Positions 1-64,000 of a DNA stretch of 64,000 nucleotides are shown here, piece by piece. The position numbers and the translations under genes are program-made. The DNA lies in assembly GCA_964252035.1 (NCBI GenBank), contig OZ176205.1. The stretch is one strand, 5' to 3'. The notes under the pieces are model-generated. The model did not search any database. It saw only the letters and a program-made list of their open reading frames with translations, and was not told the DNA's origin. The stretch comes from Podarcis erhardii. Taxonomy: Eukaryota. The stretch's first letter is position 1, and every line of letters begins with the position of its first letter.

Positions 1-2766
1 TTTGCCTTCCCTACACAATTGTTTTCAAATGCAGTACTTTACCTTTCTCCACAGGTGTGAATAGAAATCATTCATTTATATACTGTATAAAGGTAGCCAG
101 ATGCAAGAGGATAGGACTCCTGCACCTAAGAGTTGTGTGGATAAAGGAATTTCAACAGATACCAGGCCTCATTTATGTAGATGGATTGGAGATCAAGAAT
201 GCAGTACCAACCATGCCTACTCAGAAGTAAACCCTACTATATTCAGCATGGACTTGCTACCAGGTAAATGGAGTTAGGATTGCAGTCTCAATCTGCTACT
301 TGCTTCTGACAAACTCAGCCATTGATAATCAAGTCTATATTTGTCCCCCTTACCTGCTGCCTTGCAGGACATCTTAGGGAGAAGATAAGGCTAAGAATTA
401 AACTACACAAATCTGGATTGGAATCCCTAAAATGGCTGGATGGCATCTTGTACAACTCTTTCCAGCAACTCCTGCAGCCATGCTGGTGCCCAATGTATTG
501 CCCTGCTTTCCTTTGGATCACATCAACTTTCCTTTGGATCACGTCAGCGAGGCTAAGAAGTGGGGCTTGTCATCTGGGCAGGGCCAGATTAAGACTTTTA
601 GAGGCCCTAAGCACTTAAAATGTTTTGGTGCCCCCATATATATCCAATTCATAATATGAACCATAATAAATTATAAAATAGTTAGAAACACTGTATGTTG
701 GTATACAGTAATTCTTATTATGAATGTAGTTCCTGTGACCCTTCATGAACTCCCACTGAAGAGATTATATGGCTCACATGAGTAGACCACTGGCATATGA
801 AGTAATTTAAGGAGATAAATCATGTGCAGTAACACCTGCATTCCTCTCCCCCCACCCCAAACCTGTTGTAACATTGAGTGATGAAGCAGCCTCAGACAGA
901 TGATATTGCGTGTCATGAAAGAGTAGCAAATTGTTAGCTATTTAATGTATTGCTATTGTATTTTTACTGCAAGGGAGAAGTACTACATGTGGGATTTTCT
1001 GCCTCTGGTGTCAAAATAACTTGGCCAGCCTTAGGGATTGGGTGGTGGTAGTGTTTTTTTTATTTGCTTTTTGCATCAGGCAGCAAAAAGTATTGTACCA
1101 GCTCTGGTTCTTTCACTTACGGTAGTTTAAAAAATTCCAGATTGTTTTCTAGATCTCCCTAATTGATACTTTTAATGGATAGTTTCTAGACCTCTTTAGA
1201 TTATGAATTTACACAGAGAGATATTATATAATTTACATTTATGAATAAATACATGAATACATTATTTCCTTTTGTATAGGGAGTTGGTAATATGTAACAC
1301 ATTCCTTACTATTTTGCACACTTGTACATGTGGCTTGGACTTTAGACATTAATTCTGCTGTTATTGATTAATCCATCTTTCCTTTCCCCCCTCAGATTAG
1401 CATTTTATAGTCGTGAATTTCAAATACACTATTCAAATCATATAAAATAAAGTTAAACATAAACCCAAAAGATAAGAATATTATCCTGTATAACATTATG
1501 TTTTTTAAAGAATTAAACACTGAGTTTCAGATCATTATTCTTGCAACATAATCCATGAAAAAAATCATAGTGGATCAGTTCAATCATATTTCTAATCTAG
1601 CACAGTGTTTCAATACTAAATTTTGTTACCCATAAGTAAGCCTCACTGAGTTCAATGAGTTCAAACCTACTTGGAAGTGTGCATTGAACTTTTTGTGTGT
1701 CTTACTTCTGAGTAAACATTTATTGAATTAGTTTGCCCATCTCGTTTTTCCTCCTCCTGGATTATATAATCACCAGTCCTGAGTGTCGTTATTCCATAAT
1801 ACATACTAATTCAAACTCTTGATTATTTACAATAATGTAATAGCAGCCTGTATCTGAGAAGTAGCATAGCATTAAAATGGAAATATTGTTTCAATAAATG
1901 GAAACACTGACATGCATTTAAAGGCAACTGGGACTTGGGGCAGGTGTTATTTGCTTCTGAAATGATTCATTATTCCTCTCAGTCAACCTTCATGATTACT
2001 GCAGTCATTTGGCCCAAATCCATACATCTCAGAGGTACAGAAACAAATCCCCATTTGGCTTCTCACATGATTACTTCTCCACAGTGTTATCTGTCTCTTG
2101 GAATCAAAGTAAAAAAGAGGTATCCCAGAGGAAAGGAACAGAAAAGTTGCATAAGAAAGTTGAGCAGAGAGAAAATAAAGCAACAATAAATACCTGAGTT
2201 GAAGAGAACAGATGAATAAGCTATTCAAAGCAGCATGTATGAGCCACTGACAGGAGAATAGCTCATGTGAATAAGACTAACTAATGAATAGCAGAGATTT
2301 TAAAATAATTAACCTTCAAATAGGAAAAATAGATTATCCAGTAACATGCCACCTCCCTAGTTACAAGGAAATATGGCACTGGTATCTTGCAAACACTGTT
2401 GATAATGTTGTTTTTGGCTGAATCAACAAAATACTGAGTTTCTGTTTGCTTCCAGTTACAGCTAAGTGACTGAAAATGTGGCTTTATTTCGCCTTGCAGG
2501 ATAATGTGCACATCAATGGTTAATAATAGTATATGCCTCTGAGCGTAAAGTAACATTCTCTCACCACTAACTGCCCAAAGGTAATCTGTGATTATGGAAA
2601 AATCCACATCCAGGCAACTCCCATTTTATAAAACCTGTTTGAACAGAACTATTGGCTATTCAGTGTTGTAATTCCAGCAGAAAACTGACAAAGCAATTTG
2701 ACTGAATTTTATACTACTTACAATCAGTGCATTTTCTAGTAAAAAAATAGGTGCTAGTACTACTAC

Positions 2767-3097
2767 GATGCAGGTGGCACTGTGGTCTAAACCACTGAGC
2801 CTAGGGTTTGCCAATCAGAAGGTTGGCGGTGAGTTCCCGTTGCTCGGTCCCTGCTCCTGCCAACCTAGCAGTTCAAAAGCACTTCAAAGTGCAAGTAGAT
2901 AACTAGGTACCACTCCGGCAGGAAGGTAAACGGCGTTTCTGTGTGCTGCTCTGGTTCGCCAGAAGCGGCTTAGTCATGCTGGCCACATGACCCGGAAGCT
3001 GTACGCTGGCTCCCTCGGCCAATAAAGGGAGATGAGCGCCGCAACCCCATAGTCATCCACGACTGGACCTAACGGTCAGGGGTCCCTTTACCTTTAC
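2767..3097 (+). mobile_element. Sauria SINE
   Basis: tRNA-like head (gcaggtggcactgtggtctaaacc), body gcggcttagtcatgctggccacatgacccgg and (tttacc)n tail typical of squamate Sauria SINEs. Confidence 0.85.
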
Positions 3098-3786
3098 TAC
3101 TCATTTTGTTAACAGTGTGTTGTCTGGGTTGCTTGGACACAAAATGGAGAATTTTGTGTACGAATGCTGCTTGTATTCAAGATTTACAGGCCATTGTCTT
3201 TTGCTTTATGTGGGACAGCAATTTTGAGTTCATTATAGAGGAAGATGGGAGACTGTAGGTAGCTATTGTTAGTCATGTTGATTATATATCACTTACAGGT
3301 TCAGAAGTACCTTGATACTTCAGCTCTAGAGCAACAAAGGCAGAGGGATGTGTTTTCACCTTCTGCATTTGGCCTTCCAGGGCACACCTGATTGTGCATT
3401 GTGGGGAACATGATACTGGACAGGCCTTTGGTATGATCCTTAAATAAATATATTATTTCTATTCCTATGTCAGCAAGGAACAGGAGTTCGTTCAGTTGTA
3501 AATTGTATGGCAGGAACCCAACTAGTCTGAAGCAATGTACAGGTCTACACCGAAAACTAAAGTTGTGAAATGAAGGATCCCAGGAATGAATAGAATCCAT
3601 GAGGTTTCCACATTTTTACAACAAAGGGACGTGATAGTTTAAATGCCAACGTGTCACATCTATCTGAAAACAGAATTCCTTATGTGACCCAAGTTTCGCT
3701 CAAGCACCATCGTTGTGACCAAGCTGTGGTGTTAACTGGGCAAATCCCAAAGTCCTTCCCTTTCACACAGCAAACTGTCTATTCCA

Positions 3787-3802
3787 CATGACTTTGCATT
3801 TT
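3787..3802 (+). promoter_or_regulatory. ARE-like (Nrf2/sMaf) element, distal copy
   Basis: CATGACTTTGCATTTT fits RTGAYnnnGCA plus AT-rich flank; about 460 bp upstream of the PRDX1 TSS. Confidence 0.55.
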
Positions 3803-4120
3803 CAATTCAGATCGGTTGCACAACACGGTTTCAGTGAAACGACTGCAACCACCGCCGCCGCCGCCGCTTTGTAGTCATGCATGGTTTGCATCACCCATAA
3901 AACCCGAGCCTAATGCAACCATAACTCTGCAGCTAGAATTCACGTTTCTTCCCTTCCCCACGCGATTTGTCGAAGGGGAGGGGGCACCTTTCCCCCAAAA
4001 AACTATCAAGATCTGTGCAGTACAGTTGGCCCTGATTCCCACCCACCAACTACAAAAAACAACAACACCCGATTCTAAAACCAGCAGCACCAAAAGTTAG
4101 GCTGGCGAACAAAAAGCCGC

Positions 4121-4136
4121 AAAATGCAAAGTCATG
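4121..4136 (-). promoter_or_regulatory. ARE-like (Nrf2/sMaf) element, proximal copy
   Basis: Same 16-mer in opposite orientation, about 100 bp upstream of the TATA box. Confidence 0.6.
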
Positions 4137-4211
4137 CTGGCGCAGCAGCTACGCCAGAAAGCAGGAGAGCCGGGAAGGAGGCGCCAACCGACAAGTTCTT
4201 CGGCTTCGTGC

Positions 4212-4316
4212 TCTCGCGAGAGTTGAGAAGGTATAAAACAGAAGGGGCACTGCCTGCAGGGCTGGATCTTTTTTTGTTTCGAGCCGGGAGCGGCAAGAGG
4301 ATATTTGAGGAAGCGG
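4212..4316 (+). promoter_or_regulatory. PRDX1: PRDX1 core promoter and non-coding exon 1 (CpG island)
   Basis: TCTCGCGAGA palindrome 4212-4221, TATAAAA 4232-4238, donor CGG|GTAATT at 4317; CpG-rich about 4100-4950. Confidence 0.6.
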
Positions 4317-6344
4317 GTAATTTCGCATTAGGTAAAACATACCTCTCTCTCCGCCGTCCAAAATGAGAATCTGGGCCAGGGCAGGGCTGGCCTGCAGTTC
4401 GTACAGGTTTTGTTCGTTTGCTGTAATAGAATGTGCTTCCTAATAGTATTTGAGATCTGCTGTTTTGTGTGTCAAATTAATTGTAGACGGTTTCCTGATG
4501 GAGATCTGTGTGTGTAACTTAGCTGGGCTTTGCTCCCCGGCGCCTGGTAGCCCAACAGGTGGAGGGAGAGCGGAGCTGAGTTCAGTTTCCTGCCTTGGTC
4601 GAGCTTCGGGTCGTTTTTCTTCGCCTCGGTTTCCTGGCGCAACAAAAGATCCCGGTTTAAAGAGGCTCGGAAGTTGGGAAGTGCAGCCTGCAGGGTGGGG
4701 AAAAGCTCTGGGTGCGATCGACGCCCGAGCTATTAAGTGAAATTGTGCTATTAAGTCAATGAACTTCAAAGGACGTCGCGGTTCTGGCCGCCGGCTCCTT
4801 CCGCTGGTCGCTTCAATGGGCTGATGGTGGGTTTGGTTGGGCGTGAAGCTGCATTTATCTTGGTAGGGAGAGAAGTTGGGATGCTTGGACGCAAAATAGG
4901 GCATTTGGGAGTTGGAAGGCTGCTGCCTCCGCGGGTTAGGGGCCGTTGTCTTGTGTTCCACGAGAGATGGCAGTTTTTAAATATAATTATAGAGTAAGGT
5001 CGAGGTTGTAGCCCTGGGCTCAGGTAACTGAAAAGGTGCTACTGAGCTCCATGGAATTTAGCGAATGAACATGACGCACAATGTGCAAGAGAGTTGAAAT
5101 GGGCGAAGGCTAGGTAGTTATGAACGAGTTTCCTCTTATCGGTTTCATTTCCATACCATTGCGTAATGGAAAACTAAACCGTTTAAAGTTAACTGCACTG
5201 ATTGGAGTAAGTTACTATTATTTTTGGCATATTGGGGTTGAGATGATCATCTGGAACTCTGATTTGTGCACCGTTGCCTGTTTTGGGATGTACTGAGTTT
5301 ATACTTGGAATACTTCTTGTGCATTACGCAGCTAATCTCAAGGCTTACTTTTAAAATAACGCAGCTGTTATTTTCTTGTGCTAGAGCCAAGTTGTATGGG
5401 GAACAGTGTTAGAAACTGAGATATGAAAGCTCAGAGCTAAGTGGCGCCTTAAACCTGGGTTATGGGTGCAACAAGGGAATGTTTAGGCGCACTTTTTTAT
5501 AACAAGAATACAAAGCTGAAAATGAATGAACTGCAGCTAAAATATTATGTTCATTTTTCACATGGTCTAGTGCTTCCCCTAATATTCTTAAGAGGGTCTC
5601 TTCTCCAGTTTTCAGAGAGTAGCTAGAAGTGGAGAGGCAGAAAAAGGTCCTCCTTTCCTTCCACTCTGCATTTTTATTCTGAAATCTTAGGTCCAGTACT
5701 GCACCCAGAGCTCAGAAACTGCTTACCCTAATGAAATTCCCTGTCGCAAAATGCGCCTAGAACAATAGGAGTTTCGAACACTGATGGGGAGCTACTAAAG
5801 CCACTGAAATGTATTGTGGTTTAAAATTCCTTTTTAAGTTTTTGGCCCAAGGGCTGTGCACACTTTCACATACATGTGCATGCACACACGAGTCAGACAA
5901 CCCTCCCTATGCAGCTGATCCAGGCAGATCACCTGAAGGGGAATTACTGCTCCTCATGTGGTTATCAGATTGCTCCTTTGGGAACTGTTTGCAGCCATCC
6001 TTATTAAATATGCTTAGAATGCATATTTCACATTACCTTTAATTTTATATTTTTAATAGTTTTGCATTTTATTATATACTTATTGTATACCGCCTTGATA
6101 CTTTAGCAGGTGGTGGTATATAAATACTTTTATAATTTTAGTCTAGAGGGTACAGTTTTCCACTCCCCAACCCAGTTCTGCATCTAATATTTTTTTTCAT
6201 TTTGCCCCTGCTGCCCCATGGGTGATGGTGGGAGGGGGGAAAATGCTTGTGGGAGGGTTTGTGGGAGCCACTCTTGTTCTACAGAATGCTGTTAAGTTTC
6301 ATGTTCCTATTGTTAGTATAGATTATCCCTTAAAGTGTCTCTTG

Positions 6345-6523
6345 TTGGACAGTGGAACAGACTTCCTTGGGAGGTTGTGGACGCTCCTTCCTTGGAGGTT
6401 TTTAAGTGGAGGTTGGATGCCCATCTGTCATGGATGCTTTAGCTGAGATTCCTGCACTGCATGGGGTTGGGCTAGATGACCCTTGAGGGTCTCTTGCAAC
6501 TCTGCAGTTCTGTGAATCTATGA
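6345..6523 (+). mobile_element. CR1 LINE 3' fragment
   Basis: ggaggtttttaag...ggctagatgacccttgagggtctcttgcaactct...tctatga matches the CR1 3' UTR/tail pattern. Confidence 0.7.
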
Positions 6524-7423
6524 AAAAAAACAAAATTGATACATTTACACTTGACTGAGCACTTCCCTCAGTATCTTTCCAGTTTGCTTAAAGATGGCAG
6601 GATGCACACATCTAATCTTTTTCTGCTCTGTTGAGACAATTAATGTTGGCATTTAAAGGTGATTGGTATGTATTCTTGAGTCATATTATATCTTAAAAAC
6701 TATGCTAATGCATAGTTGGCTACAATCACAGTAGAAAATTTGGTTGTGTTAAGGTTCAGATATTTAAAATTATGTGGCAACATAAACTTAGTTGAAGTAC
6801 ATACTTTAAAATGAATTTCAGGCTGCATGCATGATGGCATTTGGCCTTGCTCATCATTATTTATGCAAACCTTTGGCAGAGGGGCCCTATGACTCCTATT
6901 GCAACTTCATACTCTGCAGTTCAACTTTGGCGGGTGGGGCCGCTTTCCTTTGCCCATGTATGTATGGTAGTTCGCGATCAAAGAGTATGGGCGTAGCTTG
7001 CTTGCCTGAAATAACCTCTTGGGCTGAAGGCTCCCCCGTGCTGCAGAGTAGATACTGAAGGGTAAAAGTAGAGTTTACTTACTTGTACCCATGGAGTTTA
7101 TAACTCAGCAGATACTGCTTAAATCAAAGCATGTGGAACATTTAACATCTGTTTTGTGTGCTACATCGATTGTGTTTTAAAAAAAAGTATTGAATATACA
7201 GATAGTGAAGGTTCTTTTTCTTTTGATCCAAATACTGAGGTAATGAAATAGTTGTTCCTACAATATCTTGACAAACCTGCAGTAGTTCTGTTCAGTCCAG
7301 CACATTCTAAATTGTATTTTAAATGTATGCTAAACTTTTGCTAATGGGTTTCCTCTTCTGGGGTGGGTCAATGTAAAAGCCACAGAACCTAACAAGTTCA
7401 AACTTTCTCCAGCTCCAGTCAGA

Positions 7424-7529
7424 ATGTCAGCAGGAGATGCTCACATTGGGAAGCCAGCCCCAGACTTTCTGGCCACGGCTGTAATGCCAGATGGGCAATT
7501 CAAAGAAATCACACTCTCCCAGTACAAAG
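7424..7529 (+). CDS. PRDX1: Peroxiredoxin-1 coding exon 1 (106 nt); full CDS join(7424..7529,8527..8680,9334..9456,10124..10254,12101..12186), 199 aa
   Basis: [36 protein letters not shown]; exon sizes 106/154/123/131/86 match vertebrate PRDX1; GT-AG sites. Confidence 0.97.
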
Positions 7530-8004
7530 GTAAGTGCAATAAAGCATGTTGTATTTGTATTTGTTGGCAAGGGTTTACTGAGGTACTGATAAGTATGTGA
7601 CATGTATAAAACCCTAACAACTGTCTGGACTAACAACATACTGTAACCTTCTTTGATTCTGAAATGGAAGTTTTGTTGGCATTCACAAAAATGCATTGGA
7701 TAGTATTGCAAATAAGTCCGCAGAAAGTTACTAACACATCTGCATGTAGGTACCCTATTCTGTTGTTGTCCTTGCATGTGTCACTTCTGCTAGCTTGGAA
7801 GAAAATAGTTACGACTTTTATTTGCAGCACTTCTTTTGTTTATTTGGAGATCAAGGAGAGAAGAGAGCATGGGTGGGAAACTTTCAGCCTACAGTCCAAA
7901 CTAGGCTCACTAGGCTGTTTTTCTTAAACCACACCCACCTGCCCCATATGTGATCTCAGGTGTGGCAGATGCCCAGGGAGTTCAATCCTGCTTTGTGATG
8001 TATA

Positions 8005-8246
8005 CAGTGGTACCTCTGGTTATGTACTTAATTCGTTCAGGAGGTCCATTCTTAACCTGAAAATGTTCTTAACCTGAAGCACCACTTTAGCTAATGGGGC
8101 CTCCCGCTGCCTCCACATTACTGCTGCCCAATTTCTGTTCTTATCCTGAAGCAAAGTTCTTAACCTGAGGTACTATTTCTGGGTTAGCGGAGTCTGTAAC
8201 CTGAAGCATATGTAACCTGAAGCGTATGTAATCCGAGGTACCACTG
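8005..8246 (+). mobile_element. Tigger/pogo-like MITE in PRDX1 intron 2 (orientation arbitrary)
   Basis: TIRs cagtggtacctc / gaggtaccactg, TA duplications at both ends. Confidence 0.85.
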
Positions 8247-8526
8247 TATAGCTCTCTCTTAGCCCTCCCTAGTGGTCCAACTCACCTGTCAAATCAACTG
8301 GTGGCAGTATGACATCAGATGACTGACAAGTAAGGTGATCGTGTGCAAAGTTTGCTAGCCATGGTGGCAGAAGATAAACAACTGGCCTGCCATGCCAAAA
8401 AAGGCTCCTCACCTCTGGGGTAGAATGCCACAAAGCTGTTAATGTTTGGAATCAGAAATTTGTGACTTTTGAATTGCTTCCATCTTTGCTGTGGTGGGAA
8501 TCTTAACTTGTTACCTTCTTCTCCAG

Positions 8527-8680
8527 GGAAATATGTTGTGTTCTTCTTCTATCCACTTGACTTTACCTTTGTCTGCCCAACTGAGATCATTGCATTCAGT
8601 GACAGATCTGAGGAGTTTAGAAAAATCAACTGCGAAGTGATTGGTGCTTCTGTCGACTCTCACTTTTGCCATCTTGCCTG
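8527..8680 (+). CDS. PRDX1: PRDX1 exon with peroxidatic Cys52
   Basis: [25 protein letters not shown]...HFCHLAW; Cys52 codon 8574-8576. Confidence 0.97.
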
Positions 8681-9333
8681 GTAAGAATATTTGGACCTCA
8701 GCCTTTTTATTCTCTGGGGGTCTCCTACGTTAAAAGTTATAAGCCTGTTAAATGGGTGAAAGAAGTAGCTACCAACAAGTGACCTTTGCCAGCTATTTCT
8801 CCTCCCCCCCCAACCCATCCTCATGACCTGTGCAAGAGAAAGAAAACACCATCCTGCTCACAAATCAATTTGTGCTAGAAAGGGGGTTGGTTAAGGGTTT
8901 TTTGCCCACTCTTCACAATCCTGTTCTGATCCAGTCCTGTAGCTTTTTAAGTGTAGTCATCTTAAGTCCCTGAACTTGAGCAGCTTGAGCTGTAACCTTA
9001 GACCCAATGAAGCTGCTTCTCTGGTAAGAACCATTATGGCAAGAACCATGTGGGTTTCCTTTATTGGATATTGTAAGAGCAGTGTGGAACCGGACCACTA
9101 GGAAGCTGTTCCCACACCACTCCAGTAACATGGATTGGGACTTGAAATAATTCCAAACTAGTGCTTGAAACTAGACAGGAGGTTTTGGGTCACTGCCTCT
9201 TTTGCAAAGACCACTGAATCTCCTGTACTTTAGATATTCTGCTCCAGTCGAATGTGTAAGTGTACAGAAGGACAAGTATATTATTGAAATACTAACCTGC
9301 TTTATAAAATGCCTTTCTTCTTGTTGTTAACAG

Positions 9334-9456
9334 GATCAACACACCCAAAAAACAGGGTGGACTAGGCTGCATGCGTATTCCCTTGGTGTCTGACACAAAC
9401 CGTGAAATTTCTAAAAAGTATGGAGTATTAAAAGAAGATGAAGGCATTTCCTACAG
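9334..9456 (+). CDS. PRDX1: PRDX1 exon (TPKK, GGLG motif)
   Basis: [41 protein letters not shown]. Confidence 0.97.
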
Positions 9457-10072
9457 GTAAGGTTACCACTGCAGCCTCTTAGTGACTTGTGGTATATAGA
9501 GCACTGCATGATAAAGGTTCTAAAAGATAAAACTTAATCAGAGGGAGAAGCCCACAGAAAATAAGTGAATCAAGTTTTGAGTCAACATGCACACTTTACT
9601 AGCCCTGTTACTAAGGCTGCCCTTAATTATGAATGTCCTTTTCACTAGGAAGAGGAAAGTGAATGTGTGAATATGTGCAATCTCCATTTGGCATCTTCCC
9701 AGATCCGCTATCAGCACCTGGGTTGAAAAACACCAATTCAAATTTAAACTCCGTTCTTCAGAATAGTGCTAGTATCTTGTAACAAAAGTTTGAACATTCA
9801 AGTTAGAAGTCTCTTGAAGGGTGAAAGGTAAAGAGGCTGTACGCAGGAAGTTTTACCACATTCCTTTATGAAATGTTCTATATAGGTTTTAGTGCTTGGA
9901 ATTGCAAATGAGTCTCTATATAGTTTTGCTTTTAATTTATATATAGTGTGGAAGTTGTACCAGATCTTAAGAGAACTGGTTTTGATGTTTTCAGAAGAAC
10001 TAAAAGGGTACAGAACTTGGTATTGAATGCTAGCTTGTAGTTTTGTGTATTCTGCCACCATACATTTAAGTG

Positions 10073-10076
<4 letters not shown>

Positions 10077-10110
<34 letters not shown>
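10077..10110 (+). repeat. (GT)17 microsatellite abutting the PRDX1 exon 5 acceptor
   Basis: Read directly; followed by a 12-nt pyrimidine tract and AG. Confidence 0.95.
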
Positions 10111-10111
<1 letters not shown>

Positions 10112-10123
10112 TTCTCTCTTTAG

Positions 10124-10254
10124 GGGCCTCTTCATCATTGATGATAAGGGAATCTTGCGCCAGATCACAATCAATGATCTCCCTGTCGGTCGCTCAGTTG
10201 ATGAAACACTCCGGCTAGTTCAGGCTTTTCAGTTTACAGACAAACATGGAGAAG
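10124..10254 (+). CDS. PRDX1: PRDX1 exon 5
   Basis: [43 protein letters not shown]. Confidence 0.97.
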
Positions 10255-10408
10255 GTAAGACTGTCAAGTTCAGGCTAGGCAAGCATGAACTGCAGTAAGT
10301 TTCTCAGTGAAAAAGGAGGATGCACTTAACAGTTCATAGCGTATCCTCTTCCCTGCAAAAGGGGATACTATGTTTAAGGAAACATAAATGTGAAAATCTA
10401 GGACTATA

Positions 10409-10707
10409 CAGTGGTACCTTGGGTTACATACGCTTCAGGTTACATACGCTTCAGGTTACAGACTCCGTTAACCCAGAAATAGTGCTTCAGGTTACGGCGC
10501 GGCAGCAGCAGCGGGCCCCGTTAGCTAACCCAGAAATATTACCTCAGGTTAAGAACTTTGCTTCAGGATGAGAACAGAAATTGTGCAGCGGCGGCACAGA
10601 GGCAGCAGGAGGCCCCATTAGCTAAAGTGGTGCTTCAGGTTAAGAACAGTTTCAGGTTAAGAACGGACCTCTGGAACGAATTAAGTACTTAACCCGAGGT
10701 ACCACTG
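10409..10707 (-). mobile_element. Tigger/pogo-like MITE in PRDX1 intron 5, same family as 8005-8246, inverted
   Basis: Same TIRs and TA TSD; internal sequence is the reverse complement of the 8005 copy plus an internal duplication. Confidence 0.85.
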
Positions 10708-12100
10708 TAGTTCTCTAAAACAGTATCTCATTGATAAAAATCCAGTTCCTGAGTAGCATCTTGTATGGCTAAAAAAAAGTCCAGGAATAGGTAAATAGAA
10801 ATAGGCTTTTAAGAGTCTCTGTGGTTTCTAGCCATATCTACAGGACAAATAAGAGATAGTATTGACAGCTGGTGGAGGGGCAGAACATCTTTCCACCGAG
10901 AAACTAGAGTCAGAGGTAGACAGCAACTACTGTCCCTGTAAAGACAGTATCCCATATACACAGTAGCATTTTCCCACATAAGTGAGTAGCTCCCATTCAT
11001 TCCCATGGGAAGAAATCTCAAATGTTGCGTTTGGGGGCTGCTGTGTTAGAGAAAGCATTGGCACCTCACCTTATTTGCTTGTCTTCTCTGTGGGATTCTT
11101 GTTGAGGCCATTTCCTACAGAACATACCGTATTTTTCCATCTATAAGACACCCCCATGTATTTTTGCAGCAACAACCAATCGCTAGTCCAACCTCAACAC
11201 TATCCATGTATAAGACACCCCCTAATTTTTCACATCATTTTTTAGGGGACAAACCTAGACTCAGGGCACAACATGCATCCTTTTCTTCCCTACTGCCAAC
11301 AAATAAATGTCAGTTATAACTCATATATATTACTATTCTGCCACATTGCCACCATATTGTGATATTTGCAGGCTCCCTTGCAAAGGTTTGTTTCCAGGTG
11401 GGCACTAAGGGCATTCTTCCTTTATCACTGAATCAAGACTTTTCTTAAAAGACCTGCATCAACCACCTATTTACTTACAGAAACCAATATATTCTTAGTC
11501 AATGAGATATATTTACATTAAACTCTACCCTGACCAGAACAATTAAAACAGAAACATGTATTTACTTAAGGAACATAACATCCAGGACTGTGTACAGACT
11601 GTTCTAACTTTCATAATGTCTATCCTTTTCTACATCTGCCTCTCATTGGCTCTCTAAACTCATTCCCATTTCATTCAGTCCCTCAAAGGGACTCTTTCAG
11701 CTGTTACTTTTCAATGGACACACAATCCTAGTCTTTCGCTCTCAACTCTGGCCCATATTCCATCCAACCTCCCTGCTCTCAGTCATTATTTCAGTCTTCT
11801 GTTGCTGTCAGGCATTTATTTGGCTAGTAATTTATATGCATAAACTGTGAATCGCTTCGGTTTTTCCAAGAGGCGGCTGTCCTGTACAACTCAGGTACAC
11901 AATTGCATCAAGAAGCCCTTCTGTAGGAGAGGTGGGGTGGTGACTGCTGCTAGTTCCAGCAGTTAGTCAAATAGATGACGGAGCTTGTAGTGATCCAAGT
12001 CATCAAGTCTAGTGATTGACATAACAACTTAGTTCTTTGTATGCTGTTTTCGGTCTGTACTCCTGGAGTAACTTAAAAGTTAATATTATTATCTCCTCAG

Positions 12101-12186
12101 TGTGTCCTGCTGGCTGGCATCCTGGGAAAGACACTATCAAGCCTGATGTTCAGAAGAGTAGAGAGTACTTCTCCAAGCAGAACTAA
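12101..12186 (+). CDS. PRDX1: PRDX1 last exon with resolving Cys173 and YF motif
   Basis: [28 protein letters not shown]; TAA 12184-12186. Confidence 0.97.
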
Positions 12187-15100
12187 ATGTGCTGTGTGAT
12201 TGTTGTTGTTTTTTGTACAAGGCATCTATTCTGTAACCTGTAAAAGTAAAAGCAGACCTGTACTTGTCATTCCCTTTATTTTTAATAGTAAAATTATTGT
12301 GAGCTAACTGGTTTATAGTTCAGATGCCATTTATTCTGGCTCAATCCAATGTACGTTACTAGGACAGCTTTGGAGTAAATGGATTATGAACTGAAAAATT
12401 GGTCAGTACTTAATAGCTATTGTTAATAGTATATGTCCTTTTGATCAGAACCAGGAAAGGGAAATTGCTCCTTGTGCTAGTGTGGATAAAAAGGACCAGT
12501 ACCATGTATATGATTGGCCCAGGGATGCATGTAGAACAGTCGGTTTTTCTGATGTTTTGTACTGTCATTAAACTCGGGGGAAATTGGAATCCTATGTCTC
12601 TAATTAATTGAGTGATCTCAGTATAGCAGGAACATGCAATAGCTCTTCTGAAAGGGCATTATTTCTGTTAGAAAGCTTATCTTTGTACTCCTTTGAGGGG
12701 AGATGGTATTTCTGAGCTGGGTGTGAAAAGATAATTCAACGTGTAAAAAACCCTAAGCTTTATGCAACCCCTGCTAAATAGACTTTGTTAACCATGTTGC
12801 CAAACCCTTTTAGCCATGTAACAGATGCTGCAGCCTTCAGTCTAATAACTCATGACTTACAGACTTTCACTATCCAAAACCTGAATGGCAAGCCCAAAAT
12901 CATTGATTGATCTTAGTCCTTGCATAGTCCTAATTGCCTTCCTATCAGTACTGGCTCTGATATGGTCCTTTCCCTCTCACAACGTTTTGGGTACTTACGC
13001 AGTTCTGGAATTTCTCTACATTATTTATTTATTTTCTGTTTCCAAGTGTATGAACTGCCAAGTCATAGAAAAAAAATCATGGCAGTACAATAAAACAACA
13101 TAAAATGCAAATCAAATTACCAACAAGGAATCAAATAAATCATCTAAAAATGACTGGAGAAAGCAACTTTTATCGGTGGCAAATTATCAAAGTGGTAATT
13201 CTTGAAACAATGTTCCAGAGCACCTGTGCTGCTATGTTAAATGTTGGTTCCCGTAGAAACTTAATCTATGTCAGGAGGGCTTCAGAAGAGTGCTGTGATC
13301 TGGCCGGTTTATAAGGGATAAAGTGGTCATTTAGGTAACGTGGTAGATGTTTAGAAGCATTGGGGATGTGATGGTACCGTGAGAGACCCAATAGTAAAAA
13401 TGCCAGGGGTTTATAGTCCTCCAGAGTCATTCTCTGAAAGGTCCTGCAGAAAGGAACAGAACCAGTGAAGTAAAGTGCCACAAATCCCCACCCAACACTG
13501 TTGGTCCAAGTGGGTACCTTGATTGTTGTCAAAAAAGAGTGAGCTGCGGGGTCACACTCTCCTGTGATCAAGGTCATCCATCAGGACCACTAATGCTGAC
13601 TAGGTCCCAAAACAACCTGAAGCCAGACTGAGGTAGCTCAAGATTACATGTTTCACACCTGCGCTCAGTAAATTGGAGGATCAACATACTTCCCAGAAAT
13701 CTGAAAGGAATAAATATATGATATATAATTTGATAAAATAGCATCTTAAAAGCAAACTTCCTGTACTTGTCCAAGCATTAGAATACAAAAGAGCTGCCAA
13801 AAGTGCTTGATCTTGAGAAGCCATTCAGGTTGAACATCCTGCAATTTAGGGGATATCCTGAGGAAGTGGGAAACACTACACAAACTGCTGCACTAACTGA
13901 TAGAACCCACAATGTGGCACTGCCACCTAACATTAGGAAATATCCCCACAAGGCACTATATTAAAAGGACTTGATTTCCTAAGATTGCAGAGCATCAATT
14001 GAGATGGTGATATTCCAATACCTCCTATAGCTGGGATCCTCTCTTAAATTGATAGCGTCAAGTAAGGATTACTAGCAGACTTCTGGTTAATTCAAAGTAC
14101 ATTCTTCTGAGGCAGTCCCTTCACTTTATCCCCCTTGCCCTGCTTCCATGGGTGCCTCTAAGAGGACTGGCTGGAATGTGCTGGCACACACCCAAGACTT
14201 CTGTAGCTGTTTTCTATTTTCTGTGAGCTTTGTACCCAGGGCTGAGTGTTCTTTGGCTCTCCTTTCCTTCTGATTCTCCATGTTTGGTATCCTCACTTGC
14301 CGTCATACTAGTCTTTGCTGTGTTACACACCTGTGAAGGTAATAATAGGCATCTGGTGTATCACACAGACAAACAGAATTAACGGCTAGAAAAATTAGAG
14401 GGGAGCTAACAAAGGCAGTTGCTATTTCTTCTTGTGTACAAGGAGTAAGATTAGTGAGGATTAGGAATCAGAAGAGCTTCATACTTCTGTACCAAGAACA
14501 ATTGCCACATTGATCCTTGCATGTGGAGCGCACAACTTTTCAACATCATTATGATATTGGCAGATAACACTGTAGATTATGGATGTAGAAATCTAGCTTA
14601 CCACACCTCCCAAGCACGTGAAGATAAGCAGGATAAGAACTGGTGCCACAAAACCTGGAGATTAATCATGATGCTTTTTAAAATTATATGTTGTAAGCTG
14701 TTCTTAAAACTTTTTTTGTAGGTGTGGGATTTAAAATTGCAGAAAGTTGCCATTAAAGTTGCAGCAACCCATACCTAAAACAAAAATAAAATATTTAGAT
14801 GTGCTGGAGAAGACTGTTCTTATTTTTAGGAAATGGCCTGTTGAGTTTTGAGCTCACAGCTAGTTTTCAAATGTACTTTCATGCAAAAATAGAATCATAT
14901 ACATTAGAGTGAAGTAATTATTCTTACTGTATTTTATGAAGCTCTACCAATATTTTGTAGAAGCTATACAATATAAAACCTACATATTCATGAGAAGACT
15001 TCTGAGTTGTCGGTAGAAATATTGTTTAAAATGATAATTTGAAATAATTTCTTAAACTTTTCTGAGCTCCTCATTATAAAATGAATATCATTGTAAACCA

Positions 15101-15804
15101 GAAGCATACAGCTTTGAATGAATTATTTGATAATTGAGTTTTATACTTGGGAATTACATGTGAGGACTCTTATTTATACAACAGATGGTGAAAGATTCAA
15201 AGCACAATCCCATGCATTCGTATCCAAAAGAAAATCCTAGTGATTTCAGTGTGCATGTAAGATTTTAAACTGTAATCAGTATGTATAAGATTGCAAACTT
15301 AAAGAATACTCAAACATGGCCTATCTATAGGGAATGACTCTTAAATAAGTTTTAGAAACTCATTAGCATGTTGGATTTTATATTGTATCACTTATGTAAA
15401 CACTTCTGAATACTATATGAACATAACATTCCAATGGAAGCAATTACTCTACATGCGTAAACTTTAAATGTGCCAGACCATTTTCTATAAACGAGTTTCT
15501 ACTGCACTGTTAGACATTTTAATTGAATAATGAAGCCAGTTAAGAAAACCCCTCTGAATTGGCTAGATAGGCCTTTGTTTCTTTTTACTTCACTGCCCAA
15601 CAGGGGAAAGTGGATTGGGCAGGGAAAGGGTAGTTAAGAGGCATTAAAGCATATTTACCCCTCAGCTGCCTCCTCCGTTGCTGATTAAAGTCTAATGCTG
15701 TCCCACTTTTGAGGCTTCCAACAGAAGTACTACATCTCCTAAATGCAGCCCATAGTGTGAATTCCATGGAGAAATAGACATGGACACAGCCTCTCCTTCC
15801 CTCT

Positions 15805-15809
<5 letters not shown>

Positions 15810-15850
<41 letters not shown>

Positions 15851-15868
15851 CACACACACACACACACC
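15810..15868 (+). repeat. (CT)n(CA)n compound microsatellite
   Basis: Read directly. Confidence 0.9.
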
Positions 15869-16514
15869 CCATTCTGCTTTTCATTCTTTCACTGATCCCT
15901 CAGATGAACAGGGTTAAAGGGCCTCTAGAGCAAATGACAATGTTAAGTAGAAGATAAAAAAGCTGTACAGATGTTTACACAACCTCATGGTCCTTGGTGC
16001 TAGTCAAGTAAGAGACAAGCCTATGGGTGCAAATGCAGGGGGAATTGTAAACAGAGGAAGGAGGACTGTTCCTCACAGACTGTAGCCTAGCAAATTTTAT
16101 CACTCCTTTCTCTGTGTGCTATACTACCCACCCTGTAGACTTGTGTAGGTTTGATTTTTAAGGCAAATAATCAGAAGGGTAAGAGGATCCAAACCCTCCT
16201 TCCACTCAGTACTTAATTTTCCATAGTTCCCTGCCAAAACGCTTCTCATCCAGTCAAAGTCACTTCCGGTATCCATGGAGAAAAATTATTGGAGGGGAAG
16301 ATGTTAACATCAATAATATTGTTACTGCTTCCCTCTGGAGAGCTTTAACAATAAAAATCTGTGGGAAAGACTTTGCTGTTCTACCAGTTCTACCCTAAAT
16401 GCTAAGGCTCCTTTAACTGAGTATCTATTTGATTTGATTCTGTAATCAGGCAGTCAAACAAAACCCTAATGCGATTTAGTACCAAGGCAAAATACATGTA
16501 ATACTAAAAATAGT

Positions 16515-16632
16515 TTTATTATTTGCACCCCACCCATCTGACTGGGTTGCCCCAGCCACTCTGGGCTGCTTCCAACATATATAAAAACATAATTAAACAT
16601 TACAAAACTTCCCTATGCAGGGTGGCCTTCAT
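16515..16632 (-). mobile_element. L2 LINE 3' fragment
   Basis: ccccacccatctgactgggttgccccagccactctggg, same family as 47150-47590. Confidence 0.65.
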
Positions 16633-19145
16633 ATGTCTTCTTTTTCCATTTGCAATGGGATTGCATCCTCCACCATGCCTGAGGGCAGCAGGGGAGGCTG
16701 TGTGACACAGGCAATTCTCTTCCAACATCTTGCCTCCACTTTTATCCCCCTAGCATCTACCACCTGAGGTGGCTGCTTCACTCTGCCCAATGGTAGGGCC
16801 AGCCTTGTCCATCAAAAAGAGACTACGCCTGCAATGCTATAGCCACATACTTGGCAGTAAGTGCCATAGAACTCAAATGAGGCTTTATTCTGAGTAGGCA
16901 TTAACAGGCAAACTATAAGAGATTTTCTGGCTGCTGCAATCAGAGAGGCCAGTTTAAAGAGGATCTTTAGCAAATATTTGACCTGCATGTTAGATGAGAT
17001 TAGCATTAAACATGATAATAATAGTCTTGCTCCAGTTTTGCTGTGAACCTGTGGACTCTGCTGCAAATGTAAGCAAACAGGAGATGACGCAAAGGAGTTT
17101 AGTTTGGATAATGGGAGCTGTGGGCTGGGGCAGAGGGCATCAGGAAAGCTGGATCAGAGCCCAAGGCCAGCATTAGGTAGGAATGTTGTTGTCCTAAGCA
17201 AAACATAATTTTGACCAACTTTTTTAAGCACTGGTACTACTGAAGATTTTTTCTTTGGTAATTAATCATATGTAATACTGTACATAGAAATAAAGGGAAG
17301 AGATTGTAAATATAACTGGAATGTTAAAAAAACCAAAATAAGCCAGCCATATAATTACTTTGGTTGGTACAAAACTATCAGCAAGAAAATATTCTCTTAA
17401 CAATTAAATTATGACCTAGCTGTTGTAGATTGGGCCTCTACAGATTTCTGGGGGGCAGGGATGGTTTCAGCTAGGTATGTACATAAGTAGGAAATGAACT
17501 AAAGGAACATAAAAAGGGAACGGAACAGCATGTGGGAAGGACAGCTAAATCTTTCCATGTCAGTTGGGCAAGTAATCAAATATTACACCAGATCATAGCA
17601 GGTACCATACGGCTGCACGGTGGGGTGGGGATATTGTTTTTGTTTGTTACTACGTTATGTATTGTGGAGAGCAAGATTGCTAAGAACATTAAACTAGTTG
17701 TTAAGCAACTAAGGCTGCAAGTTGAATCACAGTTGCGAGCATTTTATTTAGAGTCCATTGTGCTGGTTATGCCCTGGGTGAAGGCGATTACTTATATAAC
17801 ATATTACCAAAAGCTATAAATTATGTTATAGCTCTAATACATGTATGTTAAGAGTAGCCAGCATGTACAGATATCAGGAGAGTTTTGATATACACAAGGG
17901 GATAAATAAATCTGCAGTAAGTATGCTGTTTACACCAAAGGTGGGTTGTTAACTATAAGCACCTGACAGCCTAATGCCCTTTTATTGCTTTGCAGAATTT
18001 CAAAGGCTGCCTTCTTCCACAAGAACCTCCTGAACTACTAATATTATACCAGGAGGCCCTTCTTCAGATCTCCCCACTTTCAGGGACTCTGATTGGGTCT
18101 TTCCAGCTATACTGCCCTATCTTTCCTAGAAAAGCTTGCCTGACACCAGCAGCAAGCCTAATGAATATCTGGGGCCAGGTGAAGAACTGTTTTATTTCCC
18201 CAAAACTTTAAGGTATTGTGTTTTAAATATTATTTTAATCTCATTCTTTCTACTGCTACTGTTCTGTGCTGCTTTTTTTGTATGTATTGTTATTGTTTTT
18301 TTCTTTAACCAGCTAACACATAAGGGCACACACCCTGGGCTGTCATGGAATCTTATGATGTTAAGTGTATCCTATACTAACTAGGGTTACTTTGGAATAA
18401 ACAGATTATAGGTGGATACATATCAGCATTAACAATACAATAAAGACAGATTACACCCTCCCGTAAATATTTGTAGCAGTAGCTTCCTAAAACTGAGATG
18501 TGGAGGACTTGTACAGTGTGCACCCATTCACTGACCTTCAACAAATAACAGGAACCTGGACTATTCTCAATAAGGACTGCTTAGTATGCCATAAATGCAG
18601 ATAACCTATGGGGCATCTCTTAAATGTTGAAGGTGAATACGTGTTCTACAATGCTGGGTACTGTCTGAAATAAATGACACCATTTGTACATTAAGGTATT
18701 GTGAGGAAAGACTTCAAACATTTCAGAGAATTTATTTCCAACATTCTTCCCCAGAAACAGTTATACTACTTTTAATCAGCAAGCAGTGCATCCCTTTCCA
18801 TGAATTTTCCTGATAAATGACATTTTCTTCCCTTGTTCAGCTCTCATAGCACTGACAAACTCAACTCTCAACTCAGACTTCTCTGTCTTTCATACCTCTT
18901 ATCAACATACCTGTAAACTTGGCTAATTCTGCCTCACCACTTTCATTCCTACAGCCCGCAAATGTTCTTTACTTCCAGCAACACAACAAATGTCATTTTA
19001 CAAGCTAGTAATTTGTGTGCATGGACTTTAATGTACAAAATCTTGAGCCCCAGGCTCAAAGTCAGCCTTCTCTGCCACAGTCAGTCACCCTCCTGCTAAT
19101 ACCAGTTCTGATCCCCATCCTTCCATCTCCAAGGACATGCTTTTA

Positions 19146-19203
19146 TGTACAGTGTCAGCATGTGGTGACAGAAAGTTTACATCACATGCTTCATTAAGTG
19201 CAG
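19146..19203 (-). promoter_or_regulatory. SECIS element in the SELENOP2 3' UTR
   Basis: Minus strand ttaATGAagcatgtgatgtAAActttctgtcaccacatgcTGAc: AUGA/GA quartet, agcatgtg/cacatgct helix, AAA 12 nt after AUGA. Confidence 0.88.
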
Positions 19204-19692
19204 AAAAGCAGGAAATGCAAAAATGGGGTCAAAATTGGCTTCTCAAGAAGCAGCTCTGTGTTCCTGAGGAAAACAAGATGGCTTCCTTAAGGCAGTCCTC
19301 ACCACAGAAATGGGATGTATCTAAAAATCCATCTGAGCCCAAGAGGAACACCACCTTAAGGCTTGGTGGAATAAAACTGGTGGATATGAGGTTAACTGGG
19401 AGACAGATTCAAAATGAGGATAGAGGTCTCATTGTGGACAAGCAGTTAAACTTTCCAATCACATATATGACACTACAAAAGTTTGTGTTGTGTCCTCTGC
19501 TATCTGTTGAGAGACCTTGAACGTCTAGGGAGTGGAACATTCACTTCCCTTCCCCTGCTGAAAACCGAGCCATCATATTTCTTCCTTCTGATGCATGTAA
19601 GTTTGCCCCCTGGCTCTTCTTAAAAGCTTGCTTAGTGCTAAGTATGCTTATGGCTAACAGTTGGGTGTTGCACACATTGAAGTTTAAATGTT

Positions 19693-19944
19693 TTATGGGG
19701 ATTCCCTTGTTTGATGCTTCTGTGAGCGATTCTGAGAGTGGAGAACTGGCTGGTGTGTACTGCTCAAACCCAAGGCTTTATGGTTGCCGACTCCTCCATG
19801 ATATGAATAGTGATGGGCTGTGTGCTTGGTGTTAGGTGCTTCTTGGCTTGGCTCATCATGATGGTACCTGGGGTCTTCCAGGTGCTTCTCTTTCTGTCCA
19901 GATGCCTCAGTTGTCGTCATGTTAGTACTTGCTGTCTTATTCAC
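19693..19944 (-). CDS. SELENOP2: SELENOP2 terminal coding exon (His-rich tail, no Sec-rich domain)
   Basis: Acceptor cttcacag|GTG in phase 0; VNKTASTNMTT...HHDEP...HTAHHYSYHGG...RESP*. Confidence 0.85.
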   Translation of the reverse strand: MNKTASTNMTTTEASGQKEKHLEDPRYHHDEPSQEAPNTKHTAHHYSYHGGVGNHKALGLSSTHQPVLHSQNRSQKHQTRESP

Positions 19945-21424
19945 CTGTGAAGGTAATGAAAGATTCTATATATGTACATGCAGATGGGCTTAGGGTGAAG
20001 ACAGAAACACATTTTTAAAAGTGAAGATGGATGTATATATCTGAAGTGATCTGCATTCAGCCCTTTTTGACAAAATATGTAAACTTCCAAAATAAACTGA
20101 GCTCAGAGCAACTGCTACTTTCTGTTTTCAGGAGAAATTGGCTGTGAAGAATGGTGATTGCCTGGCAGTCACTTAAAAAGTGGTTTTAAAGAATGTGTAA
20201 AATAGAAGTTTAAATGAGTAAACATGCTGGATGTTTAGGCGTAGAAATGGTTTTTAAAAGCCCAAAGTTTGAGAGGCAAAAAGCTGCACAGGAGTTTAAG
20301 TCAAATATATATATCTCTCAAAAGAGCGGGGAGGAAAGAAGGTTTGATTTCTCCAGATCAGAAAAACCTGCACCCGCTCCTGGAAGGAGATCTGTTTGAC
20401 TTCACTCTCGGTATGGTCGAAATGGCTTAAAAGGTATTTATAATATTTTGCTGCATTGGCTATCAGGACAGCAAAAAACTAAAATAGGTAATACATCAGC
20501 CCCCCCCCCCCCCCCGCAATCCCACCTTGAGGAATGAACTTTCAGGTCACTGATGGGGCAGGAAGTGACACCACAGGAGAAGACAGCAGTTACTATTTCT
20601 TCTGTCCAAGGAACAATATGCTCCCATTCATTGAGAACAGGAAGCACTTCAACCTGACAAATTAAGGCTGTTAATTTCTTTTTTTTCAATAACTGAGGGC
20701 AGACTATGGCTACTGGGTGAGGCTCAAGCAGTACATGATGGCAGAAGATCCAGGTCTTGACCCACCATGTACAAAACAGGAAGGTGGGGTTGACTTTAGA
20801 GATAAGGGGTGCCTGGGTGAGAGGAACCAAACCTTTCCTGCACTTGATGCCACACAGCTTCTGTTCCAAAGTGTTTTTCTTTCTGTTCCAAAGTGTTTTT
20901 CTTCTTGGGGTTGGACTCGATGGCCCTTGTGGTCTCTTCCAACTCTATGATTCTATGATTCTTCAAGTCAATCTCACTTTTAGTATCTGAACTCAACTAG
21001 GGAGAAAAGCACTTGGGGGAGGGCAAGCACTTGGGGGAGTGTGAGAAGCTGAAAGTGGGGGGGGGGAGTTTAGCATTTCCTCCCACCTGGGTTCTCCTGG
21101 ACCCCTCCACGCTACACTATCTGTGACTGTGGCAGACCTGGTGTCTCCATCTGCAATTTGCTTCTGAGGTTTTTATTTCAAGATGGTTTACTTCCTGTCA
21201 AGATGAAAGATGCTTTGTGGTATCTCAACATCCTTGCTTGTTGTAGCGGCCCAATATAATAAAACCCTCCCTTCCACCTTCTCCTCCCACATCCCTGCTG
21301 TAAGACCAATCTGATCAGAAACCTAGAATTCCCAGGCAGAAATTCAGGATGGGCAAATGAGGAAACGTCTGGCTTAAACAAAACGAGTTGAAAAGGAAGT
21401 TGATGAGGGGATTCAAGTCCCTAC

Positions 21425-21563
21425 CTCCTGGCTGCTGTTAGAGGGGTACCAGGAACAATTGCCGCAGTAGTCTTTGCTGTGTGTGTACCGCACGGCTGCT
21501 TCAACATAGGGCAAGTGCAGAAAACTGTATGGCAGCTGGATGTGGAAAGCCAGCCTGCTGCAC
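21425..21563 (-). CDS. SELENOP2: SELENOP2 coding exon 3
   Basis: CSRLAFHIQLPYSFLHLPYVEAAVRYTHSKDYCGNCSWY, homologous to SELENOP CGRLVYHLGLPFSFL...CGNCS. Confidence 0.93.
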
Positions 21564-22176
21564 CTGCAAAGCCCGAGAGCCATGAAACAAATGGACATAA
21601 AGTTAGTGTCAGGAGAGCATGTAATCCACTAATTTACACTGGAAATGAATCTAACCTGGCCTGAAGAATCTGGTTTTCCTCACCAACAGTTGTGAGGCAT
21701 GATGGTAAAGAGAAACACTTACATCATGGTATGTCCTTTCTTTCCAGATGTGTCCTCAAACAGACTTTTTGATAATGTATTCAGGAATCCCGAATTCCAT
21801 ATATCTTACTTTCCTTCCTTCTGCCCAGGCCTGCAGACCCCCATTGGCCTCCCATCAGCAGCTGCCTATGGAGCACCCACTTCTGTCCCCACTAGTGCTG
21901 CTGATGGGATCCCTACTGGTGGCAGCAGGGGCTTTCAGTAGCCAAGGAAGGAGCTGGACTGAGCCGCCTTGCAGTCCATTGGATCCTGAGATGGTCCCAC
22001 TGCCAGAACTGGGCTTCTTCCAGGCTCAATTGCTGCACCAGCTCCAAGCTGGCTCAGTGATCTGCCTTCCCTCCCTTCTGCCCCGGCTGCTATGCACAGC
22101 AGTGGCCCTGACTCTCCAAAAACCCTAATCAGTCTTGGGTGGGTGGGGAGTTAGAATTGCTCCCTTAAGCACTGAC

Positions 22177-22389
22177 CTGTCATAGATCAGGAAGTCATCC
22201 TTGTCCCCATCTAGAATTTGCCAGACGTCAGGCTCCAGAATCTGCTGCTGGTAAACAGGAACTCCCTCTGGGGCATGCCGTTTGAGCTCCCAGTACATAG
22301 CCCTGGAGAAAGGAGTCTTCTCATTCACAATCATGAAGCTGACATTGGTCACTCCTTCAAGTGACAGCTTCCTCTGCAAGCTGCCAAGG
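22177..22389 (-). CDS. SELENOP2: SELENOP2 coding exon 2 (213 nt)
   Basis: LGSLQRKLSLEGVTNVSFMIVNEK...VPVYQQ...DVWQILDGDKDDFLIYDR; same size as the SELENOP exon. Confidence 0.95.
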
Positions 22390-23025
22390 CTGGTGGGTAG
22401 GAAGAACAAGCAACGTTTAGGAATTGCGGTGCACAGATATAGGTTCCAGCCCTTGCCCTCTACACATACCATGTGGGATATGAGCCTGCACTGCTGGACG
22501 GAGGCCCCTTCATTTATCAGTTCACTGGACTTGCCATTACAGCGGTCCCTGCTACATAGATCCAGCAATAAGTTAAATGATACATATTATGCTTGAGCTG
22601 TAATTCACCAGGAAAATTGGATCTACCTTCTATATGTGTGTTATATCTGGCCTGCTGCAGCCCAGGCCTCAATTTTTGATTGCTGAACTGGAGCTTATAG
22701 ACAATCAGTTCAGTTCTGTGTTTCCTGATAGAAAGCCTAGGGGCAAAGATGTGACCTTAAGAGTTGTGATATTGCCACTGAACACCAAATACAGGGTTCC
22801 AACACATATCTGACTTTCTAGTCACATCCAGACCATCTTTTTAAAGCATGCGACTTTCCCCAAAGCATTATGGGAACTGTGATTTACCCCCTGGCAGAGC
22901 TACAGTTCCCAGCACTCTTAAACGACAGTTCCCATGACTCTTTGGGGAAAGCCATGTGCGTCAAATGTATGGTGTGGCTGCGACCTAACAGCTCCTGACT
23001 CAGGCAATCTTCTCTATGAACTCAC

Positions 23026-23240
23026 CTGGCAGCCTGCTTGAGACAGAACTGTCAGCTGGCTTTCAACAGTGCCACCACTGTCACTTGGCCCTCCATCCCA
23101 GCCATGGGGGCCACCCCATTGATCTTCCAGAGTGGTGCAGGCTGGCATATTCGGGTCCTGTTCTCAGCCACATCTGCCAGCGTAGCAGCAATTGCCAGGA
23201 GCAGCAGCAAGGTTGTTGTGGCTAGGGCTGAATAGCCCAT
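23026..23240 (-). CDS. SELENOP2: Selenoprotein Pb (SELENOP2) coding exon 1; CDS complement(join(19693..19944,21425..21563,22177..22389,23026..23240)), 272 aa, Sec63
   Basis: ATG 23240, signal peptide, VTVVALLKAS-UGA(23054-23052)-QFC = UxxC; frame continues to donor AG|GTGAGT; acceptor at 23261. Confidence 0.93.
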
Positions 23241-23306
23241 CCTGGCCACCTCCCTTCAGCCTAAAGTAGAAGAGAGCAGCTTAAGACCATAAGAACTTCC
23301 CTCAGC

Positions 23307-23394
23307 GGGGGGGCTTTAAGGGGAAAAAATAATGAATATGATATGTTTTGATAATTTGTTATGTTGAAATTGTTAATAAAAACTTTTTTAAAAA
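23307..23394 (+). mobile_element. 88-bp 5'-truncated retroposon (L1/Tx1-like tail)
   Basis: Perfect 16-bp TSD aagaacttccctcagc (23291-23306 and 23395-23410), internal AATAAA and A-rich end. Confidence 0.75.
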
Positions 23395-23469
23395 AAGAAC
23401 TTCCCTCAGCAGGCCAGATGCAGCCTCTAAGTCTCAGTAGACTTTCTTCTTAGTAAACATAGATAGGAT

Positions 23470-23604
23470 TCAGTTACAGATAGGTAGCCGTGTTGGTCTG
23501 CCATAGTCAAAACAAAACAAATTCCTTCCAGTATCACCTTAAAGACCAACTAAGTCAGTTCTTGGTATGAGCTTTCGTGTGCATGCACACTTCTTCAGAT
23601 ACAC
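23470..23604. mobile_element. Probable Penelope-like terminal repeat fragment
   Basis: gtagccgtgttggtctg...ccttaaagaccaac...gagctttcgtg...cacttcttcagatac pattern recalled from reptile Penelope ends. Confidence 0.4.
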
Positions 23605-23782
23605 AGGATTAGATAGGATTGTCCTACATGGATGCCCTAGTGCCCTGTATTTGAAAGTGACAGTAATGGATGCTTAAAGACACACTCACATATTAGCTGC
23701 CCAGGATTTCAGCTACAGCAAGGGTTGTTGCTATCCTCTGGCCCTCTGGGTATTGTTGCAGTACAACTCCCAGCATGGTCAT

Positions 23783-24937
23783 TAAGAACATATGAAGAGA
23801 CCTGCTGGATCAGACCAAAGGCCATCTAGTCCAGCATCCTGTTCTCACAGTGGCCATCCAGATGCCTAGTGCCACAGCACTCCCTCTATTTGTGATTCCT
23901 ATTGACTGGTAGGCAGAAGTGTCTCAGACAGTGGAGGTATCCATCATATCTAGTGGTTATGAATAGCCCTGTCCTCCAGGAATTTGTCTAATCCTCCTGT
24001 CTTGCCAAAGGCAAGGTGGTTCTTTTAAAATGAGATTCAGAAGCAATACAAAATACACAAGTGAGCGAGAAGTTTAAATATTTTATTCTAAAACAGCACG
24101 CAAGGTATACATATACCAAGCAAGCACTTCAACCTGCCACTTGGAAGCCTTCAAGAAGTGGCGAAGCGACTCCCCCAAGTACCCTCAGTTTGCACGGCCC
24201 TGTGGCCGATCAGTCTGTGCATGAACTTCAAAGAAACTCTGCCCAAACCGTCCGATATTATAGACAGCCTGTGTGGCTTCCAAGACTGGCTACATGCAGA
24301 TCACCCATTAGCCACCCCCTCCCAAGGCCTCACTTTCTCAAAACAATGTCCAGCAATGTCCAAGGTACCCAGAATTATCCTCCACAACTGATGAAGGCAG
24401 CTGTGTGTGGGGCTTCACCTCCTCCCAAAGTTCTCAGGACATTAAAGACTGTTCTCACAGTGTCAAAAAACTTAACAAGAGCAAGGGAGGGGAGAGCAAC
24501 AGAGGCAGGAAGGGTAACCGTGTCAGATCACTAACTCCTCAATACATTTTGTTTTCCAGATGCATTTCCTATACACCTCCAAAATAGTGGCTATCTCCAC
24601 ATCCTGTGAGAGCAAGTACTTATATAGTACTTCTTTTTGTCTGCCCTGAATTTCCCAATATTCAGCTTCATTGGAAGGCCTAATATTCTGGAAGACAGAG
24701 AACAGCTTCTCTCCATCCACGTTCTCCATGCCATGCAAAATTGTAGACATCACTATCATGTCCCTACCTTATAGACCTTTTTTCTAATCTGGAAATCCCT
24801 AAATGTTGTAACCTTTCCTCATAAGATGGTTGTACCAGCCCTTTGATCTTTTTAGTTGCCCTGGCCTTTTCTGAAACTTTTCCAACTCTACAGAATATAT
24901 TTTTAGGGGAGGTGACCTGAATGGTACACAGTATGCC
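23783..24937 (-). mobile_element. CR1 LINE 3' fragment interrupted by a solo LTR
   Basis: taagaacat...gacctgctggatcagacc...aatttgtctaatcctc breaks off and resumes at 24576 with gtggctatc...ttcagcttcattgg...ctctccatccacgttctccatgcc. Confidence 0.75.
23998..24575 (-). mobile_element. Solo LTR (578 bp)
   Basis: TG...CA termini (TGTATAGG...GGCAAGACA on minus), 5-bp TSD cctcc (23993-23997 and 24576-24580), AATAAA about 85 nt before the 3' end. Confidence 0.8.
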
Positions 24938-25071
24938 CAGTGCTTTTCCTCCCTAGAAAAATAGGTGCTGGTACCATGAAATTGTTACAGTAAGTGCCAC
25001 ACTTTTTAACAACAACAAAAGGAGGTGCTGGTATTGCGTACCCTTGAGTACCCCCTGGAAAAAAAGCACTG
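24938..25071. mobile_element. hAT-type MITE
   Basis: TIRs cagtgctttt / aaaagcactg, perfect 8-bp TSD agtatgcc. Confidence 0.85.
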
Positions 25072-27971
25072 AGTATGCCTAGTACTGTGTTGTCCCACCA
25101 TAATTTGATGAGCAGATAGGGCCAAGGAAAGAGTCTGGCAGCCAAGCACTCTAGCAGACAATGCTGAAGACAACACAATCTGGACTGAAACATGCCTTAT
25201 GAAGAAAGTGGGATCTAAAAATGAATGCAAGCAAATATTTAGACCAGACAAAAGCAATCAGGTAAGCCACAGGCCACAAGGCAATTCACATACGTAAGAC
25301 ACATATGGGCACCCTATTGCTTTTAGAGGATATTGGTCCCATTTTACAAGTGGGGCACAGCACCCTATGTGAGTCAGATAACCATGGGAGAGAATGCACA
25401 AATAGTTAAACATTAATAAAGAGTGTGCCTCTGAGCATATTCAGAGTAATTCCCCTTGCTGCTTAACACCTGCAGCTTTCCCTTCCTCCCTGCACTTAGA
25501 ATTTAGGAATAGTGCGCAGCTGAGCATATGTTTTTCACTTGTTACTAAACAACTGCAGTTTTCCTTTCCCTATACTTTTATAAATACAAAGGAGGGCTGA
25601 TGATGTGATGGCATGTTTCCTACATAGATGAACGCTCCAGTATAGGTTTTACTAGAAATTAAGAACTGTTCAAAAAGCAAAGAGGAAAAAAGGCACTGTC
25701 TTCCTCTGTTGTCAGCAAACTAAAAGCAGAGAATTCTCATATGCAGTTTACGCAACAAACTGTATTCCTAACCCAGAGCCCCCTGTTTATTGACATTCAT
25801 CCTGATTTGCTTGCACAAAGCTTACGCAGAAGTTATACTTTAGCTAGTCTTTGCTGAGTATTCATTCTGATTTGTTTGCAGGGTAGTTAGTTATATGACA
25901 ATTAGCATCCATTCAGATTTTATTGCAGGGTGTTTATACGTCTTCCCATTAGTCATTTGCTCATTGCACATGTTTTCAGTGCATTTCCCCATCACTTTCC
26001 AAACTGCAAAAAGTCTGGTGTTTTTGTGTGAAGTGGATTTGTTGCCCAGAATCCTTTAATCTGCTTTAACTGTGCAAATCTAAATTTCCAGCATGTATTT
26101 GCATCCCTTCTGAAAGATAGTGAAAGTTCGGAGGCACCGTTAGTTTCTCCCCCACATTTTTTTACAGCTCTGGCTGCATTCACATCTAATGCTAAGCAAA
26201 GCCATAGTTTAGTGTGAACTGGCTGCTGGGGAGAAGATTACAGCTGCTCCTCTGTGGCCCCTTTAGCTCAGTGGGGTGCAGCACCAAAGCCAAGGGTGGC
26301 TTAGTGAGTTGTCTGAACTTGGGATACGGATTAAGCTCTTGCCTCCTTAACAATTATCTACAGTACAGCCAAGATTTGTTACTGGCTACATATTGCAGCT
26401 TAGCTACCCAACTGAGCTAAAAAGCCTAGGGAGGAACAAAACAGGTGAAAGCTCCTCTCTGGGAGCCAGCCTATTTTGCACAGTCCTGGTGAGCCACACA
26501 CATCAATCACATGGATGAAATCTCAGCAAGAGTCTTGTTGCTTTCCAACACACTGGTTAGAAAAGGAAACACACCCAAGCCTTGTTAAACTTGTAAAAAC
26601 AAGCCACCGAAACCCAGCATGATTCAGCCACACCACCCTAATCTCTCAATAAAAATAGTTATTTAGAAAGCCCTTGTTGATCCCAGAAAGTGGCAAAACA
26701 GGGAAGGCAGTGCCTTTGGTTGGGTCAAATCTTGGCAGGATGTTCCCCTCCCCTAATTGTCCTCTGGAACAGGGTCCAAGCTTTTGAGTCCACCATCAGA
26801 AGCAGTGGCGCTTGCATTCTAAAGCTGCTCACAACGTCCCCGTCATCCCCTGCTTGCCACCACACAGGCTGTGTGCAATTCCCTCCCATATACTCCCCAT
26901 ATCCAAGAAAAACAACCTTGGGGTGGTGGTAGTAGATTAGGAACAACTCAGAGATCAGATAATGCTTATCTTGGCAAGATTCAAAACTTCTCACAGTCTC
27001 ACGCACAAAAGGTGGTTCAGTCAAAGGTGATTTGACACCTTGCCAATGTTGGGCCTCTCAGGAATCCACCAAGACTTTGTTCTAGGAAGCAGTAGCACAA
27101 CTTTGCCTTCCTTGTTTGGAACCTTTCTGCTCTAACTTCACTGTGATAAATATTTCTCATGCGCCTCCAAAGCACCAGCTATATTGACCAACTGCAGAAA
27201 TTGAACTTAGTAGACATTGCCACCCCCCTTCCCAACAAGTCTGCACCAAGAATTCCCACCAGGTGATACTCTGCCTTTTCTCAGGTGACTCCAGCTGTTG
27301 TTCTACTCCAATCTATGACAGTCTTACTGTAGCTCTGTTCTCTCAGATCTCTTATCCCCAGGCTGGCTGTGGCGTACTTTATCTCTCATTCAAGGTCTCT
27401 CCACCCAGAAGGGGCTGGGAGAGAGGAGGTGCTTGGCTGGGGGCTAGATACACAGATGTCCTTGAAGAATTTCAGAGCAGCATGAATTGCGTTCACCACT
27501 GCCATACACCCAGCGGTACTTGTTTTTCATTCAGAGACATCACATTCAGGAACTGAAGAAATACCATGCAGTACCAGGCCAGGAACACTGGAAAGCATTA
27601 TGTTCTTGGAAGATGACAGGACTGCATCCTGGGAGTTTTCAGTTACATTGAGGAATACATTACTGTGTGATGAGATGGGCCGCCTTGCTATAAAGCAAAA
27701 GGAAGCAATTGTTACAGGCTGTGCTATTTTTCTAGAAAAAGAAGTGCCGGAACTCACCATGAATGCCTCCATTGTTCTCTTATCATGGCAACGGTGTCCG
27801 CCTGAAGGATGCTGGAACTGAGTTCCGGTGAGTTCTGGATGAAAAGAAGCTCTGGTTATAGGCAACAGATTCCAAAAGAGACAAACTGTACCCACTCAAC
27901 TTGCATTATTGTGATGGGGTGGTATATGTTGACTTTTTGCTTCAGATGAAAAATTGTTTTAAGATTAGTAA

Positions 27972-28350
27972 GTAAAGATAAAAGGTAAAGGGCTGCTGGA
28001 TGGTTAAGTCCAGTCAAAGGCAACTATGGGGTTGTGGTGCTCATCTCACTTTCAGGCCAAGGGAACTGGCGTTTGTCCACAGACAACTTTCCGAGTCATT
28101 TGACCAGCATGACTAAACTGCTTCTGGTGCAACACAACACTGTGGTGAAAGCCAGAGCACACGGAAACACCGTTTACCTTCCTGCTGCAGTGGTACATAT
28201 TTATCTATTTGCACTGGTGTGATTTGAACTGCTAGGTTGGCAGAAGCTGGGACAGAGCAACAGGAGCTCACCCCATTGAGCAGATTCAAACTGCCGACCT
28301 TCAAATTGGCAAGAGGCTCAGTGGTTTAGACCACAGTGCCACCCGCGTCC
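27972..28350 (-). mobile_element. Sauria SINE
   Basis: Reverse complement of the 2767 family, including gtggtttagaccacagtgccacccgcgtcc head and ggtaaagg tail. Confidence 0.85.
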
Positions 28351-29569
28351 AACTAGTATGACTGGTACAGCATGGTGAGATATCCATGAGTATATGAAAA
28401 ACAGTTCCTTTGAGTTTCCAATTCAGGCATGAACTCCCTAATATTCCTACTCTAAAGTATATGAGAGGACAGATTTGACAATGAGCAGTCAACTATGGGG
28501 TTGGAGGAAATTTAACTGAATGTGAACTGACATGAGAGAACCTGGGTGGAAAACTGGTTTTCTGGGATAATATAAGTGATTTGATTGAGTGATGTGAGGT
28601 ACAAGTGAAATAGAGTTCCTCTGAACATGTGCAGAACACCTCTGCCTTGCAAGAGAGAAGCTGTCATGTATAATACATTTTGAAACGGGATTTCCTGAGC
28701 AAATTATATGGCTTCCAGACTGTCCCTTAAGGCCCCGTACTCATGTTACCCCAACAACGCTGGAAGTGCTGCAGTGCTGCTCCTTCTTGCATTGCTGGGG
28801 TAACAGTGAGAAGCCCAGACCATGAGTAACAAAGCCCACATCACAGCTTCTTCCTGTGCCAATGCTAACCATTAAGATACACTCTTGTACCATGCAGGAG
28901 TGGTGCTGCTGCAGATCCCATACTAGCAGAGTAACGTAAGAACCTAGAAATTATGTCCTGTCCCCATTTTCTTGCCAGGTTTCTGTACGACTAGTACCTA
29001 CAGGCCATTCCCAATCAAGCCCCGCCCCCAAGTATTGGCCTTCTCCAAATCTATACCTTTCCAGCAGTACACACACACTCTTTTCCCTCACAATAGTCCC
29101 ACCCCACTTTAGAAGCCCTGAAGGGAGAGAAAAGTATTTCCCAAGATCTGATAAAGACACATGCAAACCTGATGTACCTGGAACTGGGAGTAGAGAGTGC
29201 AGCTGAGTGGGACACCGTGGAGGGCAGCCTGAGGAAGTCCCATCCACCTTGGATCTGCAAGTCTCCGAGAGGATAGGGTGATTTCTGAGATTTCCAGGAA
29301 CTCTTCTCGTGAAACTTTTGTTGGTGAGCTGAGAGTTTGTTTCGACCCTGGGTGCTGAGAGGGAGGGTGTTGTCAGAAGGAAAATGCATTGATATGGATT
29401 TAAATATAGTGGTAACTTTCTATTACTGTAATATTTTTATGTGTGTTTTTGTAATATTTTGTTTTGTCTGCTGTTGCTGTTTCAGCTTATTGTAAACCGT
29501 TTAAGAGATATTTTAAATAAGCAGCACAAAAATTAAATAATCAGTCATCATCATCAACATTATAAAGTA

Positions 29570-29795
29570 CCGTGGTACCTCAGGTTAAGTACTTAATTCG
29601 TTCCAGAGGTCTGTACTTAACCTGAAACTGTTCTTAACCTGAAGCACCACTTTAGCTAATGGGGCCTCCTGCTGCTGCTGCGCCGCCGGAGCATGATTTC
29701 TGTTCTCATCCTGAAGCAAAGTTCTTAACCTGAGGTAATATTTCTGGGTTAGTGGAGTCTGTAACCTGAAGCATATGTAACCCGAGGTACCAATG
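29570..29795 (+). mobile_element. Tigger/pogo-like MITE (8005 family)
   Basis: gtggtacctcaggttaag...cccgaggtaccaatg with TA flanks. Confidence 0.8.
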
Positions 29796-30199
29796 TATGC
29801 CACTTCCTTGTGCCTTTCCACTGAAATCTAAAACTGTTAGGAGTGTGTGAAAATGAGAGGTTCGATCTAAAGGCCTATTCTTAAAAATACTTTCAAGATT
29901 GAATTGCAAAGCTCCTCCTCACATAAAAAAATAAAAATAACAGCGAGTCTTCAAGCGCTGCAAATACTTAACAAGGCTGCCCACTCAGTGGTGGCGGTAT
30001 GAAAGCAATGTATTTTAAGAACATTCCTTGGGATTTTTTAAAAATAAAATAATTGTAGCACAAACAGTGTTATCAACAAAGGTAAAATAAACGCTCTTGG
30101 TTGTTGTTGGTTGTTTTTTTTTGGGGGGGGGGGAATGGCGTTGTAGGAAAGGAGATTGCGGCTCCGGTATACGCAGCCCATTGAACGGCTGATAAGCGT

Positions 30200-30399
30200 A
30201 GCAACTGCTTTTGCTTAGGACCTGCGAGCCGGTGGAAGATGTTGGCGGAGCTCCACGTGCGCCCTGGGGACACTCGCCTTCCGCTTCCGACCGCGTGTTG
30301 CGGAGCCCCTCCTTGCGGGAGATTCAAGTCAGCGGCGGGAGGAGGAGGAGTTCCGGCGCCTGCCTGCCTGCCTGCCCGCTGCGTGAAAGTCACTTTCAC
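30200..30399 (+). promoter_or_regulatory. HPDL: HPDL CpG-island promoter and probable non-coding exon 1
   Basis: CpG-rich block, CACGTG E-boxes, donor CAC|GTGAGG at 30400; acceptor ttctgtag|G at 30841 lies 50 nt before the ATG. Confidence 0.5.
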
Positions 30400-30891
30400 G
30401 TGAGGAATCAAAGACACACGGCAGATAAGCTTTCAATCAGGAGGCCTGAGGCAAGATCTAAAGGGGGAAGAGAGGGAGAGGATAGACTCTGAAACTAGGC
30501 AGAGAGACAAGGAGAAACGTGCAGATTTCTGGGGGAGGGGCAGATTCCTGGATTCCTTTGATTTTTCAGGCACACGTCAGCCGAAGGGAGATGGCATAGA
30601 GCTGCCTCCTCCTCCTCCTGCCCCCCCTACAAAACCTGGAGGCACTAACAGAACAGGCCCCTGTTCCCATCCAGGGAAGGGACCACTAGGGTCATCTAGC
30701 CCAACCCCCTCTGTAATGCAGGGAACATTTGCCTAACCTGGGACTCGAACTCATGAGCCCGTGATTAAGAGTCTTGTGCTCTACCCACTGAGCTTCCCCA
30801 CCCCACAACAACTGAGCTGGCTTTCTTTTCTGTTTCTGTAGGTCTAGCAGCAAAAGTTGTGTTACCATTGACCACCCTTTCAAACTGCATA

Positions 30892-32094
30892 ATGCCTGGT
30901 CTTCTGAACCGGATGTGCCACATTGGGTTCCACGTCCCTGAGGGGCAACAGCTGGCCAGCAACTTGGTGCGCCAGTTTGGATTCGAGCTGTTTGCTGCAC
31001 GGATGGCAGAATGGAGCAGGCAGATGGCCTTCCGGAGAGGGGATGCCGTTTTTCTCGTCAATGAAAGGCTGAAGTCTGCCAAGAGAGACGCTCCACCTGT
31101 GCCATCTTCAGGCTGCCTCAAGGATAAAGGAATTCTGTACGACGTGGACCTAGAATACGCCGTCAGTACAGCCTCCAACATTTGCTTTGAGGCAGAAGAT
31201 GTACCTGGCATCTCCCAAAGCCTACAGGAACGAGGATGCCAGATTCTCATCCCTCCCACAGCCGTGGGAGATGAAAATGGCCACGTCACTTATTCAGTAG
31301 TGGGATCCATCATAGGCAACATCAGCCACACACTGCTTGACAGATCTCGGTACAGTGGACCGTTCCTGCCTGGTTTCCACATGGTGGAGGGTGCTCCCAA
31401 GGTCCAGGTGGGTGGCCAGGTGACACATTTTGACCATATCACCTATGCTTGCCCCCAAGGTAGCTCGCAAGCTGTGTTGGACTGGTACAAGAACTGTTTG
31501 GGATTCCAGCGCTTCCCCATCCACCAGCAAGACAACGGTACTGATGGTTATGCAATCCAGGGTGCTGGTATGGGTCTTCGTCTTACTGCCATGCAGTCCA
31601 ATGGGAGCGATTCGACTCAGCTTCGCAATGACTGTAAAATTATTCTAGCTGAGTCTTTGTCAGAGCAAAAGAAGAACCAGGTGGATACTTTCTTAGAGCA
31701 GCACGGTGGATCGGGCATCCAACACGTGGCACTCTACACCACAGGTATTATAGGGGCCGCTGCGGCCATGGCCAGATCTGGCGCAAACTTTTTCAAGCCC
31801 CCCTTATCATACTACAGTGAGAAAAGGAAGGTGGAGGAGATAAGGCAAGCTGGGCAAAATCTTCAGCTCCTGAAGGACCACGGTATCCTTTTGGATGCTG
31901 GCGTAGGAGGCAACGGTGGCTCTGGAGGCCTTTGTGAGAAGCAATACCTCATGCAGATCTTCACAAAGCCTCTCTTTACAGAGGATACTTTCTTCCTGGA
32001 GCTTATAGAGCGATGTGGGGCCACAGGGTTTGGCGAGGGAAACATTCGTGCTCTCTGGCAGTCTGTACAAAACTATATGGACCAGCAAGTTTGA
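30892..32094 (+). CDS. HPDL: 4-hydroxyphenylpyruvate dioxygenase-like protein, 400 aa, uninterrupted CDS
   Basis: MPGLLNRMCHIGFHVP..; Fe ligands FDHIT, IQHVA, FLELI; C-terminus GATGFGEGNIRALWQSVQ; first ATG is 30892. Confidence 0.96.
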   Translation: MPGLLNRMCHIGFHVPEGQQLASNLVRQFGFELFAARMAEWSRQMAFRRGDAVFLVNERLKSAKRDAPPVPSSGCLKDKGILYDVDLEYAVSTASNICFEAEDVPGISQSLQERGCQILIPPTAVGDENGHVTYSVVGSIIGNISHTLLDRSRYSGPFLPGFHMVEGAPKVQVGGQVTHFDHITYACPQGSSQAVLDWYKNCLGFQRFPIHQQDNGTDGYAIQGAGMGLRLTAMQSNGSDSTQLRNDCKIILAESLSEQKKNQVDTFLEQHGGSGIQHVALYTTGIIGAAAAMARSGANFFKPPLSYYSEKRKVEEIRQAGQNLQLLKDHGILLDAGVGGNGGSGGLCEKQYLMQIFTKPLFTEDTFFLELIERCGATGFGEGNIRALWQSVQNYMDQQV

Positions 32095-32812
32095 AGAATG
32101 CGCACCAACACCCCGTTACACAATCTTGTGCTCAGTGTATATGTGAACCTGATGGTGCGAGTTCTGCAAACCTGCTCCTAAGGGGTTGCTTTCCCTGTTA
32201 TATCAATGACATAAGGAGTTCTAGATTATGTGCATACTTCCTAAACTGGCTCTGCACCTCCACCAGAGTTGCTTTCACTGGTGTAAAAAGTATCCATGTG
32301 ATCTGGATGACCCACCTAATCAGAACTTTTTACATATTGCTGACCTATTTTGAGTTGGGAGCTCTAACCACAGCGAAGAAACATTGTGTTGGCAGCTGCA
32401 TCTTGCCTGCAAACAAGTGTGGTCAATACTCCTAGAACAGGGCTTCTCTATTCTGCATCTTTATCAACAAGCTTCACTGCTGGAACAAGCGAGACAAACA
32501 GAAAGCATAGAAATCTGGCTCTTAATTCCTTGTAGATCTGGGGCTCCAGAGGCAAAGACTAAGAAACATGGAAAGGGGTAGTATCAGGTTGGTGCTTGTC
32601 CAACACTGTCCCAGAACAGGAAATGGTGTTCTTCAATAATATGAAATCCATCTTCTTCAGTACAAAACTATGTGCTGAAGCGCTTTTAAAAAACTGTTAC
32701 TTGAATGGTTTCTGTCTCAAGTATATTTGTGATGAGATCACAGCAAAACATTAATATGTTTATTAACAACAATTTAAATTATAAGATTTATTTATAACTT
32801 ATTTAAATTATA

Positions 32813-33738
32813 CAGTGGTGCCCCGCAAGACGAACGCCTCGCAAGACGGAAAACCCGCTAGACGAAAGGGTTTTCCGTTTTGGAGGCGCTTCGCAAGACG
32901 AATTTCCCTATGGGCTTGCTTCGCAAGACGACAGCCCATAGGGAAATCTCTGGGACAGCGGGGAAGCGCAGCTCGTCTTCCCCGCTGTCCTCGGACCTCC
33001 TCCGAAGCCTGGCGGCGGGGCGGGGACACCTCCTCCCGCCGCCGGGCTTCGGAAGGATGCCCCGATGCCGGGCGGCGAGGCGGGAATGCCTCCCCCCGCC
33101 GCCCGGCATCGGAACGATGTCCCGAAGCCGAGCAGCGGGGCGGGAAAGTCTCCCCCCGCTGCCCGGCATCGGAACGATGTCCCGATGCCGGGCGGTGAGG
33201 CGGGAAAGTCTCCCCCCGCCGCCCGGCATCGGAACGATGTCCCGAAGCTGGGCGGCGAGGCGGGAAAGCCTCCCCCCGCCGCCCGGCTTCGGGGCATCGT
33301 CCCGATGCCGGGCGGCGGGGCGAGAAAGCCTCCCCGCGCCGCCTGGCATCGGAACGATGTCCCGAAGCCGGGCGGCGGGGCTGCGAAGCCTGGGCGCGCT
33401 GGCAACTCTCCGCAAGGAGCGCTCCCGCTGCTTGCGGAGAGGTCCGCGAAGCCTGTCCTGGACCTCTTCTGAAGGCGGGGGGGGGCAAAAGTCTTTGTCC
33501 CCCCTGCTTGCCTTCCCAGGGGCTTTTAAATCGCCCGGACAGCAGAGAAGTCCTCCGCTGTCCCAGGCGATTTTAAAATGCCGCCCGCCAGAAGAGGTCG
33601 GGGGAAGGCGGTTTCCATAGGAACGCATTAATTGATTTTCAATGCATTCCTATGGAAAACCGTGCATCGCAAGACGAAAAACTCGCAAGACGAAGAAACT
33701 TGCGGAACGAATTAATTTCGTCTTGCGAGGCACCACTG
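32813..33738. mobile_element. Tc1/mariner-Tigger-like non-autonomous element carrying a GC-rich minisatellite
   Basis: TIRs cagtggtgccccgcaagacgaa / ttcgtcttgcgaggcaccactg, TA TSD. Confidence 0.85.
33005..33390. repeat. 60-bp GC-rich tandem repeat (about 6 units), each unit an inverted repeat
   Basis: Successive 60-nt lines start cccga(t/a)gc; unit contains gcccggcatcgg-aacgatgtc-ccgatgccgggc. Confidence 0.9.
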
Positions 33739-35487
33739 TAACACTGAAATATAATGTTCTTTTAAGTGTTGGGTATAATAGCATTTTTTCTGTTTTAGGT
33801 CTAGCTGGTAATATGTTTTACTATTTCAATTTGGCCTGCTAGTCAGCTGAAGAACAGCTTATTTCTTTAGTAAACTTGCTTAATTTTTGTTACAATTGTG
33901 TTAAGTTTTAAACATCTTTCAATTGTCAGTCTTGTTTGGATATTTATTTGGGCATGTGGAATACTTATAGTAATAAAGATATATTTGTTTAAGTCAGGGT
34001 TGATCTTTTAAAAAAATTCTTAATATCAGTTGAGACTGTTTTTTGTTATATTTGAATTAAAAACACAATTGTGTTAACTTTAAATATTTATTTGTAGTTC
34101 TGTAATAGAACACACTGTTACATGCTTCTCTGCATTAATTCCCTTCTGAGTTTAGAATATTTAGAATCTGATTCTTATCAACATTATGCAACGAACAAGG
34201 TCTTATTTATGTGTTTGCTCACTGTGTGGCTGAGCTTTTATGAACTTGCTGTTTCTTCATCTTGGGGAACAGATACTGCTACTTAGCTGTACTTTACAAA
34301 AAGGACATGCCTAATAGCATATTTTCCAAATTGCTTATGGTGGGGTAGTTACTCTTTTGGTAAATGTTACCAATGTGCCCCTTTTGGTCGCAGGGGTGCA
34401 ATGGGGAGATTATAGAGTAGTCATTTATTGTGCTTTTTTCACATGTGAAATGGCAAATACTAGAAATAGTGAGAAAAGAACTGAAAACTCCACAATATTC
34501 CACCTTTGTATTAACAGATTTCTGAATGCTTGCTTTTAAAGAGACTTTCTTGGTTCCGTGCCAGTGACATGGCTGTGCAGGTATCAACATGCTAGTACAA
34601 TATTTAAGGTTGTGTGTGTGTGTGCCAATTTTCAATGTTACAGTGTGAATAATACAATCAGTTAAGAAGAAGAAAGCATAACTAAATAACCGCCACAGTA
34701 AAAATTCATTAAAATTTTATTAGCAAACCCACAATTAAAACAGGACACTGCATGTACTGAAAAACAGTTTCATCTGTGAACTCCAGCAATTGTGGCATCT
34801 AGTACAGCAGCAAAACACTTTCTTGACTATGGATGTGAGCAAATGGCAATTGCATAGTTACTTGTCCTTGAGAATAAACTAGCTCTAAGAAAGCAGCATT
34901 TAAGAAGGATGCAGAAGAGACATTGAGTCTTTTTGCTTAGCATCCACTGGAGAATAAGTCTTTCAGTCAGCCTGCCTCATATACTTTTTTATAAAGTCCA
35001 TTTTACTGCAGTGTGGCACACCAATAAACTCTGACCTCCTAGGAGCCACTACAGCCACACTTGTTTGAATTGTGCCCGTGTTACGTATTGGAGTGGAGGG
35101 GGGCAATGTTAAAGTCACAACATCCCCATGATGCCCTCATTGCAGCCACCGTGTTTCATTCCAGTATGACCACATCCTTGCTGGAGATCAGTCCCTCATC
35201 TCCGAAACTAAAAGGTAAGGCACATCAGATGAATGGTAATGCAGACGAAACAACTGGACTCATCCCACTGCCCTGAACTCTAGTAAGATTATGGAGCTTA
35301 GCACTGTTTACAACAGGCAGGCACACCTCACTGCCTGGGTAGTGTGATCATCCCAGCTGAGAATCTTGAGACCTTTCGGTGATGCTCATTGAGAAGGCAC
35401 CAATGGGGCTTCCAAGTGTTGGACAAGGTTGCTAGGAGTGGAATGAGGTGTACTCACGTGAGGTCAGGCAGAGCATAGAGACTGCTA

Positions 35488-35604
35488 TCAGTCCCCGGGA
35501 TTTGTTGCAAGAAATGAATCCAGAGAAAGTTGCCTCTTGGAAAAACTACCTTCTTCATGCAGGGTCTGGCTGGTGTGTAGGGAGTCCCGTTTCCTCTTGA
35601 CAAT
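35488..35604 (-). CDS. MUTYH: MUTYH last exon (PIP-box-like QLSLDSFL)
   Basis: IVKRKRDS...KRQLSLDSFLATNPGD*; polyA signal at 34721-34716. Confidence 0.85.
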   Translation of the reverse strand: MVKRKRDSLHTSQTLHEEGSFSKRQLSLDSFLATNPGD

Positions 35605-35799
35605 CTGTACAGTCACACATGCATATGAATTTGACGGAGAAAGCACTGCGGCCACCTCTAAATCCCATCCTCTTGCTTATAGGCCTAACATTGGTAAGAA
35701 GGGTGGAGACAAACCAGCAGGACCCACCCAGTGTGGTTGGAAGGATGTGCAGTTGGCAAGCCTCAAACTGGTGGCTCCCAACATGCAGGACCAGTGATG

Positions 35800-36001
35800 G
35801 AGCTCAGTAGACAGAGGGGCGAGATGCTGTTCCCTGTGGAAAGCCCTCCCTTCAGATGTCAAGAAGATAAAGAAGTACAAAACTTTTAGAAGACATCTGA
35901 AGGCAGCCCTGTATTGGGAGGTTTCTAACACTTGATGTTTTTAGATATGCTGTAAGCCACCCAGAGTGGCTGGGGAAACCCAGCCAGATGGGCAGGGAAT
36001 A

Positions 36002-36047
<46 letters not shown>
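35800..36047 (+). mobile_element. L2 LINE 3' end with (AAT)n tail
   Basis: ccttcagatgtcaag...agacatctgaaggcagccctg...cccagccagatggg followed by (aat)n. Confidence 0.75.
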
Positions 36048-36114
36048 GGAACATGATTGGAGCTGCACAGAGAGAGGTAAGAGCTGTTCAGCTCTAGCAT
36101 ATGGATGTCCTTAC

Positions 36115-36162
36115 CTTGGCAGTACTGAGTGTAGAGCTCCATTTTTCATAAGCTTTCAAGAC
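36115..36162 (-). CDS. MUTYH: MUTYH exon
   Basis: VLKAYEKWSSTLSTAK, phase 0/0. Confidence 0.85.
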
Positions 36163-36562
36163 CTGGAAAAGTAGGACAGTCCACATAACACATCTAGCAC
36201 CATAATGAATACATGGTGTTGACTCCATATGAGGGGGCAGGTTGCAACTGTTTACGTACAAAGGCGTTTTTAACGTATCAGCTGCCCCCTGGAACCACTG
36301 ATTGCTTGAGCCAGAAACACAGGGACAGTGTGAAAGAGGAGACAGAGCACACGCAACAAGAGAAGCAGCTAAAAGTGGGCCAAGTGTATCCCTTGCTAGA
36401 AAGCTATGTTCAATCATACTTCCAGCTGCAGTTAACGTTTGCATTTCCCCAGAAGCTGGGGACTAACATTCCACACTGTTGCATCACCTGCATCTCTCAG
36501 GAGAAACTGACATGTGGGTCCATTGGGAAACTTGAAGCAACCAAGCTCTAGATTCTCAGTAC

Positions 36563-36724
36563 CTTCTTCATGGCTGTGGAGATGGCAGAGTTGTGGAATT
36601 CTGTTTCGGTCACCCACCGGGATGCCGACAGCTCCAGCTTCGCATCCCAGTTTCCTTCATCTTTATCCAGATTCAAAGAGTAGATCACGTATGTTTGGCG
36701 GATGTGGGAGAAGATATGGAGAAC
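36563..36724 (-). CDS. MUTYH: MUTYH exon (NUDIX-like C-domain)
   Basis: VLHIFSHIRQTYVIY...RWVTETEFHNSAISTAMKK. Confidence 0.93.
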
Positions 36725-37198
36725 CTGGTGAAGGAGGCGAAGATATGCAGATGTGGTTAGGGAAGGTGAGAGATGCCGTTATGTCACAGCATCCCTTCCC
36801 TCCCTACCTTCTGGCAGGTAAGAAGGACAAGTTCCTTGGGAAGGAAGAAACCCAGCTGCAGCCTCATAGAGGGAGGCTGGGCTTTGCATGGAGACCTGGG
36901 AGCTTCTCCTTCCGAACCTTCATTGTTTCAGAACAAGGAGCTGCAGGTACATAACCTACTTGTATGTGGGAATGAAGACAGGGAAGAAAGCAGAGACTGT
37001 GCTCTAGGACTAGGACAGGGGCGCAGGCCTGGAGGCAGGCTGCAGTGCTCTAGGCTTCTCTTCCCAGTCGCTGAGACTCACACTAGGTTGTGCCTCCTTC
37101 CCATTCCACACCCCTCCCCAGTCAAACTCCTCCAAGTGTTTTTGCCTGGCTGGAATGTGGCCTTGAAGTGCAATAATGCTCTTGGCCTGCCTGGATGA

Positions 37199-37200
<2 letters not shown>

Positions 37201-37244
<44 letters not shown>
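37201..37244 (+). repeat. (GT)n microsatellite
   Basis: Read directly. Confidence 0.95.
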
Positions 37245-37246
<2 letters not shown>

Positions 37247-37867
37247 TAAAACCTGACTTTTGTTTGGCTGGAATGTAGCCTGTTGGCATCCGTCTGTCTC
37301 GGGAGATAATGGAGGAGTGTGCCTTTGGGGGTCAAGAAGTTCACTCCACTTGTCAAGTGATACTCTGAGCTCCAAGCAACCATTGAAGCAGGTGGACAGT
37401 GGGGGGCCACCCTTTATTGACTGGGGCTGCCAAGCTCAAGACGGGCAGTATCTGACTAGAGAGACATGATGATCTCTCCCACCTATGGCATAACTTGAGT
37501 GATAATCTAAAAATAATCTGAGGGCTGAATGGCTGGAAGTGAGATTTAATTCAATCCTGACAAATACTGTTCCAGATATTCATGGGGGCAGTAATTTCAT
37601 TGCCAGCTATTTAACTGCAAAACTTTCCATCTGTCAGTTACAAAATAGAACAACTGTCTTCCCCTTCAAACCAGCTTCATGCATGGCACACATCCTGAAG
37701 GTTTTGTTTGGCAGTTAATAGCAACAGAGATGCTGATGCTAATGCCACCCCAGGTTGTAGGTTGTAAATCCTATGCAAGGGGAGGTGGCGGCGAGAGAGG
37801 AGGTACTCGCTGGAGAGACACAGTATAAACAATGGGCCAATTCTGCAGGGAGAGGGGTCCAATGTAC

Positions 37868-38010
37868 CTCTCCGACATGCTGCAGGCTTCTTGTTGCCAC
37901 GTTACTACCAACCCAGGCTTGGAGGTGATCTGCCAGCGCTGCTTTCTGCCGCTTCTCCTGCCCTGACTCAAGGAGGAGGCTTGGAAACTCCCAAAGCCCT
38001 GCCAACAGAC
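37868..38010 (-). CDS. MUTYH: MUTYH exon
   Basis: GLLAGLWEFPS...LQHVGE. Confidence 0.95.
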
Positions 38011-38931
38011 CTGCAAGAAAATGTACCGTCACCAGCACAAGCTGATATTGTATCGTGGTTAAGAGCCTGAGTTATGAGCTAGAAATCCCTGGTTCACAAA
38101 ATCATCTTGGACATAAAATTTGGTATCCTCTGGCAAAGTTACACATTCTCAGCCATATCTAAAAACCTGCAATAATATGTATCTACTTAATAATGCTGTT
38201 GCAGAGATTCCTGGGATAATGTACACAAAACACCTAGGAAATGCTCTAAATAAATACTGTGTTGTCAATATCATATTTTAAACATAACCACCCTCTATCA
38301 GGCACACATGACATGTATTTAGACAACACTGCTTCCATAGTAAACGAGCAGTGCTCCTAAGGTACATGACTACGTCAGGGTTGAGTGCTCTCTCCCTTGA
38401 CTAGTGCAGGCGAAAGTAATGCCTTAAATAATTCAGCTGGTTTTCTTTTACTTCAACTGTGGCATGAATTTTTTAACAGCTGAAAAAATGCTCAATAACA
38501 GAGACAGGTCTGGGTGCCCAGGGTATCTATCTGTCTATTAAATGTGTATACCACCCTTCATCTGAAAACCACAGGGTGGTTCACAACATAAAAATACAAA
38601 ATGAGAACACAAGATACATAATAAACAAAAACAAACCAATAACCCTCCCTCCCACAATCACATTTTAAAGACCACAGAACCTTAATCAGCCAAAGGCCTG
38701 GTTATATTGAAACGTTTTTGCCTGGCACCTAGTATAGCAGCCTGGAACAGACTGGCAGATAAACTCGACCCTTCTTGCAGGCATCTGTTTTCTGCAACCA
38801 CTAGCTCAACGTCATAATAAATGTGCTCAACATAAAATTGGAATGATCACTGACGTGGGTGGGTTACAGGAGCTGGAGATGTAACAACTTATTTTCTAGG
38901 CATGGTAAGCCTCCCTTTCTCAGACCATTAC

Positions 38932-39126
38932 CTGTGCTAGGTCTCTGCACAATAAGGTACTCTCTTTTCCCATCACTGCACTTTCTCTGTAGCACACATG
39001 TGGCTGTGCACTCAATCCTGGGCTGCTTCTTGCCAGTTTTCCTGGGGAAGTTGGTCACACCAAGGCTGGGATCCCATGGCTCTGAAGGAGGCAGGCAGAG
39101 GGAGCAGCTCCCTGTGGCGGCAGCGG
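38932..39126 (-). CDS. MUTYH: MUTYH exon (interdomain connector, Zn linchpin CSLC)
   Basis: [27 protein letters not shown]...YLIVQRPST. Confidence 0.95.
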
Positions 39127-40351
39127 CTACAAATCAGAAGAATGAAACAGATGAGATGCCTGGCTCTGAACTGCTGGCAACAGGCAACTGTCTGCAAAGC
39201 ATCTTTGTGGGAGATGGCATGTTCTAGGACAGGAAGGCTTGGCTTGCTAATGAAGCCAGAGTTAAACCAATGCTGCCCATTCCATGGTGGCAAAGCTGAC
39301 AAATGTCAATTCACAACCAAACAAGAAACCACTAATCTCACTGCAAATAAATAAATAAATTGCTCAGTGAAGCATGAACTGCACACCTAAACTGAATTTG
39401 AGCCAGTCTAGCCAATAGCTCTATACCAGGGTGGGAAACCTCCAGTCATCCAGGTTTCTCTATTGGACCCTCGGAACTCTCCACAGGTCATGCCTCTCAT
39501 GGCTCCTCAAGTGTCTCAGCCTGGCAGGAATGTTCCCTAAACTGTGATAATACATTTTGCTTGCCTGGCTGAAGGATAGAGACGTTTGTGTTGCCCGTTA
39601 CAGAACGTAGCACTTGGGGTGAAAAAATGTTTCCCGCCTCTGATCTATCTATAGACTCTATGCAATCACACGCGTGAAAGAGATCAATGTGTAGCCATTT
39701 ACTAGCTTCTCATAGATAAACCTACACAATTAAAACAATAAATTACCAGAAGCAGAGAGCAACTATGGTACAAAAAATTACCTGCAGGGGAAATAAGATA
39801 CTTCAGAGGAAGGATCCAGTGCTCCTTTGCTTCTCTACCAGAGAGCTTTTAGGGACAGACATGTTTAAAAGTGAAATTTTGCCATGCATTTGCCATAAGC
39901 CTAAGGCAGCATACAAATACAAGCATAAAATACACCAGATTGATAATTAAAATGCAATTAACATATTAAGGGTGGGTTTGTTTGTTTGCATTTTAATAAT
40001 TATTTTTATGGAACCTCATCAAAAACCATTCATCACAGCAACTCTCATAAACCATCACAAAAGCCTGCTCAAATAAAAAGGCCACATGTTGCTCCTTAAA
40101 AATGGAGCTGGATTTAGTATGTTTCGTTTTTTGGTGGGGTGTGGGGGGGGGGCTTAATTTGCTGGCTACAGAAGTTGGCTGTGGTTCTTCCCCCTCCTTC
40201 TTGCATCTACTACCCTGAATAAAGAAGGGCTGCTGGTGGAATTGGGAAGAGAAGGTAGAGATTTGCTGGAGGTCGAGATCTGAGAGCTTTCCCACCTTGT
40301 AAAAACTTCAAACCACCAACCTGGTAATGCCAGGTCTTCTCAAGCGCTTAC

Positions 40352-40439
40352 CACATTCTTCTACATCCAGCACCTGGGGGCACTTAGAAGCAGGTTTTCC
40401 TAACAGTTTCTTGGCAGAGGCTGCCTGCTCTTTTTCCAC
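40352..40439 (-). CDS. MUTYH: MUTYH exon
   Basis: VEKEQAASAKKLLGKPASKCPQVLDVEEC. Confidence 0.92.
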
Positions 40440-41104
40440 CTGCAAGAAAAGGTTCCAACCATCAGTGAACAGAGAGGTGGGGGACTGTGCAAGTACCTGA
40501 GGCTTCTTCTAGAACTTCCATGTCCTCAGTCTTAACTTCAAGCTATATGCTGACATTAGCCATGATTCCAAAGTTGAGACCAAACCCAAGGGCAGAATAG
40601 GATGCACATCTGTGTTGTATATGCAACATTTTTAAAAAGAGATGAAGTGGGCCTGGTTATGTGAAATGAATTATTTAGAATATTTAGAATTTAGAATATG
40701 ATTTAGAATAATATGATTTAGAATAATTTAGAATATGATTAACTGAAGACATTATAACGAAGCATTAATAGGTGTCTTTGTTAGACTGTATTTCTGGTCA
40801 GGAGGAAATCCAACCATATGAAATTGAACGAACTCCGAGGGAATTTATGTGCATGGCAGCATTCCTAAACACACTTACTAGGGAGTAAGCACCACTGAAC
40901 AAAGTACTTCTGAGCAGACATGCAGGTAGACATGCAGAACCCCCATACAATGTCTGTGTGGTATGTGTACAAGGAGTGTTAAATTGTTCAGGGAGCTTTG
41001 CAGGAAATGGCTCTTCTTTCCCAACAGATAATAATAATCTGACTCCACAGCAAAACACCAGAGCATGGGGAACAGCAAAGGGTATAAAGGAGGAGCTCCC
41101 TTAC

Positions 41105-41249
41105 TTTGTGGTGTGCTCTGCAGTGCTGCTTCACGGGACACTCCATGCACCGTGGGGCCTTGGGAGTGCACACAGTTGCCCCCAATTCCATCATCGCTTG
41201 GTTAAAGTCACCGGGATAGGATGGGTCCACCAGAGTGTGTGCTAAAGCC
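41105..41249 (-). CDS. MUTYH: MUTYH exon with [4Fe-4S] motif
   Basis: [32 protein letters not shown] = C-X6-C-X2-C-X5-C; 145 nt. Confidence 0.96.
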
Positions 41250-41994
41250 CTAAGAACGACAGCAGCCTACATTAGCAAGCATAACAAGTCTTTCTAAAGC
41301 AGCAGCCTCAAAAAAGAACAACACCTGAGCTTTCTCGACCTACAACCGCATTGATGGGAGAGAGCTGAGAGTGAAAAAAAGAGACAGAGAGAGGTGCTAG
41401 TTTTGCACAAAAACTGCCCTGGGGCTGCCAGCTGCTGCTCTGTGCTGTAGGGAAGTATTTCTTGGGGAGGTGGCTACCTACTCCCTAATTTTAGAGGGGG
41501 CTTTAGAAACCAGCATTCTGTAAAAGTTCAGCAATCAGTAATGGGGAGTTTCCAAAAGATAAAGAGCAGCATTTCTAAATTCTCTGCCCTCTTTCACTCT
41601 TCACAGCACCTAGCTCTTCCGCCTGAGCCAACGAACATTTAGTTAGGACTGCCATTGATTTGAATGGAATTTTCTTACATGTGAAGGACTATTCACGCCT
41701 ACTTCTCTGGGTGTGTGTACAGCTCCTGGTTTGCTGATTGAACTGCTAATTCACTATATTTTTGACCTTAAGAGTTCAAACTCAGCAAGGGGAGACCAAC
41801 TGCAAGTCCACTATATGCAATTAGGGACTGACTGTGAAGAGCTTAGATTTTGCCAGGACGTGTTGTCCCCAGTTTGGATATCTGATGGGGAAGAAGGAAC
41901 AAAATACTTTTATCTTCCAAAAGCTATTGTCCTTTCCTGACTCTCAGGTCCTAAAGCTAGGTTTGCACCATCCCAACCCCATTCCTTCCCTTAC

Positions 41995-42092
41995 CAGAGT
42001 CTGTCAGCAACAGATGAATTGGAAGGGGCAGCACCAATGGCTCGTGTACGGCACAAGACCCGAATTACGTTCCCATCCACCACACCGGTCAC
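41995..42092 (-). CDS. MUTYH: MUTYH exon (catalytic Asp, VVDGNV)
   Basis: [20 protein letters not shown]; 98 nt. Confidence 0.96.
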
Positions 42093-42855
42093 CTGGATGC
42101 ATTGGACAAAACAGCAACCCAGCTGTTACTGCACTTGTGACAACTTCTGCTCCAGCCTCCATTAAGGGCTGCTGACAGAGCTACTGAAGAGCCCAACTAG
42201 GCCACAGAGGGCCCTCTGCCTGCTTCAAATTCACTCTGTGAATCCATGGAAAGTTGAGATTACGTAGTGGTTAGGATATCAAGTATGGTTCAGGAAGTCT
42301 TTGGTTTGAAGCAGAGTGCACAGAGGTACAAGTCATTGTTTAGTGGCTTAGATAGTAATGTCTAGTGACTATATTAAATTCTGTATTAATATCTGTTTCT
42401 TTTGCCAGACACCACCTCTGTATGGTTTGTGTTTGTATTGTACAAAAGGAAGTTACTCTTTAGGACTGATGACCAAGACTAGCCACAATTTAGTCTTTCT
42501 TCCAGTCACAGGGTTAGAAAAGTATCGATACTCTTTCTTTTCATTTATACAGGTTATGAAGTCATGCCATACAGTGCAGAAATCTAAATTACACACTACT
42601 TCCTTGGCTGAGATCTTCCTATTTGTTCCTACTTGTTCTAGCTCTAACAGTGAGGGAATTAGTAGCCAATTCACTGTTTTTAGGGGCATCAAGGGAAACA
42701 CAGGAGTGAACAACAGCTGCAAAGGGAAAGGAGATAAGAAAATGTCTAGCCCTCTAGATTGACTAAGGACTTAGAATCCCAAAGCCAGGTTGGGTAATAT
42801 TCCTTTGTGCATATTCCTAAAGCAAATCTGCCCACTCAGACTGCAACCTCATTAC

Positions 42856-42969
42856 CTGACCAAACGCTATGGATGCAATAGCTCCTGCAGTGTACTTTCC
42901 AACTCCCGGCAACTGCTTCTGCAGCTCTTCTGCTGTCCTGGGCATATGTCCTTCCATCTGTGACACCAA
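42856..42969 (-). CDS. MUTYH: MUTYH exon (HhH motif)
   Basis: [30 protein letters not shown]; 114 nt. Confidence 0.96.
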
Positions 42970-43811
42970 CTGCAAAATAAACCCAGTTGAAGCAACACAG
43001 GGACATCGTCACTCAAAAGCACCACCTCTGGTGGTTCTTAGGCACACCGTTAAAACTTCCAACATCCCTTTAAGGTGTCATGATCCTGGAGTCAGATTCC
43101 CCTTCTTCAGGGGATGAGGTTGAAGACTCTGAAGCAGGAGGGGAAAGGGAATGGAGGGCCAGCCCCAGAAGTAATTCTATCTGATGAGCCTGTGAGGGCA
43201 GTGTTCCTCCAGCCAGAGGATGTGGCACTGCTGTCCTTGGAAGAAACTATTGCAGAACATTCCTAGCCCCCTGCTCTATTGCAATAGGAGTAGGTTGGCT
43301 TTCACTGAAGAAGCACTTGCCTTTGCAGATGGGGCTAACAATTGGGATGGCCTTGCTGCCACTATATAGGGTTCAGTGACTGCAACAGTATCAGAGCTCC
43401 GTGTTTCTATAGCACAACCTGAGCAGCTCATTAAGAAGGTGACCTTTCTGGTGATAAGATATCATGAGATGAAAATACTGCCCATTGCCTCTTGGAGGAA
43501 GGGTGGGATACAAACATGAGGGGATTTTGGATATACATTTCCTACAAACTATGCCCTCAGTTTTAGGAAGCTACTCAGCTCAAGAGTAAACCATTTGGGG
43601 TTCCCACCTTGCCATCTAATAACACTTTGCTATTCCTACCTGAACTCCCAATTAGACTAGTTAGTACAATAGCTACAGTAGCTAGTTATCTTGCACCTGG
43701 TTCTTTCTTAAGTGGCTATTAGAAAATCTTCCTTTCTGTAAGCACAGGACATAGAGGGAACTATCTTCTTGCAAAAATGCCTTGTTTCTTGACCCACTGC
43801 CTATAGAGTAC

Positions 43812-43883
43812 CTTATGTGCACCTTCCTGGAGTCGCTTCCCTCGGGAATAGTAGCCAAGCCCTGCCCATAGCTCATTCACCTC
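43812..43883 (-). CDS. MUTYH: MUTYH exon
   Basis: [24 protein letters not shown]; 72 nt. Confidence 0.96.
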
Positions 43884-44117
43884 CTATTTCCAAATAGAAA
43901 GAGTTAGAAAAAAATATTAGACCAGACCAATAATGAATGCTTTTGCTTAGTGTATTTTTTTTGCTATTTCATTTTTGTGGATTTTTTGGGTATTTCTGTA
44001 TTTTAAAAAAAAATGTATTTAAATCCTTTTTTTAAAGTGGGGTGGACAGCAAAGCTGCATGTTCCATTCAAATATTCATGCATGAACACACACAAAATAT
44101 TGCATTCTCATTCTTAC

Positions 44118-44159
44118 CTCTAGTGAAGCCTGAGCCAGGTCCTGCAAGGTTGGCCATTT
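44118..44159 (-). CDS. MUTYH: MUTYH exon
   Basis: [14 protein letters not shown]; 42 nt. Confidence 0.95.
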
Positions 44160-44285
44160 CTGTATCAAAAAGGAAAACAGGGACTTATTTACAAGGTCTC
44201 CAAAGCACAATGGATCCAAGATCCAGAATTCAGGAGCTAATGCACAACAGAGCATGCCACAGAGAGAAAAGGATCTCAGCATCAC

Positions 44286-44359
44286 CTGCATCCAGCGATT
44301 GTAGTAGTTGATCACTGAAGCCACCTGGGTCTGCTGGAGCATTATCTCCGATACCCACA
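44286..44359 (-). CDS. MUTYH: MUTYH exon (catalytic Glu)
   Basis: [25 protein letters not shown]; 74 nt. Confidence 0.96.
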
Positions 44360-44451
44360 CTGCAGGCACAAAGATAAAGCATGTGCATCAGGCATTCTGA
44401 TACCTTCCTTGTTCTGCATGGCAAGTGGGAGGGGATGTGCTGCTCAATATA

Positions 44452-45010
44452 CCGTATTTTTTGTCCCATAGGGTGCACTGGCCCATAGGATGCACGGAGT
44501 GTTGTTTTTTGGGGGGGGAAATAAAGAAAAAAAAATTATTTCCCCCCCCAGGCGTGGGGCTGGAGCGGGGGAAGCCCGAGCTTCCCCTGACCCCAGCCTC
44601 CAGAACAGGCAGCTCTCTGCAAGCCTTGGGAGACTAGCGCAACTTCCCACCGGGCTCCCACGGCTTGCGGATATCTGCCTGAAGCCCAAACCAGGTCGGG
44701 GAACAGCGGGATGGCGGCGCTCCGCCTCCCCGCTGTCCCCCAAGCTTGTGGGGCTGACGGCAGGGAGAAGTGCACTTCTCCCCGCCGCAAGCCTCCAAAC
44801 CAGGTCGGGGAACCGAACCCCAGGGTGCGCTGTGCAGGCTTCGGGATGCAGGCTGCTATCCGCAAGTCTAGGGAGCCCGACGGGAACTCCCGCGGGCTCC
44901 CAAGGCTTGCGGAGAGCTTCCTGAAGCCTGCATTCGCCCCATAGGATGCACACACATTTCCCCTTTTTTTTGGAGGGGGAAAAGTGCGTCCTATAGGGCG
45001 AAAAATACAG
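44452..45010. mobile_element. Tc2/mariner-like MITE with GC-rich interior in a MUTYH intron
   Basis: TIRs ccgtatttt...ataggatgcac / gtgcgtcctatag...aaaatacag, TA TSD. Confidence 0.8.
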
Positions 45011-45373
45011 TACTTTAAAGGCAATTGTAAGAGGTTAAGCAACCTTTTTATATCCCAGGGGGACTGTTTAGCTGGAGATAACTAGTTCTGCATGCGGTTC
45101 TATCTTGCCCCTTAAATATTACACTGCTGCCAAAAGTCAAGTGCCATGATCTGACTAGGGGATCTCTAGCAACGCAGAACACCAATGTCCTTAATTGGAC
45201 TAAGGAGCCACAATTCAAAGTATTTTTCTCAGCAGTAAAACTGATACCACCACATTGCTGCTACCACTAGGACAGTGTTGTGTGCAGCCTGCGGCATTTA
45301 TCTCTAGAGCACCCCTGAATGCAGATAGATGGCAGGAATCCCCAGCAGAATTCCTGAGGGTTCCTGCTCTCAC

Positions 45374-45413
45374 CAGCATATGCTCGTCTGTCAGCATCCT
45401 CTTCACTTGCAGC
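45374..45413 (-). CDS. MUTYH: MUTYH exon
   Basis: AASEEDADRRAYA; 40 nt. Confidence 0.94.
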
Positions 45414-45523
45414 CTGTAGAAAAGTGAACAGGGGACTTTAGGGAACAGGACACAGCAAAGCAATTGTCTCTCTCTTCTGAGATATTTCTGTGCATCCTAG
45501 AAGCCCAGCACAATATGCCATAC

Positions 45524-45645
45524 CAATTTCCTCCAAGGAAGATCTCGTTTGCATTTGTTGTACCAGGTGAGCAGCCTCTTCCGAAACTCTTTGATTTCAG
45601 CCGCATTGCTGAAGGTGTGGAATGGAGACTCTTGGCTGGGAACTC
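45524..45645 (-). CDS. MUTYH: MUTYH exon
   Basis: VPSQESPFHTF...FRKRLLTWYNKCKRDLPWRKL; acceptor ctttgttgcag chosen (5' edge less certain). Confidence 0.88.
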
Positions 45646-45887
45646 CTGCAACAAAGAGAGGCCAGTTACAATTTTTGCAGTGGCAATTTCTATCGGGTTG
45701 TACAAATATACACGGCAGTTGATAAACCTGCGCTGGGCCAGAGGGGAATATGTATTTGATAGACAGTTGAAGAACAGCAGCCCTACTGGCATACCCCTCT
45801 ACAAATATTTCCCAAAGATCTGCTCTTTCTGTTAACCTCAAAAACAGAAGTCCTCAGCAGATATCTCCTTTGTCCATGTCATTCTTC

Positions 45888-46260
45888 CAGGGCTGGGGGA
45901 ACCTTTTTCAGCCCCAGGGCCACATTCCCTTCTGAGTGACCTTCTTGGGGCCACATGCCAATGGTGGGCAGGGCTGGAGACAAATGTGGGTAGAGAGCAA
46001 TGAATGTGGATTTTTACTTTTGTGTAGTAGGCTACTTTCTTACGCAATCAAGCATTCTATGTTCCATCCAACTCAAGCAAGAAGCATTTCCCCAGAGTTC
46101 AAGGACACATTCTAGCCAGCAAAAACACTTAAGGAGGATGCAAAGCAGGGCTAATGAGCAGCGGGGCTCTGGAAGTTGTGTGGCCTGGGGAGGGTCCTAT
46201 GGGCTAGATAGATTCTTGGAGGATCATACTAGACCCCAGCCTGGATGTTCCACATCCCTG
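45888..46260. mobile_element. hAT-like non-autonomous element; related fragment at about 48570-48720
   Basis: cagggctgggggaac...gttccacatccctg ends; shared gggcagagagcaatgaat...gtaggcta core. Confidence 0.5.
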
Positions 46261-46756
46261 TATCACACAAATTCAAAGCAGGAAGATGAGCCCCTATGAT
46301 GGCAAACTAGACAACAAGCACCGTGTCTGCTTATGTCACACTATTCTAAAACAGAATACTTTTCTGACTCTACAAGTTTCAATTCAATTTCTTTTTTTTA
46401 AAAAAGTCACCAAATAAATTTGGGTCGAAGAATGTTACAAGAACGGAGGCAAGGAAGGTACAAATTTTCAGGTTTTGTGTTGTTGGCCAAGCAACGCTAA
46501 ACATTTTCTAATTCCTTCATAAGGAAAACTCCATCTATCCCAAAGCCAGTTTGTGGAATCAGTGATGCATTAAATCTGAGATATTTGTAACTTCAGCTTC
46601 TGATTCAGTCTTTGAATGCATAGCGAGCTAAAATGTTGAGGGGAGTTCAATAGCTGTTACCACAAAATAAGTGATCCTGAAAAGAGGTTCAAACAATTCT
46701 TTTCAATTTTCTTTCATCCTACACTGATGAAAAAAATATTTTTGTAACTCAAGCAC

Positions 46757-46865
46757 CTTTGCATAGTGTGGTATTTCCTTCACATTTTTTCAGCGATTTC
46801 TGTTGTTTCCCAGTGTTCCTTTGTATTCCTAGCTTGCTGCGTGTTGCCAACTGGAGTTTGCTCAT
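46757..46865 (-). CDS. MUTYH: Adenine DNA glycosylase MUTYH first coding exon; 15 coding exons total 1569 nt, 522 aa
   Basis: ttttctag|gctggcaATG MSKLQLATRSK...; phase-1 donor joins the next exon in frame; position matches human MRKPR exon. Confidence 0.8.
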
Positions 46866-47148
46866 TGCCAGCCTAGAAAAAAAATGTACCACTGTCAAAT
46901 TATATTTCTCTTCACCATGTCCAGATCCAAAATTAGCAATATGTGCAACACTCTATACTGTATACAGTACCCTGTATTCCATCAAGGTGGTAAGATGTGA
47001 ATAAGAACTATGAATATAAATGCTGACAATATGGATAGACAGAACTATAGGGCAACTGAAGAGTGATATAAGAGGCCTGCCTTTATTACTCCTTAATAGA
47101 TGTAGTCTACATATACAAGAATAGACAGATAATGAATCCTGAGTTTCT

Positions 47149-47149
<1 letters not shown>

Positions 47150-47192
<43 letters not shown>

Positions 47193-47590
47193 TTATTATT
47201 TATACCCCGCCCATCTGGCTGGGCCTCCCCAGCCACTCTGGGCGGCTTCCATAAAAACCAAAAATACAGTAAGATATCACACGTTAAAAACTTCCCTGAA
47301 CAGGGCTGCCTTAAGATGTCTTCTGAATGTCAAGTAGTTGTTTATCGCTTTGACATCTGCTGGAAGGGCGTTCCACAGGGCGGGCGCCACTACCGAGAAG
47401 GCCCTCTGCCTGGTTCCCTGTAGCTTTGCTTCTCGCAATGAGGGAACCGCCAGAAGGCCCTTGGCGCTGGACCTCAGCGTCCGGGCAGAATGATGGGGGT
47501 GGAGACGCTCCTTCAGGTATACTGGACCGAGGCCGTTTAGGGCTTTAAAGGTCAGCACCAACACTTTGAATTGTGCTCGGAAACGTACTG
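47150..47590 (-). mobile_element. L2 LINE 3' fragment (RT C-terminus) with (AAT)n tail
   Basis: FRAQFKVLVLTFKALNGLGPVYLKERL...RAFSVVAPALWNALP; typical L2 ORF2 end. Confidence 0.88.
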
Positions 47591-47610
47591 TAATAGATTG
47601 CATCACTTTA

Positions 47611-47662
47611 GATATCTATCTATCTATCTATCTATCTATCATCTATCTATCATCTATCTATC
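47611..47662 (+). repeat. (TATC)n microsatellite
   Basis: Read directly. Confidence 0.9.
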
Positions 47663-48005
47663 TAAATCTCCTATGCAAAACTCTTTGAAAGTACAAAATT
47701 TAACACATCAGAAAGAAAAGTTCTACACGGGTCACTCCCTTGTTGTGCTAGTTTTCTATCTGCAGGAAGCTCCCAGCTCCCCAATAGGGGAGAAATGCGG
47801 GTCCTTCATCCGTAGCCTGAACTGGTATGGTACATTCTACCACCTCAAGTTTCTGTAACCTCATCCGCTGCGTGTGTAGTAAAACCAAAGGGCTCGGCTC
47901 CCCATATCACATGCACGAAGGAATATGCACACTAGGGAGTGTTCTATGCACTTTCACACTCAGGACGGTGTTATTAGAGAGACAGGCCACGAGTAACATC
48001 CCTAC

Positions 48006-48939
48006 CTTCGTCTCTTTGTTGATTTCTTTGCGCGCGTCCAACTCAGGACCTCCTTCCAACTAGCGTGGAGCCAATCAAACCGAAGCACAACTTCATCCCG
48101 GCAAGCGGAAGGCTCGCAAGGAAAGGGGCTGACAGCATCAAGCCAATCGGCGTCAAAGACGGAACAAAAACTGAGTCACGACGACCAACTTCCTGGTTTC
48201 TTTTGGCGCCATTTTCGCACAGAGTTGAAATGAAATGTATCCATAGGGGCAGCGCAAAAAAGCTAGGATTTTAGCGTTAACTGCGATTGGGCAGTAAAAG
48301 CCCGCCCGTGCTGTTCCTAACATTTCGTGTAGAAAATGTGTAGCTTCAACCATTCACAACATCCCTGCAGTGTAGCGCACCGCGGATGTTGCAAGTTAGA
48401 AGTGGGGCTGTGGTCAAAAGCGAGTGAGTGAGAATGAATACAGTAGGGAACAACAAGGGGGTAGTTTACAGCACATTGCAACTATGTCTACTCCGAAGTA
48501 AGTCCTGCATAATTCAATGAGCCTCATTCAGATACGTAGGGTTATGATTCCAGCCCTTAGTATTGCTATCCTTCTACCTTCCGGACGCCACATGCAAATC
48601 GTGGGCAGAGAGCAATGAATACGAGTTTTACTTTGGTGCAGTAGGCTAGTTTTTACACACTCACACATCCCACCCTATCCAAGCCCAGAAATCATTTTCA
48701 GAGTACATTTTCGCCATGCAAAGCTGGGCTGGTGAACAGCTGGGTGAGCTAAGGAGATTGTGGGCCTGGGGAGAATGAGTGGGTTTGGATGCGGCGAAAG
48801 GCACTTGCAAAGACAGCTAGACCTACGCGCCACCCATAGAGGAAGGACCCCAGAGAGCAGGACGCGCCGGAAGCTGGCGAGTTGAACGACAAGGGAGATG
48901 GCGGTTCTCTAAGTAACTCGCAGGTGTCACTTCTCGAAG
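48006..48939. promoter_or_regulatory. Bidirectional MUTYH/TOE1 CpG promoter with candidate non-coding first exons
   Basis: Minus donor AAG|GTAGGG at 48005, CCAAT boxes, AP-1 TGAGTCA 48172-48178, YY1-like aaaatggcg, ETS ccggaag; plus donor AAG|GTAAGA at 48940. Confidence 0.55.
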
Positions 48940-49383
48940 GTAAGAGAAGATCTTTCGAAAGCACCTTCTGGGAGGAGGTATTGTGCTCAGCGGTTTCTTG
49001 TGCAGACGATGTGCATTCTCCTAAACGAGTTAGTGGCCAGGGACCAGGAAATGGTGGTGGAGCGGAGGTTTAAACTTGATCTCACCTATAACGTGCATGT
49101 TATGGATCATGTACTGATGACTTTTTACTGTTCCCGTTCTAGGTCTGGTTTGAGCTTTAACGAGATGAGGCATTTACTATACCTGGGGCTCTTGGGTTTT
49201 TTGCCATATAAAGCAGCGGTTCCTGTTCTCTCTTTTTTTCTGAGGTGTTGTTATTTTATATATGCAGGGAGCAATCTGTGGGTTCGGGTTTTTTTAATCA
49301 TTGGTATCCCCAAAGCAAAATTAACCATTGGATTGTAAAAGTTATGCATGTCTAATCTCTTGTGTCCCAACAGCTGCATAAGA

Positions 49384-49494
49384 ATGACTTCCTTGAAAGT
49401 GCCAGTCATCGATGTCCAGAATGATAATTTCAAAGAGCTCTGGCCATCCATGCTCTTGGCCATCAAAACATCTAGCTTTATCGCTATTGACACG
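49384..49494 (+). CDS. TOE1: TOE1 deadenylase first coding exon; join(49384..49494,49809..49849,50278..50374,50606..50764,51519..51778,53465..53639,54335..55111), 539 aa
   Basis: [37 protein letters not shown] (DEDD motif begins). Confidence 0.93.
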
Positions 49495-49808
49495 GTGGGT
49501 GGAGTTGCCCTTCTTTGTGATTTCTCAAAAAGGGTAGGGACGGGGACTGTAACTTTTATGGTAATTGGGTTGCTGTCTTTGCTAGGGAAAGCTGACATCA
49601 TTTTATTTAATTTTTCCATTGGTCTATCTACCTATTCTTTATACTACTTTCCAGGGTTTCAGACAGGAGTTTTCCAGCTCTGCATGGGAGACATCAGGGA
49701 TTAAACCTTGAACCTTGTACATGTAAAACTGTAACACTGAGCTACAACTTATTTTACATAACTTGTTCTACCATGGAGTGGAAATCTAATTGTTATCTTT
49801 GTCCATAG

Positions 49809-49849
49809 GAGCTTAGTGGGCTTGGAACAAGGAAGAGTTTGTTGAATCA
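49809..49849 (+). CDS. TOE1: TOE1 exon
   Basis: ELSGLGTRKSLLNQ; 41 nt. Confidence 0.94.
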
Positions 49850-50277
49850 GTAAGTAATGTGCTGCTTCTGTGTGAGTCCTGAAGCATGATGTTCTCATTC
49901 TTGTTGTTCTGAATTATTAGGTCCTTGAGTATGGACAGCATTGTGGAGTGTCTGCCGATACTTTCAGGAGTCTTTGTTTCCCCCAACTCAGTACCAGACA
50001 CTAGCTGAGTGGACCTATTGGGATTCACAGTGGAAGCAGTTCTTTGACTGTGTGGGTGTGGATGGCTTAAGATGTGCTTGCCCATTTGGAGTAATCAGTT
50101 CTTTGAGGGCAGGAAATATGCAAGCTGTGGGGAACAGGCCCACATGCTATTAATATGCTTCGAAATTCAGGCTGGTCTTGATCTTGAATGGAAAGGTGAA
50201 ATTTGTCATGTCAATAGGGAAGCTATGGTTCAGTGGTCTAAATTTCCTACTAAGCTGCCTGAGGCTTCTCCCCACAG

Positions 50278-50374
50278 GTGTATTGAAGAACGATACAAAT
50301 CTGTTTGCAGTGCTGCCAGAACACGCTCCATTTTGTCTCTAGGAATTGCTTGTTTCAAACATCTTCCTGATAAG
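50278..50374 (+). CDS. TOE1: TOE1 exon
   Basis: [32 protein letters not shown]. Confidence 0.96.
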
Positions 50375-50605
50375 GTATAGTGCTCATTGTCTGGCATTCA
50401 CCCTAATTCTACTGCTGAGTTAAGAATGTGTTGCTTATAAGAGGATGGTATATTGAAGGTTCAGTCTTCAATGCATAAAGTGATGCATAAAGTGACCAGT
50501 ATTGATTCTAGACACTAAAGTAAGTAGTTGTTGATTTCTAGGATGTTACTGTTTGCACTTTTTCTGTGCTGCTCTCAATTTCTTTGAACTGGCTTGTATT
50601 TGCAG

Positions 50606-50764
50606 TCAGAGAACACGTACCTCTCCCAGATCTACAACTTGACCCTGCTCTGTATGGAGGATTATATCATTGAACCACAGTCAGTTCAGTTCCTGGTGCA
50701 ACATGGCTTTGACTTCAACAAGCAGTATTCTCAGGGCATTCCTTATCACAGAGGCAATGACAAG
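50606..50764 (+). CDS. TOE1: TOE1 exon
   Basis: [20 protein letters not shown]...[11 protein letters not shown]. Confidence 0.96.
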
Positions 50765-51518
50765 GTATGGGGACTCTTTACTGTAAGGTATAAGTGAGGT
50801 GAGACCACAATGAGAAAGTAACTGGTTTCTTTCTTAATATCTGCTTGGCTTCGTTTGCATTTCACACTTCTTTTGCTAATCAAAATTATCCACATGTATT
50901 TTTAAAAAACCTTTATTAACATCAATTAACAACCCACAATGCATTTCACACTTCAGTGTCATGGGGCTGAATTGATGCTGCACCAACCTAGTCAAAGTAG
51001 TTCTGTGGAGCTTCTGTGGAGGAGTCAGTCTGCTAGCAGCTGGTTTCACCATTGAGCTGGAGGAGAACTGCCCTCACAGAAATAAGCTTGGGAACACATA
51101 CCAGGGCCTGAGCTGAAAGGGTGCGAAATGTCCTGCACTTTCATCTGACAGTTCTGGTAGATGAATAAAGCACCATCTCTGCCTAGAGTAAAGGAGAGAG
51201 TGGTGGTGGGCATCCTGCCTTTTCCAGGCTTTACCTCAGCGAAAACTAGGTGTGGTGGTTCTGCCCTAGAACCTGGGTCATGAATCCATAAGCAGTGGCA
51301 GAATTTGGGCTGTAGACCTGTACCATCAAAACAGGTGAAGGGAACTCCAGGGGATCAGTGCCACCCTCTTTTGCATTTACCTCTGCTGCCTTTGCCTGCA
51401 TTGACCGCCCAGCACTTCTGAGGCTCATCTTCATCCAGGCTGTTCCCATATCATAGAAACTAGTGCAGGCTTTGGAAATGAGGCCAGCTAACCTTATCCC
51501 CGCTTTGCTCTCTCACAG

Positions 51519-51778
51519 GGAAATGAAAACCACAGCCAGACTGTCCGTACTTTTTTCCTGGAACTGATCCGAGCCAAGAAGCCCCTCATTCTGCACAATG
51601 GCCTAATTGATTTGGTTTTCCTGTACCAGTGCTTTTATGCTCACCTTCCTGACAATTTGGGCACCTTCACTGCTGATCTTTCAGAGATGTTCCCAGCTGG
51701 AATCTATGACACCAAGTATGCTTCTGAGTTTGAGGCACGTTTTGTGGCTTCTTACCTAGAGTATGCCTACAAGAAATG
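51519..51778 (+). CDS. TOE1: TOE1 exon
   Basis: [22 protein letters not shown]...GIYDTKY...SYLEYAYKK. Confidence 0.96.
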
Positions 51779-53464
51779 GTAGGTATCTCTTGCCAGGTCA
51801 AGCTGTAAGCACCCTGACAAGGATTTTTGGGCCGAGATCCATCATAGCACAAGTGGACATTTGCCTGATCACATAATAAGGCTTTTCCTTCCTCCCCTCC
51901 CCCCTTCACCTCCCCATGTACTCCCAAAATCTACTCTGGAGATTTGAGGGACCAGGTTTTTGGAGCACATGGGTGTGGGAGGTAGAATAGAAATTGGAAG
52001 TTCCATTGCACAGGCTGATTTCTGTTGGGTAAGCAGGCATACATCATTGAATGCTGCTCCTGGGCTTTAAGTAACAAGAACACAACTGCTGGGTCCAAGG
52101 CTGCTGCTCTTCTATTTTTACCAGAACAGGGTCTGATTTGGGTATGGATGAGTAGGGTGGAGGACAAGAAGTATGAATACCATATCTAGTTAGTGACTTT
52201 GTTACTTTCCATATGGGTTATTCTATTTATGTGCATTTTGGGCAAATACTGTGATTCAGTTAAATCTTAATTGTGATTCAATTAATCCCCAGGCTCCACT
52301 ACAAACTCATAACTCCACATGCATGTACTTGCCTGCCATTTGTCTCAGGTTGTTTCCTTGCTACAGCTTTCAGCTGAAATTCTTTATGAGTTCAAATTAT
52401 TATTATTACTAAGTTTGTATTCTGCCCTATACCTGTAGATCTCAGGGTGGTTCACAACATAAAATTACAATATAAAAGACACAAAATACATGATAGAAAT
52501 ATGAACAAAAACAAACCAATAATCACCTCTTCCACAACCCATTTTAAAGGGCATCGGATGTCAATCGGCCAAAGGCCTGGTTGAAGAGGAACGTTTTCAC
52601 CTGGTGCCTAAAGATGTATAATGAAAATGAGTTGCATTTCTTTTTACTGCTTAGGAGACTGAAATCTCCTATTTGATACTAGAGCTTGGATTCTAAGTAT
52701 TTTACTTAATTCCAGTCCACAAAATTTTGACTGGCCTTGGCAGTTAGCCATAATTTATGGTCTCCACAAACTCTGCTCTGTTGGCACATGCAGAGGACCC
52801 AAGAGATGAAGGGTCAGTCACATTCCATGCTGTGCCTTTAAAACATTAAAATACAGCAAGAAGGATTCTCACTCAATTTTCAGTATCTTCAAAATGTGGC
52901 ATGAAGAAAAAGTTATTTGCATATATCAGAAGACTTGAAAAAGAGACTGCAACTGTCTCGTCTGCCTAATGTGGTAGAAGATGGCTTCTGCCTTAAGTTC
53001 TCTGTGGCAGCAGAATGAAGGGGTAGGGTTTTTCATGTTGTCCTTGGCTACTAGCAGATGAAACTAGTAGAAATGTGTGGAACTGACTAAACAACTCCTC
53101 AGGTTTTCTCTTCCCTTTTCTCTGTTTCCCCACTCCCTGATTCTAATAATCAGATGAGAGGTTTGCCTTCTGCTTAGAGAAAAGTACTAGTTTGGGAAGA
53201 TGCTCATACCCTGTTATGGTGTCCCAGGTATCTGGCAGTCAGGGGAACAAGCAGTTGTGCTGATAGCATTTTTATGTGTCTCTGCTTCTCTTCTAAAAGG
53301 CAACGCTATGTATCTTTTATATTCTTATTTCCGCTTTAGCTCATTTTTCTACATTCAGGGGGCTTTCCTATGAGTACATAGAGGAGCCTGTCCTGAAGGG
53401 CAGTTGATCTCCTTGCTCTGACACAGCCTCTGTTCCAGGTTCTAATGCTATTCTTGCCTTCCAG

Positions 53465-53639
53465 CAAGCGAGAAAACTACAGGTTGAAGAATTCAGAAAA
53501 GCAGCACCTCAGCATAGAGTTCTGCAACTACCCAGACAGCATAGCTTCCTACATCGATTATCGCTTCTGTTCCCTATCAGATGCCAGCCAGTCTGGGCTT
53601 GACCCTGCAAACAAAGTCACCATCTGTCAGACATTTTCT
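53465..53639 (+). CDS. TOE1: TOE1 exon
   Basis: KRENYRLKNSEKQHLSIEFCNYP...TICQTFS. Confidence 0.94.
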
Positions 53640-54132
53640 GTAAGTATTACTTCTGTCTCCCTTCTATCTTGAAAGTTTGTCAAATACTAAATTGTAAATA
53701 GTTCATTCAGTGTGGTGGATATTCTCAGATAGGGACTATGAGGACAAGCTGTCTAGGATGAGAGACAGGCTCTTTGGCTGGATGTGTGTTTGGCAGTGGG
53801 AGGCAAATGCTCGTGCTGGTATTATGGTCAATTTTAAAGCATGGTACCTCTTTCTGCAGCTTTCTGATAAAAATGGAGAGGTGCTACCTTTTAATAATGA
53901 GGGTATCTGGGAGCTTACTAGAGAACACAAGAGACCTGCTGGGTCAGGCTAAAGGTCCATTTAGTCCAGTATATTTTCCCAACAGTGGCCCAGCCCAGAA
54001 GCCTGCAAGTAATACATGAGGTTTGGATGATCCAGAATAGTCTTTTAATATTGCTATTTTCCGGTTAATTAGCATGGCACAATCTCACAAATGTGATAAA
54101 TATCCAGAAGTTAATGCTGAAAGTTGCTCTAG

Positions 54133-54268
54133 GGCAGCATTTCTCAAATTTGGGTCCCCAGCTGTTGGACTACAACTCCCATCATCCCTGGCCACTGGTT
54201 CTGCTAGCTAGGGATGATGGGAGCTGTAGTCCAACAACAGCTGGAGACCCAAGTTTGAGAATCACTGC
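54133..54268. mobile_element. Palindromic hAT-type MITE
   Basis: cagcatttctcaaa / tttgagaatcactg ends, internal palindrome, near-perfect 8-bp TSD ctctaggg/ctgtaggg. Confidence 0.7.
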
Positions 54269-54334
54269 TGTAGGGTATCTAAGATCCAGTGATATTTTCT
54301 CAAGTGTGCTAATGATTCTCACTCTCCCCTGTAG

Positions 54335-55111
54335 GCCTATGGCTGGTGCCCAGATGGATTGAAGTGTTCACAGTCTCACAACATTGACCTAATAATTAAT
54401 GAAGATGAGAACCACAAAGAGGACAAGCGGAAGAAAAGAAAGCAGAAGTGGAAGCATCGGAAGAATTTTGTAGAGCCCTCAAAGGAACCTGTGTTGAGAA
54501 GCCCTGAGAAGGAAGGAGAGGCGGCTTGCAATATGGAAGACGGTCCCCCATCCAAGCAGTCCTGTTTAAGCAACATGGTTGCTCCTACTGTAGATTCTGC
54601 AGGCACAGAAACTGTATCCAGTAATGAGGAGAGTTCTATGGATGTGGAACGAGAACTAGGCTCTGACACGACAACTGATACCAAGATGGATGAGGAACAA
54701 GCCAGTGCCACAGACAATGAGGGCATCACTTTATCACCATCCAAAGATGGGCCACAACAAAGGGCAGCAGGGACTGAAGGATCAGGACCAGAAGTCCAGA
54801 TAGAGTGTGCTTCTGTAGTGACGGCTTTGTCTGGCACCCAGAACCCAGTGGCACCAGTGCCTGGCTGTTCAGAGGGTGGTATTCACCGGGCTGGCTTTGA
54901 TGCCTTCATGACAGGTTACATTATTGCCTACGTCCATATGCTCAAAAATGATGAACACAAAGACTCAAGTGAAGGGCCTTGGTTGCCGGACTGCCATAAC
55001 AAAGTGTACCTCAGTGGGAAGTCTGTCCCCCTTCAGATAGTGAAAAGTTTGTTTTCTAAATCCTCCAAAGCTCACAGCCAGAAGATGAAATTGGCTTGGG
55101 CTAGTAAGTAG
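54335..55111 (+). CDS. TOE1: TOE1 last exon (C3H zinc finger end, basic NLS, final DEDD Asp)
   Basis: AYGWCPDGLKCSQSH, KRKKRKQKWKHRK, HRAGFDAFMTGY, HNKVYLSGK, KMKLAWASK*. Confidence 0.96.
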   Translation, partial: AYGWCPDGLKCSQSHNIDLIINEDENHKEDKRKKRKQKWKHRKNFVEPSKEPVLRSPEKEGEAACNMEDGPPSKQSCLSNMVAPTVDSAGTETVSSNEESSMDVERELGSDTTTDTKMDEEQASATDNEGITLSPSKDGPQQRAAGTEGSGPEVQIECASVVTALSGTQNPVAPVPGCSEGGIHRAGFDAFMTGYIIAYVHMLKNDEHKDSSEGPWLPDCHNKVYLSGKSVPLQIVKSLFSKSSKAHSQKMKLAWASK

Positions 55112-55559
55112 AGCTGGGAACCCTCCTACTTGGGACTTTACATAAGAGCTGTTGAAAATAGCAGCAGCTTCTACCCACAGTCATCAAACAAAAACAGCAG
55201 ACTGTGACTTTATTTTTAAACATCTGCACAATTAAATTACTCTGTACAGTACTAGAATTTCTCTTTTTGTTTGTTAAAGGTAGAGCCTTTATGTAAACAG
55301 GACCAGGCAACTGTCTTAAACATGGGAGAGCTATGAGGAGCCCTAATTTATAGCATATTAATTTAATCCACTCATTCAAACCACCAGCATGAGAACCAGA
55401 AGCTTATTTTTGTAACGACCATGGAGACCACTTCTTCTCTTGCATACAAAGACCAAACAGCTTCCATATATAAGTAACAATATTTATAGCAGTATAAAAC
55501 CTTGTATCTATGCAGTATTTGTGCATTTTAAATTTCAGATCAGAGCCTGTTGGGGATTA

Positions 55560-55759
55560 CAGTCATACCTCGTGCTAAGTTTGCTTCACGTTGCGGCTTT
55601 TCAGGTTATGAACATGGCAAACCCAGAAGCGTTTACTTCCGGGTTCGCCACGCGCAGAAGCGCTTTGCACATGTGCAGTAGCGGCGCTCTACTTAGGGAC
55701 TTTTCGGGGTGCGAACAGCACCCCGAAACGGATCGTGTTTGTAAGTAGAGGAACCACTA
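55560..55759. mobile_element. Tigger-like MITE (degenerate)
   Basis: ta|cagtcatacctc...gaggaaccacta ends. Confidence 0.5.
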
Positions 55760-58700
55760 TATATTGGTAAGTATGCACCAGCATACTTACCAAACTAGAT
55801 ACAGTATTGTGTAAATTCCATTAAAGTGCATATTCAAAAAGATGCAAATTGCAGAGGGAGGAATGGGAGAAGGAACAACATTCAGACTCCAGGGTATGTG
55901 GCAGTGGGGGTGCTTTCATCCCACCCTGCTGCTTGTGCCCACCATTTGCATATTTTAAAATGCACATGGTAGTCATATAATTAAGCTCATTGTTTTGATG
56001 ATTGAGTCTTTGGATGGGTTGGGAAAGTAGTTAACTAAAGTTTTATGGGTCTCATCAGTGCCTAGTACAAGGCATGTGCAGAAAACCTAGTAAAAGACTC
56101 TGCTCCTTAAAGTAACTTAAGACATTCTTGAGGTTCAGCAGGTCTGTTTTGAACAAGGCACCAACAGTACAACAACATACCTTTTGCAGACTTGCTGTTG
56201 CTCATATCACCTTTTATGAAATATTTCATTGTATCCAACTAAATAATTGTGTGCACTGAATGACTTCCACAAGTGCAACAGTGTTCCCTTTCTTCCCATT
56301 GCATGCCCCCCATGTGCTCTTGACATTTCTGCAACCTGGCAGTGTGTGCAATATATATATGATTTGGTTAGATGCGGCCTATTCTTTTCTGTAACAATAA
56401 TGGTGAAATCGATTCACAAATGCTACCTTTAAAGTCACATTTGGCATTAGTAGAGGGGAAATGTGCCCAGCCAACTAATGCTGTTACAGCTGAGGTTTAA
56501 TCTCTTGCTGGCTGCCTTTACTTATAAAAGGCTTTTAATCTTACTCAACTTTGTCACCACTAGTTTTAGCAGGGAAAGAAAACAGTCTGTTTTGTTAATA
56601 CTCTCTTTCTCAGGCCAAATAATCCTTCCACCAATTAGTTGCAAAGACAGTGGCCTCCCCATACTGTGGTAGTTTGGCCCTCTGACCAATCTAATCTCAG
56701 TAGAAGTATAGTATGCCCAAGTATCAGCTGCGCACAAACTTCCTTTTTGTGAACAAGCAGAAAGCCTTGGTTGATCATAGTGCTTGGTTATGCCCAAATG
56801 GCTTCCAAACAAGCCAAAATATGGAGTTAAAGGTTTTAAGTTTGCTTATATATCTTAGCTTGTTTGGCAGCTATTAACCATTTGTTCATAGTGGAAACCA
56901 TGCTTAACTAGGATTTCCTGGCTTGTTTCACAGCTCACACAAAGGGAGGAGCAAAGCTTCCATGTGTGGGTGCCTGACACTCCTGCATATTGCAGCTTAG
57001 AATTTATTGTCATAGCACAATTATCAAGCAAACTTGGTATACAACTAAATCAGTACAGCAGGTGTGAGAAACCTGTCGCTCTCCAGATGTTACTGAACTA
57101 CAACTCCCATCAGCCCCCACAAGTGTTGCCAGTGATGACAGTTCATCAACATCTGAAGAGCCAAAGGCTCCCCACATCTGCAGTACAGATCAGCCATAAG
57201 TTCTAAATCTATCCAGTATTTCTTACTGTTCCCCCCACTCAAATATATTTATACATTAAGCTTCTCTATCTTTTTCTTCCGCTTGAATTTATTTTGCTTT
57301 TGCTTTTCTAACTTCTGTTTTCTGCTTCTAACACTGATGGTACATTTTAATTCACTGGTTGCCACTTATTGCTAATATTCCTAATTGATGGTGATCTGTG
57401 GGTTTCAGCTACAAAGGAGTTGTATGGGGAAAAGAGCAGAACATATTAATCTACCACTTTTGCCTGAACTGGTGCCATAACGCCCACTGCCAACACTGGT
57501 GTACTATATAGCCTTTTGGGCTAGTCCTGCATGTGTTACAAGAGGTTGTTATAGCTGCTAGTCCTCAGAAGTCCTGTTCACATAAGTAGCGGAGCCAAGC
57601 ATTCAGGACAATTATAGAAGTATTTAATATAACTTGATTTGTTGACATAAGATGTTGTGATGACTACTGGGTTAAATGACTAAAAAAAGATTATACCAAA
57701 TACATGAAATAGGCCAGAAGCAGTATGCGCCTGAATACCTGTTGTGTTGGGGAGGATACTGTTTATGCATTGCTTCTTGATTTTATGGAAATGTGACTTG
57801 ACCACTGTGGGAAACAGAATGATGACACTTTAGTTCAAAGCACAGCTTGGATGAAAGATCAGGACAAAAGTGGGGGGTGTATTTTCTAAGCCGCGTACTG
57901 TTGGGTACTTGGAAATAGAAACAGCTTCTTTGGGGGGGGGGGGAATCTGAATTCCACACAACAAATAAATTGTAACTGTGTCTTTGTAGCATGAAATACT
58001 ATAAAAGGAACCTCTGTGAAATCAGACATTTACCAAAGAAGCAGACTATCGCATCCCTTAAAAGTTGCACAAGAAATGCAACTGTTTCACTGGATTTCAT
58101 ACTGCTCAAGCATTATTCTCGCCCTTATGCTAGCGCAGCAGCTCTTGCTTTGGCGGTCAGAGGATGCTGAATCCAGGCTAGAGCTTTCTTCCTTAGCTCT
58201 GTCTTTTCAACCACAAAAGTAGATTTATTTGTTTTTATTCTGAAAGCAAATTGGGAAACAGTTTACAAAAACTGACAAAGAAAACATTCAAATACTTGAA
58301 TCTAGATTCATCTTTGGTTACTTATTTCAGTTCCAGTAAAACATACTGCTGCTGTAGTTCAGGAAAAAAGTCAGACCAAGTAAAACATAAAAACCAATAT
58401 TTGCCTTCTTTACACATCCATAAATATCTGCAGTATTAGAAAAATGTTTCGTAAAGATTCTTTTCTGGCAGTGTTAAATTATACACAGGCTACAGACTTT
58501 TTTCCTAAGATTTAATGACAAAGTTTAGCTATTTACAGACTGCAAATATTAAGACATAAAATTCCTTCATAAATATGAAAATAGACCTTGCAAAGATCTT
58601 TAAACCTTAATCAAATATTTGGCTGCCCCCAAAGGTTATTTTTGCATAGAAATGTAGTGACATGCAGTATAAACAGCAGCATTAAGTGCAAAGAGGAATT

Positions 58701-61257
58701 ATTCAAGTGTCTGTAGTTAAACTGGCAAGAAACACCAGTGTTCTTCGACAAGATACAGCAACCAAGAATAACCTATCATACTCCTGTCTTCTGCTGGGGT
58801 AGCAATTTGTTACATACAATTATACACAGTCATCTTTCACCAATCAGTCACAAGTATTGCTGCTATTACGTGTTTAATAAATGTAACATAGAAAGATTGA
58901 GTGAATTAAAAACAGATTGGGGATCTTAGATGGGTCTGCAGGTCGCTTGTAAGAAAGCAAGATGCATCTGTCAGCAAATCAAAAACATGATAAAAGCAAA
59001 ATTCACTATTGTATTTGTACAAAGCACTGCCACTGTCTTGCCACAATCTGTATTCATTACAGCTAATGGCCAACAGCTGCTCTGCAATACTGGCTCTAGA
59101 CTGCATACCCAGAAGGCCTTATGGCCAGGGGCTCTTACATGTTGTAAAAGTGGATAGCATACATTTAATTTTAGCCACACAATGACCAAGGAATTGGCTT
59201 CCACCAAGCTCCTTCAAAAAGAACTCCATTACAGTGTGGGCTGGAGAAATGTCATGCTTTCTGTACCAGGATAAGAGACTAAAGCCTTGCACTAGCATTC
59301 TGCTAAGAATGCAGAGCAACCATATAAGCAGCGACCCTCTCCCCCAGCTCAAGAAAGAATACCACATCTGACAGGTTGTTTGCAGAAAAACTGCATGAAA
59401 GCAGGAAAAACATAGATGAAGCAAAATTAGAGAGGCCACTTGTTTAAATCTTCACAAAACAGTAAGAACACAAGTCAAACATCTAAAGGCTACAGGGTGC
59501 TAGGAGCTCACACATCAACCACAGACCAGAGAAGGCAGAAGTATGGACTCCTTTCATGGCCTCTAAAGCAGACTCCAGTGCTCAGTTCTTTCAGTATCCA
59601 TGCACTGATCAAGAGTAAATGCTTCTTCCTTGGAGGAAGAAAAGGTTACTATATCCTAAGTGTGCAGTGAGATGGTAACACATTTATTTTTCACTGTCTT
59701 TAAAAAAATGCATGCAAAAAAATAGCTGTGGGGAGTTCTCTGGAAGGAACTTGACAAGGGCTCCTATATAAATAAGCATAGATTGCAAAAAGATGTTACT
59801 GCTGTTAAGGTTGCAACAAGCAACTCTTGGGCAAAATATTGTTACCTGCTTTTCAAATATTTCCATATCTGTGATCCCCAAGTTATTGCTTGATACTTTT
59901 TGTGGACTTTCACTGTTTTTATGGTTCCTTTTTGAGGGGTTAATAAGATAGGACATCTACACACATCAGGAAGCAGCACTGCTTTTTTATTTCTTCCCCA
60001 CAGGGGAGTTCTCATTAGCCTATTATATTAAAATAAGGGACTAGAGTCAAGACTTGGGACTCCAATCCCTCTTATTCAGCACCTACTAACTTCTCTCAAC
60101 TTTGAGCATTGTGCTGGACTTGATACTCAGAAAGAGAGACCAGTAAGGACTGGAAGTACTATTTCTGCAGCTACAGTCAGAGTCTAGTGAACAAGCATCC
60201 CTCTTCCAATGGAGGAATCTCAGGTGAGGAACTTTTAAGTTATACAAAATGCAAATACAGACCAAGTTTCCATATGTGCACACATCTGTTCAGAGTGTGT
60301 GACTGACCCACATGGAGAGGCTAATTGAAGAGTTGCACAAAGAGCTGGACAGAGCTGGATTTTAAGAGAATGCTGAGGCGGAAGGGCTGGCTTATTTTTT
60401 AAGAGCTCTCATGTCAAACACTTGGATGGTTATACACTTAATTTCTTCTACAATGTAAAATTGGAGATACTGAATAGTTATAAACACACAGCTGTTCATC
60501 CTCTTTGTGCACTTCAAATTTACTGAATAGGCATTTGGTTGCACAGCACCTCTTATTGCTTAAGGAAAATGGGATCGACCTCTTTCTTGGTCATGGTATT
60601 AAGGTGACCAAAGCAAGTAATAATTGGACAAGGAATGCTTGAAGTAGGAATCTGAGCTGTTTGCTTCCAGTGTTTGAAACTGGATTGGAAGAGGTAGGAA
60701 ATTTAGCTCCAGCAGTCAAGTCTGACTTTCTTCAGCGGAAGTTTGGGTTTCAGGCCAGCACTATGAACCTGTCATTATAACAGAGGTGCAGGATGCTACC
60801 ACCTTATCTATCTATGTAGTCCCAGCATTGCCAGTTTCCATCTTGTTATACTCAATAAGAGGTCATTTATACCTGCTCAGCAGCTCCCAAGAAGGGACAC
60901 AAGGTTTTATAGATTTTTTTTAAGGATGCTGCCCAGTTTAGAAGAATTTCTTCAATGGGATCTAAGTTGTGTACACAGACAGAAAATGGCTTCTAAGTAG
61001 AGGCAAGCCTAGGATCCCAAATTTATGGCCCTGCATTGATCCAGGCATTCCATGGAGATATTGTTCTCCCCTTCTGCCTGCAGTAGCTGCCTCCTGAGGT
61101 GCAGTAAGGGATTATTATCTCTCACACACTGACATACATGCTGTCTCTCCAAATAGACTGGTCTGGTTGCTACACTTTGCTAGAGTATTCTGAAATAAAA
61201 AATTAAAAAAGCAAAGAAGTTGGGAGGAATATGCCACCATGGTATCATGGCTGAACT

Positions 61258-62264
61258 TTAAATGTCACATTTTGATTGCTCGCATACTGATGCTGGTGCA
61301 TCTGAAGATGGCAGAGAAACAAGATTTGAGATGTCACTATCCACTGCCTCAAAAAGAGAGGCTTCTCTGCCAGACTGTGGGGAAGGGTTAACACTGAACA
61401 ATAGTTTGGAAGACTCCGACCTAGTGGAAGGCATGTTCCTTTGAGTTTCATCTTCAACTTCCATATCTTCAGAGGAGATGCAGCTCATAAACATCTCTGA
61501 GGATCTACTATCTGAATGGTCTAAATTATGTGCCAAGATACCATCTACATTCTGGGCAACTTGCCCCCTGGGCTTTCCGAGTTCTGCTTCCTTAGCAAAA
61601 TTTACAGGGCAGTATCCATTTTCATCTTGGGGCTCCAGTCCATCAGAATAGTCCATTTCTTCCTCCTGCAGAGGAGGAGAAGGCGAGTCCTGCCTATGAT
61701 GTTTGGCCTGAAAAGGAGGAATCTCAGACACTCCATATTGACTGCTGCTCAGTAGCTTCTGCCGCATTTCAGCCCCCAGCTGGCTAGGATCACATCTACT
61801 AATGGTTGAAGAGAGATCCCCAAATGTTCTATAATCTTTATGCACAAATTCAAGAGATCCTGGAAGTGATCTGCTCCGTCTTGCAGGAAGGAAAGAGGAG
61901 TCCAGCCAGTCAGTGTTAGAAGTTTGACGGAATGGGGTCTGGTTCATCTTTAGACATCCTTCTGCCTCCGGGGAGTGCAAGTCAAATACAAGTGATATCA
62001 CAGATTTGCTTGGCAAATCAAAAAATTTGACCTTTCCACCTTTCAAGTCTTCCCTAGAATTGAAAGGGTTGACTTTCCGGTTTGCCCCTTTGCTTGGTGT
62101 ATAGTAGGGATCCTGAACATTTATCTTGCGGCAAGGTTTGCGAGAGAATATGTCTGACTGACTGCGCGATAGCCAGATATTGCGCCGTGGACGGGGTGAT
62201 TTAGGTGGAATCTTGTCATCCAGTGAACTTAGCCTTTTTACTCCTTGTCCCCTCTCTAGTAAAC
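61258..62264 (-). CDS. TESK2: TESK2 kinase terminal exon (upstream exons outside the window)
   Basis: Acceptor ctctccattctag|GT; GLLERGQGVKRLSSLDDKIPPKSPRPRRNIWLSRSQSDIF...KFFDLPSKSVISLVFDL...RSRSLP (14-3-3 motif). Confidence 0.95.
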
Positions 62265-64000
62265 CTAGAATGGAGAGAAAAAGAAAATCAGACTTAAAGG
62301 ATGTTGCTAGTGACAGGATTAGAATGATACAGAAAAAGATCACCAGTGTACATATGACATTCTGTTCAGTCTTCCACAAAACCCCACACCTTGGAAATGT
62401 ATGGACTCACATGGAATTCTGTATCAGTTGAGATCTAATTAATTTTTTATTCATCATAAGTAGGAAGTAAAGGTCTAATGTAGAATATTAGTACCAATAA
62501 ATAGTGTTTAAAGTAATCTAAGGATTGATATGATCTCTAACTCCTCATGTTCATCCAAAATCTTTTCTCTAAGTCAACATTTTACTGTTTTAAGCTTCAT
62601 TCTGCATAGACCGTTAGAGGGGAAAGAAGTACCAATTGTTAAAGACTGAAGACAGAATAACAAGTCTTATCTGTGGGCAAGTATTTTCAAAGGCCAACAT
62701 AACAGGAGATATAGCCTTCCCATTCTATTATTGTGCTCTGTGCACTAGCAGATTGTTCCCAAGAACAAGAGTTGAGGAGGACAGCCACCATTTCATGAGA
62801 CTATAAGACAAATTCATGCTACTAAAGGCTGATGTTTTCAACGTGAGGTTTCCTTAGAGCAAAGACACCCCTGTGCTTTGAAAGGTGAAGGCAAACAATA
62901 ATACCTCCCTCTGGAAGTGAAGAGGTTATATTCCACATCAGCTTTGAAACAGCACATAGTCCAGTGCAGAAACTATGACACACAGCAGTTGGGCTTGGGG
63001 GTAAAATCTGTTAAATACATGTAAATAATGCATCACTAAATAGAGCAACTGCAAATATTAAGGTCAAGTGGAAAGTAGCTGTCCCAGCCATGTAACAGCT
63101 TCCTCTCAAAACTGAGAACAGGTACCCAAATTTTGGCTGCAATTTCTCTAAGCACACCAGGGGGCAGTGTGATGCTTTACAAGAAGGTACAATCCAATCC
63201 TAACACCAACGCTTCCTATGTTTTATTATGTTAAACATACATATTTCTGGGTACATTAAAGGATTTGCAATTAACCAGCACTGATACAGAAACCTTTTGA
63301 ACAAGTTTCAGGGTCCACATTTATCTCCCATATATGAAAGCACTTCCTCATTTGCACAATGCCAAGTACAGCTGTCCTCACATGTCTCCAGTGCCCTTAA
63401 TATTGCAAAGAATGAAGAACCCAGTGTACTCTGGATCAAGCTGACAGCGGCTATTGCTGTTCAAATGAAGGCACTTTTCCGTACAGTCCTCAATCCTTAT
63501 TGTGTGGGGTAATGACACCTATGGCCCAAAACAATGTATTCAGTCCCTAGATTCATTTCACTCGCAGTTTCCACAAACCAACTTGCAGCAGTAATCTTCA
63601 AAGCTGCAAGAATTCAAACTGATCTGATATAGCCTCTAGGAAATACTTTGCAATAAGTCAGCCTCTGGTTAAAGGTCAGACATCCCAAGCCAACAAGGAA
63701 GAGCTTAATTTGGATGAAGTTCCTGGAATCTGTTTCACAAGGGCACAGCAGACACCAGGAGCCTTGTTTGCTTCTAAAATTAGATATTTAAACTCCAAAA
63801 GTGCAAGCTACAGAAAAAGCTACTAACAGCTAGTAGTTACTTATGTAACAGTTTCCTTTTGAGGTCTATATAGTTAGAATTTGGGTACCTACAGAGCTGG
63901 GCTTTAGAAAAAGTGGGAAATAAGAATAAAAAAGATGAACGATCAAAAGTTTACATCATATGCAAATAAAATGTTCCCTTTGAAAAATAAAATAAGAGGA

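What the first reader, a model, noticed from the sequence alone, without database searches (positions are those of the whole stretch)
14050..18180. Hidden tandem SELENOP2 pseudogene with all four coding exons in order
Seen by eye on the minus strand. Exon-1 remnant about 18180-17963: TGGCC..TATTCA..CTTGCTGCTG..CTGGAAAGACCCAAT..AAGGCAGC..TGA..TTCTG..AGGCTGTCAG|GT, ATG lost. Weak exon-2 remnant about 17075-16862. Exon-3 copy from 14606: same 39-codon length to SWY, KDQCGNCSWY conserved, TAA at 14551-14549 plus TGAs, donor lost. Terminal exon copy from 14330 (VCNTAKTSMTASE vs VNKTASTNMTTTE). No SECIS-like hairpin was found below it. None of this shows in the ORF track. Inference: an old SELENOP2 duplication that decayed, a birth-and-death event in a selenoprotein family already lost in placental mammals.
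Basis: partly seen in the sequence, partly recalled or inferred. Interest (0 to 1): 0.7.

Follow-up and report, generated by a model that had tools for sequence, protein, structure and literature searches.

The report
Truncated SELENOP2 pseudogene: exons 3-4 only
About 5 kb downstream of an intact single-selenocysteine SELENOP2 gene lies a real but dead and incomplete old copy of only its last two coding exons, an ordinary piece of gene-duplication debris; the claimed remnants of the first two exons are not supported.

Summary
The finding is half right. A decayed copy of SELENOP2 coding exons 3 and 4 really lies on the minus strand at 14621-14141. It has the same orientation as the intact gene (CDS 23240-19693).

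- **Support for exons 3 and 4:** nhmmer gives E 9e-8 for each exon, and tblastn gives E 4e-5 for exon 3. Smith-Waterman scores are twice the best of about 1,150 null windows. The hits are collinear, and they include an intronic piece and an identical 16-nt acceptor context, so this is an unprocessed DNA-level duplicate.
- **Why it is dead:** it carries TAA and TGA stops, frameshifting indels, an intron shrunk from 1,480 to about 150 nt, no detectable 3'UTR homology and no SECIS-like hairpin.
- **Claimed exon 2 remnant (17075-16862):** it scores like random sequence in every test.
- **Claimed exon 1 remnant (18180-17963):** blastn, tblastn, strict Smith-Waterman and nhmmer (E up to 100) find nothing. 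Only cheap-gap end-to-end alignment ranks it in the top 0.2-2% of windows, and that does not survive correction for the region searched.
- **Power:** simulations show exons 1-2, decayed like exons 3-4, would be detected more than 90% of the time.

So this is a truncated 3' pseudogene fragment, not a four-exon copy. It is old (synonymous divergence about 0.6) and of modest interest.

The parts
14607..14621 (-). Remnant of the 3' end of intron 2 in the pseudogene; the acceptor AG is retained (cttgggAG|G)
   Evidence: blastn 21578-21537 ~ 14621-14580; splice contexts printed
14485..14606 (-). Pseudo-exon 3. It runs 39 codons to SWY (14605-14489) and keeps the CGNCSWY motif. Stops are TAA 14551-14549, TGA 14548-14546 and TGA 14542-14540, with internal indels of +4, -1 and -3 nt. 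A possible residual donor GT sits at 14484-14483
   Evidence: nhmmer E 8.7e-8; tblastn E 3.8e-5; Smith-Waterman 69 against null maximum 34; alignments
14331..14484 (-). Shrunken remnant of intron 3, about 150 nt against 1,480 nt in the parent. A conserved piece at 14451-14415 matches parent 20620-20586, and the acceptor context ATTACCTTCACAG|GTG is identical to the parent's
   Evidence: blastn 83% over 30 nt, E 0.027, collinear; tile scores 40 against control maximum 33-34
14141..14330 (-). Pseudo-exon 4. The first 13 codons are recognisable (VCNTAKTSMTASE). There follow deletions and a frameshift, a TAG at 14216-14214 in the entry frame, and a second recognisable block KSWVCASTFQPVL in another frame (about 14200-14162)
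   Evidence: nhmmer E 8.5e-8 for 14337-14141; blastn E 7e-10 and 0.008; Smith-Waterman 62 against null maximum 32
17963..18180 (-). Claimed exon-1 remnant: not supported, marginal at best
   Evidence: Local Smith-Waterman 22 against null mean 21. No blastn, tblastn or nhmmer hit. Cheap-gap alignment gives p 0.002-0.02 uncorrected. The same stretch also attracts intron-2 tiles
16862..17075 (-). Claimed exon-2 remnant: not supported
   Evidence: p 0.38 in local and end-to-end tests; nothing by nhmmer, tblastn or Pfam
19693..23240 (-). Parent gene, intact SELENOP2/SelPb CDS. Exon 1 is 23240-23026 (Sec TGA 23054-23052, in S-U-Q-F-C), exon 2 is 22389-22177, exon 3 is 21563-21425 and exon 4 is 19944-19693
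   Evidence: Translations; Pfam SelP_N on exons 1-3 with E 5e-9, 2e-24 and 1e-14
19138..19210 (-). SECIS element of the parent gene. It has AUGA 19194-19191, an 8-bp helix II, an apical AAA and GA 19156-19155
   Evidence: Pattern-and-fold scan; fold -20.3 kcal/mol with helix I, internal loop and helix II

Best explanation
The stretch 14621-14141 (minus strand) is a truncated, unprocessed pseudogene fragment of the neighbouring SELENOP2 (SelPb) gene. It holds decayed copies of coding exons 3 and 4, with what is left of intron 3 between them. It has the same orientation as the parent and lies about 5 kb downstream of the parent's stop codon.

The most likely origin is a local tandem DNA duplication, from unequal crossing-over or replication slippage. 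The upstream edge of the duplicated segment lay in intron 2, just before exon 3, so the downstream copy never had a promoter, the signal peptide, the Sec-containing UxxC exon or exon 2. The copy then drifted neutrally.

It does nothing today. It has three in-frame stops and frameshifting indels in exon 3, a frameshift and stop in exon 4, no SECIS and no detectable 3'UTR.

**Shown:** the homology, the collinearity, the retained intron and splice contexts, the disabling lesions, and the absence of detectable exons 1-2.

**Inferred:** the mechanism (partial duplication rather than later deletion of the 5' half), the age (order of 10^8 years) and the lack of transcription.
For: - **Collinear same-strand blastn hits:** 21578-21537 ~ 14621-14580; 21507-21446 ~ 14546-14489 (74%, E 6e-4); 20612-20586 ~ 14444-14415 (83%); 19957-19905 ~ 14343-14291 (83%, E 7e-10); 19778-19741 ~ 14200-14162 (79%).
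- **Other search methods:** nhmmer E 8.7e-8 for exon 3 and 8.5e-8 for exon 4; tblastn exon 3 E 3.8e-5.
- **Null comparisons:** Smith-Waterman scores of 69 and 62 against null maxima of 34 and 32 over about 1,150 windows. A tile scan of the whole parent locus finds above-control matches only for exon 3, one intron-3 piece and exon 4.
- **Lesions:** stops and frameshifts are visible.
- **Exons 1-2 absent from 14.6-18.65 kb:**. Power to detect them at the observed decay is at least 0.93.
- **No sign the copy was ever under selection:** dN/dS is 0.55 over 37 alignable codons, not different from 1 (p 0.19). This is the value expected for one constrained and one neutral lineage. dS is about 0.6.
- **No SECIS:** none is found downstream, while the same scan finds the parent's SECIS.
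- **Local origin:** SelPa and SelPb lie at separate loci (PMC6301783), so the copy derives from the adjacent SelPb gene.
Against: - The claimed exon-1 stretch ranks in the top 0.2-2% of null windows under cheap-gap or end-to-end scoring. It lies where a full-length tandem copy could start, so a complete duplication followed by heavier decay of the 5' half is not excluded.
- Homology to sequence that is neutral in both copies (introns, UTR) is beyond detection at this age. The true edges of the duplicated segment therefore cannot be mapped.
- No RNA run was available, so the lack of transcription is only inferred.
Confidence: 0.8

Rival explanations
1. A complete four-exon SELENOP2 duplicate was born by tandem duplication and then decayed in place. 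Exon 1 survives at 18180-17963 and exon 2 at 17075-16862.
For: - Under permissive gap costs the exon-1 stretch is unusual. End-to-end score is 20.5 against a null mean of 1.2 and sd 7.2, with 4 of 1,928 windows as good.
- 0-1 of 1,000 dinucleotide shuffles reach that score.
- It is the top local hit under the 1/-1/-2/-0.5 scheme.
- Both halves of exon 1 pick this place as their best hit in the 7.6-kb target, and they do so collinearly.
- The position, just downstream of the parent's 3' end, fits a whole-gene tandem copy.
Against: - No hit at all by blastn, tblastn, Smith-Waterman at ordinary gap costs (p 0.39) or nhmmer at E up to 100.
After allowing for that, the best p values become about 0.03 to more than 0.5.
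- The same 17.9-18.2 kb stretch is also the best hit of unrelated intron-2 tiles. This points to a local composition effect in an AT-rich region.
- Exon 2 is the best-conserved exon (Pfam 87 bits) and has no signal anywhere.
- Simulated decay as severe as in exons 3-4 leaves exons 1-2 detectable in at least 93% of trials.
Confidence: 0.13
2. The pseudo-exons are used. They would serve as alternative terminal exons of read-through SELENOP2 transcripts, or as part of a non-coding RNA, which would explain the intact acceptor at 14331/14330.
For: The 16-nt acceptor context of pseudo-exon 4 is identical to the parent's, the acceptor AG of pseudo-exon 3 is kept, and a GT is available at 14484-14483.
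Against: - All frames are closed by stops.
- Overall identity is only about 72% with many indels.
- Codon-level divergence is compatible with neutrality.
- No RNA evidence could be obtained: no listed run is on record as RNA.
- A 16-nt identical run within a segment that is 83% identical over 53 nt is not remarkable.
Confidence: 0.04
3. The resemblance is due to chance or low complexity, and there is no duplication at all.
For: None beyond the short length of the matches.
Against: - E values reach down to 1e-7 to 1e-10 within a 64-kb search space.
- Five collinear same-strand segments match.
- Scores are double the best of more than 1,100 real-sequence null windows.
Confidence: 0.01

Closest known systems
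SELENOP2 / SelPb, the adjacent parent gene at 23240-19693 (single-Sec paralogue of selenoprotein P; vertebrate-wide, lost in placental mammals; PMC3316567, bioRxiv 10.1101/2025.05.29.656587)
   Same: Exon 3 and exon 4 sequence, exon order and strand, the exon-4 acceptor context, one intron-3 piece, and the CGNCSWY motif.
   Different: The copy has no exon 1 (signal peptide and U-x-x-C) and no exon 2. It has no SECIS and no recognisable 3'UTR. It carries stops and frameshifts, and its intron 3 is ten times shorter.
Salmonid SelPb2 paralogues (PMC6301783)
   Same: They are lineage-specific extra copies of SelPb whose 3' part has been structurally damaged by a lost penultimate exon and ORF shifts.
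   Different: They arose by whole-genome duplication on another chromosome. They keep the 5' Sec-encoding exons and are expressed. The copy here is a local tandem fragment that keeps only the 3' exons and is dead.
Truncated unprocessed (duplicated) pseudogenes in tandem gene clusters (general knowledge)
   Same: The copy is adjacent to its parent in the same orientation, retains intron remnants and splice sites, and has accumulated stops and indels.
   Different: Nothing essential; this is a typical example.

Membership tests
Functional SELENOP2/SelPb selenoprotein gene | SelP_N thioredoxin-like domain encoded by coding exons 1-3 | tested here: not met
   Parent exons match Pfam SelP_N. The stop-free pieces of the copy give no Pfam hit, and none of 72 pieces from 14640-18650 matches SelP_N. 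The profile scan has low power on such short pieces, but homology to exon 3 is shown by other means.
Functional SELENOP2/SelPb selenoprotein gene | In-frame UGA (Sec) in a U-x-x-C motif in the first coding exon | tested here: not met
   No supported exon-1 homologue exists. The parent has S-U-Q-F-C at 23054-23052.
Functional SELENOP2/SelPb selenoprotein gene | SECIS element in the 3'UTR | tested here: not met
   The pattern-and-fold scan finds the parent's SECIS at 19193-19155 but nothing on the minus strand below 19000. Rfam missed both, so it is uninformative. SECISearch3 was not available.
Functional SELENOP2/SelPb selenoprotein gene | Open reading frame across the exons | tested here: not met
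   TAA 14551-14549, TGA 14548-14546, TGA 14542-14540, TAG 14216-14214 and frameshifting indels.
Unprocessed (DNA-duplicated) pseudogene | Homology to a parent gene that extends into introns and splice sites | tested here: met
   An intron-3 piece at 14451-14415 and the acceptor contexts of exons 3 and 4 are retained.
Unprocessed (DNA-duplicated) pseudogene | Disabling mutations and no sign of constraint | tested here: met
   Stops and frameshifts as listed above. dN/dS is 0.55 for the pair, p 0.19 against neutrality, over 37 codons only.
Processed (retrotransposed) pseudogene | Exons fused without introns, poly(A) tail and target-site duplications | tested here: not met
   About 150 nt of intron-derived sequence with the parent's acceptor lies between the two exon copies.

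The most novel reading that the evidence does not exclude
The fragment is the last trace of a once complete, and for a time functional, second SELENOP2 gene. That gene would have arisen by tandem duplication deep in squamate history and may still be intact in other squamate lineages. This would be a reptile-specific expansion of a selenoprotein family for which only the salmonid duplication is on record.
Probability: 0.12. Interest if true: 0.4.

Novelty: new member of a known kind. Interest (0 to 1): 0.2.

Why it matters
The value is small but real for annotation. Selenoprotein pipelines and gene counters should not report a second SELENOP2 here, and this locus should not be cited as a four-exon relic.

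For selenoproteome evolution, it records that SELENOP2 underwent at least a partial local duplication in a reptile lineage. The vertebrate surveys I found mention lineage-specific SELENOP2 duplication only in Salmonidae (bioRxiv 10.1101/2025.05.29.656587). Beyond that it is ordinary duplication debris without function.

Tried and rejected
- **Rfam scan of 10-24 kb at E up to 10:** no SECIS hit even for the intact gene, so it says nothing about the pseudogene. I replaced it with my own pattern-and-fold scan.
- **First two SECIS candidates picked by eye (19590-19505, 19490-19400):** they did not fold as SECIS.
- **Pfam on 72 stop-free pieces of 14640-18650:** no SelP_N match. The true pseudo-exon pieces also fail Pfam, so this negative has little weight.
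- **tblastn hit of the signal-peptide part of exon 1 at 17701-17588 (E 0.12):** a hydrophobic low-complexity match, not at the claimed place. Rejected.
- **Cheap-gap tile hit of parent intron 3 (20320-19991) to 13418-13110:** not collinear and not seen by nhmmer. Rejected.
- **Tile hit 20925-20776 to 16260-16177:** not collinear, with control scores as high. I read it as a repeat fragment.
- **Idea that the copy might derive from SELENOP1 lying in tandem:** rejected. The two paralogues sit at different loci (PMC6301783), and no other SelP_N exon is in the window.
- **Read laying on four relatives:** it gave no contigs on the pseudo-exons. The tool warns that a hole proves nothing, so I drew no conclusion.
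Whole-protein searches for a second copy in other squamates (search for homologous proteins, cluster and contig look-ups) were left out for that reason.
  - I did not use the large representative search, because the family was already clear from Pfam.
Full report
**Parent gene**

On the minus strand the window holds an intact four-coding-exon gene. Exon 1 is 23240-23026, exon 2 is 22389-22177, exon 3 is 21563-21425 and exon 4 is 19944-19693.
- Exons 1-3 match Pfam SelP_N, with E 5e-9, 2e-24 and 1e-14.
- Exon 1 has an in-frame TGA at 23054-23052 in the motif S-U-Q-F-C.
- The last exon is short, His-rich and has no further TGA, as expected for single-Sec SELENOP2/SelPb.
- My pattern-and-fold scan finds a SECIS at about 19210-19138, with AUGA, an 8-bp helix II, an apical AAA and GA. 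Rfam did not report it.
- Neighbouring ORFs with a glyoxalase domain (30859-32094) and a CAF1-like match (54359-55111) look like HPDL and TOE1 (the names are my inference). This fits the published synteny of the SelPb locus with human chromosome 1, separate from the SelPa locus (PMC6301783).
I agree.

I never joined the exons into one protein. All searches were done exon by exon, and exon 1 was split at the TGA.

**What is really at 14-14.6 kb**

Comparing 12.0-18.65 kb with 18.65-23.4 kb by blastn gives five collinear, same-strand matches.

| Parent | Copy | Identity | E value | Region |
|---|---|---|---|---|
| 21578-21537 | 14621-14580 | 74% | 0.32 | intron 2 end into exon 3 |
| 21507-21446 | 14546-14489 | 74% | 6e-4 | exon 3 |
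| 20612-20586 | 14444-14415 | 83% | 0.027 | inside intron 3 |
| 19957-19905 | 14343-14291 | 83% | 7e-10 | intron 3 end into exon 4 |
| 19778-19741 | 14200-14162 | 79% | 0.008 | exon 4 |

Other methods agree.
- nhmmer gives E 8.7e-8 for exon 3 (14610-14489) and 8.5e-8 for exon 4 (14337-14141).
- tblastn with the exon-3 peptide gives E 3.8e-5.
- Local Smith-Waterman scores are 69 and 62. The best of about 1,150 null windows taken from the rest of the window on both strands scores 34 and 32.
- A tile scan of the entire parent locus finds above-control matches only for exon 3, one intron-3 piece and exon 4.

The exon-3 copy starts at 14606, KDQCGNCSWY is kept, TAA sits at 14551-14549 with TGAs at 14548-14546 and 14542-14540, and the exon-4 copy starts at 14330 with VCNTAKTSMTASE.

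I make two corrections.
- The equal 39-codon length results from compensating indels of +4, -1 and -3 nt, so the middle of the exon is frameshifted.
- A GT at 14484-14483 can be aligned with the parent's donor, so the donor is not clearly lost.

Pseudo-exon 4 has deletions, a frameshift and a TAG at 14216-14214. Intron 3 is about 150 nt against 1,480 nt in the parent, and the acceptor context ATTACCTTCACAG|GTG is identical. Retained intron sequence means this is a DNA-level (unprocessed) duplicate, not a retrocopy.

**Claimed exon 2 (17075-16862)**

This stretch has no support. Local and end-to-end scores both sit in the middle of the null distribution (p 0.38). There is no nhmmer hit at E up to 100, and no tblastn or Pfam signal. 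No other place between 14.6 and 18.65 kb scores above controls.

**Claimed exon 1 (18180-17963)**

This case is less clean.
- blastn, tblastn, Smith-Waterman at ordinary gap costs (22 against a null mean of 21; p 0.39) and nhmmer at E up to 100 all find nothing.
- With cheap gaps, an end-to-end alignment scores 20.5 against a null mean of 1.2 and sd 7.2. Four of 1,928 windows do as well, and 0-1 of 1,000 shuffles do.
- Across eight scoring schemes the per-window p ranges from below 0.001 to 0.28.
- The same 17.9-18.2 kb stretch is also the best target for unrelated intron-2 tiles. That suggests a locally GC-richer patch in an AT-rich region attracts GC-rich queries.

I rate the exon-1 remnant as about one in five to be real.

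**Power**

I simulated decay of each parent exon at 28-40% substitution with indels. At 35-40%, the simulated scores for exons 3 and 4 (median 48-114) come closest to the observed 62-73. At that level, exons 1 and 2 remain detectable in at least 93% of trials. Their absence is therefore informative: they were deleted or never copied.

**Age and selection**

Over the 37 codons that align without frameshift, dS is about 0.61, dN is 0.33 and dN/dS is 0.55. This is not significantly below 1 (p 0.19). It is what one expects when one lineage (the parent) is constrained and the other drifts. There is no evidence that the copy was ever functional.

A dS of 0.6 implies that sequence neutral in both copies is beyond alignment. 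That explains why only exons, their splice flanks and one intron piece are recognisable, and why the edges of the duplication cannot be mapped.

With generic vertebrate neutral rates of 1-2e-9 per site per year (my assumption), the duplication is of the order of 10^8 years old, with wide error.

**Downstream of the copy**

There is no homology to the parent's 3'UTR and no SECIS-like hairpin on the minus strand below 19 kb. The scan yields 8 candidates in 128 kb, one of which is the true parent SECIS. Exons 3-4 contain no Sec codon in any case, so the fragment has no selenoprotein features of its own.

**Relatives and RNA**

Runs of the same species hold 92-99% of the sampled words of 14000-19950. 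Five other organism labels hold 29-61%.

Contigs of four of those relatives cover 16587-19950 at about 97-99% identity, but nothing was laid on 14000-14994. The tool states that such holes prove nothing, and the word shares suggest that part of 14.0-16.5 kb is present. I draw no conclusion from this.

No run is on record as RNA, so transcription is untested.

**Literature**

SelPb is an ancestral vertebrate selenoprotein lost in placentals (PMC3316567). A recent vertebrate-wide survey reports lineage-specific SELENOP2 duplication only in Salmonidae (bioRxiv 10.1101/2025.05.29.656587). I found no mention of a reptile SELENOP2 duplicate or pseudogene.

**Verdict**

This is a real but truncated unprocessed pseudogene fragment holding exons 3-4 only. 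The most economical origin is a partial tandem duplication whose upstream edge lay just before exon 3. A full duplication with later loss of the 5' half remains possible (about 13%). It is ordinary genomic debris, useful mainly as an annotation caveat and as a small data point for SELENOP2 evolution.

Noticed in passing
window 19138-19210 (-): The intact SELENOP2 gene's SECIS element (AUGA 19194-19191, helix II, apical AAA, GA 19156-19155) is not reported by Rfam at E up to 10. Rfam silence on SECIS in this genome should not be read as absence.
   Followed up: yes
window 30859-32094 (+): A single long ORF of 411 codons from a GTG has a Glyoxalase/dioxygenase domain (Pfam E 3e-7). It looks like the intronless HPDL gene, which fits synteny with human 1p34.
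   Followed up: partly
window 54359-55111 (+): An ORF has a weak CAF1-ribonuclease match (20.6 bits, below the Pfam cut-off). It may be an exon of a TOE1-like gene.
   Followed up: no
window 16499-16641, 35888-36009, 47177-47324: A SINE-like repeat is present in three copies in the window (75-79% identity). Summed contig depth over it is in the hundreds of thousands in three related organisms (about 12,000 in a fourth), and contigs of all four break there.
   Followed up: partly
window 20897-20964 (-) and 6453-6521 (-): A shared repeat fragment (nhmmer E 1.5e-6) lies inside intron 3 of the parent gene. Such insertions may account for part of the tenfold size difference between the parent's intron 3 and the pseudogene's.
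   Followed up: no
window 14000-14994: No contig of four related organisms was laid here, although 16587-19950 is covered at 97-99% identity in all four. This could be a filter artefact or a real structural difference; it is unresolved.
   Followed up: partly
window 18198-18375: In one related organism (run X17) these 176 bases are replaced by 413 other letters. This is an indel or insertion difference just downstream of the SELENOP2 3' end.
   Followed up: no
window 16535-19946 and beyond: Run X17 holds only 98 million letters, yet it has a 4.3-kb contig at depth 109 spanning part of intron 3, exon 4, the 3'UTR and 2 kb of intergenic DNA. This looks like targeted capture of this locus rather than RNA or shotgun data.
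   Followed up: no
window 15800-15876: A compound (GT)n(GA)n microsatellite is present, and relatives' contigs break here.
   Followed up: no
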